This document shows, piece by piece, positions 1 through 64,000 of a stretch of DNA of 64,000 nucleotides. The notes beneath the pieces are model-generated. The model saw only the letters and a list, made by a program, of their open reading frames with translations, did not search any database and had not been told where the DNA came from. Both the position numbers and the translations under genes were made by a program. Position 1 is the first letter of the stretch. Each line of letters begins with the position of its first letter. This stretch comes from Desulfuromonadales bacterium (GTDB lineage Bacteria; Desulfobacterota; Desulfuromonadia; Desulfuromonadales; JACZKF01), in the NCBI GenBank assembly GCA_029289095.1, contig JARFUG010000003.1:25479-89478 (forward strand), in the 5' to 3' direction.

Positions 1-509
1 ACATCGACAGCCCCAACGCAGCGCTCCACGGCTACACCGACCCGCGCATCGATCAAGGCATCGCGGGAATGGTCGACATCGATCCCGAAAATGTCGGCAA
101 GGCTTTTTTCGTCCCCAAGCTCTGCAACCAGTGTCTGACCCCCCCCTGCACCCAGGTCTGCCCGGTGGGCGCCACCTACAAGACGGACGACGGCGTCGTT
201 CTCGTCGACAAGAAGTGGTGCATCGGGTGCGGCTACTGTGTCATGGCCTGCCCTTATGCCGCGCGCTTTTTTCATCCCGTCACCCATGTGCCCGACAAGT
301 GCACCTTCTGCTATCATCGCATCCACCAGGGGCTCGAGACCGCCTGCGTCAACGCCTGCCCCTTCGAAGCCCGCAAGCTGTGCAACATTCGCGACGTCAA
401 CGATCCAGTGACCCGGATCATCATGACGGACCGCGTCGGTATTCTCAAGGATGAGTTCGGGACCAGACCCCAGGCCTTCTATATCGGTCTTGCCACGGAG
501 GTGCGTTGA
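1..509 (+). CDS. 4Fe-4S dicluster subunit of a membrane oxidoreductase (NrfC/PsrB/HybA-like); 5' end cut by window edge
   Basis: Frame 3 is open from nt 3. Ferredoxin-type Cys clusters are present (CNQCLTPPCTQVCP, CIGCGYCVMACP, CTFCYHR..CVNACP). The stop overlaps the start of the NrfD-like gene. Confidence 0.8.
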   Translation, partial: IDSPNAALHGYTDPRIDQGIAGMVDIDPENVGKAFFVPKLCNQCLTPPCTQVCPVGATYKTDDGVVLVDKKWCIGCGYCVMACPYAARFFHPVTHVPDKCTFCYHRIHQGLETACVNACPFEARKLCNIRDVNDPVTRIIMTDRVGILKDEFGTRPQAFYIGLATEVR

Positions 510-1846
510 AAATGATGGACATGGCATATACTGTTCACGGTGAAGCCTGGACTCTCAAAGAGCTGTTCGTTCTGCCGAACGAATACGTCTACTGGTCGAT
601 CCAGATCGTCATGTACCCCTTCATGACGGGGCTCGTCGCGGGGGCCTTCGTCCTCTCCTCGCTCTATCACGTCTTCGGCATCAAACGGCTCAAGGAAATC
701 GCTCGCTTCTCTCTCGTCTTCTCCCTGGCCTTGCTCCCGGTGGCGATGATGCCGTTATTGCTTCATCTTTCGCAGCCACTTCGCGGCTTTCACGTCATGA
801 TGACGCCGCACTTCACCTCCGCGATCGCCGCCTTCGGCATCGTCTTTCTGACCTACGGCTCCATCGTCGTCAGCGAACTATGGTTCGTCTACCGCAAGCA
901 CTTCGTCCTCACAGTGATGGAGTTGAAGGCAAAACGCGACCGCACCTCCCTCGAAAACCTGCGCCTGAACTTCAACAAGATCCTCACCCTCGGCGCCATG
1001 GACATCAGCGAGGAGGCCCTTGAAAAAGACCACAAGGCAACTAAGTACCTGGCGGCCATCGGGATTCCCGTCGCGTGCTTCCTGCACGGCTACGCAGGAT
1101 TCATCTTCGGTTCGGTCAAGGCCAACGCTCTGTGGATGACTCCCCTGATGCCGGTCATCTTCATCATGTCCGCCGTCGTCTCGGGGATCGCCCTGTGTAT
1201 CCTGTGCTATGTGGTGACACAGGAGATCCGCAAGTTCATGGCCAAACGCAAAATGTCGCGTTGGGGGAAGGACCCCAAGGCCCCGAGCCTCGAGCAGCTT
1301 CAAGGAGCCGAGCAGGGGGGGGTTGCGATCGCCTCCAACTACCTTCTCTACTTCATGATCGGCGCCGTCACGCTGGAGGTCCTCGACATCATTTTCCGCG
1401 GTTACACGCAGGTGAAATCCTGGGACATCCTGGGTACTGTCATCATGGAGCGCAAGTTCGTCTCTCTCTGGATCATGCAGTTCGGCATCGGCAACATCCT
1501 CCCCTTCATCATGATGGTCATGCCGGGGCGCACGGTGAGAAGGACCGTCATCGCCTGCATCCTGGTCCTCTTCGGCGTCTTCATGATGCGCTGGAACATC
1601 GTCATCGGCGGACAGGCCTTCTCCTTGAGTTTCGCCGGTTTCATGCACTATCAGCTTCCGATCATTCCGCAAGACTGGGAGACCTTCAGGGAAGGGCTCT
1701 TCGGCGCTCTGCTGGTCGCGATCACCCCCTTCGTCCTCTTCTGGGGGATCAACAAGGTCATGCCAGTCTTTCTCGATGACAAGGGAATCCCTTCATCGGT
1801 CGGGAGCGTACCCAACGGCGCGAAGGCCAGTCCCGCCGTCGATTGA
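506..1846 (+). CDS. NrfD/PsrC-family polytopic membrane quinone-interacting subunit
   Basis: 446-aa ORF with many hydrophobic helices, translationally coupled to the FeS subunit. The N-terminus (YWSIQIVMYPFMTGLVAG) is typical of NrfD-like proteins. The ATG at 512 is a possible alternative start. Confidence 0.8.
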   Translation: MKMMDMAYTVHGEAWTLKELFVLPNEYVYWSIQIVMYPFMTGLVAGAFVLSSLYHVFGIKRLKEIARFSLVFSLALLPVAMMPLLLHLSQPLRGFHVMMTPHFTSAIAAFGIVFLTYGSIVVSELWFVYRKHFVLTVMELKAKRDRTSLENLRLNFNKILTLGAMDISEEALEKDHKATKYLAAIGIPVACFLHGYAGFIFGSVKANALWMTPLMPVIFIMSAVVSGIALCILCYVVTQEIRKFMAKRKMSRWGKDPKAPSLEQLQGAEQGGVAIASNYLLYFMIGAVTLEVLDIIFRGYTQVKSWDILGTVIMERKFVSLWIMQFGIGNILPFIMMVMPGRTVRRTVIACILVLFGVFMMRWNIVIGGQAFSLSFAGFMHYQLPIIPQDWETFREGLFGALLVAITPFVLFWGINKVMPVFLDDKGIPSSVGSVPNGAKASPAVD

Positions 1847-1902
1847 GGCCGAAAGGTCCGCAGGGCTGCTTGAGGCTGACGCCCTGCGCTCAGAATGAAA
1901 AG

Positions 1903-1950
1903 AACCCGGGAAGAAGCGACGACAATCGGCGCTTCCCCCGGGTTCAGTTT
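1903..1950 (+). terminator. possible intrinsic terminator after the NrfD-like gene
   Basis: Imperfect GC-rich stem (aacccggg..aagcg / cgctt..cccgggtt) followed by a T-rich stretch (cagtttattt). Confidence 0.35.
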
Positions 1951-2103
1951 ATTTAGGACAGCATTCCCCCACAACCTACTGCCAACTATCATTTCCGTTT
2001 TTGTTATCTTCCCTGGATTTCAGCTTTCGCTTAAACAAAAGATCCAGGTTGCATTTATCTCGCGTTTTCGATATCCTCCCGTCGTTTTAATACCCCTTCC
2101 AGA

Positions 2104-3303
2104 ATGAGTCTTCTCCAATCACCCTTCAACGCTAAAGGTAGGACAATGTCTCTTTCAACTCTCTGGGCCTGGTGCAAAAGACACCTTCTACTGGTAACGT
2201 TTCTCTCCATCGGCCTCATTTTTGTCTTCGCGGTCATCAACGTTCAGATTCTGCACATGACCTCAGAGCCTGAGTTCTGCGCCATGTGCCACCCCAACCA
2301 GGGGTACGGCCCGCTGGCCGAAGTCGATTCCTGGGCGCACTCGACCCATGCCGCCGCAGGCGTCTCTTGCCTGGACTGCCATGGCCGTCCCGGTCTGGCC
2401 GGCTACATGAGAGCCAAGATTGGCGGGCTCTACGATGTCTATATGCAGTTCACCCTTTCGGCTGAAGAGAAACTTGCCATTCTGTCCAATCCGTCGCCCG
2501 ACCTCGTTCCGGAAGACCACTGTCTCTACTGTCATTCCGATGAGCAGAACCTGGCGACCCGGCAGGCCACCCGCTTCATCGACCTCGTCAACATGCGCAT
2601 GCTCGACAGCGTGCAGAACCCCGAGTTCCGGGAGCGCAAAGGGATTCCTGATATTCTGGCCGGCCCCACCCGGGAGAACTCGCGCTTCGATCACACATTC
2701 CATATGGACACTTTCGAACTTTCGTGCAACGACTGTCACTTCGGTGTCGTGCACAACCCCCAGAGCAAAACCGACCTCATGAACATGTGCATCGCCTGTC
2801 ATGATGCATACGAAGGCTCGTCTGCTCCGCTTCTGAACGATTGCACCTCGTGCCATTCGGTCCAGAACTCGATGTACCTGGGCCAGGGCGCCCGCGGGGT
2901 TCCCGAGGAAGAGGGACTCAAGTCGATGTTCGGCATAAGCTGCGACATGTGTCACTCTTCGGTGTTCAAGGGCGTCTACCGTCCTTCGGCCGGCACCTGC
3001 ACCGATTGCCACGACTCGGGTTACAACGAAATTCTCGAGATGTGGCAGCAGGACACCCGAGAGCAGATCGCCAAACTTGACCGCCTTCGTCTTACCGTCG
3101 AAGACGCCCTGCGTGATGGTGATGCCCGCAACCGCGACAACACTGCTCGCTGGGAACTCTTCCAGAAGGCCGTCTACAATCTGAAACTGGTGAAGAAAGA
3201 TGGCGCGAAGGGAGCCCACAACGCCGACTACGCTTTGTCCATCCTTTCCTCGGTCGAGAAGGACTTCAACTTCATCCTCAACGACATCAGAATCAACTGG
3301 TAA
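2104..3303 (+). CDS. membrane-anchored octaheme c-type cytochrome (NapC/NirT-like N-terminus)
   Basis: Eight CXXCH motifs (CAMCH, CLDCH, CLYCH, CNDCH, CIACH, CTSCH, CDMCH, CTDCH) and one N-terminal TM helix. The alternative start at 2146 has the better SD. Confidence 0.8.
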   Translation: MSLLQSPFNAKGRTMSLSTLWAWCKRHLLLVTFLSIGLIFVFAVINVQILHMTSEPEFCAMCHPNQGYGPLAEVDSWAHSTHAAAGVSCLDCHGRPGLAGYMRAKIGGLYDVYMQFTLSAEEKLAILSNPSPDLVPEDHCLYCHSDEQNLATRQATRFIDLVNMRMLDSVQNPEFRERKGIPDILAGPTRENSRFDHTFHMDTFELSCNDCHFGVVHNPQSKTDLMNMCIACHDAYEGSSAPLLNDCTSCHSVQNSMYLGQGARGVPEEEGLKSMFGISCDMCHSSVFKGVYRPSAGTCTDCHDSGYNEILEMWQQDTREQIAKLDRLRLTVEDALRDGDARNRDNTARWELFQKAVYNLKLVKKDGAKGAHNADYALSILSSVEKDFNFILNDIRINW

Positions 3304-3327
3304 CCGGATCGCACAAAAGCCGAAAAA

Positions 3328-3356
3328 GGCGCCCTCTCGAGGGCGCCTTTTGTTTT
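3328..3356. terminator. bidirectional intrinsic terminator between the cytochrome gene and the convergent peptide array
   Basis: ggcgccc-tctcga-gggcgcc hairpin flanked by an A-run (3323-3327) and a T-run (ttttgtttt). Confidence 0.6.
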
Positions 3357-3402
3357 GTGGCAGGAAACTCCGCAACGATGGCTCTTTGGGACCGCAACCG
3401 GC

Positions 3403-3546
3403 TCAGCCGACCCGGGAAGCCAGGAAGGCCAGCGCCGGGTAGGAGATCAGCACTGCCGTGCACACCGAAATGACCCCGGTCACGACCAGCACGCCTGCGA
3501 GATAACCTGCTTTCACTTTTTCACGAATCGCAACGACGTTTCCCAT
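3403..3546 (-). CDS. small hydrophobic peptide, 47 aa, copy 1 of 5: MGNVVAIREKVKAGYLAGVLVVTGVISVCTAVLISYPALAFLASRVG
   Basis: Hand translation of the minus strand. ATG at 3546 is preceded by GGAGGAGATC; stop is at 3405-3403. Paralogous to four other mini-ORFs in the window. Confidence 0.7.
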   Translation of the reverse strand: MGNVVAIREKVKAGYLAGVLVVTGVISVCTAVLISYPALAFLASRVG

Positions 3547-3618
3547 GATCTCCTCCGTTATCTAGTAAAGCCGGATCGCTCCGGATCGCCTTTTGACTTA
3601 GTCTCGTGTCCCGCGCTC

Positions 3619-3762
3619 TCAGCCGACCCGCGAAGCCAGGAAGGCCAGAGCCGGGTAGGAGATCAGCACCGCCGTGAACACCGAAATGACTCCGGTGACG
3701 ACCAGTACGCCTGCGAGATAACCTGCTTTCACCTTTTCACGAATGCTGACGACGTTTTCCAT
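3619..3762 (-). CDS. small hydrophobic peptide, 47 aa, copy 2: MENVVSIREKVKAGYLAGVLVVTGVISVFTAVLISYPALAFLASRVG
   Basis: Hand translation; SD GGAGGAGATC precedes the ATG. The gene lies exactly 216 bp from copy 1. Most nucleotide differences from copy 1 are synonymous. Confidence 0.7.
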   Translation of the reverse strand: MENVVSIREKVKAGYLAGVLVVTGVISVFTAVLISYPALAFLASRVG

Positions 3763-3834
3763 GATCTCCTCCGTTATCTGTAAAGCCGGATCGCTCCGGA
3801 TCGTCTTTTTGACTTTGCCTCGAACCCCGCGCCC

Positions 3835-3981
3835 TCAGCCGACCCTGGAAGCCAGGAACGCCAGCGCCGGGTAGGAGATCAGCACCGCCGTGAACACCGA
3901 AATGACTCCGGTGACGACCAGCAATGCAGCCAGATATCCTGATTTCGCCTTTTGACCGATTTTCCCGATAGTTGTTTCCAT
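3835..3981 (-). CDS. small hydrophobic peptide, 48 aa, copy 3: METTIGKIGQKAKSGYLAALLVVTGVISVFTAVLISYPALAFLASRVG
   Basis: This is the C-terminal part of track ORF 3835..4092. The internal ATG at 3981 is preceded by AAGGAGGAAATC. It is the first gene downstream of the sigma-54 promoter. Confidence 0.7.
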   Translation of the reverse strand: METTIGKIGQKAKSGYLAALLVVTGVISVFTAVLISYPALAFLASRVG

Positions 3982-4074
3982 GATTTCCTCCTTTGACTTG
4001 GCGCCTCCGCGGAAGGCGACTTTCTGATATTTTTTCGGTCGACTCTGGCGACCGTGCTTACTTGCCTTACTAAA

Positions 4075-4092
4075 TAGCAACCGCCGTGCCAA
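4075..4092 (-). promoter_or_regulatory. sigma-54 (-24/-12) promoter of the three-peptide array
   Basis: Minus strand reads TTGGCACGGCGGTTGCTA, matching the TGGCAC-N5-TTGCW consensus with correct spacing. It lies about 95 nt upstream of the copy-3 ATG. Confidence 0.8.
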
Positions 4093-4162
4093 TATGATTT
4101 TTCATGCCAAAACGAATACTTACGGCCTACTCACATCCTGGAGAGGCGATTCCAACTAAAAG

Positions 4163-4489
4163 TGTTCAATTCCCGGCATGAAGAAATTCAAGAAAATAAC
4201 CTGCCCTCTGCGACAATCCTTCTCACACCAGAGATGATGTCGTGCTGTCCGCCCCCGAATATGCACTTATCTGGCGTTGCAATGACCTTTTGACTGAGAT
4301 GTCGGCAGAGGCGATGACGTTGCAGGAGGGAATAAGCCCGTTTGGGATGTGTTCAGAATACGGCATGTGGAAAGTGGGACGCCAGATGGTGTTCACTCTA
4401 CTTGCTTGAAATACTGTCGTTTTCTCTTGTTCAAAATCCGACGTGGTGCGCTTGTTTCTTTTTATGGCAACTGTTGCGCACGTTGCAAT
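4163..4489 (-). promoter_or_regulatory. upstream activating region: three 16-mers of form TGTTCA-N-CCGRCR (TGT-N10-RCR) plus GTTGCA motifs and a GCAACTGTTGCGCACGTTGCAAT element
   Basis: 16-mers at 4163-4178, 4350-4365 and 4428-4443; CGTTGCA at 4275, 4318 and 4481. The same motifs occur at the same distances upstream of the second sigma-54 promoter (10073-10401). Confidence 0.55.
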
Positions 4490-4711
4490 TAATGCACTGG
4501 GACTCTCCTCCCAGCTCAGAGGAAAACCGGACGGTCGTTCCCCTGCCTCGCCCCGATGGCGCTCCTGTAAATTGCCATCCACTCTCCCTTGAATTCCTCA
4601 CTTCGCGGCAGCAATAAACCCCGGGAGAATGCATCCGTTCCGTCGGCGCGTTCTCCCGGGGTTTTGATAAAGCCACACCCGAATCCCCTCAAATGAGGGG
4701 ATTCGACTTTT

Positions 4712-4987
4712 TCAGGATCGGGCTGTAACGCCCGCCTTCCTGCGCGCTCTGACCATGTGAATTCCGTGGCGATTGCGGAAAATGCGCATCACCATAACGC
4801 CCATGATAGAGAGAAAGAAACCGATGCAAAGAACAACATATCCGATGCTCCTCCCATCTCCCAGCCCAGCGACGTCTTTTCCTGAGAGAAGGGCGATCAT
4901 CGCAATGGCGCCGAAGGTCACCACGCCCCCGAGCACGTAAATGCCGAGAGCCGAAATCCCCAAGAACATATCCTTATCTATTTTCAT
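4712..4987 (-). CDS. small membrane protein (two or three predicted TM helices), function unknown
   Basis: 91-aa ORF with SD GGAGA 7 nt upstream. It sits directly downstream of the CbcL-like gene on the same strand. The hairpin gaatcccctc-aaat-gaggggattc (4681-4704) follows it. Confidence 0.55.
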   Translation of the reverse strand: MKIDKDMFLGISALGIYVLGGVVTFGAIAMIALLSGKDVAGLGDGRSIGYVVLCIGFFLSIMGVMVMRIFRNRHGIHMVRARRKAGVTARS

Positions 4988-5045
4988 CGTTGTGTCTCCG
5001 CAGACTAAGGTGAGGGGGGAGCCCCGTGAGGCTCCCCCTTCTGAA

Positions 5046-7028
5046 TCAGCCTTTGACGAAAGCGTAGAGCATCAAAAACGCCAGCGTCACGCCGGTGAAG
5101 AAAGCCAGGAAGCCGAAGCCCTTGAAGAAAAAGTCATAGAGAACCCCGCTCGTTTTCTTGGCTTCGAACTGCTCCAGGATCCCGAGCTCCTCGTAGCGCT
5201 TCCACTGGTCTCCGCGCTCATGGATGAACTCTTCCTTGGAAATCTGGCCGTTGAAGATGACAAAGTCCATCGGGAACTTCTCGGGCCGACCGTGGGTGTT
5301 GAAGAAGTGGACAGTAAAGATGAATCCGGTGGCGAGCAGCGCCTCGTCCGAATGGACGATGGTGGCGACGTTGAACATCCACCCGGGCAGGAAGAGGGCG
5401 AAGAATTCAGGGAACCAAAGGAGCAGACCGGAGCCGCCGATGGCGAACATCCCCCAGAAGACCGCCAGGAAGTCGAACTTCTCCCAGTAGGTCCAGCGCT
5501 CGAAGGTCGGTTTGGGCCCCTTGAAGAAGAACCACTTCACCATGCCGGTGACGTCCTTTACGTCGCGGGTGTTGGGGAGCAGCGAATCTGGACCGAAAAG
5601 ACGCTGCAGCCAGTGGGCCTTTGTCCCGTTGCGATTATAGACGTCCTTGCGGATGAACAGGAAGTCGAAGCTCATGATGAGAGCGCCGAGGAAGTAGTAG
5701 AAGGTCAGGATGGCGCAGCCGCGATGGATGAGACCGGCCAGGTGCACCCCGCCAAAGAAGTTCATCATGTTCACCGCCCAGGCCTGATCGGCGAACTTGA
5801 GCGGAAGCCCGGTCAGCGAAAGGCCGAGGAAGCTGATGATGACGACGAGGTGGAGATAGATGTGGCGTTTCTCAAACCGCAGATATTGCTTCTGAGGATC
5901 GGAGATGGCGTGGGCATGACTCCCTGCGGCTGCGCCTCCGTGCATCCTCTCTCCGGCCGAGACCGTCACGGCGACCGATGCCGACATGCCGTCGGCGACC
6001 GCCTCCGCTTCCTCGGTGTCCGAATCGTGCGCTCCCGAATGGGCATGGGAGCCCATGGCGGCTTGCTTCTCGCGGTTCTCGACGAAGCCGCGGAACATCC
6101 ACAGCAGGGTGTGGACCCAGAAAACGGCAAACGTCACCACCAGCAGAGAGGTCATGCTGATGTAAGTCCAATACAGGATCGGAAACTTGGCGCGGTCGTG
6201 ATGATCGCCGTGGGGGTGAAAGAGCACGAAGAGCGAATTCGCATTGGGATGGCACTGGGCGCAGGTCGCCACGAGATTGTCGGGATTGATGCTCGACATG
6301 GCGTGGTCACGCGGCAGCACGCTGTGGGCGGTGTGGCAGTCGGAGCATCCGGCCGTATCTTCCGGGAAACCGAGGCGGTAACCTTTGCCGTGATAATTGT
6401 CGAGGTACGTCTTGACGGTGAGCGCCGAAAGCCCCGCACGGCTCATCATCTCCTCATCGCCGTGGCAGGTCATGCAGGCGCTGGTGTGGAAAGCCATCTT
6501 CTGCCGATCGTCTCCCAGGGGATTGATCTGATGCAGACCGTGACAGTCGTGACAGGCCGCCGAATCGGGGTTGCCGTCGAGCACAGAGCGTCCGTGAATC
6601 GACTCGAGATATTCGGGGTGGTCGTGGCAGCCGAGGCACGAGTCGACAGCCACTTCCTTTTTACCCCCCCAGGACTTCAGGGCATGAATGTCGTAATGGC
6701 AGTCTTTGCAGCCTATGCCGCTGAGCATATGGATACTGGATCCATGCTCGGCGGTCTGCTCCTTGTGGCAGCGGGTGCAGTTGACCGGCTCGACCCTTAC
6801 GATTCCGTCCATGTGTCCGTCGAGATCGGTGACCTGCGTGTGGCAGCTTGTGCACGAGTTGTGCCCGTGGACGGACATGCCGAAAGCGGATGCGTCAATA
6901 TCTCCCTGGTGGCAGTCCATGCAGCTTTCCGCGGCGGGCGGCAGAGCTGCGGGAGACGGTGATGGTGCAGCCAGAATCCAGCAGAACAGCAAAATCGGGA
7001 TCAGTCGATAGAACCTCATTGGCTTCAT
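5046..7028 (-). CDS. CbcL-like inner-membrane cytochrome: periplasmic nine-heme c domain fused to a HydC/FdnI-type b-cytochrome membrane domain
   Basis: Signal peptide, then nine CXXCH motifs in aa 36-260, then a polytopic membrane domain in the C-terminal roughly 370 aa. This architecture matches the published description of Geobacter CbcL. The ATG at 7019 has better SD spacing. Confidence 0.75.
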   Translation of the reverse strand: MKPMRFYRLIPILLFCWILAAPSPSPAALPPAAESCMDCHQGDIDASAFGMSVHGHNSCTSCHTQVTDLDGHMDGIVRVEPVNCTRCHKEQTAEHGSSIHMLSGIGCKDCHYDIHALKSWGGKKEVAVDSCLGCHDHPEYLESIHGRSVLDGNPDSAACHDCHGLHQINPLGDDRQKMAFHTSACMTCHGDEEMMSRAGLSALTVKTYLDNYHGKGYRLGFPEDTAGCSDCHTAHSVLPRDHAMSSINPDNLVATCAQCHPNANSLFVLFHPHGDHHDRAKFPILYWTYISMTSLLVVTFAVFWVHTLLWMFRGFVENREKQAAMGSHAHSGAHDSDTEEAEAVADGMSASVAVTVSAGERMHGGAAAGSHAHAISDPQKQYLRFEKRHIYLHLVVIISFLGLSLTGLPLKFADQAWAVNMMNFFGGVHLAGLIHRGCAILTFYYFLGALIMSFDFLFIRKDVYNRNGTKAHWLQRLFGPDSLLPNTRDVKDVTGMVKWFFFKGPKPTFERWTYWEKFDFLAVFWGMFAIGGSGLLLWFPEFFALFLPGWMFNVATIVHSDEALLATGFIFTVHFFNTHGRPEKFPMDFVIFNGQISKEEFIHERGDQWKRYEELGILEQFEAKKTSGVLYDFFFKGFGFLAFFTGVTLAFLMLYAFVKG

Positions 7029-7060
7029 CCTCCGGTAAGAGTTGATAAAATCGATCCGCC

Positions 7061-7726
7061 TCAGCTTCGCAACAAAATATCGAGTGCCTTCTTCTTTTCG
7101 GGGTTATTGAACCGGAACACCATCTCCTTCAAATAGAGGGGAAACTCATCTCGAAAACTCCCCCGGTAACGGCGCAGATGCCTGCGGGCGAACTCCCAGA
7201 ACTCCGCAGCGACGCGCAGTTCCCCTTCCGAACCGTGAGGGAGATGTTTCTGCAGAACTCGACTGAGAAAATTCTCCTTTGCTCCATATTGAGCGCCTAG
7301 CACCAGAGTCGAGCAGCACGCATGTGGAACGCCTGAGCCCCCCCTCTCGGGAAAGGCGACCCACACCGTTCGATCATTGACGCCGATCCCGCACAGGAGA
7401 TTCATCGGCTCCGACATCGGACAACCTTCACTTTGCACCTCCCTCAGATGCGTTGCGTTTTGGAGCCCATCATTTTCCAGGGCCATTTTGACTCTGAATT
7501 CCCTATAGATGCGCTGAACCGTCTTGCGGTTGATACCGGCGAGATCCGCTGCTCTGTATGCGGAACCGAGATCCCAGAATAGTTGGGCGACGGCTTCTCT
7601 GGTGGCTTCGGACAGCCTTCCCTGCCTCGGATGGGGTGTGAACTTCTGTCTGCACTTGCGACACTGGCGGCGGCCGTCCGCCAGCAGATAAGAATCTGCA
7701 TCACAGGCCGGGCATCGATCCATCAT
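7061..7726 (-). CDS. IS1595-family transposase-like protein (zinc ribbon + HTH + shortened DDE region), probably degenerate or domesticated
   Basis: N-terminal CPACDADSYLLADGRRQCRKCRQKF zinc ribbon and a C-terminal YLKEMVFRFNN motif typical of ISXO2/IS1595 transposases. At 221 aa it is short, and I found no flanking inverted repeats. Confidence 0.5.
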   Translation of the reverse strand: MMDRCPACDADSYLLADGRRQCRKCRQKFTPHPRQGRLSEATREAVAQLFWDLGSAYRAADLAGINRKTVQRIYREFRVKMALENDGLQNATHLREVQSEGCPMSEPMNLLCGIGVNDRTVWVAFPERGGSGVPHACCSTLVLGAQYGAKENFLSRVLQKHLPHGSEGELRVAAEFWEFARRHLRRYRGSFRDEFPLYLKEMVFRFNNPEKKKALDILLRS

Positions 7727-8011
7727 GTGGCGCCATCCTCCCGTTGGTCCTATTTAATGGCCTGATCGAAAATTCCACACAAAAAAAGGCCAAAGTTTTT
7801 TCCCTTTGTGCACTTTGACCGCCGGGGATTTCTCAGCCGCTAAATTATGCCGCTCCGTCTCGAGGGCAGAACCGGGGACAGGACATTAGATTACTTTTAT
7901 TTAACCCTGTCAACCTTTTCTCCTGCATAGAAAAACTCTCCTTTCCGTCTCAGTTCAGATGCCGGGCCAATCCCGGTCATCAGGGAAATATTCCGGAGGA
8001 TTGATCACTCC

Positions 8012-9406
8012 TCAGCACAGTTCGTGCCGCTTCATCCAACGCCACAAGGTTGTACGGTCTACACCGAGAATTCCCGCCACCTCAGTACGGTTTCCTCCGT
8101 GCCGATGGAGCAGTTCGTTGAGGTCCTGGGCAGAAACCGTTTTTCGCCTCGACCGTGAAAGGACGGGAGTTGGAACGCTCTTTGGCGACAACGTGGTGGG
8201 CAGATGCTCGATGTCAATTTCAGCGCCGCGACATAGAATGACCGTCTGCTCGATGATATTCAGCAGCTCCCGAACGTTTCCCGGGTATTCGTAATCGAGA
8301 AGGATCTGGAGCGCCTGAGCGGAGAGACCCCTGATATTTTTACCGTAGGCGCGGTTCAACCGATCGAGAAAGACCTCGATGAGCAGGGGGATGTCTTCCG
8401 GCCTCTGACGCAGGGGGGGGATCTGAAGAGCGACTACATTGATCCTGAAAAAAAGATCACGGCGGAAGGTTCCCGCATTCACCTTGGCCCTAAGGTCACA
8501 GTTGGTCGCAGCGACAAAGCGGACATTGGCCTTTTGCACCCTTTCTGCGCCGAGGGGCTGAAATTCCTGGTGCTCAATCACCCGCATCAGCTTGACTTGA
8601 AGGGATAATGGAAGCTCACCGACTTCGTCGAGGAAGAGGGTTCCCCCTTCGGCGAGTTCGATGCGTCCCTGGCGATCGGTCCGATTACCGTAACCTCCCT
8701 TGCGCGAGCCGAAAAATTCGACTTCGAGCAGATGCTCCGGGAGCTCTCCGCAATTCACGACGACCATCGGCCCGGCACTTCGCGAACTGAGCTCGTGAAT
8801 CGCCTTGACGATGAGCTCCTTGCCGGTGCCGCTCTCGCCGGAGACCAGAACCGTGGCATCGCTGCGAGCAACATCTGGCAGAGCGTCGAAGAGCCGATGC
8901 ATGGCGGGATTGCGGCTGACGAGATTTCGGAAGGTGTACTTCTCGGCGACCCGCACGGAGGCGGAGCACAGTTCGGAGCGATCACGGAACGCCTCGACGC
9001 CGCCGATGGGATGTCCTTGCAGGTCGCGCAGGACGGAAGCGCTCACCGAAACCGGTACTTTGCGGTTCTCCTTGTTGCGGATTTCGAACTCGCGGTTAAC
9101 GACCCCGATGTTTGTTTTTCTGGCTTCTCGCACTGGGCAGCTCTCTGAGCAGATATTGGAGCGGAAAATTTCATAACACGGCTTTCCGACCACCTCCGCC
9201 CTGGTAAATCCGGTGATCTCTTCGGCAGCGCGGTTGAACGACGTGATGCGCATGCGGTCATCGACGGTGAAAACGCCGTCTGCTACGCAGTTGAGAATGG
9301 CGCCGGTGAGAACGCTGGAGTTGCCGAACAGGTGGACAGCCGGGGCGCTCCTGCGTGAGATCTCCAAATTAGCTGAACTCTGGTACCTGCCTCGCTCGCT
9401 GCTCAT
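8012..9406 (-). CDS. PAS-domain sigma-54-type enhancer-binding protein (AAA+ domain + C-terminal Fis-type HTH) with a non-canonical GAFTGA loop
   Basis: Walker A GESGTGKE, GGTLFLDEVGEL, and the GNVRELLN motif are present. The C-terminal HTH reads RTEVAGILGVDRTTLWRWMKR. The PAS domain carries CYEIFRSNICSESC. The L1 loop reads KGGYGNR instead of KGAFTGA. Confidence 0.85.
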   Translation of the reverse strand: MSSERGRYQSSANLEISRRSAPAVHLFGNSSVLTGAILNCVADGVFTVDDRMRITSFNRAAEEITGFTRAEVVGKPCYEIFRSNICSESCPVREARKTNIGVVNREFEIRNKENRKVPVSVSASVLRDLQGHPIGGVEAFRDRSELCSASVRVAEKYTFRNLVSRNPAMHRLFDALPDVARSDATVLVSGESGTGKELIVKAIHELSSRSAGPMVVVNCGELPEHLLEVEFFGSRKGGYGNRTDRQGRIELAEGGTLFLDEVGELPLSLQVKLMRVIEHQEFQPLGAERVQKANVRFVAATNCDLRAKVNAGTFRRDLFFRINVVALQIPPLRQRPEDIPLLIEVFLDRLNRAYGKNIRGLSAQALQILLDYEYPGNVRELLNIIEQTVILCRGAEIDIEHLPTTLSPKSVPTPVLSRSRRKTVSAQDLNELLHRHGGNRTEVAGILGVDRTTLWRWMKRHELC

Positions 9407-9518
9407 CGGACACCTCTCGTCGGGGACGGACGCTAATGCTCCCCTAGGACACCCTCAACCCGGCACTCTGCACTTTCGCATCGGGGGATTTTTCGACTCC
9501 GATCTTCCTGGGACTGGC

Positions 9519-9665
9519 TCAGCCGACCTTGGCTGCGAAGAAAGCCAGGGCGGGGTAGGAGATCAGCACCGCCGTAACCCCGGACATGACGCCGGCCAGA
9601 ACCAGCACTGCGACCAGGAAACCTGCCTTCATTTTTTCGCGGAAGAAATTGCCGATGGTTTCCAT
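9519..9665 (-). CDS. small hydrophobic peptide, 48 aa, copy 4: METIGNFFREKMKAGFLVAVLVLAGVMSGVTAVLISYPALAFFAAKVG
   Basis: Hand translation; SD GGAGGAGAAT precedes the ATG at 9665. It lies 113 nt upstream of the bEBP gene on the same strand. Confidence 0.7.
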   Translation of the reverse strand: METIGNFFREKMKAGFLVAVLVLAGVMSGVTAVLISYPALAFFAAKVG

Positions 9666-9743
9666 ATTCTCCTCCACCTTCTCTTGCAGTACAGCACGAC
9701 CAATCCACTGATCCAGCCCGCCAGCAACCTTTCTCGTCAGCCC

Positions 9744-9890
9744 TCAGCCGACCCTGGAAGCCAGAAAAGCCAGCGCGGGGTAGGAAATCAGAACAGCCGT
9801 AACCACGGACATGACGCCGGTGACGACCAGCAATGCGACGAGATAGCCCGATTTCGCTTTTTGTCCAATTTTCTCGATGGTTGTTTCCAT
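9744..9890 (-). CDS. small hydrophobic peptide, 48 aa, copy 5: METTIEKIGQKAKSGYLVALLVVTGVMSVVTAVLISYPALAFLASRVG
   Basis: Hand translation; SD AAGGAGGAAAGTC precedes the ATG at 9890. It is the first gene after the second sigma-54 promoter. Confidence 0.7.
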   Translation of the reverse strand: METTIEKIGQKAKSGYLVALLVVTGVMSVVTAVLISYPALAFLASRVG

Positions 9891-9985
9891 GACTTTCCTC
9901 CTTTGACTTGGCGCCTCCGCGCGGGAGGCGTCTTCTTATAATCTTTCGGCCCTCTCAAGAGACCGTGCTTGCTTGCCTAACTTAA

Positions 9986-10003
9986 TAGCAACCGGCGTGC
10001 CAA
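9986..10003 (-). promoter_or_regulatory. sigma-54 (-24/-12) promoter of the two-peptide array (and possibly the downstream bEBP gene)
   Basis: Minus strand reads TTGGCACGCCGGTTGCTA. The downstream leader (aggcaag.aagcacggtc) is also shared with the 4075 promoter. Confidence 0.8.
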
Positions 10004-10072
10004 ATAAATAGTCACGCGCAAACAGCCACTTAGGTGGCTTGTCCGTCCCATGGAGTCGATTCCGGCGAAAAG

Positions 10073-10401
10073 TGTTCAATTCCCGACGGAAAAAAAAGAA
10101 ATCGAACGGCCGGACCTGCGGCAACCTTCCGCCCCGCAGCAGAGGTAAGGACGAACTGTCCGGCCGCGAACGCCCGTTGGTCGTGGCATGCATTGTTTTT
10201 CCCTGCGTGGGTGAAGAGGCGATTGACGTTGCACGGAGTGGATGCGTCCGCCTGAAATGTGTTCAGAATCCGGCAGGGCAAAATGGAGACGATCAACCAG
10301 AAAGATTACTATCTGATTGATTATTGGTTCTTTTCCCTTGTTCAATATCCGACGCATCGCGTTCTGTTTCCCTTCAGGGCAACTGTTGCGAGCGTTGCAA
10401 T
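10073..10401 (-). promoter_or_regulatory. upstream activating region paralogous to 4163-4489
   Basis: 16-mers at 10073-10088, 10260-10275 and 10339-10354; CGTTGCA at 10227 and 10393; GGCAACTGTTGCGAGCGTTGCAAT at 10378-10401. Distances to the -12 element match locus A within 1-2 bp. Confidence 0.55.
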
Positions 10402-10658
10402 CGAGTTACCAGACCTCAGGCTGTTGCACCTCGTCAGGGCATTCTGCAACAGACCAGATATCTGTCGCTGCCGATTCTCTTTGAAATTGCAGCAGTGAAT
10501 TCCACCTACGTCTTCTGTATCCTGATTCCGACTATTCGAGGCGTACACAAAAAGTGAAAAAATTTTTCCTTTTTTCCGGCTACTCCCTTTGGTATCATTA
10601 ATTTCTGTAACTCACTTAAAGCTGGGGCAATTTCACCCCCGTACGCAGGAGAGTTTCA

Positions 10659-11117
10659 ATGGCGGTTTCCAGCAGCGACCCCATCTTTCCCATCAGCGTG
10701 GCTGCAAAACTCCTCGGAGTTCATCCCCGGACGATCCGCATCTACGAAGACGAAGGCCTGATCAAACCTTCACGTCGAGGCCAGAAAAGATACTTTTCCC
10801 AGGACGACATCCAGTGGATTCAATGCATCAGATATCTCATCCATGAAGAGGGAGTCAGCATTCCCGGCATCAAGAAGCTCCTCAAGCTCAGCCCATGCTG
10901 GGAGATCAAGGTCTGTCCGCCAGAGATTCGCGAAAATTGTTCCGCTTATGTCGACAGAAGCGGGTCGTCACAAAAACCGTGCTGGGAAGTCGCGAATCGG
11001 GCCTGCGCCAAAGACTTCGATCAGTGCGCAACTTGCGATGTTTTCGTGCAGGCGATGAAGGAGAGTCAGTCGTTGCAGGAACGGAGAGAAAAAGAGCCGA
11101 AGATTGGCGCAGACTGA
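10659..11117 (+). CDS. MerR-family transcriptional regulator with C-terminal Cys-rich two-CW-type domain
   Basis: N-terminal MerR HTH (ISVAAKLLGVHPRTIRIYEDEGLIKPSRR). The C-terminus carries PCWEIKVC..C..PCWEVANRAC..CATC, i.e. 8 Cys and two CW dyads. Confidence 0.8.
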   Translation: MAVSSSDPIFPISVAAKLLGVHPRTIRIYEDEGLIKPSRRGQKRYFSQDDIQWIQCIRYLIHEEGVSIPGIKKLLKLSPCWEIKVCPPEIRENCSAYVDRSGSSQKPCWEVANRACAKDFDQCATCDVFVQAMKESQSLQERREKEPKIGAD

Positions 11118-11338
11118 AACTTCCGCTTTTCCTGAAAGGTTTCCTCCGCCGCCCTGGGAACTGCCCGGCCGGCCTCTTCTCAGCAGAGCCCGCCTTAAAT
11201 ATCCCCGGAGAATTAACGGGATTGAGCTTCCCTGGTGAAAACGCTTTTCTTATCTAGGTTTGATGTTGTATTTTCTGCGACTTCCGGTGCAACACTGCGG
11301 CCGGTTCCGTTGCACATTTTCAGCATGGAGGTACTCAA

Positions 11339-12802
11339 GTGAAGGAAGTCGCCAATATTATCAATGCATTCTTCAGAGGAATCACTCACAGCAAGGTCTC
11401 TCTGATCGGGGCGATGGTCGTCACAGTCGTCTTCCCCTTTCTCGTCGGCGCGATCATCTATGACATCTATTTTCACATCGAGAACACCTATTTCGCCGGC
11501 TTCATCTACATGCTTCTCGGCCCTGTGTTTCTCGGAGGACTTCTTCTTGTCTTTCTCGGCCTGTTCTTTTTCAAAGGCAAGGAGGAGGTCAGGCTTTTCA
11601 CCCTCGAATATCTCCAGGACTATTTCACCGATCCGACGAAGTTCTCCAGGCTCCGTCGGATCTTGTTCTTCACAGTCTTTCTCACTTGCGTCAACCTATT
11701 CATTTTCGGCGTCCTCGCCTACAGGGGATACCATTACATGGAGTCGACCGGATTTTGCGGCACTTTCTGCCATACGGTGATGAATCCCGAATACACCGCA
11801 TATCAGAATTCTCCGCACTCCAGGGTGACCTGTGTCGAATGCCACATCGGAGGAGGCGCCGAATGGTTCGTCAAGTCGAAGATCTCCGGAGCCCGCCAGC
11901 TTCTCGCCGTGGCCTTCGACACGCACCCGCGCCCCATAGAGACTCCCGTCCATGGTCTGCGTCCCGCCCGGGACACGTGTCAGCAGTGCCACCGTCCGGA
12001 GAAATTCCATGGAAACCGGCTCGTCATCAAGGAGAGATTTCTTCCGGATGAGCACAACACCAAAACCTTTACCGCCCTGCTGATGAAGATCGGTTCGGCA
12101 GGCGACCACACCACGGGATCTCATGGGATTCACTGGCATGTGGCGCCGGAAAACGAAATCACCTACCAGCACGCAGACTACGGCCGCCAAATTATCCCCA
12201 TCGTGACGATGACCGGAGCCAGCGGCGGAGAGCGTATCTTTCTGAGTTCTGACGCCGACGAAGTCATGGCCGAAGCTGCCGCACGCGGAGGCGGCGTTCG
12301 GGTGATGGACTGCATCGACTGCCACAACCGCCCCTCCCACATTTTCCTGTCGCCGGACCAGGCGATCGACCGCAAGATGCTGGAGGGGGAGATCCCCAAA
12401 GAACTTCCCTTCATCAAGCGCCAAGCCCTGGCGGCGGCAACCCAGCTCTACACCTCGAGTCAGCAGGCCCGCACCGCCATCGCCACGCAATTGCACGACT
12501 GGTACCAGACCAACTACCCGGACCTGGTCAAAAAAGGCTTGGTTGAAAAGGCGATCCGCGGGGTTCAGGCCGCCTATGCTGAAAACGTCTTCCCCGAGAT
12601 GAACATTCAGTGGAACACCTACGTCGACCACATCGCCCACACCCCTGATTTCGATCCGATGATCGGCTGCATCCGCTGCCACAACGATGAGCATGAAACC
12701 GTCACGGGGGAAGTCATTTCCATGGACTGCGATTTGTGCCACACGGTATTGGTCGAAAATGTCAAGGAGATGAACATTCCTGAAATGCTTCGTGGCAGGT
12801 AG
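11339..12802 (+). CDS. membrane-anchored multiheme c-type cytochrome, NapC/NirT-related (ImcH-like architecture)
   Basis: GTG start 8 nt after GGAGG. Three N-terminal TM helices. Five CXXCH motifs (CVECH, CQQCH, CIDCH, CIRCH, CDLCH) plus one CX3CH (CGTFCH). Confidence 0.8.
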   Translation: MKEVANIINAFFRGITHSKVSLIGAMVVTVVFPFLVGAIIYDIYFHIENTYFAGFIYMLLGPVFLGGLLLVFLGLFFFKGKEEVRLFTLEYLQDYFTDPTKFSRLRRILFFTVFLTCVNLFIFGVLAYRGYHYMESTGFCGTFCHTVMNPEYTAYQNSPHSRVTCVECHIGGGAEWFVKSKISGARQLLAVAFDTHPRPIETPVHGLRPARDTCQQCHRPEKFHGNRLVIKERFLPDEHNTKTFTALLMKIGSAGDHTTGSHGIHWHVAPENEITYQHADYGRQIIPIVTMTGASGGERIFLSSDADEVMAEAAARGGGVRVMDCIDCHNRPSHIFLSPDQAIDRKMLEGEIPKELPFIKRQALAAATQLYTSSQQARTAIATQLHDWYQTNYPDLVKKGLVEKAIRGVQAAYAENVFPEMNIQWNTYVDHIAHTPDFDPMIGCIRCHNDEHETVTGEVISMDCDLCHTVLVENVKEMNIPEMLRGR

Positions 12803-12897
12803 GATCGTTTTCTCAATGCCTTGCTTGGCAGTTTCTTGCACTTGGACGAGTCTATGGTTTAATAAGACAGTAGATCTTATTCTCCAGGGAGGGAAAA

Positions 12898-13242
12898 ATG
12901 GCCGACAATCACAGAACAACCGCTGGAGCACTCATGCTTTTGGCCGGTGGGATCATCGGAGCCAGCCTCGCCATTCTGTATGCACCGCAATCCGGCGTAA
13001 AAACGCGCCGCCAGATCACGCGTTGCGCCCGACGGGCGCGCACCGATGCCGAGGCGATGATCCACGAGGCCGCAGAGACGGTATCTGAGGCGGTGGAGGA
13101 TCTCGGCGAGAAGACCGCAGACCTCATTGACCGGGGGGGCGATGTGGCCGAAGACTGGCGCAATTACCTTCTCAGCGCCATCGATCGTGGGCAGAAAGAG
13201 TTGGAAAAGCAGCGCAAAAAACTCGATCAGCTCTGGGGCTGA
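12898..13242 (+). CDS. YtxH-domain protein (N-terminal TM helix + helical region)
   Basis: GALMLLAGGIIGASLAILYAPQSG(V)KTR is the YtxH signature. SD GGAGGGAAAA precedes the start. Confidence 0.7.
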   Translation: MADNHRTTAGALMLLAGGIIGASLAILYAPQSGVKTRRQITRCARRARTDAEAMIHEAAETVSEAVEDLGEKTADLIDRGGDVAEDWRNYLLSAIDRGQKELEKQRKKLDQLWG

Positions 13243-13263
13243 TCCCTTTCAGGAACGAACCAT

Positions 13264-13299
13264 GGCCGGCAATCTTTTCGATTGCCGGCCTTTTCTTTT
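13264..13299 (+). terminator. intrinsic terminator
   Basis: ggccggcaat-cttttcg-attgccggcc hairpin followed by ttttctttt. Confidence 0.75.
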
Positions 13300-13320
13300 G
13301 CCATCCTGAGGATGCGGATC

Positions 13321-14037
13321 TCAGGACAAGCGGACACGCGCCAGCACGGGGAGATGGTCCGAGGCGACCATCGTTGCCCTGTTCTTTACGACGCCGATCT
13401 CCAGGAGGTCGTCCATGGGCTGAACCAGAATGCGATCAAGAGAGAGCAAGGGGAAAAAAGCGGGGAAGGTTCTTGGCGCCGGCGTGCGGCCGAAGTGCCT
13501 GTGAAGCCATCGGGCAGGGCGCCCGAGAAGAAACCACTCGTTCAGGTCCCCCAGAACGATGACCGATGATTCGGCCGATGAGAGCTCGACGATCTTCAAA
13601 AGCTTCTGCACCTGGTAGCGCCTCTCGGCGGGCTGGAGCCCGAGGTGCGTGACGATGATCCGGGTCGCCCCCGACGGCGTTTCGAGCTCGACGTCCAGGG
13701 CGCCGCGAGATTCGCGCTGAGGGTATGAAAGATCATGGCGCCGCACGTCTAAAATCCGACAGCGGGTCAGGAGCGCATTTCCGTAATAGCCGTCGTGACG
13801 CTCGATGGTCGGACCCCCGATAGCCCTCAGGCCGGTGGCGCCGCAGAGAAAATCGAGCTGCATGCTCCTTTGGTCTTCGCCGAAAGGCGCATTGACTTCC
13901 TGCAGCCCGATGATATCGACTCTCAGGTCCCTGATGATTCCGGCAATACGCTCCGGATCGAGCTGTCCGTCCATCCCGACGCATTGGTGAATGTTGTAGG
14001 AAGCGACCCGACAACACCCTTTCTCACCTTCCATCAT
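13321..14037 (-). CDS. endonuclease/exonuclease/phosphatase (EEP) family protein
   Basis: VASYNIHQCVG..DIIGLQEV N-terminal motif and C-terminal SDHLPV motif. The start overlaps the stop of the PLD gene by 4 nt. Confidence 0.8.
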   Translation of the reverse strand: MMEGEKGCCRVASYNIHQCVGMDGQLDPERIAGIIRDLRVDIIGLQEVNAPFGEDQRSMQLDFLCGATGLRAIGGPTIERHDGYYGNALLTRCRILDVRRHDLSYPQRESRGALDVELETPSGATRIIVTHLGLQPAERRYQVQKLLKIVELSSAESSVIVLGDLNEWFLLGRPARWLHRHFGRTPAPRTFPAFFPLLSLDRILVQPMDDLLEIGVVKNRATMVASDHLPVLARVRLS

Positions 14038-16382
14038 CCTCTCTCCATCTCATCTCCTTCCCCTCTTTTTTTGCCCGAGAGCCACCGCCGCAGATACAAG
14101 ATCCCTCCCCCGATGGCGAGCAGAACGATCCCGAGAAACACAATATTGGCGGGCTCCGGCTCGGTGAGGGCTATCCTTAGCCGGTTCTCGAAAATCGTGA
14201 TCGCCAGTATGCCAGGGCCCATTCCGAGCATCGTCCCAAGGAAATAATCACGAAAGTGGATATGACTCGCCCCGGCAACCAGGTTTACGATAGAAAAGGG
14301 GGCGATGGGGAGGAAGCGCACCAGAAGAACAGCGATCACCCCCCGCTGCGCCAACTGCTGGCTAAGCCTGTTGATCTTCGCTCCCGCCAGCCGACGCACC
14401 GTATCTCGGCCCAGAAAGTGGCCCCCTGCATAGGTGAGCGCCGCACTGGCAAGGACTCCCGCAAGAGCATAGAAAAACGCCTGCAGAGGGGCAAACGTCA
14501 GAGCGGTGGCGAAGATCAGGACCGTGACCGGAAAGACGACGATTCCGCCCAGAACGAAGAGAGCGACGACCAGAGCGGGCGCCCAGGGGCTTCCCCGCAC
14601 TGCGACGCCCCAGGCGCGCAACACGTCGAGACTTACCCATTCTCCCAACGGGGTCCATCGCCAGGCTGCCGACAGGGCGAGCATAGCCAGAGCGAATCCG
14701 GCGAGAAGCGCCCATCGTCTTTTCTTCCCTGTGTCCTTTTCGCCGACATCCCTGGAGACGATCTCTTCGACAAATTCCTCGAAAGGCATGGGGCGTTCAG
14801 GATCGAGGATCTGTGCCTCGGGCACGATCTGGTCGAACCATTTGTCTTTTCGTGGGTCGAGCGGCGCCAGAGAACGGCCGGGGCCCCTGAGGGCCTCGAT
14901 CGCCTCAATCAAGGATTCCCCCTCATTAAAAGCGCGGGCGAAATCACCCGGCGGCACTCCCAGGTGTTCCGCCAGAAGGCGGGAGCGGAACTCGCCGATG
15001 GAGAGACGCGTTTCGTTGTTGTCCGCCTCGACCGCCAGATCGCATTCAGTATCAAGACCCATCGATCGGTTGCTGAGATTGGCCGATCCCACGCGCAGGA
15101 GGCGATCATCGACGATCATGATCTTGCTGTGAAGATTGATCGACTTTTCCCCGGGAGCGTCCATTCGAGGGTAGTAGACCCTCAGTTTTCCGAACCTGTC
15201 CGCTTCGAGAAGCTGCCGCAGCATGCGGGCTCGCAGCACCCCCATGGTCGACTCTTCTAGCCATCCCGAGCACTCTTTGGGAAAAACAAGGACGATTTCC
15301 GGGCCGTCCTCCTGCTGGAGGCGCGCCGTGAGCGCGTCGCCTACAACGGCAGAGGTGAAAAACTGGTTCTCGATGTAGATGAAAAATCGGGCGGCCGCTA
15401 TGCTGTCCAGGTAAAGGGTCTCGACTTCGCGGATCTCCGCATGTCCGTTATAGGCCGGCATTGTCCGGACGACGGCCACTCGGACATCGGTGAGATCGGG
15501 ACGAACCCCCGGAGGCCACGGATCATCGATGGGATCGGGAGGCGGATCGAGCATCTCTCCGGTTCGGCGCTTCCAACGGGCGCGGGCCAGGTCGCCTAGA
15601 ACGGATGCGGCGGCGCCGTCGACCATCATCTGAACGTCATGAAAAGGGCCGTAGGCAAGGCCGTGATCGCAGCGACGCGGGTCTTCAGGCAGATGCTCGG
15701 AGGTGTCCCAGCGGCACCCTGCGAGATCGAATCCGCCGACGAAGGCGATGCTGTCGTCGATGACGACGGCCTTCTGGTGATGCGCCCCTCCAACGGGGTG
15801 ACGATCGTCGAGTCGGAAACGGACGCGCCGATGAGTGTTCCAGGCGAATTTGAAAAAGGGGAGGGTTTCGCGCTCCAGGGCATAAAGCATGACGAAATCC
15901 CAGTCCAGGACCTGGATTTTCAGCAAGGGGCGCCTCGACGCCAGTCGGCTGAGGAACTCACGCAGGGGCGGGAAGTGGTAATCTCTTTTTCCATTTCGAA
16001 GCAGTCGGATGCGGCTGTCGATGTCCCATCCGAGGATGAAGACCGAATACTTCGCCCGCCCGAGGGCCGAGGCCAGAGCAGAGAAATACGCTTCACCGTC
16101 GACGAGGAGAGCCGCCCTCCTGCAGGGGGCGATCCGCCAGCAGTTGCGTCCGGGCTGGAGTATCTTCTTGTCCTCCATGTTTTCCCTGTTATTCGGCGGT
16201 GCACAGGCAGTGGAGATGCCGAAGAGAGAATTTTTTTCAGTATAGCAAGTCAGACGCAAGGCGGGTCCCCCGGCCATGACCTTGCCGCATGTGGACGGGG
16301 ATGCCCCTCCCGGAACCTCCCCGGAGTCTGGATAAGACGTTGATATGTCATGGCGGATCCGCTCAGGCAGGGTAATCTTCAC
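14034..16382 (-). CDS. phospholipase D/cardiolipin-synthase-like protein fused to a C-terminal VTT (DedA/TVP38) membrane domain
   Basis: Two HKD motifs (HHQKAVVIDD, NLHSKIMIVDD..GSANLSNRS). The C-terminal roughly 220 aa are polytopic with DedA-like sequence (RFLPIAPFSIVNLVAGAS). The real start is probably the ATG at 16178 (MEDKKIL). Confidence 0.8.
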   Translation of the reverse strand: MKITLPERIRHDISTSYPDSGEVPGGASPSTCGKVMAGGPALRLTCYTEKNSLFGISTACAPPNNRENMEDKKILQPGRNCWRIAPCRRAALLVDGEAYFSALASALGRAKYSVFILGWDIDSRIRLLRNGKRDYHFPPLREFLSRLASRRPLLKIQVLDWDFVMLYALERETLPFFKFAWNTHRRVRFRLDDRHPVGGAHHQKAVVIDDSIAFVGGFDLAGCRWDTSEHLPEDPRRCDHGLAYGPFHDVQMMVDGAAASVLGDLARARWKRRTGEMLDPPPDPIDDPWPPGVRPDLTDVRVAVVRTMPAYNGHAEIREVETLYLDSIAAARFFIYIENQFFTSAVVGDALTARLQQEDGPEIVLVFPKECSGWLEESTMGVLRARMLRQLLEADRFGKLRVYYPRMDAPGEKSINLHSKIMIVDDRLLRVGSANLSNRSMGLDTECDLAVEADNNETRLSIGEFRSRLLAEHLGVPPGDFARAFNEGESLIEAIEALRGPGRSLAPLDPRKDKWFDQIVPEAQILDPERPMPFEEFVEEIVSRDVGEKDTGKKRRWALLAGFALAMLALSAAWRWTPLGEWVSLDVLRAWGVAVRGSPWAPALVVALFVLGGIVVFPVTVLIFATALTFAPLQAFFYALAGVLASAALTYAGGHFLGRDTVRRLAGAKINRLSQQLAQRGVIAVLLVRFLPIAPFSIVNLVAGASHIHFRDYFLGTMLGMGPGILAITIFENRLRIALTEPEPANIVFLGIVLLAIGGGILYLRRWLSGKKRGEGDEMERG

Positions 16383-16421
16383 TATAGGGTAGGATGATCA
16401 GGTCCTGACAGGGAGGCGCCC

Positions 16422-17015
16422 ATGTTCGATCTTCCGATCTTCAACTCCCCCTTTTTTGCGCTCGTCGTCATCCCTCTTCTGATCTTCGTCTCGCGCATTG
16501 TCGATGTGACCTTCGGGACCCTTCGCATCATCTTCGTCTCGCGAGGGCTGCCGTACTTCGCAGCCTTTGTCGGCTTTTTCGAGGTGCTGATCTGGATCGT
16601 CGCCATCGGCCAGGTCATGCAGAATCTCACCAACTGGGTCACCTACGTCGCCTACGCCTTCGGATTCTCCGCCGGCAATTTCGTAGGCGTCGTCATTGAA
16701 CGCAAGCTCGCCATGGGCAATCTCATTGTACGAATCATCACCCGCAGGGAAGCCGACGAACTGGTAAAATTCTTGTGGAAATCGGGGTACGGAGTGACGA
16801 GCGTCGATGCCCGAGGAGAGACCGGACCGGTCAAGGTCATCTTCACCATCGTGAAGCGCAAGAAACTCCCCGAAGTGATCGAAATCATCAAGCGCTACAA
16901 TCCCAACGCCTTCTACTCCATAGAAGACGTTCGCTTCGTGAACGAGACGCTTCAGAGCGCCCCCATGGGCAAGAGAGCTCTTTTCTCCATGCGCTCACTG
17001 CGCAAACGCAAGTAA
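16422..17015 (+). CDS. UPF0316/DUF2179-family membrane protein (YebE-like)
   Basis: Three N-terminal TM helices (RIVDVTFGTLRIIFVSRG), then a soluble DUF2179-like domain (GYGVTSVDARGETGPVKVIFTIV). Confidence 0.7.
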   Translation: MFDLPIFNSPFFALVVIPLLIFVSRIVDVTFGTLRIIFVSRGLPYFAAFVGFFEVLIWIVAIGQVMQNLTNWVTYVAYAFGFSAGNFVGVVIERKLAMGNLIVRIITRREADELVKFLWKSGYGVTSVDARGETGPVKVIFTIVKRKKLPEVIEIIKRYNPNAFYSIEDVRFVNETLQSAPMGKRALFSMRSLRKRK

Positions 17016-17033
17016 CCCCGGAGCAAGGACATA

Positions 17034-17939
17034 ATGGACGAGGTTATTGTTGCCGAGAATCTGCGCAAGGAGTACGGAACGTTCCGGGCCGTCGACGGCA
17101 TTTCCTTCCAGGTGCAGCGAGGAGAGTGTTTCGGCCTGCTCGGACCGAACGGCGCCGGCAAGACGACGACAATCCGCATGCTCTACGGTTTCACGCCCAA
17201 AAGCGCAGGCTCACTGTCGGTTCTTGGCCTCGACCTCGACACCAACCTGCGAACAATCAAGGGGCGTCTGGGCGTCTGCCAGCAGGAAAACACCCTCGAC
17301 CCCGACCTGACGATCGAACAGAACCTGGAGGTCTTCGCCCGCTATTTCGATATCCCGAAGGGGGAGTCCCGCAGACGGGCGGACGAGCTCCTCGCCTTCA
17401 TCGCCCTGGATCATCGGCGGCATGCGAAAATTCCCGAACTCTCCGGGGGCATGATGCGCCGCCTGATGCTCGCGCGGGCGCTCATCAATAACCCCGAGAT
17501 CGTGATTCTGGACGAGCCGACCACGGGGCTCGACCCCCAGTCCCGGCACCAGGTGTGGGATCGGCTTGAGGTTCTCAAAAACCGGGGGCTCTCAATTCTT
17601 CTCACGACACACTACATGGATGAAGCGGCGCGGTTGTGCGACCGCCTCGTCATCATCGATCACGGGCGCATCCTGGTCGAGGGCGAGCCCCGCGCCCTCA
17701 TCCGCCGACATGTGGGGGATCACCTCATCGAGATCGTCGATCCGACCGACCGGCTGTGCACCTACATTAAAAACGAACGGTTGGAGCACGAGAATCTCGG
17801 ATACCGAATGATCGTCTATGCGCAAGAGCAGGGCCTCTATGCGAAGATCTGCTCCCTCGGCGCACAAGGGTGCTCGCTGCGGCAGGCGACGCTGGAGGAC
17901 GTCTTTTTGCGTTTGACGGGGAGGGAACTGCGGGAATGA
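17034..17939 (+). CDS. ABC transporter ATP-binding protein (ABC-2/DrrA/NodI type)
   Basis: Walker A GPNGAGKTT, signature LSGGMMRRL, Walker B IVILDEPT. Confidence 0.9.
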   Translation: MDEVIVAENLRKEYGTFRAVDGISFQVQRGECFGLLGPNGAGKTTTIRMLYGFTPKSAGSLSVLGLDLDTNLRTIKGRLGVCQQENTLDPDLTIEQNLEVFARYFDIPKGESRRRADELLAFIALDHRRHAKIPELSGGMMRRLMLARALINNPEIVILDEPTTGLDPQSRHQVWDRLEVLKNRGLSILLTTHYMDEAARLCDRLVIIDHGRILVEGEPRALIRRHVGDHLIEIVDPTDRLCTYIKNERLEHENLGYRMIVYAQEQGLYAKICSLGAQGCSLRQATLEDVFLRLTGRELRE

Positions 17940-18700
17940 AGGGTGCGTGGAGAGTGTGGCAGCGCAACTGGACGGTCTACCGCCAGACGTGGAGAATCAG
18001 CTTCGTCCCTCCTCTGCTGGAGCCCCTTTTCTATCTGCTCGCCTTCGGCATCGGGCTGAGCGCCCTCATCGGAGAGATCACGTACCGGGGGGTGGGGATC
18101 TCGTACATAGCCTTCATCGCTCCGGCCCTGATCGCCATCAACATCATGCAGAGCGCCTTTTTCGAGAACACCTACGCCTCATTCGTGCGCATGTATTACC
18201 AGAAGACCTTCAACGCCATGCTGGCGACGCCCCTCTCCCTGGAGGAGGTCATCACCGGAGAAATCGTCTGGGGTGCGACCCGGAGTCTTATCGGAACCGC
18301 CATCATGATGGCTGTAATCAGCGCCTTCGGTCTCATCCGCTATCCCGAGGGGCTCCTTCTGCTCCCCCTTGCTCTGCTGGGGGGGCTTGCCTTCGGAGCC
18401 ATCGCCATGCTCTTCACCTCCATCGTCCCCAACATAGAAACCTTCAACCTTCCAATATTTCTTTTCATCACCCCCATGTTTCTGTTCAGCGGCACCTTCT
18501 TTCCCATCGACGCCCTCCCCCCCTGGGCGGGTTCGCTGGCGCAGTTCCTTCCGCTGACGCACCTGGTGCGTCTGGCGCGCGATTTGAGCTACGGACAGAT
18601 CGGACCGGAAGTCTTCGGTTCTCTGGCGTATCTGCTCCTGTTCACTCTGGTCGCCTATCTGCTGGCGCTTCGGGGAATGGCGCGGCGGATCATAAGATAG
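17936..18700 (+). CDS. ABC-2 type transporter permease (NodJ/DrrB-like)
   Basis: ATGA start/stop overlap with the ATPase gene. Six predicted TM helices. The track ORF starts upstream at 17870, but the M at 17936 fits translational coupling. Confidence 0.8.
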   Translation: MKGAWRVWQRNWTVYRQTWRISFVPPLLEPLFYLLAFGIGLSALIGEITYRGVGISYIAFIAPALIAINIMQSAFFENTYASFVRMYYQKTFNAMLATPLSLEEVITGEIVWGATRSLIGTAIMMAVISAFGLIRYPEGLLLLPLALLGGLAFGAIAMLFTSIVPNIETFNLPIFLFITPMFLFSGTFFPIDALPPWAGSLAQFLPLTHLVRLARDLSYGQIGPEVFGSLAYLLLFTLVAYLLALRGMARRIIR

Positions 18701-18742
18701 GAGCCGGGAGAAAGTGCGGCAGGTTCGGAATGCTTCAGCTTT

Positions 18743-19093
18743 TTAGTCATTGAGCTGGAATACGCCCAGCGGGTCCTCGGCCAGGTGTCGCAGGAGCTTG
18801 CCGAGGTCGAGGCAAGGGCCGGCGTTCAGATAGAAACACCAGCGGCCGGAAGAGTCCCGGTAGTGCAGGGACCACTGCCCGAGTTCGAGGCTGAAAACGA
18901 AGCGCGCCAAGGGATGACGCTGCGACCACGGATCGGAAGGGGAGAGGCGACGTTCCCCGAAGAGGGTCGCGGCGCAGCCCTCCATCTCGAAAGTGAAACG
19001 GATCTCTTCGCCCGACGGTGAAAGACTTCGCCGTTCGCAGAATTCGGCCAGGAGGTTCTCGGCATTGCGCCGCACGATTACAGGGAGGAACAT
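18743..19093 (-). CDS. hypothetical protein, DUF3024-like
   Basis: 116-aa ORF downstream of ubiD on the same strand. The motif GQWSLHYRDSSGRWCFY resembles DUF3024 as I recall it; this is a low-certainty assignment. Confidence 0.45.
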   Translation of the reverse strand: MFLPVIVRRNAENLLAEFCERRSLSPSGEEIRFTFEMEGCAATLFGERRLSPSDPWSQRHPLARFVFSLELGQWSLHYRDSSGRWCFYLNAGPCLDLGKLLRHLAEDPLGVFQLND

Positions 19094-19099
19094 CGTCTT

Positions 19100-20941
19100 C
19101 TAGATGATCCCGTGAAGGGGACCGCCGGGAGCGCCGAGTGCATCGATGCGCTTTTCGGCGGCAGGATCGACTTCGAGGGCAGGCGCGTGATGCGGCTTTC
19201 GTCGCGCATCGATCACCAGCGCACCGGTGCACCCCCAGTGCTTGGCGGTCATCGATTCTCCCACGCCGTAGATGTCGCCCGCAGGGTCGGAGCGGGTGAA
19301 GGTCACCCAGACGAAATTATCGATGTTCCTCGCGGTGAACTCGCTGTCATCGGCAACCACGACAAGGGGAAAGGCATTTATCGGGTCGTCCTTTCCAAAA
19401 AAAGAGCAGAAATCGCCCATGACCGGGTCGTTTTCCCCGCGGGGAGCGGCGGCGGGCGGCCCTTCCACAGCCAGTATCCCCGGCAGCACGACGCGGGGAG
19501 CCCCGAAGCCGTCGGGAAGCCGCAGATCGCCGGGGATCTGCGTCGGAAGCTCCCGCCGTTTGGGTCCTGCTGCTGCGACGACCACTTTGGACCCTTCGTT
19601 GAGCCCCGTTCCTGTATAATCGAGGGTATCGATGGTGGTGCGGGTCTGGAAGTGCAGATCGCGCCGCCAGTCGGCGCGCTCCAGGATGTGCCGGAAGAAC
19701 GGCTCGATCTCGTGAAGGTCGAGGGCGGGGGCGTCCTCCTGGGCGGCGATGAAGAGGTACTTGGCGAGGGAGAGCTGCCCCTGTCCAAGAATGGCGTTGG
19801 CCTGGGTGAGAAGCTCTCGGGGCTGGCGCTGCGGTTCGTAAGGAAGATAGCGCTCGCTCCCCATGGCGAGAAGAAGAGGGTGGACGCCGGCGGCGTCCAC
19901 GGCGTGAACGGCGCGCACACCCGGCAGGACGGACGGGATCAGATCGCCGGTGAGCTCATGGATGAAGGCGCCGAAAGAGGTGTCTTCCTGGGGGGGGCGC
20001 CCCACAGTGGTGAATGGCCAGATCGCCCCTGGACGGTGGGTGACCTTCTCCACCTTGAGGACGGGGAAATCGTGGGCGAGGCTGTAATAGCCGAGGTGGT
20101 CTCCGAATGGGCCTTCTGGCAGAGTGCGCTTCGGGTCGACTGTCCCGGTGATGCAGAAATCGGCCTCGGCGACGATGGCGGGCTCTCCCCTTTTCTGGAT
20201 CAACGGGATTCGATGTCCCCCAAGAAGCCCTGCAAAGGCGAGTTCGGGCATCCCCTCGGGCAACGGCATGACGGCGGCGACCGTCAGGCTCGGCGGGCCG
20301 CCGACGAAGATGTTGACCCTGAAAGGGACGCCGCGTTCGAGCGCTTCGGCATGATGAACCCCGATCCCACGGTGGATCTGATAGTGAAGGCCGACCTCCC
20401 GGTTGGGTTCATAGCGGTTGCCGGTAAGCTGCACACGGTACATGCCGAGGTTCGACGCGCGCCAGCCTGGGCGTTCGGGGCTCTCGGAATAGACGATGGG
20501 CAAGGTGATGAAGGCGCCGCCGTCGAGGGGCCAGCTCTTGACCTGGGGGAGCCGGTCGATACTTGTCTGGTGGGCGAGGACCGGTCCGGAACTCACCGTC
20601 CGCGGAAGAAAAGAGAGTCCGCCGCGAGCGGCGTCGAAGACTCCCAGGGGGTTGCGCAAAAGCGAGGCTGGATCGTTCTTGACGGCAACCATGCGGTGAA
20701 TTCTCTCCAGGGTGTCCCGGAAGAGGAAACGGGTGCGATCAAGCGTCCCGAAGAGGTTTCCGAGAAGCGGAAAGGCGCATCCGCGCACGTTGGTGAAAAG
20801 AAGAGCCGGTCCTCCCGACTGATAGACGCGGCGCTGAACGATGCCGATTTCGAGGTTCGGGTCGATTTCGCAGTCGATGCGCACGAGATCGCCCGATTTC
20901 TCCAGATCGCGCACGGCTGAGGCCAGATTTCTATAGCCCAT
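19100..20941 (-). CDS. UbiD-family (prenylated-FMN) decarboxylase, long form (menaquinone biosynthesis decarboxylase type)
   Basis: 613 aa. N-terminus reads DLEKSGDLVRIDCEIDPNLEIGIVQRRVYQSGGPALLF. UbiD-like similarity runs the full length of the protein. Confidence 0.85.
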   Translation of the reverse strand: MGYRNLASAVRDLEKSGDLVRIDCEIDPNLEIGIVQRRVYQSGGPALLFTNVRGCAFPLLGNLFGTLDRTRFLFRDTLERIHRMVAVKNDPASLLRNPLGVFDAARGGLSFLPRTVSSGPVLAHQTSIDRLPQVKSWPLDGGAFITLPIVYSESPERPGWRASNLGMYRVQLTGNRYEPNREVGLHYQIHRGIGVHHAEALERGVPFRVNIFVGGPPSLTVAAVMPLPEGMPELAFAGLLGGHRIPLIQKRGEPAIVAEADFCITGTVDPKRTLPEGPFGDHLGYYSLAHDFPVLKVEKVTHRPGAIWPFTTVGRPPQEDTSFGAFIHELTGDLIPSVLPGVRAVHAVDAAGVHPLLLAMGSERYLPYEPQRQPRELLTQANAILGQGQLSLAKYLFIAAQEDAPALDLHEIEPFFRHILERADWRRDLHFQTRTTIDTLDYTGTGLNEGSKVVVAAAGPKRRELPTQIPGDLRLPDGFGAPRVVLPGILAVEGPPAAAPRGENDPVMGDFCSFFGKDDPINAFPLVVVADDSEFTARNIDNFVWVTFTRSDPAGDIYGVGESMTAKHWGCTGALVIDARRKPHHAPALEVDPAAEKRIDALGAPGGPLHGII

Positions 20942-21132
20942 GGGTCACTCCTTTGAAGCCTTGATGCGTTCGCGAAAACCTTATTTCCACCGGGTGCGCC
21001 ATAAAATTCCTCCAGACCGCTTCCGCGAACGACTGAGCCGCACCATCGCCCTTTACCGCAGATTCGTGCTGTGGCATATTACCGGAGAGCGTAGACTGAG
21101 ACAACGAAAGAGCGATAGGGGAGGGGGAAAAG

Positions 21133-21795
21133 TTGAACCGGATGAAGCACGAAAAGCCGATCGATGTCATTTTCGTGGACGATCATGAGATATTCCACGA
21201 CTGCATCCGTCATCTCTTCGACCTGCAGAGCGACATGAACATGGTGGCGGTGGCCAACAACGGCCGCACCGCCGTGAAACTCGTCCGGGATCTTCTCCCT
21301 GACGTGGTGGTGATGGACATCTCCATGCCGGGGCTCAACGGTATCGACGCCACACGCAGGATTCTCTCCGAATGCCCCCAAATCCGCATCATCGCCCTCT
21401 CCATGCACTCCGAGCGCAACATCATCCTGCAGATTCTACGGGCCGGCGCCCGCGGCTACGTCCTGAAGGACAGCGCCTTCGACGAACTGATCACCGCCAT
21501 TCGCGCCGTCGTGAACCACAACGTCTATCTGAGCCCCAAGATCACTGGGCTTGTTCTGGAGGACCTCCTCAAGGAGGAATCGGAAGATCCCGCCTCTTCG
21601 GCCCTGAGCGTGCGCGAGCGCGAAGTGCTCCAACTCATCGCCGAGGGTCGCAGCACCCGGGAGATCGCAGAAGAACTCAACGTCAGCATCAAGACGGTCG
21701 AGACCCACCGCGCCCAGATCATGAAAAAACTCAAGATCGGCAACCTGGCCGATCTCGTCAAATACGCCGTGCGCGAGGGGCTCACCTCCCTTTGA
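21133..21795 (+). CDS. NarL/LuxR-family response regulator (REC + LuxR HTH)
   Basis: The REC domain has DVVVMDISMPGLNG. The HTH reads LSVREREVLQLIAEGRSTREIAEELNVSIKTVETHR. The ATG at 21142 is an alternative to the TTG at 21133. Confidence 0.9.
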   Translation: MNRMKHEKPIDVIFVDDHEIFHDCIRHLFDLQSDMNMVAVANNGRTAVKLVRDLLPDVVVMDISMPGLNGIDATRRILSECPQIRIIALSMHSERNIILQILRAGARGYVLKDSAFDELITAIRAVVNHNVYLSPKITGLVLEDLLKEESEDPASSALSVREREVLQLIAEGRSTREIAEELNVSIKTVETHRAQIMKKLKIGNLADLVKYAVREGLTSL

Positions 21796-22061
21796 CCTGA
21801 ATCCGTAAGGAGTTACACCTCGCCCCTCTGAATCGTCCCTCGCAATCCCTTCACTTTCAGGGTTTTCCCGAAGCAAAATCAGGGATTCCCCGATGTTCAA
21901 ACGCCCCCCTCCTCTGCTATTACTATCGACACAAAAACGGCACATTCGATTTCTTCTGCGAGAGACGCATTTTATTTTCGGCACTGCCGAAGAAGAAGAG
22001 CGACCGGGGAGGGGCGAGAAACGCCCGTCTTTTTCAGAAGAACCGGTGTGCCGTCTTTTTT

Positions 22062-23486
22062 TCAATCTCCGGGATGCCAGGGGGTGAGATCCGCCTCCCG
22101 GCCGTGCTCGCGGGCCAGGCTCTGGAGCGCTGCGAGACGAAGTCCATCGCTGATGCTCGGATAGACGTGGACGGTGCTCGCCAGATCGTGCACCGACAAC
22201 CCGAACCGCACCGCAAGCGCCGCCTCGTGAATGATGTCGGCCGCCCTGGGCGCCAGCATTTCCACCCCCAGGATCCGCCCCGAACCCCGTTCGCTGCTCA
22301 GCACGATTCCCCCCCGTCGATCGCCGAGAACGTGCGTCTTTGCGACCTTCTGAAGATCGAGCCACGACTCGATGATCTCTTTTCCCTCGCTGCGCCCCCG
22401 TTCCGCTGAGAGTCCGACGCCGGCGAATTCCGGATCGGTAAAGACCGCCATCGGGGTGTTGCGATGATCGATTCGCCGGTGCGCTTCAGGATCGAGCATG
22501 TTCTCCACGGCGATTTCCCCCTCGCGAACTCCGGCTGGTGCAATGAGCGGGGGACCGGTGCAGTCTCCGGCCGCCCAGATGTTGGGCGCGGTGGTGCGCA
22601 TCTCTTCATCGGTGGAGATGAAGCCGGCTTCGTCGGTCGCCACGCCCGCCTCCTCGAGACCGATATCGCGGGTGGCCGGAACGGTCCCCACTGCCAGCAT
22701 GATCCGCTCGGCTCGCAGTTCGATTTCCTCCCCTTCGCGCGTCGCCACGAGACAGACATCTTCGCCGTCCCGATAAACCCTCTGCGCCTCCAGCCCATAG
22801 TAAAGCTCCACCCCCTCCTCCCGAAGGATTCCCTCGAAAATCGCCGTGAGCCTGGGATCGAAATCCTTGAGCACCCGATCGCCCCGCTCGACGAGCGTCA
22901 CCCGGACGCCGAAGCGGCTGAACATCTGTCCCAGTTCGAGAGCAACCACCCCTCCTCCGATGATGATCAGGGATCGGGGAAAACATTTCAGGCGAAGCGC
23001 TGAATAGCTGGTCAGGTAGTCGACATCGGTGAGCCCGGGAATGCGCAGCGTCCTCGGCACTCCACCGCATGCCACGAGAAATCTGTCCGACACGAGCACT
23101 TCGGCCCCTACCTGCAGTTCCCGGGGCGAGAGAAATCGGCCGTGTCCCCGCAACACGTCGATGAGGGGGTTGGCCTCCAGCACCTTCTGATAGCTCTCGC
23201 GCCGCAACACATCGACCGCGTCCTGCTTGGAGCGCATCAGACGGACGCAGTCCGGCGGCGCCTCCCGCAGGTTCACACCGTATGGTTCGCCGCGCCGCGC
23301 CTCGAAGCGCATCTCCGCCTTGGCGATCAAGGTTTTGCTCGGGATGCATCCCCAGTTGACGCACGTTCCCCCCAACTGACTCTGTTCCACCATCAGGACC
23401 TTCGCCCCCATCTCGGCCCCCTTCAGGGCGCCCGCAAAGGCGGTCGTCCCCGATCCGAGGATGACGAAGTCGTATGGGGCGCTCAT
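22062..23486 (-). CDS. class-I pyridine nucleotide-disulfide oxidoreductase (dihydrolipoyl dehydrogenase/MerA-like flavoprotein)
   Basis: GSGTTAFAGA FAD-binding fold and redox-active GGTCVNWGCIPSK. No NmerA domain and no C-terminal Cys pair. Confidence 0.8.
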   Translation of the reverse strand: MSAPYDFVILGSGTTAFAGALKGAEMGAKVLMVEQSQLGGTCVNWGCIPSKTLIAKAEMRFEARRGEPYGVNLREAPPDCVRLMRSKQDAVDVLRRESYQKVLEANPLIDVLRGHGRFLSPRELQVGAEVLVSDRFLVACGGVPRTLRIPGLTDVDYLTSYSALRLKCFPRSLIIIGGGVVALELGQMFSRFGVRVTLVERGDRVLKDFDPRLTAIFEGILREEGVELYYGLEAQRVYRDGEDVCLVATREGEEIELRAERIMLAVGTVPATRDIGLEEAGVATDEAGFISTDEEMRTTAPNIWAAGDCTGPPLIAPAGVREGEIAVENMLDPEAHRRIDHRNTPMAVFTDPEFAGVGLSAERGRSEGKEIIESWLDLQKVAKTHVLGDRRGGIVLSSERGSGRILGVEMLAPRAADIIHEAALAVRFGLSVHDLASTVHVYPSISDGLRLAALQSLAREHGREADLTPWHPGD

Positions 23487-25318
23487 CTGTCCAGATCCTC
23501 CGTACGCCAGGTGCTGACGATATTGTCCTCCAGCCAGGGGTAGGATCCCTCCAGAATCTGCCGGGCAGTGCGATAGACGAAGTCGTCGTCATTGCTGTAC
23601 ACACCGTGGTGCAGCTCATCGACCCGTCGCCTGGCTGCGCGGCAGAAAAGATCGGCCAGCCTCTCGGAGCCGGCCGGCGCCTGCGGCGAGGAGGCCCGGG
23701 AGAGGACCGCCGCCATGGCGAAGAGTTCGGCGCCGGCATCGACCAGACGGGCCAACAGGAGCTGTTTTTTCTGCAGCCCCTCGCGGTGCCGGACGATCAT
23801 ATGGAAGAGGTCCCGCGCCAGGCGTCGGGAGGCGCGCTCGACGTAGCGCATGTGCCCCTCCAGCCTGGGATGGAGCCGAACATCCTCTTTCCCCCGGCCC
23901 GGAATCCACAGCGGAGGGTACCAGGAGGCGTAGAATTTTGCCGCATCTCCATAGTGAACTTGCTGCGCCGTGGCAGTGACTCCGGCGGTGCGCATATGTG
24001 GATCGAGGGCTTCGCGGGCGATGAACAGACGCATGATCTCGCTCGTTCCCTCGATGATGAGGTTGATGCGAGCATCGCGCAGAAGGCGCTCCATCGGCAT
24101 GGGCGTCTCCCTGCGCCCCCGCAGCGAGTCGGCCGTTTCGTATCCTCTCCCCCCCCGCACCTGCACTCCGTCATCGGCGGCCCGCCACAGCGCCTCGCTG
24201 CAGAAGAGCTTGGCCATCGCCGCCTCCAGCCGAATATCCGTCTCTCCGCGATCCGCCATGGCGGAAGTGAGCCATGTGAGGCTCTCCACGGCGTAGAGAT
24301 CTGCCGCCATCGAGGCGATCTTTGCGGCCACCGCCTCATGGCGTCCTACCGGGGCTCCCCACTGGGTGCGCTCGTTGGCCCACTCGCGGCTCATGGCGAG
24401 GATCTGCTTCATCGCCCCGCCACAGGCCGCCGGCAGCGTGAGGCGTCCGGTGTTGAGGGTGATCAGGGCAAGGCGAAGGCCGTCGCCGCGCCGGCCCAGC
24501 ATGTTCTGCGCAGGCACGCGCACGTTTTCAAATTTCAGCAGACCGTTCCGGATCCCCTTCAGTCCCATGAAGTCGCAGCGATGCGCGGTCGAGAGGCCGG
24601 GAGAATCCCCCTCCACGATGAAGGCTGTAATCTCGGGGCGCTCTATTTCCGGCGCGTTCGTGCGGGCCATGACGATCATCAGTTCCGCCTCGGGACCGTT
24701 GCTGATCCAGAGCTTCTCTCCTGAGATGAGCCACGCCGCACCGTCCTCGGTCGGAACCGCCTGCGTCGTCATCTTGGACGGGTCGGACCCGACCCCCGGC
24801 TCGGTCAGGGCGAAAGCGCTCATCGCCCCGCGGGCCAGACGCGGCAGGTATTTTTCCTTCTGCTCATCGGTCCCGAAGAGCTTGAGCGGTTGGGGGACGC
24901 CGATGCTCTGGTGCGCCGAGAGCATGACGGCCGTCGAGGCGCAGTGACTCCCCACCAGTTGGATGATGCGGTTGTAGTTCACCTGCGACATCCCCAACCC
25001 GCCGTACTCCTTGGGGATCTTGATGCCGAAAAGACCCATCGCGCGAAGGGCCTCGGTCACTTCCGGGGGGATCTCCTTTTGTGCATCGATGCGGTCGGCA
25101 TCGACCTTTGCGGCCAGAAAGGTCTTGAGCTCCGCCAGAACGGCGTCCCCAACCTTTCGGTCGTCTTGATCCTGTTCGGGATAGGGGAAAATCAGCTCCG
25201 AATGGACCCTCCCCATAAAAAGCTCGCCGACGAAGCTGGGCCGTCTCCACTCGGTCTCCCGAGCCGATTCAGCCACCTCGAGGGAACGCGTTTCTTCCGT
25301 AGCCTGAGAACGAGTCAT
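23483..25318 (-). CDS. long-form acyl-CoA dehydrogenase
   Basis: Roughly 610 aa with ACAD N, middle and C-terminal domains plus a C-terminal extension. The start is placed at the ATG at 25318, behind GGAGG, rather than at the track start 25381. Confidence 0.85.
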   Translation of the reverse strand: MTRSQATEETRSLEVAESARETEWRRPSFVGELFMGRVHSELIFPYPEQDQDDRKVGDAVLAELKTFLAAKVDADRIDAQKEIPPEVTEALRAMGLFGIKIPKEYGGLGMSQVNYNRIIQLVGSHCASTAVMLSAHQSIGVPQPLKLFGTDEQKEKYLPRLARGAMSAFALTEPGVGSDPSKMTTQAVPTEDGAAWLISGEKLWISNGPEAELMIVMARTNAPEIERPEITAFIVEGDSPGLSTAHRCDFMGLKGIRNGLLKFENVRVPAQNMLGRRGDGLRLALITLNTGRLTLPAACGGAMKQILAMSREWANERTQWGAPVGRHEAVAAKIASMAADLYAVESLTWLTSAMADRGETDIRLEAAMAKLFCSEALWRAADDGVQVRGGRGYETADSLRGRRETPMPMERLLRDARINLIIEGTSEIMRLFIAREALDPHMRTAGVTATAQQVHYGDAAKFYASWYPPLWIPGRGKEDVRLHPRLEGHMRYVERASRRLARDLFHMIVRHREGLQKKQLLLARLVDAGAELFAMAAVLSRASSPQAPAGSERLADLFCRAARRRVDELHHGVYSNDDDFVYRTARQILEGSYPWLEDNIVSTWRTEDLDR

Positions 25319-25584
25319 GAAAAACCTCCTGTGCAATGCAAAGCGATACCTTAATGATATCGGGTTTTTGGCGGAGTGCATTCATTCCAGAGTGATTCTC
25401 ACTTCCCCTAAAGAGAGCGGCAGAGCAAATTACATCTTGCTAATCCATTCATCCTGAAGGTAAAAAAACGTCCCCGGTATGACAAAAAAAGGCATCCCAG
25501 CGGACTTTGCTGGCCTGACGTGGACAAGGGACCTGTAAATATCGGTAATTGCAAGAACGGATTATTTTCTAGTCCTTTCACGTC

Positions 25585-25601
25585 TTGGCTTGTTTATTGC
25601 T
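25585..25601 (+). promoter_or_regulatory. candidate sigma-54 promoter upstream of the OMP / Ig-repeat lipoprotein pair
   Basis: TTGGCTTGTTTATTGCT has GG and GC at the canonical 12-nt offset and TTGCT at -12. It lies about 90 nt upstream of the ATG at 25691. Confidence 0.4.
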
Positions 25602-25690
25602 GACACCTATACCATCTTAATCTTAATTATTGATCCCAAACCCCGACCGTGCTTTAATTGCGCAATTTTTAATCCAAGGAGGATTAACTT

Positions 25691-26428
25691 ATGAGGCGAA
25701 TTTTAATTTCAACAACTATCTTTCTACTTCTCAGTATCACACCTGTTTATGCCGGTCTTTTTGGACCCGCCCAGCCTCAGACTGCACCAGGTCAATTTTC
25801 CCTTGGATTCGGCTACACCCGTTATGCCGACGAGTGGAACTTTACCGATTTTCGAAATGGGGGCGCCTTAATTCCAGGAGGTATCACTGCCAAAGTTCGG
25901 CAAAATCAAATCTACTTGCAAGTGGATTTTGGTCTTTTCCGGAATTGGGAAGTTTATCTTCGCGGCGGCTTCGCCGATTTGGAAGTCGACAACATCATGA
26001 GAGGCGCCGACTTCAGTGACGGTCTGAACCCTTATGCCACCGGGGGCGTCAAGGGTCTTTTCGCCCGCGGGAGGCACTTTGATCTGGGAGGATTCGCGGA
26101 AGTGAGCTATTTTCACGAATTTTCCGACACATCCACCCAAGTGCGAAGATTCATTGTAGATGAAGCCATCGTCGTTAATGCCGGCTTTATTTTCCAAAGG
26201 GAAATCGAAGGCGCCCTCCTCTATGGAGGCCCTTTCTACCATTATCGGGAAGGAGATTACTGGTTTGTCTCCGACGCCCAGACTTTCAGAGGGACGGTTG
26301 AAGACGATTCGAATGTCGGCGGTTTCCTTGGAATTCGATGGATCGCCCTGGAGGACATCGTCATTAAAACTGAAGTTCAACTCCGAAACAGACTTTCAGC
26401 TGGTGCATCGATTTCTCTGGTCTTTTAA
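25691..26428 (+). CDS. small outer-membrane beta-barrel protein
   Basis: Signal peptide MRRILISTTIFLLLSITPVYA, alternating amphipathic strands, and a C-terminal aromatic residue (..ASISLVF). Strong SD AAGGAGG. Confidence 0.65.
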   Translation: MRRILISTTIFLLLSITPVYAGLFGPAQPQTAPGQFSLGFGYTRYADEWNFTDFRNGGALIPGGITAKVRQNQIYLQVDFGLFRNWEVYLRGGFADLEVDNIMRGADFSDGLNPYATGGVKGLFARGRHFDLGGFAEVSYFHEFSDTSTQVRRFIVDEAIVVNAGFIFQREIEGALLYGGPFYHYREGDYWFVSDAQTFRGTVEDDSNVGGFLGIRWIALEDIVIKTEVQLRNRLSAGASISLVF

Positions 26429-26452
26429 TAGTTGAACTTTGGGGAGGGTAGT

Positions 26453-29400
26453 ATGAAAACAATCGCAAAGCTGCTCACTATTCTTATGCTTCTCGGGATT
26501 TATGCCTGTGGGGGAGGTGGTGCGGACCCCTCGGAAGTCTTTGACCCTGGACCCGGCTCCGGCATAACTCCGGGCGGAGATGATGGCAACATCCAGGATC
26601 CTGTCAACACTACGGTGGGCGCCATCGTACTTGCTGGGTATTTCAACAACCAACTGGTTGCCTTCGGCTCCGATCCCACCAATAACAACGCTCGATCCTA
26701 CGGTCTTATTCGAGCCACGGTGCGGAACACCAGCAACGAACCTCTGGCAAATCAGACCATTAACTTTTCCGCTCTCTCCGGGAGCTTCAGTCCACAGCCT
26801 TCGGCCGTGACCAACGAGTTCGGCGTAGCCCAAATTTATCTGGTGGCTCCCGCCAATCTGGGGTCCGACAAGGTGTTCGCCTCCACGGGGGGAGTCATTT
26901 CCAACGAACTGCAGGTTACCTATATCAACGGCCCTCCTGCAAGCATCATCCTCGGAGCTTCACCCAATGCCGTCGGACCAGGTGGCAGTTCCACCATAAC
27001 CGCTTACCTTCGTGATGCAAACGGCTTTCCCGTTCCCAACCAGAACTGCACCTTCACCATATCGACGAATGCAACCGGAGATTCGGCCAATGTCAATCCG
27101 ATCATCGTCTCGAGTGATGGCACCGGCAGAGCAACAACACAGTATACGGCCGGTCCCGGAACCGGCACCGACGTCCTGACAGCCGCAGCAGGCGCCGCCA
27201 ACACGACTCAGGGCATCGTCGTCACCCAGGAAGCCACCTTCCTCCAAACCCTTGCACTTCAGACCGCCAGCTCCACCCTAGTGGCGAATGGCGTCGATTA
27301 CACAACTCTTACTGCGACCGTCAGGGACAACACAGGAAAGGCGCTGGAAGGCATCGCGGTTCTTTTTTCAACCACTCTCGGGACCGTCAAAGAGATCGGG
27401 GAGGCGGGATCCGGCAGTTCTAATGTCACTGTTTCCTCTGACACAAACGGCTTTGCGAGAGCCATTCTGGTCTCTTCTATTGCAACCGGTGAGGCTGAAA
27501 TCAAGGCCTCGGCCGGAGGATTATCGAATACCAGGGTGGTGTCCTACGTTCCTGGACCACCGGCCTCCGTCATCCTTCAATCCTTCCCCTCCACCGTCGC
27601 GCCCACCGGAACGGCGACCCTGACGGCCATTGTAAAGGATGAAAACAACCATCCTGTTTCCGGCAGAAAAGTGGCCTTCGAATTTCTCAGTAAAGGGAGC
27701 GGCAATCCGGCCCTCAGCGCCATCGAGGTCACGACGAACATCATTGGCGAGGCCACGGTCACGTACACAGCCGGGATACAGTCTGGAACCGATTCGATCC
27801 GGGCTCGCGCTCTGACCAACAATACCTCCAGCGCCCCGCATCAAATCACCGTTTCTGCTGATACCAGCACCGGTGTGGTCAACTCCATCACTCTGACCGC
27901 AGGAGCTCAGTCGATCGTTGCGGACGGCCAAAGCGAAACCGCCATCCGAGCCACTGTCCGCGATACCCTCGGAAAGCCGGCTGCCGGTTTTCAGGTCGAT
28001 TTCACTGCCACTGCCGGCAATCTTGTCGGCGGAGATGTCAGTCCTTCATCTGCGACCACCGACACCAACGGAGTCGCCGAAGTCAGGCTCAAATCGGCAT
28101 CCTCTCTCGGCACGGCTCTTATTATCGGCACGGTTCAAGGTTTCAGCCATTCCACTTCGGTCAAATTCGTCCCCGGACCGGTTGCCGCAATTTTCCTCAA
28201 CGCCAGCCCTTCCGAGCTCGGCGCTGGAGGACAAGCCACCGTCACGGCGACAGTGACAGACGCCAAAGGAAATCCCGTTTCGGGTGAGACGGTTCAATTT
28301 TACTTTGCTGATTTTAGTGCCAATGAGAGCGGCGCCGTTCTCAGCAATGCCATCGGGACCACAGACAACAACGGAAGGTTCAGCATTCTCTACACGGCCG
28401 GACAAATCGCAGGCACAACCGATACGATTTCGGCCAGATCCACCAACGACACAAACAACTCCACGGAAATCACGATAGGAACGGCTGTTTCCAATATCGC
28501 ATCTCTCAATCTTGTTGCTGCCAGCCCCTCGATATCAGCCGACGGGAACAGCACCAGCCTCATCCAGGCAACGGTCACCGGCACTGACGGGCAGCCGAAA
28601 TCCGGCGTTTCCGTCACCTTCGCCACCACTCAGGGGGGTCTTTCCTCCACATCCGCGCCCACGGAGGCCAACGGCGTCGCCTCGGTAATGCTGACTTCCG
28701 CGGCAAAACCCGGCGTTGCGACAGTGACCGCTTCCACCGGCGGATTTACCAAAGAGGTCCAGGTTGCCTTCGTACCTGGAGGGGCGGATGCAGACAAATC
28801 CAGCATTACAGCCTCCCCCAGCACACTCCCGCCGGACGGCGCTTCCACCACCGAAATTACGGTCGTTCTCGTCGATGCCGTCGGGAATCTGGTCTCCAAC
28901 GGAACCCCCGTCACTCTTTACAGTTCTAAAGGGACCATCATCAGTGCAAATCCGACCACAACATCCTCGGGGCGGGCCCTCTTTACGCTACAGGCGCCTT
29001 CCGTTCAGGGCACGACTACCCTGACTGTGGCGGAAGTGGGGGGCCTGGAAGGGACGATCACCTTCGGCACCAGCTCTACCGGAGATCCGGCCAACATCCT
29101 CCTCTCGGTCGCCAACCCCACCATTTTTGTTGCTGGAGTCGGCCAGAAAGAGAACACAACCGTTACCATACAGATCCAGGAAGCCAACGGCACACCCATT
29201 GATGAAAATCTCTTCTCCGGCAATACAGCGCGCGTCTCATTCATTACCAGCCCAGGGGGAGGAGAATATATCTCCGGGATGAATGCGGCCGGTCAGATCG
29301 TTGCCGCTCTTCCGGGAAGCAGCATCGACGTGGTTACTACCGGAGGTTCCGCCTCTCTCAATTTACAGGCCGGAATACTTCCGGGACCGGTGGAGATCCG

Positions 29401-30673
29401 GGTAGAGGCTCTGGGAACCGACGGAGCCCCCCTGAGTCCACCGGTTGTGGCTTCCCTGCCGCAGGTCAACATCGCTTCAGGGCCGCCGCATACGATCAAA
29501 CTGTCGCATCCGATGACTAATTCGGTCATCGACCTCAATAACGTAACTTCTCTTCCGGCGAACTGGGAACGCGTTCCCGGCTTCTATCGACGAGTCGGCG
29601 GCGCTTCAGTTACCGATCGTTACGGAAATGATGTTCCTGACGGCACCATTATCAATCTAGGACTGGTTGATTCTGTGATCACCATGGGTACAACAGGCTG
29701 GACGGCCAGCGGTTCAGGCACTCTGACTGATCCCAGTGGTGATTTCCTGGGAGATTTCATAATTCGGAACAATGCCCCCAGGTACATTCAAAACAACGAC
29801 CGCATACTGGTTCTGAATGCTCAGTCGGAGGATAAAAGCAGGTTTGTCACCGAAAATACGACCAGAACCGCAACTACCATAAAGACAAATGCCAGCTACA
29901 GCACTGCCGCCAATAGTCTTCACTATGTCGTTGGGGCCTCTCTCCAGGGGGCCTACATCTCTGGTGAAGACGAAGAAGGAAATCTTACGAAGGGTACGGC
30001 TAAGGTCAAAAGTGGCACTGCCAAATTCTGGGTTACCTACCCGGCCAATGCCGGAACCATTCTTAACGGCTGTTATCGTTACTTCGGAGCCGGACCCGAC
30101 AGCTACTTCAAGGGCGACGTTCGTTTTTACCCACCTGAATCTGCGCAGGTGTACGTTGTGGCTTCAACCAGTAACAACGGTGCGGCTACCGTGGATCGTG
30201 GCACCTTCTGCTTTGCTTCAATTGCTGGTGACGGTGGTGGCGAGTCAGGCACCTTGACGCCCACCCCTTCTACTCTTCAGGCCAGAGCCCCAGGAAGCCA
30301 ATATGTCACATTGATCCTCCAGGATGGGGGAGATGGTGTACTTCTCCCGTTCTGGCCGATAGTTTCTATGGTTTACTATGATCAATTGGGAACCTATGAT
30401 GCCTGCAGTGATTCAAGCCACAATACTAGGGCTACCTGCGAGGCGGCTGCCTTCCAATGGCAAACTGGGCTGAAGAGCGACTTCAACGTTAGCGTTGATC
30501 TCAGCTATAACGGAGGCACAATTGGCAATGAGGGGTTGACAGATATAAATGGCCGTTTTGTGGCTGAAGTCTTGGTCACTGGCGACAATATGGTCAGCGG
30601 CGACAAAGCTACCATCACTTTTCTTGCAAATGGAACAACCGTTTCGACCCAGGTTACGGTCGAGGTTCCATAA
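26453..30673 (+). CDS. giant surface lipoprotein with about eight bacterial Ig-like (Big_1/invasin-type) domains and a roughly 530-aa C-terminal region of unknown fold
   Basis: Lipoprotein signal MKTIAKLLTILMLLGIYAC. Repeated modules of the type ..SIVADGQSETAIRATVRDTLGKPAAGFQVDFTATAG... The start is placed at the ATG at 26453 after GGGGAGGG. Confidence 0.8.
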   Translation: MKTIAKLLTILMLLGIYACGGGGADPSEVFDPGPGSGITPGGDDGNIQDPVNTTVGAIVLAGYFNNQLVAFGSDPTNNNARSYGLIRATVRNTSNEPLANQTINFSALSGSFSPQPSAVTNEFGVAQIYLVAPANLGSDKVFASTGGVISNELQVTYINGPPASIILGASPNAVGPGGSSTITAYLRDANGFPVPNQNCTFTISTNATGDSANVNPIIVSSDGTGRATTQYTAGPGTGTDVLTAAAGAANTTQGIVVTQEATFLQTLALQTASSTLVANGVDYTTLTATVRDNTGKALEGIAVLFSTTLGTVKEIGEAGSGSSNVTVSSDTNGFARAILVSSIATGEAEIKASAGGLSNTRVVSYVPGPPASVILQSFPSTVAPTGTATLTAIVKDENNHPVSGRKVAFEFLSKGSGNPALSAIEVTTNIIGEATVTYTAGIQSGTDSIRARALTNNTSSAPHQITVSADTSTGVVNSITLTAGAQSIVADGQSETAIRATVRDTLGKPAAGFQVDFTATAGNLVGGDVSPSSATTDTNGVAEVRLKSASSLGTALIIGTVQGFSHSTSVKFVPGPVAAIFLNASPSELGAGGQATVTATVTDAKGNPVSGETVQFYFADFSANESGAVLSNAIGTTDNNGRFSILYTAGQIAGTTDTISARSTNDTNNSTEITIGTAVSNIASLNLVAASPSISADGNSTSLIQATVTGTDGQPKSGVSVTFATTQGGLSSTSAPTEANGVASVMLTSAAKPGVATVTASTGGFTKEVQVAFVPGGADADKSSITASPSTLPPDGASTTEITVVLVDAVGNLVSNGTPVTLYSSKGTIISANPTTTSSGRALFTLQAPSVQGTTTLTVAEVGGLEGTITFGTSSTGDPANILLSVANPTIFVAGVGQKENTTVTIQIQEANGTPIDENLFSGNTARVSFITSPGGGEYISGMNAAGQIVAALPGSSIDVVTTGGSASLNLQAGILPGPVEIRVEALGTDGAPLSPPVVASLPQVNIASGPPHTIKLSHPMTNSVIDLNNVTSLPANWERVPGFYRRVGGASVTDRYGNDVPDGTIINLGLVDSVITMGTTGWTASGSGTLTDPSGDFLGDFIIRNNAPRYIQNNDRILVLNAQSEDKSRFVTENTTRTATTIKTNASYSTAANSLHYVVGASLQGAYISGEDEEGNLTKGTAKVKSGTAKFWVTYPANAGTILNGCYRYFGAGPDSYFKGDVRFYPPESAQVYVVASTSNNGAATVDRGTFCFASIAGDGGGESGTLTPTPSTLQARAPGSQYVTLILQDGGDGVLLPFWPIVSMVYYDQLGTYDACSDSSHNTRATCEAAAFQWQTGLKSDFNVSVDLSYNGGTIGNEGLTDINGRFVAEVLVTGDNMVSGDKATITFLANGTTVSTQVTVEVP
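26615..29068 (+). repeat. intragenic array of Ig-like modules; two module types alternate with a period of about 206-208 aa (about 620 bp)
   Basis: Type-A modules start at aa 168, 376 and 582 (PPASIIL / PPASVIL / PVAAIFL). Type-B modules start near aa 62, 275, 484, 690 and 790. The repeats are divergent at DNA level. Confidence 0.6.
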
Positions 30674-30694
30674 CCCTTAGGACGTAACCCTCAA

Positions 30695-30735
30695 AAGAAA
30701 AAAGCCCCTGGAAATTCTCCAGGGGCTTTTTTTCT
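30695..30735. terminator. bidirectional intrinsic terminator between the lipoprotein gene and uvrB
   Basis: agcccctgga-aattc-tccaggggct hairpin flanked by aaaaaa and ttttttt. Confidence 0.75.
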
Positions 30736-30743
30736 ATAGCAGC

Positions 30744-32741
30744 TCAACCCACCGCCAACTCCCTCTTCTCCAACTCCAGCATCCGGTCGCGCAGCTCCGC
30801 CGCCTTTTCGAATTCGAGGGCGGCGGCCGCGGCGAGCATCTCTTTTTTCACCCGTGCGATCTCTTTTCGCAACTCGGCCGCAGAGCGGTATTCGGCGAGC
30901 TCCTCGGCCGCAAGCGGCAGCTCGACGTAGTCGCCGCGCTCGGCGATGTCCTCGAGGATGGAGCGAATCGACTTTCTGACCGTCTCCGGGGTGATGCCGT
31001 GGACGCGGTTATATTCGAGCTGGGCGGCTCTTCGCCGTCCTGTCTCGTCGAGGCACGCCTGCATGGAGCGGGTTATCCGGTCGGCGTACATGATGACCCG
31101 CCCGGAGACGTTTCTTGCGGCGCGCCCGCACGTCTGGATGAGGGAGCGCTCTGAACGAAGGAATCCCTCCTTGTCGGCGTCGAGGATCGCCACCAGGGCG
31201 ACCTCGGGGATGTCGAGCCCCTCGCGCAACAGGTTGATCCCGACGAGGACGTCGAATTTTCCCTGGCGAAGGTCCCGGATGATCTCGACGCGCTGCACGG
31301 TGTCGATATCCGAGTGGAGGTAGCGCACCTTGATCCCGAGTTCGTCCAGATAGCCGGTGAGGTCCTCGGCCATACGCTTGGTGAGGGTCGTGACAAGGAC
31401 GCGCGCCCCCTCTCTGACCGTCTCGCGGATCTCGTGGATGAGGTCGTCGACCTGCTCCCGGGCGGAGCGAACCTCGATGGGGGGATCGAGGAGGCCGGTG
31501 GGGCGCACGATCTGCTCGACGACAACCCCTTGCGCCTTCTTCAATTCGTAGTCGGCCGGGGTCGCCGAGACGTAGACGGTCTGAAGCCTTTTCGCCTCGA
31601 ACTCCTCGAAAGTGAGGGGGCGGTTGTCTAGAGCCGAGGGGATGCGAAATCCGTAGTTGACGAGCGTCTCCTTGCGGGATCGGTCGCCGCGGTACATGGC
31701 GCCAACCTGGGAGACCGTGACGTGGCTCTCGTCGATGAAGAGAAGGGCATCCTTGGGGAAGTAATCGAAGAGGGTGGCCGGAGGCTCGCCGACGCGGCGC
31801 CCGTCGAGAAAGCGCGAGTAGTTCTCGATTCCCTGGCAGTACCCCATCTCCTCCATCATTTCGATGTCGAAAAGGGTGCGCTGCTCCAGGCGTTGCGCCT
31901 CCACGAGCATCCCACGGCTGTGGAAATACTGCAGGCGCTCGCGCAGCTCGTCCTGGATCTCGCGGATCGCCCGATCGAGAGTGGGGCGTGTGGCGACATA
32001 GTGGCTTGCCGGGAAGATGGCGGTGCGGGGGATGCGGTCGATGACCTTGCCGCGCACCGGGTCGATTTCGCTGATCGCCTCGATCTCGTCGCCGAAGAAC
32101 TCGAGCCGGATCGCCCGTTTGTCCTCGTAGGGAGGGAAGATCTCGACGGTGTCGCCGCGCACCCGGAATGAACCGCGGTGAAAATCGACGTCGTTGCGCT
32201 CGTACTGGATCTCCACCAGGTGGCGCAGAAGGGCGTTTCGCTCGAGCTCCATCCCTTCCTCGACCCGGGCGAGCATCCCGTAGTAGGCCTCGGGCGACCC
32301 GATGCCGTAAATGCACGAGACCGAGGCGACGATGAGGACGTCGCGGCGCGACAGGAGAGAGCGCGTGGCGCTGTGTCGCAGCTTGTCGATCTCCTCGTTG
32401 ATGGAGGAGTCCTTCTCGATGTAGGTGTCGGTGACCGGGACGTACGCCTCGGGCTGGTAGTAGTCGTAGTAGGAGACGAAGTATTCGACGGCGTTGTCGG
32501 GAAAAAGTTCCTTGAATTCGCCGTAGAGCTGGGCGGCGAGGGTCTTGTTGTGCGCAAGGACGAGGGTGGGACGCTGAACCTCGGCCACCACGTTGGCCAT
32601 GGTGAAGGTCTTCCCCGAGCCGGTGACGCCTAGCAAAACCTGGGCCTCGTCCCCCCGCCGAATCCCTTCGACGAGCTCCCGGATCGCCGCCGGCTGGTCG
32701 CCGCGGGGAGTGTAAGACGATCGGATCTCGAATCGTGCCAT
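30744..32741 (-). CDS. uvrB: excinuclease ABC subunit B
   Basis: 665 aa with [22 protein letters not shown], helicase motifs, and the C-terminal UVR domain ([12 protein letters not shown]). Confidence 0.97.
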
Positions 32742-32753
32742 CTATCTACCTAT

Positions 32754-32790
32754 GAAAAGCGGGAGGGGCGCACCTCAGGCGCGCCCCTCC
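32754..32790 (-). terminator. intrinsic terminator downstream of cysS
   Basis: 10-bp GC stem ggaggggcgc/gcgcccctcc, followed on the minus strand by cgcttttc. Confidence 0.5.
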
Positions 32791-32881
32791 ATTATACAGC
32801 GATGGTCATATTCTCCGGCAACGGGTTACTCCGCCGGCAGAGACCTCATGCTTTTTCTCCCAACTCCCAACTCCTCACGGA

Positions 32882-34357
32882 TTACTTCATCTTCCAGCTC
32901 GTCCCTTCCTTGGAGTCGAGAAGAATGACCCCCTTTTGGGCCAGCTCGTCGCGAATGGCGTCGGCTCGGGAGAAGTTTCGGCTCTTTCGGGCTTCCAGCC
33001 GCTCGGCGATGAGCTCTTCGATGCGCTCGGGGGTGAGTCCCGTCCCACCAAGGGCGATGCCCTTCTGCTGCTCGAGCCAAACAGCCGGCTCGGAGCTGAA
33101 GAGGCCGAGGACCCCTCCGAGGCGCACCAGGGCTTCACGCCCGGTGCGCAGCAGCTCGGCTGCGAGGGGATCGCGAGCGATCTGTCCCTCGGCGATGAGG
33201 CGGTTAACTGCGCGCACGGCGTCGAAGAAATGCCCTATGGCCAGAGCGGTGTTGAAGTCGTCGTCCATCGCCTCGACAAACGAGGCCTCGAGCCCCTCGA
33301 TGCGCGCACGGAGCTCTCCATCGATCTCACCGGCCTGGGCGCTCCCCTGTGCTTCGCCGAGGGCAGCGAGGACCTCGCCGGCCGCCTGCAGCGCCTCATA
33401 GAAGCGGGTCAGACCGGCGCGGGCCTCCTCGAGATTCTGGTCGGAAAAGTCGATGGGAGAGCGGTAATGGGCGGTGAGGAGAAAGAAGCGCACCACCTCC
33501 GGGTCGTATTTCTTCAGGATGTCGCGGATGGTGAAGAAGTTGCCCAGCGACTTGCTCATCTTCTCCTGGTTGATGTTGACGAAGCCGTTGTGCAGCCAGT
33601 AGCGCACGAAGGGCTTTCCCGAGGCCCCCTCGCTCTGGGCGATCTCGTTCTCGTGATGAGGGAAGACGAGGTCCTTGCCGCCGCCATGGATGTCGAACGA
33701 CTCCCCCAGAAGCTCCATGCTCATGGCCGAACACTCGATGTGCCACCCGGGGCGCCCCGGTCCCCAGGGGGATTCCCAGGCGGGCTCCCCCGGCTTGGCC
33801 CCCTTCCAGAGAGCGAAGTCCATGGGGTTGCGCTTGCGCTCCCCGGGGGCGATGCGCGCTCCGGCCTGCATCTCCTCGAGGCTGCGCTTGGAGAGCTTGA
33901 GATAGTCGGGGAAGCGCTCCACGGCGAAATAGACGTCTCCGTCCGCCTCGTAGGCGAGCCCCCGGTCGATGAGGCGCTCGACGATGGCGACGATCTGCGG
34001 GATGTATTCGGTCGCCTTGGGCTGGTGGGTGGGACATGCCATCCCCAACCGGGCCATGTCCTCGTCGAAGGCCCTGATGAACTCCTCGGCGAGCTCGCGG
34101 CTGTCGATCCCCCGCTCGTTGGCGCGGTTGATGATCTTGTCGTCGACATCGGTGTAGTTGCGCACGTAGTTGACGTCATAGCCGGCATACGTCAGATAGC
34201 GGTAGATGACGTCGAAGACGACGTTTGCCCGGGCGTGGCCGATGTGGCAGTAGTCGTAGACCGTGACGCCGCAGACGTACATCCCGACCTTGCCGGGATT
34301 CAGGGGACGGAACTCTTCCTTGGCGCCGGAGAGGGTATTGTAGACGCGCAGGGGCAT
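32882..34357 (-). CDS. cysS: cysteine--tRNA ligase
   Basis: [29 protein letters not shown] (HIGH motif) and KMSKSLGN (KMSKS motif). Confidence 0.95.
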
Positions 34358-34392
34358 GGGGACATTCTCCTTTATTCGACGTTACGGCCCCT

Positions 34393-35448
34393 TCATAGCA
34401 CAGGATGTTGCCGTGTTGAAGCTTTTTGGTCTTTTTTCCCCATCACGGCCGCCACCGCTTCGGGGATCTGGTCCAGTGCAAGGATGCGGTGAGCGGCCCC
34501 GAGGGCGACGGCGGCAGCCGGCATGCCGTAGATGGTGCTCGTCTTTTCGTCCTGCACGATGTTGTAGGCTCCCGCTTCCCTGAGACGCAACATCCCCGCT
34601 GCACCGTCGCGCCCCATTCCGGTCAGCAGGAGGGCGAGGACGTTGGGGGCGTGGACCCCGGCCAGGGAAGAGAACAGGACATCGATGGACGGACGGCAAC
34701 TGTTTACCACCGGGGCGTCGGACAGTTGAATGCGGCCGTCGCGCACCTCCATGTGCAGGCCGTCCGGAGCGACCAGGGCGACCCCCTCCTGCAGGGGATC
34801 GCCGTTGCGGGCCACCCGCACGCTGAAAGGAGATTCCTCCCCGAGCCATCGGGCGAAACCCTGGGAGAAGCCGGGGGCGATATGCTGCACGATGACGATC
34901 TTCGGCCTGCTCAGCGGCGAAATGCTGCGCAGAAGGTACTGGATCGCCTTGGGGCCTCCGGTCGACGCACCGATTGCGAGGATCCGCCGTTCTCCTGTCG
35001 GCGCAGGGAGTTCTCTTCTGGTTCTGCGCCCTCCGCGGAAATGGTGCATCACCCGGATTCCGGCGAGAAACTTGACCTTTTCGAGAAGTTGCGCAGGAAA
35101 ATCCTCGGCACAGCTTGCCTCGGTCTTGACCATGACGTCGAGGGCGCCCAGGGCGATCGCCTTGAAGGCGCATTTGCTGTCCTCCGGATCGACATGCCCC
35201 GACAGGACGAGGATGGGGGTCGGCCTGCGGGCCATGATCTCCTCCACCGCCTGAAGCCCGTCCATCACGGGCATCATGATATCGAGAATGATCAGGTGGG
35301 GATGGACCCGCAGTGTCAGATCGAGCGCCTCCTGTCCGTTGGCGGCTTCCCCGACGATCTCGATGGCTGGATCCCGCTCCAGGATCTGACGCACCATCAT
35401 CCGCATGATCCTGGAATCGTCGGCAATCAGCACCCGAATCGCTTCCAT
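34393..35448 (-). CDS. cheB: chemotaxis response regulator protein-glutamate methylesterase
   Basis: N-terminal REC (IRVLIADDSRIMR..DIMMPVMDG) and a C-terminal CheB methylesterase domain (ILAIGASTGGP, GMGRDGA). Confidence 0.9.
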   Translation of the reverse strand: MEAIRVLIADDSRIMRMMVRQILERDPAIEIVGEAANGQEALDLTLRVHPHLIILDIMMPVMDGLQAVEEIMARRPTPILVLSGHVDPEDSKCAFKAIALGALDVMVKTEASCAEDFPAQLLEKVKFLAGIRVMHHFRGGRRTRRELPAPTGERRILAIGASTGGPKAIQYLLRSISPLSRPKIVIVQHIAPGFSQGFARWLGEESPFSVRVARNGDPLQEGVALVAPDGLHMEVRDGRIQLSDAPVVNSCRPSIDVLFSSLAGVHAPNVLALLLTGMGRDGAAGMLRLREAGAYNIVQDEKTSTIYGMPAAAVALGAAHRILALDQIPEAVAAVMGKKDQKASTRQHPVL

Positions 35449-35460
35449 TTTCTTCCCCCT

Positions 35461-37554
35461 TCAGCCGATGAGTGACTCGACAGTGGCCAGGAGCTTCCCC
35501 TGATCGAAGCTCCCTTTGACGATATAGGCCTGCGCCCCGACCTCGATCCCCTTGCGCCGGTCGTCATCCGATGCCCGCGAAGAGACGATGGCCACCGGGA
35601 TATCGGCCGTCTCCTTGCGTCTTCGCAACTCCCGCGTCAGTTCGAATCCGTCCATCTCCGGCATCTCGATATCGGTCACCACCATGTCGAAGCGTCCCCT
35701 TTCGACTTTGGCCAGAGCCTCCGCGGCGCAGATCGCCACTTCCACCTCGTAGCCGTGAGCCTCCAGGATGTTCTTCTCCATGGTGCGGGTGATGATCGAA
35801 TCGTCAACGACCAGCACCCTGCCGCGGGTGCTGCGGACGCGGTGCTCCTGCATCGCCCGGCGCAGATTCGTCCCCGCGCTTTCGAAACGAGCTGCGAAGA
35901 GATCAGGGATGGAGAGGATCAGGGCCGGCGTGCCGTCGCTCAAGGGGGTTGCGCCTGCGAAAAAGCGTACCCGCCTGAGCTGGGGACCGGTCCCCTTCAC
36001 CAGAAGTTCACGGGTTCCGAGAGAGGCACTCACGATGCAGGCGAGAACCTGCCCGCCAAAATGAAGAATGAGGGCGCTCAGCCTCCCGGGAAGGGACTCG
36101 TGTCTGAGCGGGGGAATCTCCAGGATATCGCTGAGAGAAAGAAGGGGGACGAGCCTTCCCTGCCAGCGGATGACCTCCCTTCCCCCCTCGGTGTGAAGGT
36201 CCGACTCCTCGAGCCGGAGCACTTCAGTGACATAATGCAGAGGAATGGCGAACGTCTCTCCTTCGCAAGTGATGAGAAGACCGGGAACGACTGCAAGTGT
36301 AAAGGGGAGCTGAAGCGCGATCTCCGTCCCCCTGCCGGCCGCGGAGCGAAGAGACAGGTTCCCCTTGATCCGGTCGAGACTGTTTTTGACCACGTCCATG
36401 CCGATGCCACGCCCCGATACGTCGGTGACGAACTCGCGGGTGGTGAACCCGGGGCGCAGGATGAGATGGAGCGTCTCCTCGTCTCCCAGACTGCGGGCCT
36501 CCTCCCTGGTGATCACCCCAAGGCGCTGCGCCCTGGCGCGCACCGTCGCCGGATCGATTCCCCTGCCGTCATCCTGCATCGAGACGACGACCATTCCCCC
36601 CTCGTACCTGGCCCGGATCTCGATTCGTCCGGCGTAGGGCTTGCCTGCGGCGAGGCGCTCCTGTGGCGTTTCGATGCCGTGGTCCACCGCATTGCGCAGC
36701 ATGTGGATGAGCATCGGTCGAAGCGTATCGAGGACGGTCCTGTCGAGTTCGACCTCCTCTCCTGCGATCAGCAGTTCCACCTCCTTGCCCTGCTCCCGAC
36801 ACAGGTCGCGGGTGAGCAGCGCAAGGTCATCGGTGATGGAGGCCAGGGGAAGCATCCGAAGCCCCATCGCCTCCGCATGAACCGACTGAGCCTGCATGTG
36901 CAGCGTATTGCCGTCTCTTTCGATCCCCGAAGCGATCCGGTGCAGCTCGTCGAGCAGGAGCTTTCCGTCCCTGTGGCTCTGGCTGCCGCGAAGCGCCTGG
37001 AGGAAACGCTCGAACTTCATCTTGAATTCGATCAGGGCGCCGCCGTTCCTGCGGAAAGCATCCGAGGCGACCAGGAGCTCTCCCAAGTTGTTTGCAAGGG
37101 TGTCGAGACGATCTACGCGGGTGCGGACCGTCTCCGAAACGGCGCTCGCGCCGGCGGCAGGTTCGACGCCCGACGCTTCGGCCCGTGAGGTGTCGACCTC
37201 TTGGAAGATCCCCTGAAGGTTGCGCAGAATCTCCCCCGACTTTTCCGCCTCGCAGATCCGCGACTCGACGGCCTTGGCCGACTGCAGGAGAAGGTCAATG
37301 AGCTCCGGGGGGACGGGACTTCCGTTCTCGGCCAGCGGAGTCAGGAGGTCTTCCAGAGCATGCGCTTCCCTCCCTACCACCTGGAGGCCGAGAACAGAGG
37401 CGGACCCTTTGAGAGTGTGGGCGCGCCGCAGCAGGTCGCGGGCGACCTCCGGGTCGAAACCGCTCTTCTCCAAAGACAGGGCGCCCTGCCTGATCCGGCG
37501 CAGATGCTCCGAGGCGTCGCGGACGAAAGTGTCTGCGAACTCTTGCGGATGCAC
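35461..37554 (-). CDS. cheA: hybrid chemotaxis histidine kinase CheA with C-terminal receiver domain
   Basis: Hpt (RRAHTLKGSA), dimerization and HATPase domains (DHGIE, GRGIGMDVV), a CheW-like domain, then REC (VLVVDDS..DIEMPEMDG). Confidence 0.9.
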   Translation of the reverse strand: MHPQEFADTFVRDASEHLRRIRQGALSLEKSGFDPEVARDLLRRAHTLKGSASVLGLQVVGREAHALEDLLTPLAENGSPVPPELIDLLLQSAKAVESRICEAEKSGEILRNLQGIFQEVDTSRAEASGVEPAAGASAVSETVRTRVDRLDTLANNLGELLVASDAFRRNGGALIEFKMKFERFLQALRGSQSHRDGKLLLDELHRIASGIERDGNTLHMQAQSVHAEAMGLRMLPLASITDDLALLTRDLCREQGKEVELLIAGEEVELDRTVLDTLRPMLIHMLRNAVDHGIETPQERLAAGKPYAGRIEIRARYEGGMVVVSMQDDGRGIDPATVRARAQRLGVITREEARSLGDEETLHLILRPGFTTREFVTDVSGRGIGMDVVKNSLDRIKGNLSLRSAAGRGTEIALQLPFTLAVVPGLLITCEGETFAIPLHYVTEVLRLEESDLHTEGGREVIRWQGRLVPLLSLSDILEIPPLRHESLPGRLSALILHFGGQVLACIVSASLGTRELLVKGTGPQLRRVRFFAGATPLSDGTPALILSIPDLFAARFESAGTNLRRAMQEHRVRSTRGRVLVVDDSIITRTMEKNILEAHGYEVEVAICAAEALAKVERGRFDMVVTDIEMPEMDGFELTRELRRRKETADIPVAIVSSRASDDDRRKGIEVGAQAYIVKGSFDQGKLLATVESLIG

Positions 37555-39329
37555 TACTCGCCTTCCTCCACCAGGCTGCGCAATCTCTCGGCCATGTCGT
37601 TGAGTTCGGCGATCGCCTGCGCCGTCTCACCTGCCGAAGAGGCGACCTGTGTGGCGACGTCACGGATCTCGGCGATCGTTTCGGCCATCTGCTCGCTCGC
37701 CGAGGTCTGCTGTTGCGTCGAGACCCTGATCTCCCTCGCCGCCCGGCTTGTCTCTCCCGTCAGATCGATGATACGCTGCAGCCCCTCGGAGATCCGCGCA
37801 ACAAGGCGGCTCGCATGGTCGACCCCCTTTGTCCCCTCCTCGGTGACCATAATGGTCGAATGGGTCGCTTTCTGGATCTCGTCGATGAGCTCGCGGATCT
37901 GGCGGGTGGCATGAACGGTGCGCTCGGCCAGGCGCTGCACCTCGTTGGCGACGACCGAAAAACGGCGCCCCGACTCTCCGGCTCCGGCAGCCTCGATGGC
38001 GGCATTGAGGGCGAGAAGATTGGTCTGGTCGGAAATTTCCTCGATGATCTCGATGATTCCTCCGATCTCCCGGGAATTCTCGCCGAGCTCGAGCATCGCC
38101 GAGGAGATGGTGCCGACCTTTTGCTTCAACTGGCCCATCCCCTCGACCGCCTCGTTCACCGCGCTCATCCCCTCCTGGCTCGCGGTGCTCGCCTTTTCGG
38201 CCAGCGCCCCGACGCTTCCGGCATTCTCTGCGACCTGCCTTGCCGTGACGGCGATTTCCTCAGAGGTCGTTGTCGCTTCCTGAACGGCCGAAGCCTGCTG
38301 GTTGGCTCCCGAGGACTGCTGGACCGATATCGCCATGATCTCGTTGGTGCTGGTGGAGAGCTGCTGCATCTCCTCCTTGATGCTCGTGATCAGCCGGTTG
38401 CTCTTCTCGATCTCTCCCTTGAGAGACCGCACGATCACCTGGGTCATGGTGTTGAAAGCCTGGGCGAGGCGCCCGATCTCGTCGTTGGAGCGAACCTCGA
38501 TCTTCTGGTCCAGTTCTCCCGCGGCGATGCGGTTGGCAGCCTCGGTGACCTTCTGCAGCGGCCGGATCATGCGCAGCACGACGAGGTAAATCGTGAGAGA
38601 AGCGGCAAAAAGCATCCCGAGCATGGAGACAATGATGCTGGTACGCAGTTCGGCGATCGATTTCTGCACCTCGAGCAGAGAGATCCCCATCCGGAAGCTC
38701 CCCCAGTGTTCACCTTGCACATAGATGGGGGCGGCCATATCCCACAGGATCTCCCCCGTGTCCCGCCGGTAGGTCTGGCGCAGCACCCTCTGCCCGCTGC
38801 TGCCGTCGAAACGCGCCGCCGCCAGGCCGGTCGAATCGTTGAAGATCCTTTTGCTCCGGTTGCTGGTCAGATCCCTGGCCGGATCGCCGGTCAGAGGCTG
38901 GGAATAGCGGGTGTTGTGGGTCGGAACATATCCTTTGCGGTCGGTGACGACGGCGAATTCGACCATTCCGTCGTTTTCGAGATAGGTATCGAGCAGCGGC
39001 CGGATTCTTTCGTCGAAAAAGGCGTCATACGCGGTGGTGTACTTGGGAATCGCCGCTCCCGCCAGGGGTCCTTCGGTGATCCGGCGGTAATCGGTGTCGA
39101 AGATCTCCTGAGGGTTAAAGATCCCTCCCTCGAGGGCGACCTCCAGGATCATTTCAACGCTTTTGGCTCCTGTCAATGCCAGGTCGTTGGCCTTGAGCAG
39201 GACCGTCTGACGCAGCACCTCGCTTCGCTGCTGGATGAAGAAGACCGAGAAAATCGCCATCAGCACGGCGAGCACGACGATCAGGGGTAAGGCGATCTTG
39301 AGTGTAATGCGGTCCTGATACCAGCGCAT
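37554..39329 (-). CDS. methyl-accepting chemotaxis protein with periplasmic Cache-like sensor, HAMP and MA domains
   Basis: TM, roughly 200-aa sensor, TM, HAMP, then the signalling domain ([33 protein letters not shown]). Confidence 0.9.
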
Positions 39330-39376
39330 GTCATCCTCTGTTCATATCTATGGGTTTCGATCCCCCCCCAGGCGGG

Positions 39377-39934
39377 TCATCCGTTGTCCGTATCGACGAT
39401 GAATTCGGGTTGTCTGAGAATATGGTCGAGTCTGAGCAGGACGAGAATCTCCTCCTCCGTCGTGACCTGCCCCTCCACCGCCTCGCGCGGAAGCCCAGTG
39501 AGCCCCTCGGTCAGTGGTTCGATCTGTGCGATGGGGATGCTCCGGAGCCCTTCGACCTTCTCGACCGCCAGAGCCGTTGTGACGCCGCCCGCCTGTGCAA
39601 CCACCAGACGCCCCTCCTCCGTGATCTCCGAGCAGGGGAGCCCCAGGTAGGGGCGCAGATCGCTCACCGCAACGATCTGGCCGCGCAGATTGATGATTCC
39701 TCGAATCGACGGCGAAAGCCTCGGAATGCGTACGATGCGCGGAATGCGCAGCACCTCCCTCGCGAGGCGCGAGACGATGGCGTAGCGCTCCCCCCCGAGG
39801 CGAAAAACGAGTACGTTCTCGGCCTGTCCGCTCTGATCTTCGCAGACCTCTTCGATGCCGCGCCAGTATTCATCCCGAATCGTGCGCAGCGTTTCGCGGA
39901 TTTCGCCCGATCGGCCTGTTCTTCGAACGCTCAC
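39377..39934 (-). CDS. cheW: chemotaxis coupling protein CheW
   Basis: 185 aa, a single CheW-like domain (VLVFRLGGERYAI...INLRGQIVAV). The start overlaps the CheR-like gene stop. Confidence 0.85.
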   Translation of the reverse strand: MSVRRTGRSGEIRETLRTIRDEYWRGIEEVCEDQSGQAENVLVFRLGGERYAIVSRLAREVLRIPRIVRIPRLSPSIRGIINLRGQIVAVSDLRPYLGLPCSEITEEGRLVVAQAGGVTTALAVEKVEGLRSIPIAQIEPLTEGLTGLPREAVEGQVTTEEEILVLLRLDHILRQPEFIVDTDNG

Positions 39935-41763
39935 CTCTTCTCCTGTCTTTCAAGATCGCCGCGGCAAACCTCCATGAAAACCTCCCGCGAAATCCCCCCC
40001 GAATGGGGGATGAGAGCCTCCGGCGCCGTCTTCTCGAGGATCCTCAGGGCGTTGACCAGTTCGCGGCGCGCGTCCCTGGGCTTTCCGAGACGCCTGTAGA
40101 GGCGGCTGAGATTGTAGCGCGCCGCGACGAAGGCCGCATCGAGGAGCAGAGCGCGCCGGTATTCGCGCACGGCGCCCTCTTCATCCTCCATCGCCTCGAG
40201 AACGATCCCCTGCAGAAAATACGCTTCCGGAAAAAGATCGTCGATCTCGAGAATCCGCCGGCAGCACTGCAGCGCCTGCGGGTAGCGCCCCTGATTGGCG
40301 AGCACGAACCCTTTTCCCACCAGAGCCCCGAGGTGACGCGGGTCTGTCTCGAGCACCTGGTCGAAAAGTCGCGCCGCGCGCGCGAATTCTTCGCCCTGAA
40401 AAGCCTTCATCCCTTCCGCATAGACGCTCTCCCGAGGTGGAGCAGAGGGCATTTCCCGCGGAGACTGGACCTTCGGCACTGTGGGAGCGGGCGCCGTTGA
40501 CAGGGGAGGCGGTTCGCCGCCTACGGCCTCCGCCTGATTCATCCCGTCGTCCTTGAGGCGATAGAAAAACCCCTCCATCTTTGACTCGCGAACGAAGCGC
40601 TCCGAGACTTGGGAAAGGGATTCCGAGTGCCCAAGAAAGAGAAATCCTCCGGGTGCGAGACAGTGCGAGAATCTCTCGACGATGCGCCGCATCGTCTCTG
40701 GCCGGAAATAGATCATGACGTTGCGGCAGAACAGAAAGTCGACATCCTGTGTGCCGTTGTCCGCCGACGGGTAACAGTCTGTCTGCAGGTTGAGATAGGC
40801 GAAACGGACCATGGCGCGAATCTCGTCTATGACGCGGAACGAGGAGCCGACCTGCTGAAAATAGCGGCTGCGGTAAATGGGATCTGTGACTCTGAGGGAA
40901 CGCGGTCCATAGAGCCCTTCGCGAGCCGCTTCGAGCGCTCTTCTGTTGATGTCGGTCCCCAGGATCTCGATCCTCCACCCGCGCACCTGCGGAAAATGCT
41001 CACGCAGGAGCATCGCCAGAGAATACGGCTCCTCCCCCGTGGAGCATCCGGCCGACCAGATGCGCAAAGAGCGCGTCTTCTCCCTGGAGCGAAGCACCTG
41101 GGGGAGAACCGTACGCTTCAGCGCCTCGAAGTGGGGAAGATACCGGAAGAAGTAGGTCTCTCCAACGGTCAGCAGTCCAAGAAGCTTGAGCAGCTCCCGG
41201 CGGCTCTCGGCAAATTTGTTCAGGTAGGCATAGTAATCCCTGACCGTGTCGAGGTTCAAGGCCCGCATTCGGCGAACAATGCCGCGCTCCAGGATCCGTA
41301 CGTTGCCCGCGTCGAAATGCAGTCCGCTGTGGAGATGGAGATACCCCTGGAAGAGGGCCAGCTCCACTGCGTCAAGGGGTGAAAGGACGTTCCGCTCCCC
41401 TTTTTTCAGGCTGGAGGCTCTGGCCAGATCGTCCAGCAGCCGCTTCTCGTCCAACGGTTTGGGCAAAAAGTCGAAAACGTCGAGCAGCTCGTACTCGAGC
41501 GCGGATTCTGAAGAAATGACGATGACAGGGATATCCCGGGTGCCGTGATGAAGTTTCAGCCGCCGCAGCGTCTCGAGTCCGTTGCCCGGGATGGAGATAT
41601 CGAGAATCAGCAGGTCCGGAGAGATCTGACGGACAGCGGTGTTGGGCGTCTCCACACCACTGAGACAGTCGACCCGGTAGCCGTTTTCCAGCAGAATCTC
41701 CGAAAGGTTCCGGCACAGGGTGCGGTCGTCGTCAATGACCAGGACGTGGAAACGCCTCTTCAT
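39931..41763 (-). CDS. REC-CheR-TPR fusion: chemotaxis protein methyltransferase with N-terminal receiver and C-terminal TPR repeats
   Basis: REC (HVLVIDDD..LILDISIPG), the CheR SAM-binding motif RIWSAGCSTGEEPYSLAML, and a C-terminal TPR region. Confidence 0.85.
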   Translation of the reverse strand: MKRRFHVLVIDDDRTLCRNLSEILLENGYRVDCLSGVETPNTAVRQISPDLLILDISIPGNGLETLRRLKLHHGTRDIPVIVISSESALEYELLDVFDFLPKPLDEKRLLDDLARASSLKKGERNVLSPLDAVELALFQGYLHLHSGLHFDAGNVRILERGIVRRMRALNLDTVRDYYAYLNKFAESRRELLKLLGLLTVGETYFFRYLPHFEALKRTVLPQVLRSREKTRSLRIWSAGCSTGEEPYSLAMLLREHFPQVRGWRIEILGTDINRRALEAAREGLYGPRSLRVTDPIYRSRYFQQVGSSFRVIDEIRAMVRFAYLNLQTDCYPSADNGTQDVDFLFCRNVMIYFRPETMRRIVERFSHCLAPGGFLFLGHSESLSQVSERFVRESKMEGFFYRLKDDGMNQAEAVGGEPPPLSTAPAPTVPKVQSPREMPSAPPRESVYAEGMKAFQGEEFARAARLFDQVLETDPRHLGALVGKGFVLANQGRYPQALQCCRRILEIDDLFPEAYFLQGIVLEAMEDEEGAVREYRRALLLDAAFVAARYNLSRLYRRLGKPRDARRELVNALRILEKTAPEALIPHSGGISREVFMEVCRGDLERQEKR

Positions 41764-41821
41764 CGAACGGGCGCCCTCCTCGGGGGCCGGGACTCAGAAG
41801 AGGCGGCGTGTTTGCCGGGGG

Positions 41822-43507
41822 CTACTTCCCTTTGGCCCATGAGTCACGCAGCGTAACTGTCCGATTGAAGACAAGGCGCCCCGGAGCCGAATCGGCATCG
41901 ACGCAAAAATATCCCTGGCGCTCGAACTGATAGCTTTTTTGCGCCTCGGCATCTGCAAGGGAGGGCTCGAGCATGCATCCGTTCAGAGTCTGCATCGATT
42001 CGGGATTGAGCCGATCCAGAAAATCCGTCCCCTTCTCCGCAGTCGGATTGGCGACGGTGAAGAGTCTGTCGTACAGGCGCACTTCGGCCTTCAGGGCATG
42101 GGAGGCCGAGACCCAGTGGATCGTCCCCTTGACTTTGCGGCCGTCGGCCGCCGAGCCTCCGCGGGTCGTCGGATCATAGCTGCAGCGAAGCTCCACCACC
42201 TCTCCCGCCTCATTCTTCACCACCTCGTCACAGCGGATGAAATAGGCGAAGCGCAGCCGCACTTCGCGCCCCGGAGCAAGGCGGAAGAACCCCTTGGGGG
42301 GATCCTCCTCGAAATCGTCGCGTTCGATATAGATCTCGCGCGAGAAGGGGAGGTTGCGCGTCCCCAGGGAGGGGTCGCCCGGGTGGTTCGCCCCCTCGAA
42401 GATCTCGACCTGACCTTCGGGGTAATTCACGATCACCACCCTGAGAGGCCGAAGAACTGCGAGGACTCGGGGCGCCAGCGCATTGAGGTCTTCGCGCAAA
42501 GTGTCTTCAAGGACGCTCAGGTCGATGGTGCTTTCGCTCTTGCCGACGCCGATGCGATCACAGAAAGAGCGGATCGCAGCGGGGGTGTAGCCCCGTCGGC
42601 GAAGTCCCGAAATGGTCGGCATGCGCGGATCGTCCCACCCGTGCACATGCCCCTCGTTCACCAGTTGCAGGAGCCGGCGCTTGCTCATCACCGTGTAGCT
42701 GAGATTGAGGCGGGCGAACTCGATCTGTTTGGGGCGTGCCGGCAGGTCGAGGTTGTCCAGAACCCAGTCGTACAAGGGACGGTGATCCTCGAACTCCAGG
42801 GTGCAGACGGAATGGGTGACCCCCTCGAGAGCGTCGGAGATGGGATGCGCGAAATCGTACATCGGGTAAATGCACCAGGCATCCGCCGTCCGGTGGTGCG
42901 ACATATGCTTGATGCGGTAGAGAGCCGGATCGCGAAGATTGATGTTGGGCGACGTCATGTCGATACGGGCGCGAAGGACGTGATCGCCGTCAGGGAATTC
43001 GCCGGCGCGCATCCGACGAAAGAGATCGAGATTCTCCTCCACGCTGCGGTTGCGGTAGGGGCTGTCCTTCCCCGGCGCGGTGAGCGTCCCCCGAAACGTC
43101 CGGATCTCTTCGGCGCTCAGACTGTCCACATAGGCCTTGCCTTTTTGAATGAGCTCTTCTGCGCAGTCGTAGAACTTCTGATAGTAATCCGAGGCGAAAT
43201 AGAGATGTTCGCCCCAGTTGAAACCGAGCCACGAGACGTCCTCAATGATTGCCCGCTCATACTCCTCGTCCTCTTTGGCCGGATTGGTGTCATCGAAGCG
43301 CAGATGGCAACGTCCGCGATACTCGGCAGCCAATCCGAAATTGAGACAGATCGATTTCGCATGGCCGATATGAAGGTAGCCGTTCGGTTCCGGAGGGAAG
43401 CGGGTCACCACCTCTCCATCGTACTTGCCGGCCCGAAGGTCCTCAGCGACGAGGGAGCGGATGAAATTGGATGGGGCGGATGGTGTGCTCTCGGGGACTG
43501 AACCCAT
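41822..43507 (-). CDS. glnS: glutamine--tRNA ligase
   Basis: [18 protein letters not shown] (HIGH motif) and TVMSKRRL (KMSKS-like motif). The 561-aa length and C-terminal anticodon-binding barrels fit GlnRS. Confidence 0.93.
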
Positions 43508-43647
43508 TGGTTTTTCTTTCTCTCTTGGATGGAAAGGATTCGCATCACGGACTGACCTGCCTGGTCGTTCCGCGCCGTTCTTATTAAAGGTATTTCGAAT
43601 TTGGCCGATGGCCCTCTCGGATCTGCCGAGGCAAGCCCATCGAACCT

Positions 43648-44124
43648 CTACCTCGTTTCCAGCAAAACCACGGCGTGAGCGGAGATCCCCTCGCCGCGCC
43701 CCTCGAAACCGAGACCCTCAGTGGTCGTGGCTTTCACGTTCACCCTTTCGATCCCTGTCCCGCAGGCGTCTGCGATGTTCACGACCATTTGTCGTATGTA
43801 GGTAGCGAGTTTGGGGCTCTGTGCGATCACCGTCGCATCGAGGTTGCCGATCCCGTACCCCCTTTGGCGAGCCAAATCCATGACGTGCCGCAGCAGCGAA
43901 AGGCTGCTGATCCCCTTGTAGGCCGGATCGCTGTCGGGAAAGTGGCGACCGATGTCCCCCTCGCCTAGCGCCCCCAGGAGGGCGTCGCAGATAGCGTGAA
44001 GGAGCACGTCTGCATCCGAGTGCCCGAGGAGTCCGAGAGAGTATGGGATATCGACCCCTCCCAGGATGAGTCTGCGCCCTTCAACGAGACGATGAACGTC
44101 GAAGCCGTGACCGATGCGGTTCAT
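43648..44124 (-). CDS. ispF: 2-C-methyl-D-erythritol 2,4-cyclodiphosphate synthase
   Basis: [25 protein letters not shown]..; 158 aa. The internal ATG at 44124 overlaps the ispD stop (ATGA). Confidence 0.93.
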
Positions 44125-44813
44125 GTTCTGCCCTCCGCCCCGATGAATGCTCTTGCCATCACGAGATCCTCGGGGGTGGTGATCTTGAAATTTCGATAGC
44201 TTCCCTGAACGACCCCGACCGGGTAGCCGAGGCGCTCCACCAGGCTCGCGTCGTCGGTGGCGCGAAACCCCTCCTTGAAAGCCTTTGCATGGGCCTCCCT
44301 GATGATGGCGAAGGGAAAAGCCTGGGGCGTCTGCGCCTGCCAGAGCGAGCCGCGCGGCGGTGTGCCGACGATGCGCCCCTGATCGACCTCCTTGATGGTG
44401 TCCTTGACGGGGACCGCGACAATGCATCCACCCGCTTGCGCCCCGGTGATCACGGAACCGATGAGTTGCGGGGGGAAAAAGGGGCGGACGCCGTCATGGA
44501 TGAGAACGACGTCGGTCGGCTCCGCTTCGAGGGCGCCCAGGCCGTTGCGGACCGAATCCTGCCTCTCTTTGCCTCCCTCGACGACTGCGCGCACCTTGTT
44601 GAAGGCATACCGCTCCACCACTTCGTTTCGGCAGAAATCGATTTCGTCACGGGGGGAAATCACTAAAATTTCATCAACAATCGGGTGGTTCTGGAAAATC
44701 GAGAGGGTATGTGCAAGAACCGGGCGATCGGCGAGGGCGAGATACTGTTTGTTGACGCCGGCCCCCATTCGGCTTCCGGTCCCTGCGGCGGGGATCAATA
44801 CGATGACGGCCAT
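44121..44813 (-). CDS. ispD: 2-C-methyl-D-erythritol 4-phosphate cytidylyltransferase
   Basis: [18 protein letters not shown] motif; 230 aa; coupled to ispF. Confidence 0.93.
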
Positions 44814-44833
44814 TCAGCGGAGAACTTTCTCGT

Positions 44834-44856
44834 GAGAAAAGGCCGCAAGACGGCCC
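44834..44856 (-). terminator. possible terminator downstream of carD
   Basis: ggccg-tcttg-cggcc hairpin followed by ttttctc on the minus strand. The stem is short. Confidence 0.35.
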
Positions 44857-44919
44857 GGCACCACCCGGAGGGGAAACAGAAATGGATTTTGGGACCTTGA
44901 TCGGGTGATCGGATGACGT

Positions 44920-45402
44920 TCAGTGAAGGAAGATTCTTTCCACCTTTTCGGCTATCTGCTCTTCGTCCATTCCCTCGGCTGCGGCAATCTCTTTCACAAG
45001 AAGCTTGCGCGCCAGATCGAGAACCTTTTTCTCTCCGTAGGAGAGCTCTTTGTCCTCACGGATCTGGTAGAGTTCCCGAAGAACGGCCGCGACCTCGCAG
45101 AGGTCGCCGGTCTTAATCTTTTCGTTGTACTCCCGTTGACGGCGGCTCCAGGACGCCATGGCGCCGCCATTCTGTTTCTCTTCCAGAATATTGTAAATTG
45201 AAGGAATCCTCGCCTTGTCAATCAAACTGCGCATCCCGACAAGATCGGCGTTTCCGACAGGGACCATGATGGTCATGTCGCTGTCGACGATGCGAAGGAT
45301 GTAGAATTCCTGCCGACCCCCTCCCATCTCCCTGGCTTCAATCGCCTCAACGACTCCCACCCCCTGCGTGGGGTAAACCGCAAGATCGCCAATTTTGAAC
45401 AT
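44920..45402 (-). CDS. carD: CarD/CdnL-family RNA-polymerase-binding transcription factor
   Basis: MFKIGDLAVYPTQGVGVVEAIE..EFYILRI..; 160 aa. Confidence 0.9.
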   Translation of the reverse strand: MFKIGDLAVYPTQGVGVVEAIEAREMGGGRQEFYILRIVDSDMTIMVPVGNADLVGMRSLIDKARIPSIYNILEEKQNGGAMASWSRRQREYNEKIKTGDLCEVAAVLRELYQIREDKELSYGEKKVLDLARKLLVKEIAAAEGMDEEQIAEKVERIFLH

Positions 45403-45573
45403 GAGCTTCTCCTTTACCTAACTAGGACAAAATAACACACCAGCACCTCTCAGTCAAGCCAAGAGTCCAATTATCAGGGACTTAGCTGTACGGTCGGGGA
45501 TGCCTAGAAAAGTTCTGGCGGATCGTCTTGCGGTTATTTGAAAAACTTCTCTGGAGATTCTGTACGCAGCGGT

Positions 45574-47421
45574 TCAATTGATCTGCTGAATCGCACCTTT
45601 TCTGATCTGAAGGAGGAAGAGGGTTCTCAGCGCCTCTCCGCGCTCATCGAAGGAGGTGGGGCCGCCCAGGCTCTGGAACTCCTGCAGGTGAACAAGGGCG
45701 CGGCGCACATCTTCCCTCGTGCGAACGCTCGGGTCTGAGAGAAGGGTAAGCAGGATGTTTGCCGCATCGAACCCCTGCGATTCCAACACGGTCGGCTCCT
45801 CGGCGTATTTCTGCTCGTAAAGGTGGACGAATTCCCGCACGACGGGATGATGGCTCCCCTTGAAAAAGCCGTCGACAAAAATCGCGCCTTCCACGAACGA
45901 GCCGGCCATTCGGGTGAGATCGGGCGAATTCCATCCGTTGATACCGAGAAGCTGGACCCCGGTGATCCCGTAAAAAGCGACCTGAGGCGCAATCAGTGCA
46001 ATGCGGTCAGAAAAGTCGGGGATGAAGAGGGCCTCGAAGGGTGGGGGCGTCCTTTCTTCGAGCGGCGGTTCGGGCTCATCGGGCGCCCGCCCCGCCAGCC
46101 TTCGGACCTGCACTCTGAAATCGGTCGCCGTTTCCGGATAGCCCTGACGGGCGGCGATCACCCCTCCGAACCTTTCGACTTCCCGAGTAAAGAGCTCCGC
46201 CATTTCCTGCCCGAGGCGGTTCTCCGGAACGAGCATGGCGAAAGAGAAGATCCCCTTCTCCTCGACTGCATGACGCACCAGGGTCCGGATCTGCGCTTCA
46301 GGGGTGAGGGAGAAGCGAAAAACGTACTCCCCGGTCTCGGGGATGCCGTTGCGCTGGGAAAGAGAGAGCAGGGGGATCTTCTCCTGCTGGGCCTGCACGG
46401 CAGCCGAGAGTCCGGCCCCTCCGGTGAGGGGACCGACCATGGCGAGGATCGAAGGGTGCGCCTTCGCATCGGAAACGGCGCGCGCACTTCTTTGAGGATC
46501 GGCGTCGATGTCGATGAATTCGAACCGGACGCCCGAGTCGCTGTGAAGCTGCAGGGCGAGCTCCATCCCTCGCCGGACCAGTGAGCCGAATGCCCCGTAA
46601 CGTCCTGAAAGGGGGAGCATGACGGCGATGGTGCGCTCTGGCGCCGCTCCCGCCGTCAGGCGCTCGAAAAGGTGCAATGCATCGCGGCGATAGGGGAAGG
46701 GAATCGGACTCTGAACGATCTGCTGTGCCAATGCCTGGGCCGTGGCGCGATCCCCCCGGGCGAAGGCCCTGAGGGCCTGCTGCAGTCGGGCGTCCTGCCC
46801 GAGTGCGGTCCCGGCGAACATGAAGGCCGCCTCGGACAGCTCTCCTTCGTCCAGGCGATCGCGCAACAGGATGTGGGCTTGCTGTAGAAGCGCTTCACTC
46901 TCTCGGGGACCTGCCAGCGACAAAGCTCGGTGAATGAAGAAAAGAGCAGGCATGTACTGCTCAAGTTCTGCATTCCCTTCAGCCAGCGCGGTGAAGCGAA
47001 GCCGCCTGTCGGCGCTGCTCAAGGGAGCGCCTTCAAGCCCCTGCAGGATCTCCACCCCTCTTGCTGGCTGGCCGGAGCCCACGAGAGACGCCCCCTCGAT
47101 GAGCCTCGCCTCGTTCCCCTTGCGCTCCGGGGAAATGCGGGCGATGTAGAGAAGAGCCTCGTCGTAGCGACCCACATCGCGGAAGATGCGCGCCAGATAG
47201 AGATAGGCCTCGGGCAGCAGGGGAGAGGTGGAGTGCCGCACGATGAATCCCCGGAATCTGGAGAGGGCTTCTTCGCGCTGCCCGGCCTCGTAGAGCTCGA
47301 TCGCCCGACGCAGATCCTGCGCCGAAGAGGGCCCCGTCTCGCCACGAGGGGAGGCCACGACCGGCAAAACCAGACCCGTGACCAGGGCCACCACCAATCC
47401 GAAGACTACAAAGCGTCGCAT
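45574..47421 (-). CDS. secreted TPR + type-1 periplasmic-binding-fold protein (LpoA/LivK-like; penicillin-binding protein activator-type)
   Basis: Signal-anchor MRRFVVFGLVVALVTGLVLPVVA, N-terminal TPRs, then the PBP1 fold (IAVMLPLSGRYGAFG). The start is placed at 47421 behind GGAGG; the longer track ORF would overlap dnaJ. Confidence 0.7.
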   Translation of the reverse strand: MRRFVVFGLVVALVTGLVLPVVASPRGETGPSSAQDLRRAIELYEAGQREEALSRFRGFIVRHSTSPLLPEAYLYLARIFRDVGRYDEALLYIARISPERKGNEARLIEGASLVGSGQPARGVEILQGLEGAPLSSADRRLRFTALAEGNAELEQYMPALFFIHRALSLAGPRESEALLQQAHILLRDRLDEGELSEAAFMFAGTALGQDARLQQALRAFARGDRATAQALAQQIVQSPIPFPYRRDALHLFERLTAGAAPERTIAVMLPLSGRYGAFGSLVRRGMELALQLHSDSGVRFEFIDIDADPQRSARAVSDAKAHPSILAMVGPLTGGAGLSAAVQAQQEKIPLLSLSQRNGIPETGEYVFRFSLTPEAQIRTLVRHAVEEKGIFSFAMLVPENRLGQEMAELFTREVERFGGVIAARQGYPETATDFRVQVRRLAGRAPDEPEPPLEERTPPPFEALFIPDFSDRIALIAPQVAFYGITGVQLLGINGWNSPDLTRMAGSFVEGAIFVDGFFKGSHHPVVREFVHLYEQKYAEEPTVLESQGFDAANILLTLLSDPSVRTREDVRRALVHLQEFQSLGGPTSFDERGEALRTLFLLQIRKGAIQQIN

Positions 47422-47440
47422 CCGTCTCCTCCAGGGCCGT

Positions 47441-48550
47441 TCAGCCGAAGATCTCCTTGACCTTGTCGAAAAAGGACTTCCCCTGGGGGTGTCCGTCCTC
47501 GCCGCTTTCGCGGGCGAACTCCTCAAGCAGCTCTTTCTGCCGCGCCGTCAGACGGGACGGCGTCTCAACGCGAAGGACGACAAGCTGGTCTCCACGTCCG
47601 TACCCCTGCAAAACCGGGATTCCCTTGCCCGTGAGCTGAAGCATTTTGCCGGACTGGGTTCCCGGAGGGACTTTCAGCTTCACCTTGCCGTCGAGCGTCG
47701 GCACCTCGAGTTCGCACCCCAGCGCCGCCTGCGGAAAGGAGATCGGAATCTCGCAGATGACGTTCTGCCCTTCCCTTCGAAAGATCGGGTGGTCCTTGAC
47801 CGTGATGACCACATAGAGATCGCCGGGGGCTCCTCCCTGCAGACCCGGTTCCCCTTCGGCGTGCAGTTTAAGGCGGCTCCCCGTCTCGACTCCCGCAGGG
47901 ATTTTCAGGGAAAGGTTTTTCTTGCCGCGGACTCGCCCTGCGCCGCGACAATCGGCGCAAGGAGAATCGATGACCTTGCCGGCGCCCCCGCAATCCGGAC
48001 AGGGGCGGGTCAGAGAGAAGAATCCCTGCTGATAGCGAACCTGGCCCGCTCCGCGACAGGTCTGGCAGGTGGAGGCGGAAGTCCCTGGGCGCGCGCCGGA
48101 ACCCTGGCACGTCTCGCAGGTCTGATGACGGGGAATCTGTATCGTCGTTTCGACCCCGAAAGCCGCTTCCTCAAAGGAAATGGTGAGGTTGTAGCGAAGA
48201 TCGTCCCCTCGCCGTCCGCGACCCCGACGCGCTCCCGCACTTCCGAAGATGTCCCCGAAGATGTCCCCGAAGATGTCGTCGAAAGGGCTTCCCCCGCCGA
48301 ACCCTCCGGAAGAGAACCCTCCACCTTCAAGCCCTGCATGGCCGAACTGGTCGTAGGTCGCCCTTTTTTGCGGGTCCGAGAGAACCGCATAGGCTTCGGT
48401 TATCTCCTTGAAGACCTCCTCGGCCTCCTTGTTCCCTGCATTCTTGTCGGGGTGATATTTCAGAGCCAGGCGTCGATAGGCTTTCTTGATCTCGGTTTCG
48501 CTGGCATTTCGATTGACTTCAAGGGTTTCGTAATAGTCGCGCTTGGCCAA
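47441..48550 (-). CDS. dnaJ: molecular chaperone DnaJ
   Basis: J domain ([13 protein letters not shown]), a G/F region, and four CXXCXGXG zinc-finger repeats. Confidence 0.97.
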
Positions 48551-48626
48551 AACAGTTCTTCCTCAATTCGCTGGCAATACATACCGGCCTATCTTACATC
48601 GAACCTGCCCGATCGGAAACTCTTTT

Positions 48627-48674
48627 CCAACGGAACAGGAGCCGGAAAGACTTCCCGGCTCCTGTTTCCGTTGG
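48627..48674 (-). other. long stem-loop in the dnaK-dnaJ intergenic region
   Basis: ccaacggaacaggagccgg / ccggctcctgtttccgttgg form a stem of about 19 bp with one bulge and a 9-nt loop. No U-run follows on either strand. Confidence 0.5.
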
Positions 48675-48696
48675 TACGACTGATGCGGATGACGCG

Positions 48697-50601
<1,905 letters not shown>

Positions 50602-50664
50602 GATAAATAATCCTCCCTGTGCTTGCTTTGTTCGTATGGTAACGATCTATCTTCGTCGTATGGT

Positions 50665-51252
50665 CTACGATTGCGCCGGGGCTTTGGCGATCATGACGAG
50701 AGAAGGGCGCAACAGTCGTTCGTTCAGCAGGTACCCTCCCTGCAGGACCCGGGCCACCGTATTCGGCGGACACTCGTTTGTCTCCACCTGCCCCATCGCC
50801 TCGTGCAGAGCCGGATCGAAGGGCTGTCCCTCGGCGTCGATCACCTTCACGCCGAACTTCTCGAGGACCTTGCGCAACTGCTCCAGCGTCATCTCCACCC
50901 CCTGCATGAGCCCTCCGGACTCCTGCGCATTCGCAGCGTGCTGAAGCGCGCGCTCGAGATTGTCCATGACCGGCAGGATCTCGCGCAAAATCGCCTCGTT
51001 GGCGAACTTCGAGAGTTCTTCCTTTTCGCGCTGCGCCCGCCTGCGGTAGTTCTCCAGATCGGCCTGGGACCTCAGATAGAGATCCCAGTTCCGGCCAGCT
51101 TCGGCACGCAGCGCCTCGATCTCCTCCTCTTTAGCCCCAGAAGGGCTTGCCTCTTGCTCTTCTCCCTCCTGAGGAGCAACGACATGCACCTTTTCCGCCG
51201 TCTCGGCCTTATGCTGCTCAGAGGCTTCGTTTTCCTTCTTTTTCCGCGCCAC
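50665..51252 (-). CDS. grpE: nucleotide exchange factor GrpE
   Basis: GrpE core (DLYLRSQADLENYRRRAQRE..). The start is placed at the GTG at 51252 after GGAGAA, just past the hrcA stop; the track ORF start at 51330 would overlap hrcA. Confidence 0.88.
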   Translation of the reverse strand: MARKKKENEASEQHKAETAEKVHVVAPQEGEEQEASPSGAKEEEIEALRAEAGRNWDLYLRSQADLENYRRRAQREKEELSKFANEAILREILPVMDNLERALQHAANAQESGGLMQGVEMTLEQLRKVLEKFGVKVIDAEGQPFDPALHEAMGQVETNECPPNTVARVLQGGYLLNERLLRPSLVMIAKAPAQS

Positions 51253-51265
51253 TTTTATTCTCCTG

Positions 51266-52303
51266 CTACGAATCGACCTCCAGGACCTTGCTGACGAGCC
51301 GGGCCGTGTAGTCGACGATGGGAATGACAAGATTGTAAGGCATGCGGGTCGGACCGATGACCCCGAGGGTCCCGACGTTCCCCCCGCGCCCAGTGTAGGC
51401 CGCCGTCACGAGGCTGCACCCTTCTATTTCGCTGTATTCGCTTTCGCTGCCGATGAATATCTGAACGCCACGAGCCTTCTGGGCCGCATCGAGGAGTTCC
51501 ACCAGGAGGCTCTTCTGCTCGAAGGCGCGAAAGAGCCTCTTCATCCGTTCGATGTCGGTGAATTCGGGCTGCTCCAGAATGTTCACCGCACCCTCGATAT
51601 AGACCTGGCCCCCTTCTTCCTCTCCGAACGTCTCGCTGGAGAACTCGAGAGCCTTCTTCAGGAGCCTGTCGTACAGCGCCTTCTCCTGGCGCATCTCCTC
51701 GAGGATCTTCGCCTTTACTTCCGAGATGGTGAGTCCGCTCAGGGTCAGGTTTAGATAATTGGTCATCTGCTCGAGTTCGGACTGGGCCAGACGCTCATCG
51801 GTTTCGATGACCTTGTTCTGGACCAGACCGGACTCCGATACGAAAATGACCAGAATACGCCCCTCGGAGAGCCGGACAAACTCGATCTGGCGAAAAACCG
51901 TCGAGGTGAAACGCGGCGCCAGAACCAGGCCGGTATAGTGCGAAATCGACGAGAGGACTTTTCCCGCCTCCTGCAGAACGTCCTCGATGCGCCTCCCCTT
52001 GAGATGATAATGCTGCTCGATTCTCTGCCGCTCCGTCAGGGTCAGGGGCCGCACTCTCAACAGGGAGTCGATGTAGAACCGATACCCTTTTTCCGTTGGA
52101 ATGCGTCCGGCGGAGGTGTGAGGGGCGAGAAGATATCCCATCTCCTCCAGATCGGCCATGACGTTTCGGACCGTGGCCGGAGAAAGTCCCATCTGATGTC
52201 GACGCGTCACGGCGCGCGATCCGACGGGCTCCGCCGAATCGATGTAATCCTCAATAATCGCTTCGAGGATTTTACGACTGCGTTCGTTGAGTTCCTGGCT
52301 CAT
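51266..52303 (-). CDS. hrcA: heat-inducible transcription repressor HrcA
   Basis: MSQELNERSRKILEAIIEDYIDSAEPVGSR..; roughly 345 aa; first gene of the hrcA-grpE-dnaK-dnaJ operon. Confidence 0.93.
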   Translation of the reverse strand: MSQELNERSRKILEAIIEDYIDSAEPVGSRAVTRRHQMGLSPATVRNVMADLEEMGYLLAPHTSAGRIPTEKGYRFYIDSLLRVRPLTLTERQRIEQHYHLKGRRIEDVLQEAGKVLSSISHYTGLVLAPRFTSTVFRQIEFVRLSEGRILVIFVSESGLVQNKVIETDERLAQSELEQMTNYLNLTLSGLTISEVKAKILEEMRQEKALYDRLLKKALEFSSETFGEEEGGQVYIEGAVNILEQPEFTDIERMKRLFRAFEQKSLLVELLDAAQKARGVQIFIGSESEYSEIEGCSLVTAAYTGRGGNVGTLGVIGPTRMPYNLVIPIVDYTARLVSKVLEVDS

Positions 52304-52361
52304 TTTCCTGCGCCAAATGGTTCCCAAAAAAATTCAAGCCGGAGAATCCGGCCCAAAATCG

Positions 52362-52388
52362 TTAGCACTCGACAATATGGAGTGCTAA
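52362..52388 (-). promoter_or_regulatory. CIRCE operator (HrcA binding site)
   Basis: Perfect TTAGCACTC-N9-GAGTGCTAA inverted repeat, 59 nt upstream of the hrcA start. Confidence 0.92.
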
Positions 52389-52396
52389 CGCTGAAC

Positions 52397-52425
52397 AACA
52401 TAACAACGCACACCCCCTTTGTCAA
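52397..52425 (-). promoter_or_regulatory. sigma-70-type promoter of the hrcA operon
   Basis: The minus strand reads TTGACA-17 nt-TATGTT, immediately upstream of CIRCE. Confidence 0.6.
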
Positions 52426-52457
52426 GGGGTGGCTGAGAGAGAAAAGTCCCTTTATTT

Positions 52458-53588
52458 TCAGAGAAATGATGTAATGAGGTGATTGTACAGGAGCCATCCT
52501 TCAAGGTCCATCCGCCAGCGCCCTTCACGAAGGCTCAGCCGGGCGCCGACCTGGGAGACCGCCCGAGGGAAGGCTTCAGCGACCCCGGTTGCAAATAGAT
52601 GGCGAAATTCTTGTTCATCGACTCCGGCGTCGGTGCGCAGGCCGAGAAAAAGGGTCTCGGCCATGGCCCCTCGCCGATCGAAGACTTCCAGCAATTCTGC
52701 AGGCTCCTCTCCTCTGGCTATGGCGTTCAGAAAGTGCTCGAGATCTGCCGCCGCGGCGCTGCGCCGCCCCCACCCCTTCGCACTGAATGAATGGGCGCCG
52801 GCGCCGACTCCCAACACGCTTCGCCGCTGCCAGTAGCGCCTGTTGTGCCGGCACTCGAAACCGGGGCGCGCATAATTCGAGATCTCATAATGTCCGAACC
52901 CCTCCTCAGCGAGCCACTGGTGCAGCGCCATGAACTGTGCTGCGAAGTCCTCCTCTTCAGGCAAAGAAAGCTCGCCTGCTCGGTGCAGGTGATAAAAGGG
53001 CGTCGCCTCTTCGACGGTCAGACCGTAACAGGAGAGATGATCGGGAGCGAGAGCAAGGAAGGCGTCGATTTCCGAGCGCAGGGAAGAGAGGTCTTCGCCC
53101 GGCAGGGCGAACATGAGATCGCAGGAGAGATTGTTGAAACCGGCCTTTCGGGACCAGTCGACAGCCTGCCGTCCCTGACCGGCCGTGTGGGAGCGCCCGA
53201 GGCGCCGAAGCCGGACATCGCTCAGGGACTGCAGCCCGAGGGAGATCCGGTTGATCCCGGCGAGGCGGTACCCCCGCAACGACTCGAGGGTGAGAGTCCC
53301 CGGATTGGCCTCGAGCGAGATCTCTGCACCCTCAGCAATGCCGAAGATTCTCGCTCCGGCGTCGAGGATCCGCCCGATCTCCTCCGGCGACAGCAGTGAA
53401 GGCGTTCCCCCTCCGAAAAACAGCGTCCCGAGAGGGCCGCTCCACCCAGCTTCGCGCGACAGTTCCATGTGTCTGCAAAGGCTGCCCGGGTAGGCCCTCA
53501 GCGCGGCTTCGTTCCCGGCGACGGAATAAAAGTCGCAGTAGGGACATTTGCTTCGGCAGAATGGGACGTGAAGATAGAGCGAAGTCAA
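52458..53588 (-). CDS. hemW: radical SAM heme chaperone HemW (coproporphyrinogen III oxidase-like)
   Basis: LYLHVPFCRSKCPYCDF radical-SAM CX3CX2C motif; 376 aa. Confidence 0.85.
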   Translation of the reverse strand: MTSLYLHVPFCRSKCPYCDFYSVAGNEAALRAYPGSLCRHMELSREAGWSGPLGTLFFGGGTPSLLSPEEIGRILDAGARIFGIAEGAEISLEANPGTLTLESLRGYRLAGINRISLGLQSLSDVRLRRLGRSHTAGQGRQAVDWSRKAGFNNLSCDLMFALPGEDLSSLRSEIDAFLALAPDHLSCYGLTVEEATPFYHLHRAGELSLPEEEDFAAQFMALHQWLAEEGFGHYEISNYARPGFECRHNRRYWQRRSVLGVGAGAHSFSAKGWGRRSAAAADLEHFLNAIARGEEPAELLEVFDRRGAMAETLFLGLRTDAGVDEQEFRHLFATGVAEAFPRAVSQVGARLSLREGRWRMDLEGWLLYNHLITSFL

Positions 53589-53653
53589 GGCGATACCGGT
53601 CCATCCTTTTTACCGGATCGAGCGCCTCGATGCATGGGGAGCGAAAATGCCCC

Positions 53654-54121
53654 TTACTCCACCACCCACACGGCGCGCCCATCGGCGTTTTTGACGATGG
53701 TCGAAGAAACGCTACCCATCAGAAGCGACTGGACGGTGGAAAGGCCGCGGCGGCCGACCACGATGGTGTCGCAGCCGGCGATCTGGGCCTCGTCCAGGAT
53801 GTCGAGGGCCACCCCTCTGCCCAGCGGCTTGATCCGAAGATTCAGCGCCTCCGGCGAGAGTCCCCCTTTCAGAAGGAGATCCCTGATCTCCTCGAGAAAA
53901 GTTTCAACCTCCTGAACTTCCTTCCGGTGGTCCTCATAGCCGTGCACTTCCGGCTCCTCTTTGGAGTCTATTCCTTCCTGCCCGGCGCTGTAGGGAATTC
54001 CCGAACTTACCACCAGGGCGGTGACGCTGCAGCCCTGAAGCTGCGGAGCGACCCGGGAGACATATTCGGCGGCGCGCCGTGAATGGGGGGAAAGGTCAAG
54101 GGCAAGAAGTATTTTGAGCAT
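53654..54121 (-). CDS. universal stress protein (UspA family)
   Basis: MLKILLALDLSPHS... and C-terminal GRRGLS..LLMGSVSSTIV. The start is placed at the ATG at 54121 rather than the track start at 54235. Confidence 0.8.
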   Translation of the reverse strand: MLKILLALDLSPHSRRAAEYVSRVAPQLQGCSVTALVVSSGIPYSAGQEGIDSKEEPEVHGYEDHRKEVQEVETFLEEIRDLLLKGGLSPEALNLRIKPLGRGVALDILDEAQIAGCDTIVVGRRGLSTVQSLLMGSVSSTIVKNADGRAVWVVE

Positions 54122-54170
54122 GGTCGATGTCCTTTGCTGGGCACCTGTGGCGGCTGAAGGCCACCGTTCG

Positions 54171-55976
54171 TTAAAAGAGAAAGAAGAGGATCGAGACGAG
54201 CGAAAGGAAAACGACCGCCAAAAGGACGCTTCCACCGACAGGGTAGCTCCCCTCGCGGCTTCGCTGGGCGACTTTTTGACGCTCGGTCTCGATCTGCGCC
54301 TCCGTCGCCCCTCCAGCGCGCAGCAGGGTGCGCATGAGGAGCCACTGGATATGCCCGCCGGGCATGGCGAAGAAACGCGCCAGAGCGTTGGGGACGCGCC
54401 GCATGGCGATCTGGTCTCCCATCGTATTGAGGCTGTTGGCCCCCTTGTCGGCTCCTTTGTAGAAATAGGACGCTCCGATACGGTAGAACCAGTCCGTATC
54501 GATGGCGATGGTAGCGGTCGGTTGTAGCTTCTTGATCAGAAGGAAAAAGCCGAGCATGGTGAAGAGCAGAACCTGCATCGCCTCGGAGATGTGGTACGAC
54601 GTGTACGGGTTGTAGTCGACCGGATACGGCAGCATGTTGTACAGGTACGGCGTATAGATCCCGATGTAAATACACAACACCGAAGTGATGGCCATGGCGG
54701 CGTTCATGTTCCACGGCGGATCGGCGGCCCGCTCCCACGTTTCCGGCTTGCAGTGGTTCTTGCCGAACCAGATGAAATAGGGGACCTTCAGCCCGGTGTG
54801 GAGGAAGGTTCCGGCCGAAGCGAGGGTCAGGAGGAAGGCTGCCCAGAGGATGTGCTCGTCAAAGCCCGCCTGCACCGTCATCGACTTGCTGACGAAGCCG
54901 CTGAAGAGGGGAAAGGCCGAAATCGACAGCCCCCCGATGAGGGTGAAGAGGAAGGTCCAGGGCATCTTCTTGTAGAGCCCCCCCAGTTCGGTGAACTTGC
55001 TCTGCCCCGTCATGTACAGGACCGAGCCGCACCCCATGAAGAGAAGCCCCTTGTAGAGAATGTGAGCGAAGGCGTGGGCGCACACCCCATTGATCGCAAG
55101 CTGAGTTCCGATGCCGACCCCGGCCACCATGTACCCGACCTGGCTGACAATGTGGTAAGCCAGAAGGCGCCGGCAGTCATTCTCAAGAACGGCGTAGACG
55201 ACGCCGTACAGGGCCATGACGACCCCCAGGGGAATGAGGATCTCAAGACCCGCGAACCCCCGGGCCAGAGCGTAGACCGCCGTTTTGGTGGTGAAGGCGC
55301 AGAGAAAGACCGAACCGCTGAAGGTCGCTTCACCGTAACCGTCGGGGAGCCAGGCGTGAAGGGGCGGAACGGCCGCGTTGAGGATGAAGCCGATGAGTAT
55401 CAGCCATTCACCGGCGCCGAGGTTCTGCACGTTGAAGGAAACAAAGGCGAGGCTCTCGACCCCCCTGCTGTAGAGAAGAATGCCCGCAAGAAGAGAGACG
55501 CCTCCGGCAGCATGGACCAGCAGATAGCGGAATCCGGCGGCCAGCGAATCGCTCTCCTGTCTGTACCAGATGAGAAAGACCGAGGAGAAGGCCATCAGCT
55601 CCCAGAAAAGAAAGAGCGTCAGGAGATCTCCGGCATAGATGGCCCCAAGGGACCCCGCCACGTAGACCCAGGCGGCGACAAGCTCGCCGGTCTTTCGTAC
55701 ATGCAGGGCGTAGAGCGTCCCCAGGATCGCCATCAGCGCCATGATGTAGCCGAATACCGAAGCAAGCGCGTCGACGCGACCGAAAGTCAGGGTCCATGAG
55801 AGAAAGGGAACCTCTCCGTACGTCCCCTGCGCCATGCCGTGGATGTGAACAAAGACGAGGATCGGGACGAGCAGAAGATAACCCTGCCGAACCCGCTTCG
55901 GGATCAACGGCAGCAGCAGCGCTCCGAAAAGCAGGATGAGCGAGGGGTGGACCCACAACTCACTTGAAGTAATCAT
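54171..55976 (-). CDS. Mrp/complex-I antiporter-like subunit (MrpA/MrpD/NuoL-type) with C-terminal extension
   Basis: 601 aa with the proton-conducting-transporter core. A C-terminal extension of about 110 aa ends in an extra TM helix, reminiscent of the NuoL lateral helix + anchor. Confidence 0.8.
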   Translation of the reverse strand: MITSSELWVHPSLILLFGALLLPLIPKRVRQGYLLLVPILVFVHIHGMAQGTYGEVPFLSWTLTFGRVDALASVFGYIMALMAILGTLYALHVRKTGELVAAWVYVAGSLGAIYAGDLLTLFLFWELMAFSSVFLIWYRQESDSLAAGFRYLLVHAAGGVSLLAGILLYSRGVESLAFVSFNVQNLGAGEWLILIGFILNAAVPPLHAWLPDGYGEATFSGSVFLCAFTTKTAVYALARGFAGLEILIPLGVVMALYGVVYAVLENDCRRLLAYHIVSQVGYMVAGVGIGTQLAINGVCAHAFAHILYKGLLFMGCGSVLYMTGQSKFTELGGLYKKMPWTFLFTLIGGLSISAFPLFSGFVSKSMTVQAGFDEHILWAAFLLTLASAGTFLHTGLKVPYFIWFGKNHCKPETWERAADPPWNMNAAMAITSVLCIYIGIYTPYLYNMLPYPVDYNPYTSYHISEAMQVLLFTMLGFFLLIKKLQPTATIAIDTDWFYRIGASYFYKGADKGANSLNTMGDQIAMRRVPNALARFFAMPGGHIQWLLMRTLLRAGGATEAQIETERQKVAQRSREGSYPVGGSVLLAVVFLSLVSILFFLF

Positions 55977-56229
55977 TATAGTAGTCCTCTATGCGCATGA
56001 TGCCGAGCCCTCCGAAGAGCTTGGACACATAGATGATGATGACGCAACTGACAAACCCGAAAAGCGACCAGAAGCCGGGGAGCCTCTCGGCGGCGGTATG
56101 GGCCTTTTCCTTGTCGACGATGAACGGAAGGGCGTCGGCGACGACGAGCAGGGCAAGAACCACCAGGAAGAGCTTGACCAGAAGCGACCAGCGATCGCGC
56201 AGATAGTCGATGAGACGAACCAGGATCAT
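55960..56229 (-). CDS. small two-TM membrane protein inside the Mrp-like operon
   Basis: 89-aa ORF whose start and stop overlap both flanking MrpD-like genes. Two hydrophobic helices. Confidence 0.5.
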   Translation of the reverse strand: MILVRLIDYLRDRWSLLVKLFLVVLALLVVADALPFIVDKEKAHTAAERLPGFWSLFGFVSCVIIIYVSKLFGGLGIMRIEDYYNDYFK

Positions 56230-57707
56230 GGCAGCACCGCCTCGGCAAATTGGAGGAAGAAATAGGGGTAGATCCCGATCAGCAACGAAATGATGGAGGT
56301 GATCATCAGCGGGACGAGCAGCGTGAGGGGCGCCTCCTTGATCTGCGATGCGACGACGAGATCCCCCTCAGGATTCGGCTTGCCGAAGAAGCCCTGGTAG
56401 ACGATCGGGACGAAATAGGCGGCGTTGAGCAGAGTGCTGCTGAGAAGGACCCCGAAGATGATGATCATGTCGGCGTCGAGAGCGCCGTTGAGCATCAGCC
56501 ACTTGGAGACGAAGCCGGCCGATGGCGGGGCCCCGATCATGCTCAGGGCCGCGATGCCGAAGGCCCCGAAGGTGAAGGGCATGGTTCGGCCCAGGCCTTT
56601 CATCTGGGAGATGTATTTCTTGTGCGACGCCACGTAGATGGCCCCGGCGCAGTAAAAGAGCGTAACTTTAGCAAAAGCGTGGCTGGCGATGTGCATGATG
56701 CCGCCGGTGACCGCGGCCGGACTCAGCAGCGAGACGCCGAGCATGATATAGGAGAGCTGCCCGACCGTCGAGTAGGCGAGCCGCCTCTTGAGATTGTCCT
56801 GGGACAGAGCGACGATGGAGGCGGCGATGATGGTGAAGCTCACGAAATAGGGGAGAGCCGCTCCCATGGTGATGGCGCCCAGAACGTCGATGCCAAAGAT
56901 ATCGAGAAGGACGCGCAATACGGAGAACACCCCGACCTTGACGACGGCGACGCCATGCAGAAAGCTGCTGACCGGGGTCGGCGCCACCATGGCGGCCGGA
57001 AGCCAGCCGTGAAAGGGCATGACACCGCATTTGGCAAAACCCGCCACGAGCATCACCAGCATCAGGCTCAGAACCGCCGGGGGGGCCGCTCCGCCCAGGA
57101 TGCCGCCAACGGTGAAGTCGAGGGTTCCGGCGAAGGCGTACGTCATCATCATCGCCGGCAGGGCGAATCCGACGGAGGTCCCGAGAAGAATCGACAGATA
57201 ACGCCTTCCTGAGGAGCGCGACTCGGCGTTTCGCTCGTGGGCCACCAGCGGATAGGTGGAGAGCGAGAGCATCTCGTAGAAGAGATAGAGCGTAAGGAGA
57301 TTCGCCGAGAAGGCGACGCCGACCGTCGCGCCGATCGCCACGGCGAAGGAGGCGAAATAGCGCGTCTGATCGTGCTCCTGCAACGATCGCATGTAGCCGA
57401 TGGAGTAGATCGAGGTCAGGATGAAAAGAAAGGAGGCGATCAGCGCGAAGAGCATCCCCATGGAGTCGACGCGCAACTGGATCGGCACCCCCGGGATGAC
57501 CTCGAAGAGTGTGATCGTCGGCTGATTGCCGGCCAGCACGGTCGGGACCATGGAGGCGACGATCAGGAACATGGAGACCCCGGCCAGCAGAGTCCACATC
57601 TCGCGCAGGTTCGGACGGCGGTCGCTGAGGATGATGGGAATCGCCGCGAGCAACGAGACGAGGACCGCCGCCAGAGGGAGAATGGAGTGTTCCAGGTGCA
57701 TAGTCAT
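56226..57707 (-). CDS. mrpD: Mrp antiporter subunit D-like (NuoM/N family)
   Basis: 493 aa, roughly 14 TM helices, proton-conducting membrane transporter family. Confidence 0.85.
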   Translation of the reverse strand: MTMHLEHSILPLAAVLVSLLAAIPIILSDRRPNLREMWTLLAGVSMFLIVASMVPTVLAGNQPTITLFEVIPGVPIQLRVDSMGMLFALIASFLFILTSIYSIGYMRSLQEHDQTRYFASFAVAIGATVGVAFSANLLTLYLFYEMLSLSTYPLVAHERNAESRSSGRRYLSILLGTSVGFALPAMMMTYAFAGTLDFTVGGILGGAAPPAVLSLMLVMLVAGFAKCGVMPFHGWLPAAMVAPTPVSSFLHGVAVVKVGVFSVLRVLLDIFGIDVLGAITMGAALPYFVSFTIIAASIVALSQDNLKRRLAYSTVGQLSYIMLGVSLLSPAAVTGGIMHIASHAFAKVTLFYCAGAIYVASHKKYISQMKGLGRTMPFTFGAFGIAALSMIGAPPSAGFVSKWLMLNGALDADMIIIFGVLLSSTLLNAAYFVPIVYQGFFGKPNPEGDLVVASQIKEAPLTLLVPLMITSIISLLIGIYPYFFLQFAEAVLP

Positions 57708-57738
57708 TGTCCGATGGAAATGTGCGGCGCTCGCCGCA

Positions 57739-59211
57739 CTAGAAACTCCAGGGCAGCGCCGGAGCGATCAGCCCGCCGACGATCTGTCCGCTGAAGAGTC
57801 CGACGACGATGAGGGCGATGGCGCCGACGACCAGCGGCGCCAGAATCGGCAGCGGCGCTTCCGCGCGTCGAAGAACATCCTCTCCTTCAGGCTTCTGGAA
57901 GAAAGCGATCTCGATAATGCGGAAGAAGATGACGGCGTTCACCAGAGAGCTCACCACCAGCGCGGCGACATAGCTGAACTGCCCCGCCTCGATTCCCCCG
58001 AGGATGAGATACCACTTGCTGAAGAAGCCGCACGTCGGCGGAACCCCTATCAGGGCGAAGGCCCCCAGGGTGAAGGCCGCCATGGTGATCGGCATCTTGC
58101 GGTAGAGTCCCGCAAAGTCGCTGAAGCGGCTCGCGCCAACCTTGTAGATGACCGCCGAGGCGGCCAGGAACATCACCAGCGTCATCAAGGCGTCGTTGAC
58201 GATGTGCAGGATGGCGCCGGTGAGGCCGGTGGAGTTGGCGAGCCACACTCCCCCCACCATGTAGCCGACTTCGGCGACGACGACGTAGGCGAGCATTTTC
58301 TTGAACTCGGTCTGCGCCAGGGCGAAGCTCGAGGCGACGACGATGGCCAGGGCGGCGGCCCAGATGATGAGTTGCTGCACGTCCGGGTGGTCGAAGGCGT
58401 ACTCCGGGGTGTAGAGAAAGAACATCACCCGGATCATGAGGAAGACCGAGACCTTCGTCATCAGCGGCGCCATCAGCACGCTCGTCGCTGAAGGCGCATA
58501 GGTGTAGGCGTTGGGGAGCCAGCCGTGCAGCGGGAAGAAACCCATCTTGATCCACAGTCCGACCATCAAAAAAGCGAAGCTCGTCGCCACCGCCGCAGGC
58601 GCATCGAGGCCGGGGATGATCCCGGCGATGTCGGGCATGTTCAGTGAGCCGGTGAGGATGTAGAGGTAGCCGATCCCCAGCAGATAGAAGCAGGCGCCGA
58701 TCGTCCCCATGATGACGTAGTTGAAACTCGCCAGCGGAGCGCGCCCCCGCCCCATGGCGATGAGGCCGTAACAGGTGATGGCGGTGATCTCCAGAAGGAC
58801 GTAGATGTTGAAGGCGTCGGCCGAGACCACCAGCCCCATGAGGCCCGTGATCATGATCAGGGCGAGGGTGAAGAAGAGGTGCTCCTGCCCCGGCATCTCG
58901 TCGCTCGCCGAGCGGATCGCCGAGGAGATGGCGAAGAGGGCGCAGACCGAAACGACCACCAGCATCATCGCGCCGAGCGGATCGACAATGAGCTCCATCC
59001 CGAAGGGAACAGGCCAGTTCCCAAGGGTGTAGCGAATCGTGCCGTTTTTCAGGACGTCGGCCAGAACGACAGTCGAGGTGACGGCGGAGAAGATGAGGGC
59101 TCCGACCGCCACCGTCCCTGCCCAGGGGCGATAGGAGCGCGCCATCAAGTTGACCGGCAGGGCGGCCAGAAGGGGCGCCATGATCGCGTAGATAAAGAGA
59201 TTTTGTGTCAT
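57739..59211 (-). CDS. mrpD: Mrp antiporter subunit D-like (NuoM/N family), second paralog
   Basis: 490 aa, same family. The start overlaps the mrpC stop. Confidence 0.85.
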   Translation of the reverse strand: MTQNLFIYAIMAPLLAALPVNLMARSYRPWAGTVAVGALIFSAVTSTVVLADVLKNGTIRYTLGNWPVPFGMELIVDPLGAMMLVVVSVCALFAISSAIRSASDEMPGQEHLFFTLALIMITGLMGLVVSADAFNIYVLLEITAITCYGLIAMGRGRAPLASFNYVIMGTIGACFYLLGIGYLYILTGSLNMPDIAGIIPGLDAPAAVATSFAFLMVGLWIKMGFFPLHGWLPNAYTYAPSATSVLMAPLMTKVSVFLMIRVMFFLYTPEYAFDHPDVQQLIIWAAALAIVVASSFALAQTEFKKMLAYVVVAEVGYMVGGVWLANSTGLTGAILHIVNDALMTLVMFLAASAVIYKVGASRFSDFAGLYRKMPITMAAFTLGAFALIGVPPTCGFFSKWYLILGGIEAGQFSYVAALVVSSLVNAVIFFRIIEIAFFQKPEGEDVLRRAEAPLPILAPLVVGAIALIVVGLFSGQIVGGLIAPALPWSF

Positions 59212-59588
59212 CGCCCGATTTTTTCCAGAATTTCGTCTTCTTCCAGCGTTCCGTACTCGCGGTAGACGCGGGTCAGGACCGCCAGAGCGACGCCGGTGAC
59301 GCTGACGCCGACGACGATGGCGGTGAGCATCAGCACGTGAGGCAGGGGGTTCATCACCGCAGCGACCTCCAACTCACCGGCGAGCCCCGCGTACTTGTCG
59401 ACGATGGGGATTCCCGCATCGCGCTTGACGCCGGTCGAGATGAAGAACAGGATGATGGTCGTCTGAAAGATGTTCATCCCCAGCAATTTCTTCACCATGT
59501 TGCGCTTTCCGATCATGGCGTAGAAGCCAATCATCATCAGCACCACATAGATCCAGTAGTTGTATTTGGCAACGATCTCTTCAAGCAT
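59208..59588 (-). CDS. mrpC: Mrp antiporter subunit C (NuoK-like)
   Basis: 126 aa with GMNIFQTTIILFFIS and the conserved core typical of MnhC. Confidence 0.85.
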   Translation of the reverse strand: MLEEIVAKYNYWIYVVLMMIGFYAMIGKRNMVKKLLGMNIFQTTIILFFISTGVKRDAGIPIVDKYAGLAGELEVAAVMNPLPHVLMLTAIVVGVSVTGVALAVLTRVYREYGTLEEDEILEKIGR

Positions 59589-59592
59589 CTTT

Positions 59593-60072
59593 CTACAGCC
59601 CCTCCTTGCGGCTGCCGGCGGAGGCCAGATCCCAGTAGAGGGAGACCATGATCCCCATCACCCCCATTCCGACGCCGACCTCGACGACGAAGACCCCCCA
59701 GTAGCGCCATTCGGGCAGGGGCATGGGAAAGACGTTGGCCATGGCGCCGTAGTCGAGGAAGAACCCCCCCACCAGCGCGCAGAGAATGCCGAAACCGACG
59801 AAGATGAAGACCCCGATGTTGACGGTGAGAAAGTTGGCGAACTCGGACATGTACTTCTTCGAGTATTCCACTCCGTAGGCGAGGGCGAGCAGGATGAAGG
59901 CCGATCCGAGCAGAACCCCCCCCTGGAAGCCGCCCCCGGGACTGTAGTGACCGTGCACGATGACGTACAGGCCGAAGAGCTGGATGAAGGGGACCATCAG
60001 GCGCACCGAGGTGCGGATGATCAGATCCGTCCCCCCTTCAGTGTTTTGAACCTGCTCCCTGAACCTCCTCAT
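59593..60072 (-). CDS. mrpB: Mrp antiporter subunit B (MnhB domain)
   Basis: HGHYSPGGGFQGG motif. The start is placed at the ATG at 60072, which overlaps the upstream stop. Confidence 0.8.
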   Translation of the reverse strand: MRRFREQVQNTEGGTDLIIRTSVRLMVPFIQLFGLYVIVHGHYSPGGGFQGGVLLGSAFILLALAYGVEYSKKYMSEFANFLTVNIGVFIFVGFGILCALVGGFFLDYGAMANVFPMPLPEWRYWGVFVVEVGVGMGVMGIMVSLYWDLASAGSRKEGL

Positions 60073-60341
60073 GAGCGCGCCCCCCGCAGCACGGCCAGGA
60101 CGGCCATTCCCGCGCAATAGATGACGACCAGCTCAAACATGGTGTCATAGGCCCGGTAATCGCCGAGGACCGCCGCGACGAGGTTCGGCATGTGGGTGTC
60201 GCGCACCACCGTCTCAATGAAATACGCCGAGACGTGCGTGCTCGCCGGAGATTCGGGATCGCCCCAGGCGGGGAAATCGGCTGTTCCGTAGAGCAGAATC
60301 GCTCCGGTCAAGGCTGTCGCCAGCAAAGCAAAGACTTTCAA
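60069..60341 (-). CDS. MnhB-related small subunit (MbhE-like; carries the DYRxxDT motif)
   Basis: 90 aa with NLVAAVLGDYRAYDTMFEL, which matches the N-terminal MnhB signature. Confidence 0.6.
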   Translation of the reverse strand: MKVFALLATALTGAILLYGTADFPAWGDPESPASTHVSAYFIETVVRDTHMPNLVAAVLGDYRAYDTMFELVVIYCAGMAVLAVLRGARS

Positions 60342-60583
60342 TCCTTACTCCTTCGGGTCGTGCGGAAGATGGCCGCGATGAAGAGGATGGTGCTCACACC
60401 CGCGCCGACGGTCGCTTCGGTAAAAGCAACGTCGACCGCGCCCATTTCAGCCCATAGAAGACACATCAGAAAGCTGTAGACGCCGAAGATGACCGACGCT
60501 CCCAGAAGGTCGCGCACGTTGATGGCGGCCAGGGCGCAGATGACGACCAGTGCAAGGATGATCAGATCGAGCTGCCAGATCAT
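60338..60583 (-). CDS. DUF4040 / MrpA C-terminal-like small subunit (MbhD-like)
   Basis: 81 aa, three TM helices (..SVIFGVYSFLMCLLWAEMGAVDVAFTEATVGAG..). Confidence 0.6.
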   Translation of the reverse strand: MIWQLDLIILALVVICALAAINVRDLLGASVIFGVYSFLMCLLWAEMGAVDVAFTEATVGAGVSTILFIAAIFRTTRRSKD

Positions 60584-60903
60584 GACTTTCCCTTCTTTTC
60601 CCAGGGTTCGACCCCGACGATCAGCGCCGCCTCGGTCAGGGCGTGGGTCGCGGTGGGGCTGGCGATAAAGACGAAGGCGGCGATGGACATGATCTTGAGG
60701 CTCACCAGCAGATTCTCAACGGTGAATTCCTGCAGGTTGAAGAGGGCCAGCGCCGCAAGAGTCAGGATCGCCGCGAAGGTGTCGCACTTGCCTGCGGCGT
60801 GAAGGCGGGTGTAAAAGTCGGGGAAACGAAGAACCCCCAGCGTTCCTACGGCGAAGAAGAAGAGTCCCGCCGCCAGCATGATGGTGACTACAACGGACAT
60901 CAC
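60580..60903 (-). CDS. mrpG: Mrp antiporter subunit G
   Basis: GTLGVLRFPDFYTRLHAAGK motif; 107 aa. Confidence 0.85.
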   Translation of the reverse strand: MMSVVVTIMLAAGLFFFAVGTLGVLRFPDFYTRLHAAGKCDTFAAILTLAALALFNLQEFTVENLLVSLKIMSIAAFVFIASPTATHALTEAALIVGVEPWEKKGKS

Positions 60904-61205
60904 AGGAACTCCTTTTCGGCGGGTTTACCGGCGTCAAGGCGCGCGGCGCGCCGGCGAAGAAAGTACTTGGTGGCGCCGAGGGCGGCGATGAAGTTCAGGA
61001 GCGCATAGGCCAGGGCGATGTCGACGAACATCCCGACATTGTCGTACAGAAGCCCCATCAGCAGCAGCAGAACCGGCGTCTTCGCCCCGATGACGCTGCC
61101 GCCGACGATGCGATCGAGGACTGTCGGCCCCCAGACGACGCGCACCAAAGAGAAGAGAATCAACACGCACAGGACGATGCCCGAGTAGAGAAAGACCTGA
61201 TCCAT
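60900..61205 (-). CDS. mrpF: Mrp antiporter subunit F
   Basis: LVRVVWGPTVLDRIVG.. motif. The start is placed at the ATG at 61205. Confidence 0.8.
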   Translation of the reverse strand: MDQVFLYSGIVLCVLILFSLVRVVWGPTVLDRIVGGSVIGAKTPVLLLLMGLLYDNVGMFVDIALAYALLNFIAALGATKYFLRRRAARLDAGKPAEKEFL

Positions 61206-61209
61206 GGCG

Positions 61210-61743
61210 TTACTCCCTCTCCAGCGCCGCGGCGACGCGCTTTTCCATCTCACCCGGGAGCGCTTCGGCGGCGGAGTTGGTCAGCGCAAAAACGGTGAAT
61301 TCGTCATCGCGAATGCTCACCGAAACGGTTCCGGGAGTCAGAGTGATCGACTGGGCGAAGGTCGCCCGCGAGAAGGGATGCTTCAGGCGGGTGCGGAAGC
61401 GGATCAGTTGCGGGTCGATGAGATCGAGCATGCGGGGATGCAAAACGATGTAGGCCACCTGAAGGTTGGCGATGACGATCTCCTTGAAGAGCCAGGGAAG
61501 ATAACCCAGCATGCCGAAGACGGCTCCGGTGCGAAGGGCGGGCGATTCCTCGTTGAACAAGAGGGTGCTCGACATGAACGTCACCAACAGAGCCGCTACG
61601 GCGCCGAGAAACAGATGAACGGCGTCGAACATTCCCGAGAGAAATATCCAGAAGGCATACAGTATTAGAAAGGTGGAAACCTTGGCCATGTGACTTCCCA
61701 TCCGTAGAACGATCCGCGAAACGGAAACGGACCATTTATTCAA
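61210..61743 (-). CDS. mrpE: Mrp antiporter subunit E
   Basis: FLILYAFWIFLSG N-terminus typical of MnhE. The real start may be the ATG at 61689 or the one at 61701. Confidence 0.75.
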   Translation of the reverse strand: MNKWSVSVSRIVLRMGSHMAKVSTFLILYAFWIFLSGMFDAVHLFLGAVAALLVTFMSSTLLFNEESPALRTGAVFGMLGYLPWLFKEIVIANLQVAYIVLHPRMLDLIDPQLIRFRTRLKHPFSRATFAQSITLTPGTVSVSIRDDEFTVFALTNSAAEALPGEMEKRVAAALERE

Positions 61744-61962
61744 CCAGGGACGTTTCCTTGCTGTTTTAGAAGAGCCGAATAACCCAGCCTGTGAGGGGTC
61801 CGGGCAAAAAACGGATTAATTGTTAACACCCGACTCTACAGGGTGTCAAGAAAAACCGGATTGTCCGGTTGTTCAATGGTTAGGAATGAAATACAATGCT
61901 TGGGGTTCCATGGCGGGGACGCGCCCCAAAGACCTAGAACACCGTTTAATTGTGGAGACGAA

Positions 61963-62754
61963 ATGCCTCGAAAAATCAATGCTTCGGCCATTCAGTTCAA
62001 TATCGCCCTGGGGGACGTCGATTCCAATCTCCGCACGGCCATCGGCTCCCTGCGAAAAGTGGGTGAGAAGGGCGGGCATCTGGCGGTGCTCCCCGAAATG
62101 TGGAGCAGCGGATACGATTACACGAATCTCTCCACCCTCGCCGAGCGCACTCCCGAAGTCCTGGACGCCCTGCGATCGGTCAGCTCCGAACTCGGTATGG
62201 TGACGGTCGGCTCACTGGCGGAAAAAAAGGACGGTGCGCTGTACAACACCGCTTTCGTCGTCGACAGGGGAGAGATCGTAGGAAGCTACCGTAAGCTTCA
62301 CCTCTTCTCCACCATGGGAGAGGATCGCTACCTAAAGTCCGGCGAAAGCACCCTCGTCGTCGACACCTCCGCCGGCCGGATCGGCGTCGCCATCTGTTAC
62401 GACCTGCGCTTTCCCGAGCTCTTTCGAAAGCTTGCCCTGGAGGGGGCGCAGATCCTCTGTCTTCCCGCCGAATGGCCCAAGCCGCGACAGGAGCACTGGC
62501 GCACCTTGCTTCGGGCGAGGGCGATCGAAAACCAGCTTTTCGTGGCAGCCGCCAACTGCTGCGGCATTCAGGGCAAACTCGACTTTTTCGGGATGAGCCT
62601 GCTGATCTCGGCCCGGGGAGAGGTTCTGAGCGAAGGGGGGGAGAGCGATTGCGAACTGACGGCCGAGTTCGACTTCGACGACATGGACGCCTACCGATCC
62701 CAGATCCGATGTTTTATCGACCGTCGTCCGGAGATCTACGGAACGCTTCTTTAG
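61963..62754 (+). CDS. carbon-nitrogen hydrolase (nitrilase superfamily)
   Basis: Catalytic E (LAVLPEMW), K (YRKLHLF) and C (GVAICYDLRFPE). The start is placed at the ATG at 61963 after GGAGA. Confidence 0.85.
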   Translation: MPRKINASAIQFNIALGDVDSNLRTAIGSLRKVGEKGGHLAVLPEMWSSGYDYTNLSTLAERTPEVLDALRSVSSELGMVTVGSLAEKKDGALYNTAFVVDRGEIVGSYRKLHLFSTMGEDRYLKSGESTLVVDTSAGRIGVAICYDLRFPELFRKLALEGAQILCLPAEWPKPRQEHWRTLLRARAIENQLFVAAANCCGIQGKLDFFGMSLLISARGEVLSEGGESDCELTAEFDFDDMDAYRSQIRCFIDRRPEIYGTLL

Positions 62755-62909
62755 TGCCCCGTGCAGCTAATCGTATCTTCTGATTCTGGCTCTTTTCGGC
62801 GCTGCCTGCCCTGGCCTACTTGACCTAGCGCATGGCCAGGCCTGCGTTGGCGCGCCTTGACAGCACCAAAAATATCCCAGAAATTACACACGTTAACCAC
62901 ACGGGACAC

Positions 62910-63197
62910 CTAGTGCTTCAGGCGCTGCGCCTCGGAGCGAAAGGAAGGGGGAATCTCCTGCAGAGAATCGACGAAGTGCAGCTCTCCGTCGGCATCGACG
63001 TAGATATAGCGCGGCGACCCCTGTGGTGCGGGCTTGCCCGGAAGCGCTGCGTCTCCCAAAAGATCATGGCGCAGCTCAAGATACGCCTGGCGCAGGTCTC
63101 CGGGAGCGCCGGGGAGACGCACCATCGTCTGATCCGCTGCCACCAGGGCAAGGGCGAGGACCGCCGTCCATAACAGAATAGATCCGATCGTCTTCAT
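62910..63197 (-). CDS. small secreted protein, DUF4124-like
   Basis: Signal peptide MKTIGSILLWTAVLALALVAA. The YIYVDADGELHFVDSLQEIP motif resembles DUF4124. Confidence 0.5.
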   Translation of the reverse strand: MKTIGSILLWTAVLALALVAADQTMVRLPGAPGDLRQAYLELRHDLLGDAALPGKPAPQGSPRYIYVDADGELHFVDSLQEIPPSFRSEAQRLKH

Positions 63198-63205
63198 TTT
63201 GCGCT

Positions 63206-64000
63206 CTAATGGGAATGGCCGCCGTGGCCGTGAGAGCACAGGGTCGACTTCCGTTCCCTGTGCCGAAGCTGCTGGATGACCGGGCCGGTCAGGCAGCGGG
63301 AGCATTCGACCTGCAGCGTGGACTGGACGATGTGGAAATCGTGTTCCAGCATACGCTCGATCTCCCCGACGATCTCCCCCTGCCGCAGGCGGTACTCCGG
63401 CTCGACGTCGACATGGGCCGAGAGGGCGGTAATGTGGGAGCAGATCGACCAGACGTGCAGATGATGGATGTCGTTGACTCCCTCAACGGCACGCATCCTT
63501 GCGACCAACTCCTGCACGTCGATGCGCGACGGGACTCCCTCCAGCAGGATATGGAGCGCCTCGCGCAGAATCCGCAGGGCGCCCACCAGGATGATGACGA
63601 CGATGGCCACCGAGATCAGGGCATCGACGATGTACCATCCGGTGAAGAACATGATCACCCCGCCGACGATCACCCCCACTGAGGCGATGGCGTCCCCAAC
63701 CACATGGAGAAAGGCGCTGCGTACGTTGAGATCGTCATGGGCGTGGCTGTGCAGGCGGCTCGCCACGATCAGGTTCATCGTCAGCCCGACAATGGCGATG
63801 ATGAACATCTCTTTGCTCTTGACCGCCTGTGGATCGAGAAGGCGGCTCCAGGCTTCATGGAGAATTCCCATGCAGATGATGATCAGGACCGCGCCGTTGA
63901 CGAGTGCCGCCAGAATTTCGGCGCGATGCCAGCCGTAGGTGCGCCTGTCGGTCGCCGGAAGATTCGCCAGGCGAATGGCCATGAGCGAGAGCAGCAGTGC
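63206..64000 (-). CDS. cation diffusion facilitator (CzcD/ZitB-type) transporter; N-terminus beyond window edge
   Basis: HVVGDAIASVGVIVGG TM5 motif, a C-terminal cytoplasmic domain, and a His-rich tail (HGHGGHSH). The ORF is open to nt 64000. Confidence 0.85.
   Translation of the reverse strand, partial: ALLLSLMAIRLANLPATDRRTYGWHRAEILAALVNGAVLIIICMGILHEAWSRLLDPQAVKSKEMFIIAIVGLTMNLIVASRLHSHAHDDLNVRSAFLHVVGDAIASVGVIVGGVIMFFTGWYIVDALISVAIVVIILVGALRILREALHILLEGVPSRIDVQELVARMRAVEGVNDIHHLHVWSICSHITALSAHVDVEPEYRLRQGEIVGEIERMLEHDFHIVQSTLQVECSRCLTGPVIQQLRHRERKSTLCSHGHGGHSH

Follow-up and report, generated by a model that had tools for sequence, protein, structure and literature searches.

Within the window, by which we mean the whole 64,000-nucleotide stretch of Desulfuromonadales contig JARFUG010000003.1 analysed here, five small genes on the minus strand encode micro-proteins of 47 or 48 residues. 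They lie in two groups, array A with copies 1 to 3 and array B with copies 4 and 5. The first-pass annotation of this DNA had spoken of five peptides, and the two minus-strand paralogues at 9744-9890 and 9519-9665 are indeed real.

3403-3546, minus strand: beta-type micro-protein gene copy 1, a 47-aa ORF (MGNVVAIREKVKAGYL...SYPALAFLASRVG) with a GGAGGAG Shine-Dalgarno, matching the family HMM
3619-3762, minus strand: beta-type micro-protein gene copy 2, a 47-aa ORF matching the family HMM
3835-3981, minus strand: alpha-type micro-protein gene copy 3, 48 aa from the ATG at 3981 (METTIGKIGQKAKSGYL...), with the alpha signature K-S-G-Y-L
9744-9890, minus strand: alpha-type micro-protein gene copy 4, 48 aa
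9519-9665, minus strand: beta-like (type 3) micro-protein gene copy 5, 48 aa from the ATG at 9665
3547-3618 and 3763-3834, minus strand: the two 72-nt spacers of array A, flanking copy 2, each with a Shine-Dalgarno at its end

The stops of copies 1 to 3 are spaced by exactly 216 bp, as had been noticed before, and Tandem Repeats Finder gives array A a period of 216 with 2.6 copies, 89% matches and a score of 883. The description of the array as an exact triplication holds for this period but not for the genes, which run alpha, beta, beta, with copy 3 a distinct conserved subtype; array A has a single alpha-type gene and, after it, a beta-type gene that was duplicated recently. The two spacers are about 90% identical besides two compensating 1-nt indels, both of which are hidden by their equal 72-nt length. 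Copy 3 has a diverged 5' third, and its last 88 nt differ from those of copy 2 at four sites; over the last 96 nt it differs at 9 sites from copy 2 and at 13 from copy 4. The sequences lend mild support to gene conversion within array A. All three genes of the array carry the strong Shine-Dalgarno that had been reported before each ATG (GGAGGAGATC-ATG twice and AAGGAGGAAATC-ATG once), and their peptides have the C-terminus TAVLISYPALAFLASRVG in common. A GC hairpin just 5' of the Shine-Dalgarno shows compensatory changes in three of seven pairs, from four sequences only, which is too little for a claim.

Copies 1 and 2 differ at 13 coding positions and not at the 11 first counted, eight of them being synonymous single-base changes, as stated at the time, and the other five falling in three altered codons. 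By the Nei-Gojobori method this amounts to 8.7 synonymous and 4.3 non-synonymous differences, with three amino-acid changes and a dN/dS of 0.18. The closest paralogue of copy 3 is copy 4 (dN/dS 0.06, dS 0.62), and copy 5 has its orthologue in the final gene of a MAG array (dN/dS 0.20). The dN/dS ratio lies between 0.06 and 0.36 in 16 of 18 paralogue and orthologue pairs; one of the remaining two is a near-identical pair whose 0.56 comes from 5 differences, and the other has no non-synonymous change. Third codon positions take 11157 of 15479 substitutions (72%), a Shine-Dalgarno core precedes 146 of 163 family genes, and the ATG with its Shine-Dalgarno and the 47-48-codon length are kept across 124 distinct family proteins. 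The low dN/dS and the third-position bias bear out the earlier proposal that selection acts on the peptide rather than on a DNA repeat; on this substitution pattern, the five genes are protein-coding and under purifying selection.

The family had not been recognised in the first-pass annotation, and profile searches of the five peptides and 27 diverse members against curated families found no characterised family: nothing scored above threshold in Pfam, NCBIfam, PHROGs or PADLOC, the best sub-threshold matches being YohP (9.9 bits, cut-off 58) and DUF5964 (14.9, cut-off 25). The best match in a profile search of the PDB was ATP synthase subunit c (E = 0.4), and no family relative was found in a scan of viral contigs. 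The family nevertheless extends far beyond what could be seen from the window, since a profile search recovered 850 or more clusters at 90% identity, every one of them labelled hypothetical. At 50% identity, 27 representatives were obtained. The matches from two profile searches were all metagenomic or MAG proteins, with no Geobacter-named member among them, and a genome scan for relatives returned one MAG. The literature held nothing specific on this micro-protein family or on small proteins adjoining imcH or cbcL.

Family members typically do not occur alone: at least two copies are found in 60 of 98 sources, mostly 190-230 bp apart. When paired genes are compared across loci, identity is 0.71 between genes in the same position and 0.56 between genes in different positions, the same-position match wins in 777 of 903 locus comparisons, and nine alignment columns are specific to the alpha or the beta subtype. 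These comparisons identify the ordered alpha-then-beta pair as the ancestral and basic unit of the family, which the window genome, on the same evidence, has expanded to alpha-beta-beta in array A plus alpha-beta' in array B.

Each protein is predicted to form one long helix, a kink at the invariant [Y/W]-P and a short C-terminal helix. For copy 2, AlphaFold2 (pLDDT 86) places helices at residues 2-34 and 36-46 with a break at residue 35, just before Y-P. In the family, the best 19-residue hydrophobic window falls at residues 16-35 (mean Kyte-Doolittle 2.6-3.0). With fewer than 60 residues and a single predicted transmembrane helix, the proteins have the size of a small subunit. About 25 nearly invariant consecutive residues form the contiguous conserved block LGVFAFISAVLIAWPALAYLGAKLFN, and conservation runs all around the helix, not along one face. 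The conserved positions include a G-x2-[AS]-x2-[ST] / W-P-A-L-A-Y block. The positive-inside signal is weak (+1 to +2 in the N-flank, +1 in the C-flank), and a conserved His is seen in no column of the alignment of 124 sequences. Modelled by AlphaFold2, a natural read-through fusion that joins alpha to beta by a linker (P0031) shows two helices, with a pLDDT of 73 and a pTM of 0.32; this model is uninformative on native packing.

Both arrays are preceded by conserved, putatively regulatory elements, and array A ends in a predicted terminator.

4076-4091, minus strand: sigma-54-type -24/-12 element TGGCACGGCGGTTGCT, a motif match upstream of array A
9987-10002, minus strand: sigma-54-type -24/-12 element TGGCACGCCGGTTGCT, a motif match upstream of array B
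4163-4477, minus strand: conserved upstream islands of array A, with three CGGRWTYTGAACA repeats (4163-4175, 4350-4362, 4428-4440) and the palindrome GCAACAGTTGC (4467-4477)
10073-10389, minus strand: conserved upstream islands of array B, with repeats at 10073-10085, 10260-10272 and 10339-10351 and the palindrome at 10379-10389
3320-3351, both strands: bidirectional intrinsic-terminator hairpin with a 12-bp stem and a T-run on either strand, closing array A and the convergent NapC-like gene
8012-9406, minus strand: PAS / AAA+ (sigma-54-interaction-type) / HTH_8 regulator, from Pfam domains, 112 nt downstream of copy 5

The 64-kb window contains two perfect matches to the sigma-54-type element (-24 GG / -12 GC, TGGCAC-N5-TTGC), both of them upstream of the arrays. 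In three lineages whose flanks are 58% identical, TGGCACG-N4-TTGCTAT does not vary at any base, and the element lies about 95 nt before the ATG in arrays A and B and 119 nt before it in loci L002 and L005. The upstream islands of the two arrays are colinear, with an offset of 5910-5912 bp, and six of the seven window matches to the CGGRWTYTGAACA repeat fall in the two upstream regions, where chance would give 0.78. The earlier description of the genes as sigma-54-driven is thus supported by a conserved -24/-12 element, but this element is clade-specific, being absent from all family lineages outside the window's clade, and the adjacent activator-like gene lacks GAFTGA; sigma-70-like promoters of the form TTGACA-N16-18-TAnnnT are present in 14 loci of other lineages. 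Between copy 5 and the gene of the PAS-AAA+-HTH_8 regulator, whose PAS domain has three cysteines, the minus strand has no predicted terminator. We considered this regulator as the cognate sigma-54 activator and rejected it, because its GAFTGA position is degenerate and non-conserved (GGYGNR in the window, GPDGDG in L002, GPYSGG in L005). With G[AS][FY]TGA found in no window ORF of at least 250 aa, the activator of the arrays must, judging by this motif, be encoded elsewhere. The combination of small membrane proteins with a sigma-54 promoter and enhancer-like sites ahead of it recalls the Psp genes (pspABCDE and pspG); there is no homology between the two, and PspF has GAFTGA whereas the AAA+ regulator of the window has a PAS domain and lacks this motif.

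The arrays are interspersed with genes for multihaem cytochromes and associated proteins.

2104-3303, plus strand: NapC/NirT-type 8-haem cytochrome (Pfam Cytochrom_NNT), convergent with array A
4712-4987, minus strand: 91-aa membrane protein with apparently two hydrophobic segments and no Pfam match, directly downstream of the CbcL-like gene
5046-7028, minus strand: CbcL-like fusion of 660 aa with nine CXXCH haem-c motifs and a C-terminal multi-helix membrane domain
7061-7726, minus strand: 221-aa zinc-ribbon/HTH protein, conserved between the regulator and the CbcL-like gene
11339-12802, plus strand: ImcH-like cytochrome of 487 aa with a NapC/NirT-like region (weak Cytochrom_NNT match), 5 CXXCH and, by eye, three N-terminal hydrophobic segments

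Published descriptions give ImcH roughly three transmembrane helices at the N-terminus, 5-9 CXXCH and a NapC/NirT-like region, and CbcL nine CXXCH and a C-terminal dihaem-b-type membrane domain (PMC6295460; 10.1101/2023.05.03.539133). In these features the 487-aa and 660-aa proteins match the descriptions and may be counterparts of ImcH and CbcL (GSU3259 and GSU0274). The peptide genes do lie beside genes for quinol-oxidising cytochromes, as was first noted for the window, and the linkage recurs in distant relatives. Metal-respiring bacteria use such cytochromes to take electrons out of the quinone pool. NapC-like orthologues converge on the peptide genes at a distance of 90-190 bp in L002, L003, L005, L019, L024 and L059, divergent ImcH-like orthologues (58-63% identity) lie 200-500 bp upstream of them in many loci, and CbcL-like orthologues (57-86% identity) adjoin family members in L002, L012, L014, L019, L024 and L102. 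In L102, a very divergent family member is located 106 nt downstream of a co-directional CbcL-like gene whose product is 58% identical to that of the window and has a faint Ni_hydr_CYTB match. The 91-aa membrane protein occupies the same position in L002, L019 and L024, and a 68% identical orthologue of the zinc-ribbon/HTH protein keeps its own place in L002. Among 47 loci of 4 kb or more, 23 have ImcH-, NapC-, CbcL- or NrfD-like genes adjoining the peptides; many of the loci come from related lineages and are non-independent. These cytochrome-linked loci have at least four different arrangements, mostly convergent or divergent, and co-directional only in array B of the window and in L102. To judge from this gene order, the peptide genes have stayed within an ImcH/NapC/CbcL/NrfD island through several rearrangements.

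The other 24 of the 47 loci show no ImcH-, NapC-, CbcL- or NrfD-like neighbour within reach. Among the genes found in them are PagL/AsmA, fatty-acid oxidation genes with OmpA, V-type ATPase, Usp, rubrerythrin and RNase E/G, with no single neighbour shared across these loci. The initial suggestion that the micro-proteins are accessory subunits or modulators of membrane complexes thus gains from the recurrence of the cytochrome linkage, but since about half of the longer loci lack such a neighbour, a dedicated cytochrome subunit is not established.

The explanation that we tentatively prefer, at somewhat less than an even chance of being correct, is that alpha and beta are single-helix inner-membrane proteins that are abundant, pack together and serve as a non-catalytic partner of an ImcH-/NapC-/CbcL-like menaquinol-oxidising module. 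Each would be inserted in the inner membrane by one membrane-spanning helix, with the N-terminus probably cytoplasmic and the C-terminus outside, as the weak positive-inside signal suggests. The two would form hetero-oligomers, because the paralogues are kept in a fixed order and their roughly 25 consecutive conserved residues are not confined to one helix face, and gene amplification, Shine-Dalgarno sequences and promoters all point to production in large amounts. The micro-proteins may then act with quinol:cytochrome c oxidoreductases, for example by stabilizing or tuning them, or the surrounding membrane, in some redox or energy state. Two observations run counter to a partnership of this kind: in most loci the peptides form a transcription unit of their own, converging with or diverging from the cytochrome genes, and gene dosage is amplified and not 1:1. 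In both respects they are unlike CydX-type subunits.

CydX/AppX of cytochrome bd, CcoQ of the cbb3 oxidase and PetG/L/M/N of cytochrome b6f are single-helix proteins of fewer than 60 residues that have no cofactor ligands. The window proteins resemble them in size, in having one helix and no cofactor ligands, and in having genes near those of quinol-oxidising membrane complexes, but the family shows no sequence similarity to them, is usually a separate transcription unit, is amplified, comes as an alpha/beta pair and in half of its loci lacks a cytochrome neighbour. The light-harvesting alpha/beta proteins (pufBA, multicopy pucBA) are encoded by ordered pairs of genes of about 50 codons, sometimes amplified and highly expressed, and assemble into hetero-oligomeric rings. 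Here the likeness lies in ordered, retained and sometimes amplified single-helix pairs, and offers an analogy for mechanism, not membership, as the window family has no conserved His or other pigment ligand and no sequence similarity to them, and its hosts are non-phototrophic.

A parallel in operon layout comes from the same bacterial order. In G. sulfurreducens, a sigma-54-dependent promoter heads the cbcBA operon, followed by two small hypothetical proteins, a regulator and a bc-cytochrome, and the operon is among the most highly expressed loci of this organism at low redox potential (10.1101/2021.04.15.440034; PMC7726332; PMC13591261); one of the small proteins, GSU3489, is a predicted inner-membrane protein (10.1101/2021.04.15.440034; PMC7726332). 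Array B has the same order as this Cbc5/CbcEDCBA locus: sigma-54 promoter, two small proteins, regulator and bc-type menaquinol-oxidising cytochrome. The likeness to CbcE/CbcD (GSU0597/GSU3489) is one of layout and predicted localisation, the window cytochrome is a CbcL-type fusion rather than CbcA plus CbcB, and a cbcBA-type neighbour occurs in none of about 100 family loci. Of all steps in extracellular electron transfer, the oxidation of quinol at the inner membrane by ImcH, CbcL and CbcBA is understood least, and the way in which a cell settles on one of these branches when redox potential shifts is still an open question. The present work defines a large and strongly conserved small-protein family that annotation had missed, an ordered alpha/beta pair recurrent in a quinol-oxidising island. 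It provides new candidates for accessory or regulatory parts of the extracellular electron transfer pathway and suggests a fresh look at the two ignored small genes that head the BccR-controlled cbcBA operon of Geobacter.

A somewhat less probable explanation, but one to be taken seriously, is that the family is a general, cytochrome-independent membrane micro-protein with a role in membrane integrity, ion leak/proton-motive force or lipid/quinone organisation, which in Desulfuromonadales is merely co-located and co-regulated with a respiratory island. Canonical alpha/beta pairs of nearly the same sequence also adjoin unrelated genes, divergent single-copy members repeatedly face universal stress protein genes in convergent orientation, in one case with rubrerythrin upstream, and YtxH adjoins the array in L002 and L009. 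Promoters of their own (sigma-70-like in the 14 loci mentioned above) and a terminator of their own fit such a role, and a self-assembling oligomer would be in keeping with the conservation on all sides of the helix. What speaks against it is that the ImcH/NapC/CbcL linkage has persisted through several rearrangements and across the family's deepest split, L102 included, and that no one stress-related neighbour is common across lineages. Even if the function proved to be general membrane homeostasis, a family of at least 850 clusters with about 25 nearly invariant residues would merit a curated model.

A more far-reaching possibility, which we regard as doubtful, would have alpha and beta assemble into an abundant hetero-oligomeric ring or bundle in the inner membrane that sets the energy conserved during extracellular electron transfer. 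Such a structure might gate or tune ImcH-/CbcL-type menaquinol oxidases with redox potential, or provide a regulated ion leak, and would be a missing component of the Desulfuromonadales switch between high-yield and low-yield respiratory branches.

Type I toxins such as Ldr, Ibs, Hok and TisB are small hydrophobic peptides that are sometimes encoded in tandem multiple copies, and the arrangement of the arrays resembles that of Ldr, Ibs and Hok. It is nonetheless very unlikely that the micro-proteins are toxic or pore-forming, whether as type I toxins, holin-like proteins or bacteriocins in multicopy arrays. Their Shine-Dalgarno sequences are strong and unpaired in minimum-free-energy folds, and the RNAs of both spacers and both 5'UTRs fold no better than shuffled sequence (z-scores -0.9 to +1.3). 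Enhancer-type or strong sigma-70 promoters and the absence of any sign of an RNA antitoxin also set them apart, as do alpha and beta subtypes held under strong purifying selection across hundreds of lineages. There is no GG-leader, no immunity, ABC-exporter or lysis genes were found among recurrent or Pfam-annotated neighbours, and the PHROGs, PADLOC and viral-contig searches described above yielded no match. Where the first-pass annotation had offered stress or toxin-like peptides as a possibility, the toxin part is without support.

The same annotation had seen neither a cleavage site nor a GG-leader in the peptides. The alignment agrees on the leader, but the C-terminus contains a formal A-x-A motif (W/Y-P-A-L-A followed by F/Y), so that the absence of a signal-peptide cleavage site is not strictly true. 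One could imagine a precursor whose hydrophobic segment serves for export and which signal peptidase cuts after P-A-L-A, setting free a C-terminal peptide of 7-8 residues (FLASRVG or YLGSKLFN) that signals from the periplasm: A-L-A behind an invariant Pro agrees with the -3/-1 rule, and the tail beyond it is conserved. We consider this highly improbable, as the hydrophobic segment, at 20 residues or more, is the most conserved part of the protein, unlike in signal peptides, and the AlphaFold2 helix continues through the putative cleavage site.

Finally, the notion of a non-coding DNA or RNA repeat with accidental ORFs, to which an often open antisense frame might seem to point, is effectively refuted by the substitution pattern, with its sense-frame third-position bias and a dN/dS well under 1. 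Against it are also the retention of start, Shine-Dalgarno and length across the 124 proteins, the lack of significant RNA folding and an Rfam scan of positions 3200-10700 that gave sub-threshold chance matches only. The plus-strand ORF at 3355-3783 is an antisense shadow of array A, as previously supposed, and the codon-complementary frame is closed in copy 3. Of 132 family coding sequences, 97 have this frame open, simply because TTA, CTA and TCA codons are avoided.

Our analysis confirmed and widened the observation that a hydrophobic peptide of 47-48 aa is encoded three times on the minus strand at 3403-3981. The stops of these three mini-genes (array A) lie exactly 216 bp apart, in agreement with the repeat reported by Tandem Repeats Finder (period 216 bp, 2.6 copies, 89% matches, score 883), and each ATG is directly preceded by a Shine-Dalgarno sequence, GGAGGAGATC or AAGGAGGAAATC, as the first-pass annotation had stated. 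Its mention of five peptides also proved sound, since tblastn of the window gives two further minus-strand paralogues (array B). The features of this cytochrome island are as follows.

2104-3303, plus: 8-haem NapC/NirT-type cytochrome, converging on array A
3320-3351: terminator after array A
3403-3546, minus: copy 1, 47-aa ORF
3619-3762, minus: copy 2, 47-aa ORF
3835-3981, minus: copy 3, 48-aa ORF counted from the ATG at 3981
4076-4091, minus: sigma-54 element of array A, upstream of alpha, beta, beta (3981-3403)
4712-4987, minus: 91-aa membrane protein, directly downstream of the CbcL-like gene
5046-7028, minus: 9-haem CbcL-like fusion, after the zinc-ribbon/HTH gene
7061-7726, minus: 221-aa zinc-ribbon/HTH protein, between the regulator and the CbcL-like gene
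8012-9406, minus: PAS-AAA+-HTH_8 regulator, next after copy 5
9519-9665, minus: copy 5, paralogue from tblastn
9744-9890, minus: copy 4, paralogue from tblastn
9987-10002, minus: sigma-54 element of array B, upstream of copy 4, then copy 5
10659-11117, plus: MerR-family regulator, upstream of array B

An ImcH-like cytochrome gene also lies upstream of array B.

The family members code for protein. In 16 of 18 paralogue and orthologue pairs the Nei-Gojobori dN/dS lies between 0.06 and 0.36, the other two being a near-identical pair whose value of 0.56 comes from five differences and a pair without non-synonymous change; window and MAG orthologues give 0.09-0.22, and copies 3 and 4 differ with a dS of 0.62 and a dN of 0.04. 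Over 668 pairs of close relatives, all of 48 codons, third codon positions hold 11157 of 15479 differences (first, 2852; second, 1470), which bears out the proposal that selection acts on the peptide. That proposal came from copies 1 and 2, where the eight synonymous single-base changes counted earlier stand but the total is 13 coding differences, not 11, the other five falling within three changed codons; the 72-nt spacers are equal in length yet hold two compensating 1-nt indels. Exactly 48 aa is the length of 79 of 124 distinct family proteins, and a Shine-Dalgarno core precedes 146 of 163 family genes. Rfam gave no match, and the predicted folding of the spacers and 5'UTRs does not exceed that of shuffled sequence and leaves the Shine-Dalgarno unpaired. 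The plus-strand ORF 3355-3783 is indeed an antisense shadow: family coding sequences avoid TTA, CTA and TCA codons, which leaves the codon-complementary frame open in 97 of the 132 compared; in copy 3 this frame is interrupted. A GC-rich hairpin directly 5' of the Shine-Dalgarno (3982-4020 and 9891-9932, minus strand, with equivalents in loci L002, a related MAG, and L005) has compensatory changes in three of seven pairs, too few sequences to judge, and looks terminator-like when read on the plus strand.

With one peptide as query, a word-indexed search found four proteins only; an exhaustive HMM search gave 27 representatives at 50% identity and a profile search at least 850 clusters at 90% identity. 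All are labelled "hypothetical", none has a Pfam domain, and members with a named organism belong to Desulfuromonadales or "Deltaproteobacteria" MAGs. The family had not been recognised from the sequence, and Pfam, NCBIfam, PDB, PHROGs, PADLOC and viral contigs hold no match to it; it is new to the curated databases and the literature searched.

The family HMM was run on six-frame ORFs from about 100 collected loci. Tandem genes, at least two and typically 190-230 bp apart, occur in 60 of 98 sources, and the first and second genes of a pair are distinct conserved subtypes, alpha (MKTQSRFMDNVKSSYLV...AWPALAYIGSKLFN) then beta (MKTAANIVNNVKASYTV...AWPALAYLGAKMFN), with nine subtype-specific columns. 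Between loci, identity averages 0.71 for same-position versus 0.56 for cross-position genes and is higher for the former in 777 of 903 comparisons, which are not independent, many loci being related, although sub-clades taken separately show the same pattern. The alpha signature K-S-G-Y-L is found in window copies 3 and 4, and the beta-like K-A-G-Y/F-L in copies 1, 2 and 5. The 216-bp period thus remains, but the supposed triplication is really alpha-beta-beta with a recent duplication of beta. The related MAG has one array, alpha-beta-beta-beta' (L002, 10001-10768, four copies), and its near-identical strain variant three copies (L003, 2500-3061), so copy number varies, probably by unequal exchange. 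Another near-identical pair has three intact copies (L014, 8001-8552) versus one intact copy and two fragments (L015, 7530-8023); such differences are consistent with unequal crossing-over or decay. In P0031, a 119-aa protein from an ENA contig, an alpha copy, spacer and beta copy form a single read-through ORF, a natural or artefactual fusion.

Conservation peaks across about 25 consecutive residues (LGVFAFISAVLIAWPALAYLGAKLFN), in which G, A, L, P and A hardly vary; the family alignment has no conserved His, Cys or Met. AlphaFold2 (99-sequence alignment, pLDDT 86) predicts a helix at residues 2-34, a break at [S/A]-[Y/W]-P and a helix at 36-46. The top hydrophobic window spans residues 16-35, and the flank charges (N-terminus +1 to +2, C-terminus +1) weakly favour an N-in/C-out topology. 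Conservation on all helix faces, together with the obligate-looking pair, suggests hetero-oligomeric packing of alpha and beta. The earlier statement that there is no signal-peptide cleavage site needs qualifying: P-A-L-A before Y or F has the form of a signal-peptidase site, but the length and high conservation of the hydrophobic segment argue for a signal anchor rather than a cleaved signal.

The description of the genes as sigma-54-driven fits the promoter elements of both window arrays but not the whole family. The -24/-12-type element TGGCACG-N4-TTGCTAT occurs only twice in the 64 kb, each time some 95 nt before the first ATG of an array, and is invariant in three lineages whose flanks are merely 58% identical. 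It is limited to a clade that also has the adjacent PAS-AAA+-HTH regulator; in other lineages the promoters are sigma-70-like (TTGACA) and lie in AT-rich DNA. The regions upstream of the two arrays run colinear (4163-4477 versus 10073-10389, minus strand, offset 5910-5912 bp), each with three CGGRWTYTGAACA repeats, which make up six of the seven matches in the window (0.78 expected by chance), and one GCAACAGTTGC palindrome; repeats and palindrome are kept as islands in L002 and L005. The spurious plus-strand ORFs 4349-4492 and 10259-10498 both begin MFRIR, since ATG-TTC-AGA-AT comes from the reverse complement of the conserved repeat, and in L009 an annotated 71-aa product overlaps the corresponding region.

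We rejected the PAS-AAA+-HTH_8 regulator as the sigma-54 activator, the defining GAFTGA loop being absent: the position reads GGYGNR in the window and is not conserved in its orthologues (GPDGDG in L002, 12239-13624; GPYSGG in L005, 3492-4676), and no window ORF of 250 aa or more bears GAFTGA. It therefore resembles EBP relatives without GAFTGA, such as TyrR and DhaR, and could act as a repressor or co-regulator. Its PAS domain, with three conserved cysteines (C-x8-C-x3-C), is a candidate sensor of redox state or of metals. Copy 5 and the regulator have no predicted minus-strand terminator between them, so transcription from array B could continue into the regulator and CbcL-like genes. The MerR-family regulator resembles HspR at its N-terminus, with a score (74 bits) that stays under the cut-off of 105, and is rich in cysteine in its C-terminal half; L005 and L009 likewise have it next to their peptide genes. 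The zinc-ribbon/HTH protein, which weakly resembles IS1 and IS1595 transposases and is kept in the same position in L002 (68% identity), may be a domesticated transposase-like regulator.

The proposed association with quinol-oxidising cytochromes is confirmed and has persisted through rearrangements within Desulfuromonadales, but is not universal. Homologues of the cytochrome-island genes directly adjoin the peptides in 23 of the 47 loci that span 4 kb or more, in several arrangements: a divergent ImcH-like gene, alpha-beta and a convergent NrfD/FeS/cytochrome complex; a divergent ImcH-like gene, alpha and convergent NapC-like, 91-aa and CbcL-like genes (L019); and the layout of the L002 MAG. 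A very divergent member lies 106 nt 3' of, and co-directional with, a CbcL-like gene whose product is 58% identical to that of the window. The likeliest reading, which we hold tentatively, is an alpha/beta micro-protein, abundant in the inner membrane, that would act alongside a quinol-oxidising respiratory module as a kind of small accessory membrane protein. In function it would recall CydX, CcoQ and PetG/L/M/N, single-helix subunits of quinol oxidoreductases, and in organisation the light-harvesting alpha/beta pairs, although it shares neither sequence similarity nor ligand residues with either. The nearest described arrangement, by gene layout rather than sequence comparison, is the G. sulfurreducens cbcBA (Cbc5/"CbcEDCBA") operon, strongly induced at low redox potential, which combines a sigma-54-dependent promoter, the small hypothetical proteins GSU0597 and GSU3489 (the latter predicted inner-membrane), a regulator and a bc-cytochrome (10.1101/2021.04.15.440034; PMC7726332; PMC13591261); a cbcBA-type neighbour occurs at none of the roughly 100 family loci. 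The 91-aa membrane protein, a candidate second small partner, also lies directly 3' of CbcL-like genes in L002 (16627-16902), L019 (5324-5554) and L024 (5790-6122), and has no Pfam match.

The main rival, a role in membrane homeostasis or energetics that does not depend on cytochromes, is somewhat less probable; the linkage at 23 loci speaks for the respiratory reading, while the other 24 of the 47 lack a multihaem gene and share no neighbour, their surroundings including PagL/AsmA, beta-oxidation genes with OmpA, FMN-reductase with V-ATPase, RNase E/G and rubrerythrin. The suggestion of a toxin-like peptide finds no support, every feature of a toxin, bacteriocin or holin that could be tested being absent. 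A convergent Usp gene recurs in a divergent "W-type" subgroup: the members in L098, L099, L100 and L101 are single-copy, have longer N-termini and face a convergent universal stress protein gene just downstream, and L100 has a rubrerythrin gene upstream. An encapsulin (Linocin_M18) and hemerythrin pair lies 3-6 kb from the peptide genes in L010 (4174-5546) and L016 (13908-15286), two loci without cytochromes that are otherwise unlike each other.

Follow-up and report, generated by a model that had tools for sequence, protein, structure and literature searches.

Two near-identical sigma-54-type promoter sequences precede membrane-peptide gene arrays beside a CbcL-like cytochrome gene in a Desulfuromonadales bacterium

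The DNA analysed here is a 64-kb stretch (64,000 nucleotides, hereafter the window) from a Desulfuromonadales bacterium. Read along the minus strand, the locus of interest consists of a promoter motif (P2), two small peptide genes (2a and 2b, array 2), a gene for a PAS-containing protein of the enhancer-binding protein (EBP) family, here called PAS-EBP, a Zn-ribbon protein gene, a CbcL-like cytochrome gene, a gene for a 91-aa protein, a second promoter motif (P1) and three further peptide genes (1a-1c, array 1) (Table 1). Elsewhere the window carries ordinary chromosomal genes, among them uvrB, cysS, chemotaxis genes and an acyl-CoA dehydrogenase gene, and its sequence matches contigs from Desulfuromonadales-like MAGs. 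A plasmid or mobile origin was considered and rejected, as no plasmid match was found and the neighbours (uvrB, cysS, che genes) are chromosomal. The terminator of array 1 also serves a convergent NapC/NirT-type gene and an NrfD/4Fe-4S/cytochrome cluster.

Table 1. Features of the locus in window coordinates, and distances of conserved elements to the TGGCAC of the promoter motif in array 1, array 2 and the orthologous locus L001
Feature	Position	Strand	Remarks
NapC/NirT-type cytochrome gene	2104-3303	+	convergent with array 1
Bidirectional intrinsic terminator	3320-3351		terminates both array 1 and the convergent NapC/NirT-type gene
Peptide gene 1c	3403-3546	-	47 aa, identical to public protein P0001
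Peptide gene 1b	3619-3762	-	47 aa
Peptide gene 1a	3835-3981	-	48 aa, METTIGKIGQKAKSGYLAALLVVTGVISVFTAVLISYPALAFLASRVG
Predicted 5' leader, array 1	3982-4065	-	conserved 5' end GGCAAGNAAGCACGGTC, two hairpins
Second hairpin of array 1 leader, CGCCTTCCGCGGAGGCG		-	directly before the Shine-Dalgarno sequence
Putative sigma-54 (-24/-12) promoter P1, TTGGCACGGCGGTTGCTA	4075-4092	-	GG 4090-4089, GC 4078-4077
Conserved enhancer-like region of P1	4093-4487	-	conserved islands, fixed spacing, TGCAAC enrichment
P1 region, TAAGT	4122-4118	-	
P1 region, box 3, GGGAATTGAACA	4174-4163	-	
P1 region, TGCAAC half-sites	4281 and 4324	-	
P1 region, box 2, ATTCTGAACAC	4359-4349	-	
P1 region, box 1, GGATTTTGAACAA	4439-4427	-	
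P1 region, TGCAACGTGCGCAACAGTTGC	4487-4467	-	holds the palindrome GCAAC-A-GTTGC
Two hairpins after the 91-aa protein gene	4705-4680 and 4664-4616	-	
91-aa membrane protein gene	4712-4987	-	conserved 3' of the cytochrome gene
CbcL-like cytochrome gene	5046-7028	-	660 aa, fused multihaem c-type/dihaem b-type
Zn-ribbon + HTH protein gene	7061-7726	-	221 aa, weak IS1/IS1595-transposase-like N-terminal matches
Box GGAATTTTCGATCA (GGAWT-N-TGAACA)	7776-7763	-	between the sigma-70-like promoter and the Zn-ribbon gene
Sigma-70-like promoter before the Zn-ribbon gene	TTGACA 7913-7908, TCTAAT 7890-7885	-	conserved, TTGACA-N17-TCTAAT
PAS-EBP gene	8012-9406	-	464 aa, PAS/AAA+ sigma-54-interaction/Fis-type HTH
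Peptide gene 2b	9519-9665	-	48 aa, no terminator-like hairpin after it
Peptide gene 2a	9744-9890	-	48 aa, identical to public protein P0004
Predicted 5' leader, array 2	9891-9976	-	layout as in the array 1 leader
Putative sigma-54 (-24/-12) promoter P2, TTGGCACGCCGGTTGCTA	9986-10003	-	GG 10001-10000, GC 9989-9988
Conserved region of P2	10004-10399	-	elements and distances as in the P1 region
P2 region, box 3	10084-10073	-	
P2 region, box 2	10269-10259	-	
P2 region, box 1, GGATATTGAACAA	10350-10338	-	
P2 region, TGCAACGCTCGCAACAGTTGC	10399-10379	-	
TAAGT to TGGCAC			array 1 -31, array 2 -30, L001 -31
GGGAATTGAACA to TGGCAC			array 1 -83, array 2 -82, L001 -83
ATTCTGAACAC to TGGCAC			array 1 -268, array 2 -267, L001 -269
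GGATNTTGAACAA to TGGCAC			array 1 -348, array 2 -348, L001 -350
GCAACAGTTGC to TGGCAC			array 1 -386, array 2 -387, L001 -390

The cytochrome shares 60% identity with G. sulfurreducens CbcL (P0090) over 99% of the length. It contains cytochrome c3/c7 domains, an FdnI-like match being very weak and non-significant, and has in common with P0006-P0009 an extra segment of about 40 aa that is specific to the clade. The Zn-ribbon gene adjoins the cytochrome gene in all related loci. The two hairpins that follow the gene of the 91-aa protein probably end the cytochrome operon ahead of the P1 control region.

Three tandem ORFs make up array 1 and two make up array 2, and each of the five is preceded by a GGAGG Shine-Dalgarno sequence. 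The encoded peptides begin with a short charged segment, contain one transmembrane helix and end in a conserved ...AVLISYPALAFLASRVG. Genes 1a and 2a differ at 21 of 144 bases, with 15 synonymous versus 4 non-synonymous codon changes. On these sequence features, the five ORFs are judged to be real coding genes. In a single-sequence search, only four relatives of the peptides were found among 5.8 billion proteins, while a profile search recovered a family of 32 clusters at 50% identity (825 at 90%) with the motif SAVLIAWPALAYLxSKLF. All clusters are unnamed, lack Pfam domains and are present publicly as "hypothetical protein"; the few that are labelled with an organism are mostly from Desulfuromonadales. 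A search of the GTDB representative genomes returned the peptides from one species only, and a direct search of JGI metagenomes gave no match. Searches of Pfam, NCBIfam and PDB with the 47-48-aa peptides gave chance-level matches and none that was significant, and on this basis a pilin, a RiPP precursor, a toxin and any other known family were rejected as identities. A type I toxin is in addition unlikely because of the strong Shine-Dalgarno sequences and the polycistronic layout.

The first-pass annotation had described two sigma-54 promoters on the minus strand, at 4092-4075 and 10003-9986, that fit TGGCAC-N5-TTGCW exactly in conserved positions and spacing. Sequences, coordinates, strand and fit were all confirmed. 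P1 and P2 are the only two exact matches to this pattern on both strands of the 64 kb, against an expectation of 0.02 from dinucleotide-preserving shuffles, none of which (0/100) gave two. Matches with two mismatches are not enriched in the 64 kb (17 observed vs 22 expected), so that only P1 and P2 are singular. The two 18-mers differ at one base, located in the spacer, their GG-to-GC spacing is exactly 10 nt, and they agree at every non-spacer position with the RpoN consensus of G. sulfurreducens, TTGGCACGGTTTTTGCT (PMC2725144). Both motifs are intergenic, oriented like the peptide genes and nearly equidistant from them: 94 nt (P1, ATG at 3981) and 96 nt (P2, ATG at 9890) separate the 3' end of the motif from the first peptide ATG, in agreement with the earlier estimate of about 95 nt. 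Counted from the T of TGGCAC, the distances are 110 nt for array 1, 112 nt for array 2 and 119 nt in the ortholog L001. Transcription starts are predicted at about 4065 and about 9976, from C(-12) at 4077 and 9988, respectively. The start of the leader had also been described as shared; indeed, GGCAAGTAAGCACGGTC and GGCAAGCAAGCACGGTC are near-identical, as are the first ~17 nt of the two predicted transcripts. A simple scan of the minus strand found no sigma-70-like -35/-10 pair before either array. P1 and P2 appear to be paralogous, each being the sole recognisable promoter of its polycistronic array.

The promoter motifs are embedded in conserved upstream regions. When the regions of array 1, array 2 and L001 were aligned, the promoter windows were 0.87-0.93 identical and the neighbouring DNA 0.3-0.5, with further islands of conservation beyond P1 at 4177-4148, 4358-4344, 4447-4418 and 4475-4461. 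In the three regions, the spacing of the boxes to the promoter is constant within 1-4 nt across ~390 bp (Table 1). Such fixed phasing over diverged spacers is the pattern expected of an activator-dependent, looping promoter. The paralogy between the P1 and P2 regions spans ~650 bp and the peptide genes; as the coding divergence is about 15% and mostly synonymous, the duplication would be old and the identity of the promoters would reflect selection. Taken together, the consensus, the conservation, the spacing, the presence of a PF00158 EBP gene next door and the lack of a sigma-70-like rival support in silico the proposal that sigma-54 promoters drive the peptide arrays, and we estimate the probability that P1 and P2 are functional sigma-54 promoters of these arrays at roughly 0.75.

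Two sequence elements stand out in the upstream regions as candidate binding sites. The first is TGCAAC/GTTGCA, of which 7 of the 20 copies in the window fall within the two 470-bp upstream regions. It is frequent, often in inverted repeats, upstream in the window and in the outgroup loci described below, and is clustered in L008, L010 and L015. Since TGCAAC or GCAAC-N-GTTGC is present upstream in every locus with an orthologous activator, it likely represents the recognition sequence of the PAS-EBP, and GCAAC-N-GTTGC is a probable candidate operator for the HTH of this activator family. A point against the sigma-54 model is that the best candidate palindrome lies ~390 bp upstream of the promoter; EBP sites are usually found 80-150 bp upstream of the promoter. 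The second element, GGAWT-N-TGAACA, is restricted to the lineage of the window and L001 and is absent from the outgroup loci. Its copies in the window are confined to the two enhancers and a single site before the Zn-ribbon gene, and these boxes are probably candidate sites for a second factor.

Other readings of the upstream and leader sequences were considered. The upstream region was rejected as a divergent small gene, because the plus-strand ORFs at 4342-4617 and 10283-10498 are not conserved as protein: they have only a 20-aa stretch in common, reflecting the DNA box, and are broken relative to each other by 1-nt indels. A 71-aa gene of a public assembly (L047; window 10283-10498, +) overlies the array 2 enhancer. 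In the leaders, the hairpins recur, but their structure z-scores are weak and not significant (-0.1 to -1.8; -1.2 for array 1). With these scores and no U-tract after the hairpins, a riboswitch or attenuator was rejected, and the hairpins are possibly stabilising only. A known RNA family in the leaders or control regions was likewise rejected, since an Rfam search at E <= 1 yielded nothing beyond chance matches below the threshold.

Related loci were found in other genomes. In another Desulfuromonadales MAG (L001/L002), an activator 69% identical to that of the window accompanies a single four-gene peptide array preceded by the promoter GTGGCACGGCCGTTGCTAT. The activators of four outgroup loci (L008, L010, L015 and L016) are 62-65% identical to that of the window, with a near-identical recognition helix (GVDRTTLWRWMK). 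Gene order there runs from the activator through a promoter-like site, TGGCAC-N5-TTGGAA, to small proteins including a peptide-family member (hmmsearch E-values 1e-5 to 1e-8), a NifX-like protein, the Zn-ribbon protein and the CbcL-like cytochrome. The -12 element of the outgroup site is non-canonical, which counts against the model. The module recurs in L001, L008, L010, L015 and L016; a set of PAS-EBP, family peptides, Zn-ribbon protein and CbcL-like cytochrome thus appears to be conserved in Desulfuromonadales. Among distant members of the peptide family, L013 and L014 have sigma-70-like upstream regions and unrelated gene contexts, and L012 has an ambiguous, non-significant -24/-12-like sequence, TGGAAC-N5-ATGCA. 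On these grounds, sigma-54 control as a trait of the whole peptide family was rejected.

The 464-aa PAS-EBP matches PF00158 at 2.6e-59 (200 bits) and HTH_8 at 1.3e-07. Its Walker A/B motifs, GESGTGKE and TLFLDE, align to those of ZraR and NifA, which are also its best PDB matches, PspF standing lower in the list. Three cysteines of the PAS domain (C77, C86 and C90) are invariant, a feature that suggests a redox or metal signal. In an alignment to ZraR, NifA and FlrA, the GAFTGA loop is degenerate, reading GGY-GN with one residue deleted. The L001 activator has GPD-GD, likewise one residue shorter than the GAFTGA of ZraR; the two proteins differ in this loop but are conserved over the remainder of the AAA+ domain. 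The outgroup activators have GAYTGS, GAYTGA and GAYTDA, variants of a type regarded as functional, and for at least one natural EBP, whose loop carries three substitutions (GVATGV), continued activity has been predicted from the regulon (PMC4641369). Deletions in GAFTGA characterise the sigma-70-dependent homologues TyrR, DhaR and HupR, with which VpsR is grouped (PMC3162934). Like the PAS-EBP, these four proteins combine an intact PF00158 AAA+ domain with an altered sigma-54-contact loop (PMC3162934), but they act at sigma-70 promoters and lack flanking consensus sigma-54 promoters, whereas the PAS-EBP gene is flanked by two. Neither an rpoN gene nor a second EBP was found in the 64-kb window; in G. 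sulfurreducens, rpoN is an essential gene (PMC2725144). The degenerate sigma-54-contact loop puts the identity of the activator in doubt, and the adjacent PAS-EBP may not be the activator of P1 and P2. Either the odd loop would still work, or activation would have passed to another factor, with the PAS protein keeping another role.

Under the mechanism that we propose, E-sigma54 would sit at P1 and P2 as a silent closed complex until an AAA+ EBP bound in the ~400-bp upstream region loops over and drives formation of the open complex. Transcription from the predicted starts (~4065 and ~9976) would then give on/off, high-amplitude expression of the peptides. Array 1 would stop at its strong terminator. 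As no terminator follows 2b, transcripts of array 2 probably extend into the PAS-EBP gene; if the PAS-EBP is the activator, this would create a feedback loop. The peptides may be induced together with a change in the mode of respiratory electron transfer, with the three-cysteine PAS domain as a possible source of the redox signal; a redox- or metal-sensing PAS domain would fit the linkage to a CbcL-like quinol-side cytochrome. Our best guess for the peptides is that they are small inner-membrane proteins, made in abundance, that act as partners of the respiratory machinery. This guess is drawn only from gene linkage in six loci, and it is weakened by the distant family members, which have sigma-70-like promoters and unrelated gene surroundings.

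The activator itself could be encoded elsewhere. It is a real, if tentatively held, possibility that P1 and P2 are genuine sigma-54 promoters activated by an unlinked EBP whose loop is intact and not by the adjacent PAS-EBP. Candidates would be a paralogue sharing the HTH of the PAS-EBP, or a factor binding GGAWT-N-TGAACA, and the PAS-EBP would now be sigma-54-independent, acting for example at the sigma-70-like promoter of the Zn-ribbon/CbcL-like genes, or would be a modulator that occupies the UAS. The loops of the window and L001 proteins, degenerate and unlike each other in an otherwise conserved AAA+ domain, speak for this, as do the loop deletions reported in sigma-70-dependent homologues (PMC3162934). 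A second PAS-EBP with the loop GAYTDA and a near-identical recognition helix is present in L008, and the lineage-specific GGAWT-N-TGAACA boxes, with box 3 ~83 nt before TGGCAC at a classical UAS distance, point in the same direction, together with the conserved TTGACA-N17-TCTAAT before the Zn-ribbon gene. However, no other EBP is seen in the 64 kb, the EBP gene is tightly linked to the arrays, the TGCAAC sites persist upstream, and an EBP with as altered a loop as GVATGV is predicted to be still active (PMC4641369). The opposite proposal, that the EBP with the decayed loop activates both sigma-54 promoters from the phased ~400-bp enhancer and that the peptides are CbcL-type accessory subunits, seems doubtful to us. 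If true, it would imply non-canonical engagement of sigma-54, or a mixed hexamer with the factor bound at GGAWT-N-TGAACA.

Two further explanations question P1 and P2 as working sigma-54 promoters. According to one, an unrecognised sigma-70-family promoter transcribes the arrays, and sigma-54 holoenzyme bound at the motifs forms poised or competing complexes or acts as a roadblock. In G. sulfurreducens, some consensus-like promoters are repressed when RpoN is overexpressed (PMC2725144), and sigma-70-like sequences lie upstream of distant family members; nevertheless, the minus-strand scan detected no -35/-10 pair before either array, and the conservation of promoter, ATG distance and phased boxes fits an activator-dependent promoter, which makes this explanation quite improbable. 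The other, that the likeness of P1 and P2 is a mere by-product of recent segmental duplication or of chance without regulatory meaning, can hardly be maintained: although the regions are clearly paralogous over ~650 bp and the peptide genes, it is already largely refuted by the statistics (0.02 matches expected by chance), by the conservation of the paralogues in discrete islands between flanks only 30-50% identical, by a coding sequence 15% changed, mostly synonymously, and by the orthologue in the other MAG (EBP 69% identical), which keeps islands and spacing.

With P1 and P2 taken as probable sigma-54 promoters, the closest precedent for the locus is, by analogy, the cbcBA operon of G. sulfurreducens (GSU0597-GSU0593), which is transcribed from a sigma-54 promoter that BccR activates when the redox potential is low (bioRxiv 10.1101/2021.04.15.440034). 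This operon starts with two hypothetical ORFs (GSU0597 and GSU3489; size unstated), followed by a gene of the RpoN-dependent-regulator family, GSU0596, and an inner-membrane b/c quinol-side cytochrome. Its expression is on/off and tied to respiratory redox potential, and cbcL of the same organism is described as constitutively expressed (bioRxiv 10.1101/2021.04.15.440034). In the window, a sigma-54-type promoter is likewise followed by two small ORFs, then by a gene of the EBP family and one for a b/c cytochrome, a likeness of order. It differs in several respects: its cytochrome is CbcL-like, with fused c and b parts, and not CbcBA; its activator has a PAS and not a receiver domain, and a degenerate GAFTGA loop; its peptides come as 3+2 tandem copies behind two duplicated promoters; and in the window lineage a separate sigma-70-like promoter appears to serve the cytochrome genes. 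Unlike in the window, neither an EBP gene nor peptide genes lie near cbcL in G. sulfurreducens.

PilA is a short, very hydrophobic, membrane-inserted protein. In G. sulfurreducens, a member of the same bacterial order as the window, pilA has a -24/-12 promoter by 5'-RACE (PMC2725144) and is, like the proposal for the arrays, an EBP-activated gene (RpoN/PilR). The window peptides differ in lacking a pilin signature, in being multi-copy and in being linked to a cytochrome rather than to a pilus. Small inner-membrane proteins are also found in the psp regulon, where PspF-dependent sigma-54 promoters drive PspB, PspC, PspD and PspG. That system has no sequence relationship to the window, whose EBP has a sensory PAS domain and HTH_8, and no pspA-like gene is present. 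By analogy with pilA and the cbcBA operon, sigma-54 control of small hydrophobic proteins would not be unusual in this group, and the remark in the first-pass annotation that it is unusual for tiny hydrophobic peptides was overstated, given these two precedents in the related G. sulfurreducens.

Judged by its sequence, the regulation of the locus seems well supported but fairly ordinary, the odd twist being the neighbouring activator gene. The points worth noting are a peptide family that lacks annotation, an enhancer of rigid layout over 400 bp and the decayed GAFTGA loop next to perfect promoters. If confirmed, the locus would be a compact, experimentally tractable sigma-54 regulon in uncultured Desulfuromonadales. 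It would link an unannotated, widespread family of ~48-aa membrane peptides to a CbcL-like inner-membrane cytochrome, and would extend the BccR/cbcBA precedent of sigma-54 switches that re-route respiratory electron flow in Geobacter relatives. Perfect sigma-54 promoters beside an activator with a decayed loop would also provide a natural test of the strictness of GAFTGA or of activator replacement.

Two minor observations concern the annotation of this DNA. A weaker sigma-54-like match, CGGCACGAACTGTGCT, is located at 8029-8014, inside the 3' end of the EBP gene. The five peptide genes and the two promoters sit where public assemblies break.

The loop that contacts sigma-54 in the PF00158 activator adjoining the two peptide arrays (the enhancer-binding protein EBP; 8012-9406, minus strand) is, as judged from its sequence, degenerate. 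At the position of GAFTGA (residues about 232-247), the protein carries GGY-GN, with one residue deleted, and its orthologue at L001, the corresponding locus of another Desulfuromonadales MAG, has GPD-GD, while more distant orthologues retain GAYTGS or GAYTGA. In all loci with intact-loop activators (the outgroup loci L008, L010, L015 and L016), TGGCAC-N5-TTGGAA precedes the operon, with GG in place of GC at -12. Sequence comparison of these four sites indicates that the GG-type -12 is a conserved non-canonical element. In the PAS domain of the EBP, cysteines 77, 86 and 90 (C-x8-C-x3-C) are invariant across 5/5 aligned PAS-EBP homologues and could together make up a site that senses redox state or metal.

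Next to the EBP gene, a Zn-ribbon + HTH protein is encoded, which is a candidate DNA-binding partner. This protein (220-271 aa) is encoded directly upstream of the CbcL-like cytochrome gene in all related loci. The region between the EBP and Zn-ribbon genes contains a conserved sigma-70-like promoter, followed by a GGAATTTTCGATCA box similar to those with the motif GGAWT-N-TGAACA in the control regions upstream of the arrays, the peptide enhancers. Beyond these enhancers and this site, no box of this type was found elsewhere in the 64 kb, nor was one found in the outgroup loci.

Comparison of window positions 1-3303 with L001 and with L012, the locus of a distant peptide-family member, showed that the placement of the EBP/Zn-ribbon/CbcL-like block relative to the peptide array varies among genomes. 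The block lies inside the array in the window and after a convergent NapC-type cytochrome gene in L001, and no EBP is present at the L012 locus. The block seems to have been relocated, and in the window's lineage the promoter region was duplicated. Neither a MerR-family gene nor a 487-aa NapC/NirT-like cytochrome gene, both found beside array 2, adjoins the array in L001.

Features in the window and in related loci
Feature	Position	Strand	Remark
TGGCAC-N5-TTGGAA	L008 5465-5480; L010 5668-5683; L015 1851-1866; L016 2417-2432		upstream of operon
Second-family 53-aa membrane peptide genes	L008 6508-6669, 6901-7062; L015 2479-2640, 2675-2836, 4437-4598; L010 6761-6922
Sigma-70-like promoter, TTGACA-N17-TCTAAT	7885-7913	-
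GGAATTTTCGATCA box	7763-7776	-
Zn-ribbon + HTH gene	7061-7726	-	N-terminus weakly similar to IS1/IS1595 transposase
MerR-family regulator gene	10659-11117	+	divergent from array 2
NapC/NirT-like cytochrome gene	11339-12802		after MerR-family gene
ORF over control region	10283-10498	+	annotated as 71-aa gene in public assembly (L047)
ORF over control region	4342-4617	+
Spacer hairpin, CCGGA-GCGA-TCCGG	3780-3800, 3560-3585	-	between array 1 genes; GNRA-like loop
Altered spacer hairpin	L001 9770-9790

The two ORFs covering the conserved upstream control regions are probably spurious, because their likeness is limited to a 20-aa stretch produced by a DNA box. In L008, L010 and L015, the small-peptide gene clusters contain, alongside the YPAL/WPAL family to which the array peptides belong, a second family with the motif ...F(I/L)xWS(F/L)xC(L/A)GG..., of which no member was found in the window.

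Two public contigs, L003 (1-277) and L004 (1-169), which appear to come from the same organism as the window, begin within array 1, 26-134 nt upstream of peptide gene 1c; these near-identical tandem peptide genes are evidently break points for assemblers. The array 1 spacers carry a short hairpin, retained in altered form in L001, that may serve as an mRNA processing or stability element.

Follow-up and report, generated by a model that had tools for sequence, protein, structure and literature searches.

An OrpR-like enhancer-binding protein with a degenerate L1 loop tip beside consensus sigma-54 promoters in a Desulfuromonadales lineage

The L1 loop is the element of enhancer-binding proteins (bEBPs) that grips region I of sigma-54. 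Its GAFTGA motif, the hallmark of sigma-54 activators, is regarded as indispensable; annotation and regulon prediction judge the sigma-54 link of PF00158 proteins by its presence. In PspF, mutagenesis found F-to-Y to be the sole tolerated change and the Thr to be critical for sigma-54 contact (PMC2941729). The stretch analysed here (the window) comprises 64,000 nucleotides of contig JARFUG010000003.1 from a Desulfuromonadales bacterium (assembly GCA_029289095.1) and encodes a bEBP that lacks this motif. As its gene nevertheless lies among textbook sigma-54 promoters, it offers a natural test of L1 dispensability. Does this protein still act on sigma-54 and, if not, what is it kept for? The regulator, the only bEBP in the 64-kb window, has the following parts:

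8012..9406, minus strand: gene of the OrpR-like enhancer-binding protein with PAS, AAA+ and Fis-type HTH (464 aa; ORF and Pfam)
8972..9301, minus strand: PAS sensor domain, residues 36-145 (PF13426, 59 bits; AF2 pLDDT ~80-89)
9137..9178, minus strand: C77-x-E79-x6-C86-x3-C90, putative [4Fe-4S] ligand triad of the OrpR type, as read from the sequence
8426..8920, minus strand: AAA+ sigma-54 interaction domain, residues 163-327 (PF00158, 200 bits, E=2.6e-59)
8816-8839, minus strand: Walker A, GESGTGKE, residues 190-197, intact
8681..8698, minus strand: tip of the L1 loop, degenerate, with G237-G-Y-G-N-R242 where GAYTGA/GAFTGA would stand and one residue shorter
8624-8647, minus strand: Walker B, GGTLFLDE, residues 254-261, intact
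8027..8116, minus strand: Fis-type HTH, residues 431-460 (PF02954, HTH_8, 31.6 bits)

The protein is an exact match to database entry P0001. Pfam assigns PAS_9 (residues 43-145), Sigma54_activat (163-327, 200 bits), AAA_lid_14 and HTH_8 (431-460), and the closest solved folds to the AAA+ domain are ZraR, NtrC1 and FleQ, with an rmsd of 1.5-2 Å to the AF2 model. NCBIfam holds no OrpR-specific model, and all equivalog matches were far below cut-off. Walker A, Walker B, the arginine fingers (FRRDLFFRI) and sensor II (GNVRELLN) are intact and fall into invariant columns of alignments with 68-120 relatives; the L2 region is also conserved, and the recognition helix, DRTTLWRWMK, has the same residues in the regulator and its canonical relatives. 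An AAA+ domain that is otherwise canonical and is joined to a Fis-type HTH, as the preliminary description had it, is therefore what we find. Conserved ATPase motifs and L2 are as in a working activator, and count against a loss of sigma-54 activation.

At L1 the regulator reads FFGSRKGGYGNRTDRQGRIE, and HMMER, aligning it with the solved ZraR (FGHEKGAFTGADKRREGRF), opens a one-residue gap behind the Y; in an ungapped comparison with GAFTGA, five of the six loop positions differ. The loop departs from the pattern G-[AS]-[FY]-[TS]-x-x, the Thr and one residue having been lost. Measured against the GAYTGA of the family, the loop has three of its six conserved positions changed, the remainder of the protein 15 of its 215 (Fisher p=0.008). 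The change at the loop tip is local, and the rest of the gene is conserved. The divergent, one-residue-shorter loop reported earlier was confirmed by the ORF, the alignment to ZraR and a second assembly (GCA_030604755.1), in which the gene is identical and, with flanks included, 7193 of 7195 bases agree. A frameshift or sequencing error hiding a canonical motif was rejected, with GAFTGA appearing in none of the three translated frames.

Loops were surveyed in the 120 closest representatives of 90%-identity clusters, P0001 (the regulator itself) among them. G-A-[FY]-T/I-[GD]-[AS] is kept by 117, and P0001, P0002 and P0003 alone deviate. P0002 and P0003 are the nearest relatives of the regulator (73% and 69% identity), and the three loops are mutually different: GGY-GN in P0001, GPYSGG in P0002, which retains Y and S/T-G, and GP-DGDG in P0003, where the aromatic residue is gone through a TAC-to-GAC change. 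Of the residues critical in PspF, the regulator thus lacks the Thr, and P0003 both the Thr and the aromatic. The idea that GGYGNR is a tolerated, conserved new variant is unsupported, because the two closest relatives carry other loops. Across P0001-P0003, the loop has changes at 3-4 of its 6 positions, versus 7-11% of the 215 other conserved positions (Fisher p=0.003-0.008); among 144 highly conserved positions, only six deviate in every one of the three, two of these in L1.

In a tree calculated without the loop, the three proteins form one clade on a long stem, pointing to a single relaxation event with subsequent divergence. Seventeen further metagenome relatives with the same HTH all have GAYTGA or GAYTGS, and a broader metagenome pattern retrieved 24 loci, with a canonical loop wherever the loop region was covered; a metagenome scan with a back-translated pattern for the HTH of the variant clade (EVAG[IV]LGVDRTTLWRWMK) gave no matches. 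Judged from this comparison, in which the variant clade is represented by three sequences from the three known sequence clusters, the loop tip is in lineage-specific decay and is not a new conserved variant.

Decay could extend to the whole gene, which would then be a functionless relic, or the loop could be an artefact of sequencing or assembly. The clade sits on a long branch and the ORP target operon is gone from the locus (see below), as a relic would have it, but we consider either possibility very improbable. Full-length ORFs are found in three lineages; two assemblies carry the identical gene, and P0003 was also recovered in an independent Logan assembly; 200 of the 215 conserved positions outside the loop are retained. 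With a dN/dS of ~0.09-0.15 between the regulator and its two closest relatives (AAA+ dN 0.15-0.18; dS saturated), the gene is under purifying selection and hence not a pseudogene.

The cysteines of the PAS domain (CYEIFRSNICSESC; C77, C86, C90) had been noted as a C-X8-C-X3-C motif suggestive of redox or metal sensing. The motif is indeed there, and present in 119 of the 120 closest relatives, but it is not new, being the published triad of OrpR. In OrpR of Desulfovibrio vulgaris Hildenborough (DvH; DVU2106), the C52/E54/C61/C65 motif goes with a redox-sensitive [4Fe-4S] cluster bound in the PAS domain (PMC8359166), and C77/E79/C86/C90 of the regulator aligns with it. Redox sensing by the PAS domain is thus supported by homology, and Fe-S binding is predicted on the same grounds.

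The regulator shares with OrpR the order PAS/AAA+/Fis-HTH, the C-x-[DE]-x6-C-x3-C triad in the PAS domain, and targets with sigma-54-type promoters and upstream palindromes; its canonical-loop relatives (60-68% identity) adjoin an ORP (Nitro_FeMo-Co) gene, and relative P0089 bears the NCBI name OrpR. It differs in its degenerate L1 and in having no ORP gene within 64 kb. The sites near it are of the GCAAC/GTTGC type (GTTGCA/TGCAAC), whereas the DvH OrpR palindrome, GGGCGYRTTTTGCGCCC, is absent from the window with up to 3 mismatches allowed. Also unlike OrpR, the genes behind the promoters of the locus form arrays of 47-48-aa membrane peptides, in surroundings that encode multihaem cytochromes. 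The promoters, their upstream elements and the neighbouring genes are:

9988..10002, minus strand: sigma-54 promoter P1, TGGCACGCCGGTTGC, with the first peptide ATG 112 nt further on
4077..4091, minus strand: sigma-54 promoter P2, TGGCACGGCGGTTGC, with the first peptide ATG 110 nt further on
10379..10389, minus strand: palindrome GCAAC-A-GTTGC within ATTGCAACGCTCGCAACAGTTGCC, 387 nt upstream of P1, putative regulator binding site
4467..4477, minus strand: second copy of the palindrome GCAAC-A-GTTGC, 386 nt upstream of P2, putative regulator binding site
10073..10083, minus strand: conserved promoter-proximal block GGAATTGAACA at -81 of P1, one of three GGAWT(N)TGAACA copies
10260-10271: further GGAWT(N)TGAACA copy upstream of P1
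4163..4173, minus strand: the same promoter-proximal block, at -82 of P2
4428-4439: further GGAWT(N)TGAACA copy upstream of P2
9744..9890, minus strand: gene of a small single-TM peptide (48 aa), first behind P1
9519..9665, minus strand: gene of a paralogous peptide (48 aa)
7885..7913, minus strand: promoter of the sigma-70 type, TTGACA-17-TCTAAT, in the gap from the regulator gene to the 221-aa gene, conserved in 3/3 variant loci
7061..7726, minus strand: gene of a Zn-ribbon/HTH protein (221 aa) that ends in a remnant resembling IS1595 transposase; syntenic partner of the regulator family
5046..7028, minus strand: gene of a multihaem cytochrome c (660 aa) whose C-terminal half spans the membrane; conserved partner on the downstream side
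3403..3981, minus strand: tandem array of three paralogous peptide genes that follows P2 (3835-3981, 3619-3762, 3403-3546)
3324..3351: strong bidirectional terminator hairpin at the end of the P2 peptide operon

The perfect sigma-54 promoters of the preliminary description were found again: exact TGGCAC-N5-TTGC occurs twice in the 64-kb window, at P1 and P2, with 0.12 occurrences expected from shuffles and 3 of 100 shuffles reaching two. Both sites are intergenic and on the same strand as the genes downstream. The peptides matched no family in Pfam or NCBIfam; they are of the same family as those encoded, in canonical relatives, by the operon that follows the regulator gene. An Rfam scan of 3200-11200 gave nothing near gathering score.

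Within the window, exact GCAAC-A-GTTGC is confined to the regions upstream of P1 and P2. The palindrome is invariant across three variant-type promoter regions from two genomes, at a conserved spacing of -386 to -390, and its half-sites are those of the TGTTGCA/TGCAACA clusters of canonical loci. A C-terminal Fis-type HTH and candidate upstream sites near -24/-12 promoters are thus both present, and the palindromes are putative binding sites of the regulator. The GGAWT(N)TGAACA repeats number three at the variant promoters, with none seen in the canonical loci compared. Two interpretations of the -82 block were discarded, a relic promoter of the TTGGAAT type (its TTGGAAT-like part varies between the three promoters and lies at an unsuitable spacing) and an IHF site (6/9 consensus positions only).

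At canonical loci, a GGCAY-N5-TTGGAWT promoter right after the regulator gene precedes a 113-119-aa gene, ORP and peptide genes, with the 113-119-aa gene and ORP directly downstream of the regulator in L005, L006 and L088. Neither ORP (PF02579) nor the 113-119-aa partner gene is present in the 64-kb window or in 13.4 kb around the ortholog in L001; the ORP block has been lost from the locus in the variant lineage. With this the locus has been rewired, in line with the explanation favoured below. The loop and the -12 element have changed together, the latter from the unusual TTGGAAT of canonical loci to the sigma-54 consensus TTGCTAT in the variant lineage. As an observation in its own right, TTGGAAT is the -12 element used by canonical short-form OrpR-like regulators of Desulfuromonadales (~20 sites), which matters for the prediction of sigma-54 promoters in this group.

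The regulator might still be the cognate sigma-54 activator of P1 and P2, the Tyr between glycines being sufficient, perhaps with the aid of the switch to a consensus -12 element. We regard this as a possible but unlikely explanation. The window has no other bEBP, and the regulator gene lies directly behind P1 in the same orientation, without a terminator-like site between it and the peptide gene at 9519..9665; this counts against a loss of activation. Half-sites of the family type persist upstream of all three variant-type promoters, with the invariant palindrome at a fixed distance, as is expected if the regulator is still cognate. Its ATPase, L2 and HTH are intact under purifying selection, its targets encode the peptide family of the canonical relatives' operon, and loop and -12 element changed jointly. 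A natural precedent exists in DVUA0100 of D. vulgaris, which has a substituted motif (GVATGV) beside sigma-54 promoters and is predicted to be still active (PMC4641369). The GPYSGG of P0002 is close to D. vulgaris variants considered functional, which likewise counts against a loss. Like the regulator, DVUA0100 and the GAYTGS, GAFTDA and GAFSGA variants depart from GAFTGA near predicted sigma-54 promoters, but their loops are of unchanged length and mostly still contain [FY]-[TS], or the Thr at the minimum, whereas the regulator has lost the Thr and one residue (PMC4641369). Against a cognate activator stands the loop itself, which is unconserved among three orthologs, contains indels and lacks any aromatic residue in P0003, while being essentially invariant in >130 relatives over much larger distances. 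A consensus -12 element, moreover, should raise and not lower the dependence of activation on a working L1. In addition, mutagenesis demands both the Thr and a Phe/Tyr (PMC2941729). That sigma-54 is still activated without a GAFTGA-type loop, with L1 relaxed jointly with a cis switch from TTGGAAT to TTGCTAT, seems to us rather doubtful.

Homologs of bEBPs that lack GAFTGA and regulate without sigma-54 are known: the NtrC proteins of Caulobacter and Rhodobacter capsulatus, NtrX and VpsR. Like the regulator, R. capsulatus NtrC, Caulobacter NtrC, NtrX, V. cholerae VpsR and TyrR are PF00158 members without the sigma-54 contact motif; DNA binding has been kept in them, in some also ATP binding or hydrolysis, and their targets are sigma-70 promoters. 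The regulator could have made the same switch, for example to the TTGACA-17-TCTAAT promoter of the 221-aa/cytochrome operon, with the nearby sigma-54 promoters being unrelated to it. The decay of L1, the strong conservation of this sigma-70-type promoter directly downstream of the gene in 3/3 variant loci and the precedents of R. capsulatus and Caulobacter NtrC, VpsR and TyrR are in line with such a switch, which we nevertheless hold to be quite improbable. No GCAAC/GTTGC half-sites lie near 7885-7913, and the putative site motif of the regulator is found, within the window, only upstream of the textbook sigma-54 promoters P1 and P2. In the known cases, furthermore, L1 is deleted or shortened and fixed across the lineage, whereas the loop of the regulator is near full length, scrambled and variable among close relatives.

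The explanation that we favour, and to which we give about an even chance, is that the regulator no longer remodels sigma-54 and persists as a redox-sensing DNA-binding modulator, while another activator fires the promoters. We infer all three of its parts, namely that sigma-54 activation has been lost, that the protein acts as a modulator and that a second activator exists. [quoted passage not shown] In a small Desulfuromonadales lineage, the same in which the ORP operon was lost, the L1 tip has been freed from constraint and is decaying, and the canonical sigma-54 remodelling step would now be beyond the ability of the protein. Purifying selection would preserve it as a redox-sensing, ATP-dependent DNA-binding protein that still sits on the GCAAC-A-GTTGC sites ~388 bp upstream of both peptide promoters and modulates P1 and P2, most likely negatively or architecturally, without firing them. 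The TGGCAC-N5-TTGCTAT promoters would be opened by another bEBP; candidates are an OrpR-family paralog at an unlinked place, with an identical recognition helix, and an unrelated activator using the three GGAWT(N)TGAACA repeats. A scan of GTDB genomes for a second OrpR-family paralog (pattern G[ED]SGTGKEL) showed, among the matches listed, only distant bEBPs of <=52% identity and no second activator, which counts against this explanation. The regulator may also be a natural L1-dead subunit that, gated by redox state, would serve at sigma-54 enhancers as a competitor or poison subunit.

A non-activating modulator role has precedents, and the GAFTGA-less NtrC, NtrX and VpsR named above show that regulation can proceed without sigma-54. 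DvH OrpR represses its own sigma-70 promoter simply through DNA binding, independently of sigma-54 (PMC3897727), and PexR of Myxococcus xanthus, a bEBP with a metal-centre sensor, combines activation at sigma-54 promoters with DNA-binding repression of a sigma-A promoter (PMC12754779), so that here too a bEBP has an output other than activation. PexR differs in that its sensor is a GAF domain and not a PAS domain, and in that it is described as activating sigma-54-dependent expression (PMC12754779). The suggestion in the preliminary description that the neighbouring promoters use a different activator, leaving the regulator another role, is favoured by the decay of the loop but unproven, and the family-type half-sites persist upstream of both promoters.

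The regulator appears to be caught in transition, with only the loop tip unconserved and the putative site motif still upstream of perfect sigma-54 promoters. If it is active on sigma-54, the assumed sequence requirement of L1 would be overturned; activation without a GAFTGA-type loop would mean that the contact-loop sequence can be dispensed with in some proteins and evolves in concert with the -12 element. If it is inactive on sigma-54, it would show how an activator turns into a sigma-54-independent or antagonistic regulator after losing its main target operon.

The 464-residue enhancer-binding protein (bEBP) of the window, referred to below as the variant regulator, is accurately characterised in the preliminary description: its ORF (8012-9406, minus strand), Pfam domains, ATPase motifs and altered loop were all recovered. 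Pfam places PAS_9 at residues 43-145 and the AAA+ domain (PF00158, 200 bits) at residues 163-327, followed by an AAA lid and a Fis-type HTH (residues 431-460), and the ATPase motifs are complete (Walker A GESGTGKE, Walker B GGTLFLDE, FRRDLFFRI, GNVRELLN). An AF2 model confirms the fold (pLDDT 80) and is silent on function. In L1, the loop whose GAFTGA-type motif contacts sigma-54, ..FGSRKGGYGNR.. stands at the position of the usual ..FGHEKGAFTGA.., and alignment to the solved ZraR using HMMER required a one-residue gap after the Tyr.

Family comparison was carried out with the best 120 cluster representatives at 90% identity that a search of 5.8 billion proteins yielded, the closest relatives belonging to Desulfuromonadales, Geobacterales and Desulfobulbales. 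The loop reads GAYTGA, GAFTGA, GAYTGS, GAFTDA or, in one case, GAYIGA in 117 of these, and GAYTGA or GAYTGS in all 17 additional loop-covering sequences from a metagenome scan with the family HTH. Only three proteins in the two sets deviate:

Variant regulator (cluster P0001): GGY-GN
P0002, 73% identical to the variant regulator: GPYSGG
P0003, 69% identical to the variant regulator: GP-DGDG

The three loops are mutually unlike, indels included, and that of P0003 has lost its aromatic residue through a TAC-to-GAC change. GGYGNR, which was to be looked for in orthologs, is not shared by them, and a new conserved loop variant is not supported, as the orthologs have no common loop. In a neighbour-joining tree computed with the loop columns left out, the three proteins group together as a single long-stemmed clade, sister to the short-form relatives (433-464 aa) with canonical loops. 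In each variant protein the loop departs from the family at 3-4 of its 6 positions, vs a changed fraction of 7-11% among 215 conserved positions outside the loop (Fisher p=0.003-0.008). The other 117 sequences share 144 positions with a conservation of 93% or more; only six of these are substituted in all of the variants, two of them in L1. No change affects the arginine fingers, sensor II, the L2 region, the Cys triad or the HTH recognition helix (DRTTLWRWMK). Inside the clade, dN/dS is ~0.09-0.15, indicating purifying selection on the gene, with an AAA+ dN of 0.15-0.18, ~1.7-fold above the 0.09-0.10 between canonical relatives. Constraint on the loop tip is relaxed in one small lineage, known from only three sequence clusters, which amounts to a decay of the sigma-54 contact element specific to this lineage. 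That the gene is a relic or an artefact is very improbable given the loop-local nature of the changes; a pseudogene is contradicted by the purifying selection, and an artefact by a second public assembly (GCA_030604755.1) with a base-for-base identical gene and by the loop region itself, where GAFTGA is restored in none of the three frames.

The C-X8-C-X3-C motif reported in the PAS domain is present (CYEIFRSNICSESC; C77, E79, C86, C90), and it is known biology, not novel: its spacing exactly equals that of C52/E54/C61/C65 in OrpR of Desulfovibrio vulgaris Hildenborough (DvH), a redox-sensing sigma-54 activator whose three PAS cysteines are needed for redox sensing and whose PAS domain carries a [4Fe-4S]2+ cluster (PMC8359166). 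The triad is kept in 119 of the 120 closest relatives, one of which (P0089) bears the NCBI name OrpR; no OrpR-specific NCBIfam model exists. Canonical relatives of 60-68% identity (loci L005, L006, L088) lie directly upstream of an operon for a 113-119-aa protein, an ORP-type Nitro_FeMo-Co protein and small peptides. On account of the cysteine match and this ORP linkage, the variant regulator is by homology an OrpR-like redox sensor with predicted Fe-S binding. Its DNA specificity differs from that of the Desulfovibrio protein, since the 64-kb window lacks the DvH OrpR palindrome.

On the minus strand, the locus comprises, in order:

9988-10002 (-), P1, exact TGGCAC-N5-TTGC
9744-9890 and 9519-9665 (-), two 48-aa peptide genes
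8012-9406 (-), variant regulator
7885-7913 (-), near-consensus sigma-70-type promoter, TTGACA-17-TCTAAT
7061-7726 (-), 221-aa protein with N-terminal Zn ribbon, HTH and C-terminal IS1595-transposase-like remnant (NF033547, residues 176-208)
5046-7028 (-), 660-aa cytochrome with a multihaem cytochrome c N-terminal part and a hydrophobic, His-containing C-terminal half
4712-4987 (-), conserved 91-aa membrane protein
4077-4091 (-), P2, exact TGGCAC-N5-TTGC
3835-3981, 3619-3762 and 3403-3546 (-), three 47-48-aa peptide genes
3324-3351, strong terminator

The sigma-54 promoters described near the regulator are borne out by the two exact TGGCAC-N5-TTGC sites, vs 0.12 expected from shuffles; both are intergenic, and a small gene follows each at a distance of 110-112 nt. 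The five window peptides are paralogs, each with a single transmembrane helix and, at the C-terminus, ISYPALAFLASRVG (conserved pattern I[SA][YW]PALA[FY]LAS[RK]). Their small, uncharacterised family, which matches no Pfam or NCBIfam family, has 26 representatives among 1.84 billion proteins (profile search); canonical relatives, too, encode members of it in their ORP operons. GC-rich 5' leader hairpins (9910-9932 and 4002-4018) lie just 5' of the Shine-Dalgarno sequence of the first peptide gene behind both promoters, and the CCUCC of their 5' arm could pair with the SD instead; in L001, the locus of P0003 (GCA_050485365.1), a hairpin of unlike sequence occupies the equivalent position.

L001 has the gene set of the window, an exact sigma-54 promoter preceding its four peptide genes. 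The post-regulator block of canonical loci (UAS cluster, promoter, 113-119-aa gene, ORP, peptides) is missing from both variant genomes, and no ORP homolog was found in the 64-kb window or in the 13.4 kb of L001. Homologs of the 221-aa protein are encoded at:

L001, 7663-8325
L005, 9862-10647
L088, 4678-5202
L087 (Geobacter-like genome), 1-653

In this 174-261-aa Zn-ribbon/HTH family, which looks like a domesticated transposase-derived factor, a cytochrome of ~610-665 aa always comes next and an OrpR-like regulator always adjoins. In L087, tandem long-form (two-PAS) OrpR-like genes (2831-4513 and 5001-6719) stand behind the Zn-ribbon/cytochrome pair, and ahead of the first lies a consensus-type sigma-54 promoter (2639, TGGCATTCAATTTGCT). 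The window locus is flanked (69-3303 and 11339-12802) by NrfD, 4Fe-4S and NapC/NirT-type cytochrome genes; the arrangement suggests that a membrane electron-transfer module accompanies the OrpR-like family. Divergent from P1 is a MerR/HspR-like regulator (10659-11117, plus strand) whose C-terminal region is rich in Cys (weak match to a two-CW domain), a homolog of which holds the equivalent position relative to the peptide pair in L005.

Upstream regions of ~600-680 bp were aligned for the three variant-type promoters (P1, P2 and one in L001). Invariant are CGCAACAGTTGC with the palindrome GCAAC-A-GTTGC (-386 to -390), GGAWT(N)TGAACA in three copies (~-350, -270 and -82), TGCAAC (~-230) and the promoter itself, TGGCACGSCSGTTGCTAT. 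P1 and P2 are the only places in the window with the exact palindrome and the -82 block. Copies of GGAWT(N)TGAACA are located at:

Window (-): 10260-10271, 10073-10083, 4428-4439, 4163-4173
L001: 3373, 3562

Exact-pattern searches found none elsewhere in the 64 kb, and none in canonical loci; the repeats may be binding sites of a different regulator. In canonical loci, the stretch from the regulator gene to its downstream promoter contains clustered half-sites of this kind, TGTTGCA/TGCAACA (e.g. GTTGCATTGCAAC). As its recognition helix is identical, the variant regulator probably still binds GCAAC/GTTGC sites. A switch to the adjacent sigma-70-type promoter, which is kept in all three variant loci, is improbable, as binding sites are missing there.

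The cognate promoters of canonical short-form relatives unexpectedly read GGCAY-N5-TTGGAWT, with G replacing the usual near-invariant C at -12. Such promoter-like sites, which follow the regulators, are located at:

L005: 8132, 1072
L006: 7643, 9072
L088: 2481
L089-L112: 17 sites in 15 metagenome loci

The first three loci thus contribute 5 sites. The variant lineage has the consensus -12 element TTGCTAT, and therefore the loop and the -12 element changed together (two variant genomes only), which may reflect cis/trans covariation.

That the variant regulator still activates the sigma-54 promoters is the main rival to the reading favoured below, and less likely than it. Its ATPase is fully intact, its gene sits behind P1 with no terminator-like site between the peptide genes and itself, tblastn finds no other bEBP gene in the 64-kb window, the perfect promoters have its conserved site motif at a constant distance, its target peptides are of the same family as those of canonical relatives, and DVUA0100 of D. 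vulgaris (GVATGV), which carries three substitutions, is nonetheless a predicted active protein. Against this, most GAFTGA substitutions abolish activation, F-to-Y being the sole change tolerated in PspF, where the Thr is critical for sigma-54 contact (PMC2941729); a drifting, length-changing, Thr-less loop, with the aromatic also lost in one ortholog, is hard to reconcile with a sigma-54-contact role.

We favour, at about even confidence, a loss of sigma-54 remodelling, on the grounds of this loop drift vs the mutagenesis, of bEBP homologs without GAFTGA that act independently of sigma-54 (R. capsulatus and Caulobacter NtrC, NtrX, VpsR), of OrpR repressing its own sigma-70 promoter through DNA binding (PMC3897727), and of PexR, another bEBP with dual function. 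Remodelling would have been lost, possibly after loss of the main ORP target, and the protein retained to modulate the peptide promoters as a DNA-binding protein that senses redox state and depends on ATP. These would be opened by another bEBP, the candidate being an OrpR-family paralog with identical helix or, alternatively, an unrelated activator using the GGAWT(N)TGAACA repeats. Both the DNA binding of the variant regulator and its (in)activity on sigma-54 are inferred from homology.

For sigma-54 promoter prediction in Desulfuromonadales, TTGGAWT-type -12 elements are a caveat. As a whole, the initial observation is real and was correctly described; what is new is a decayed sigma-54 contact loop in an otherwise conserved OrpR-like regulator still on sigma-54 enhancers.
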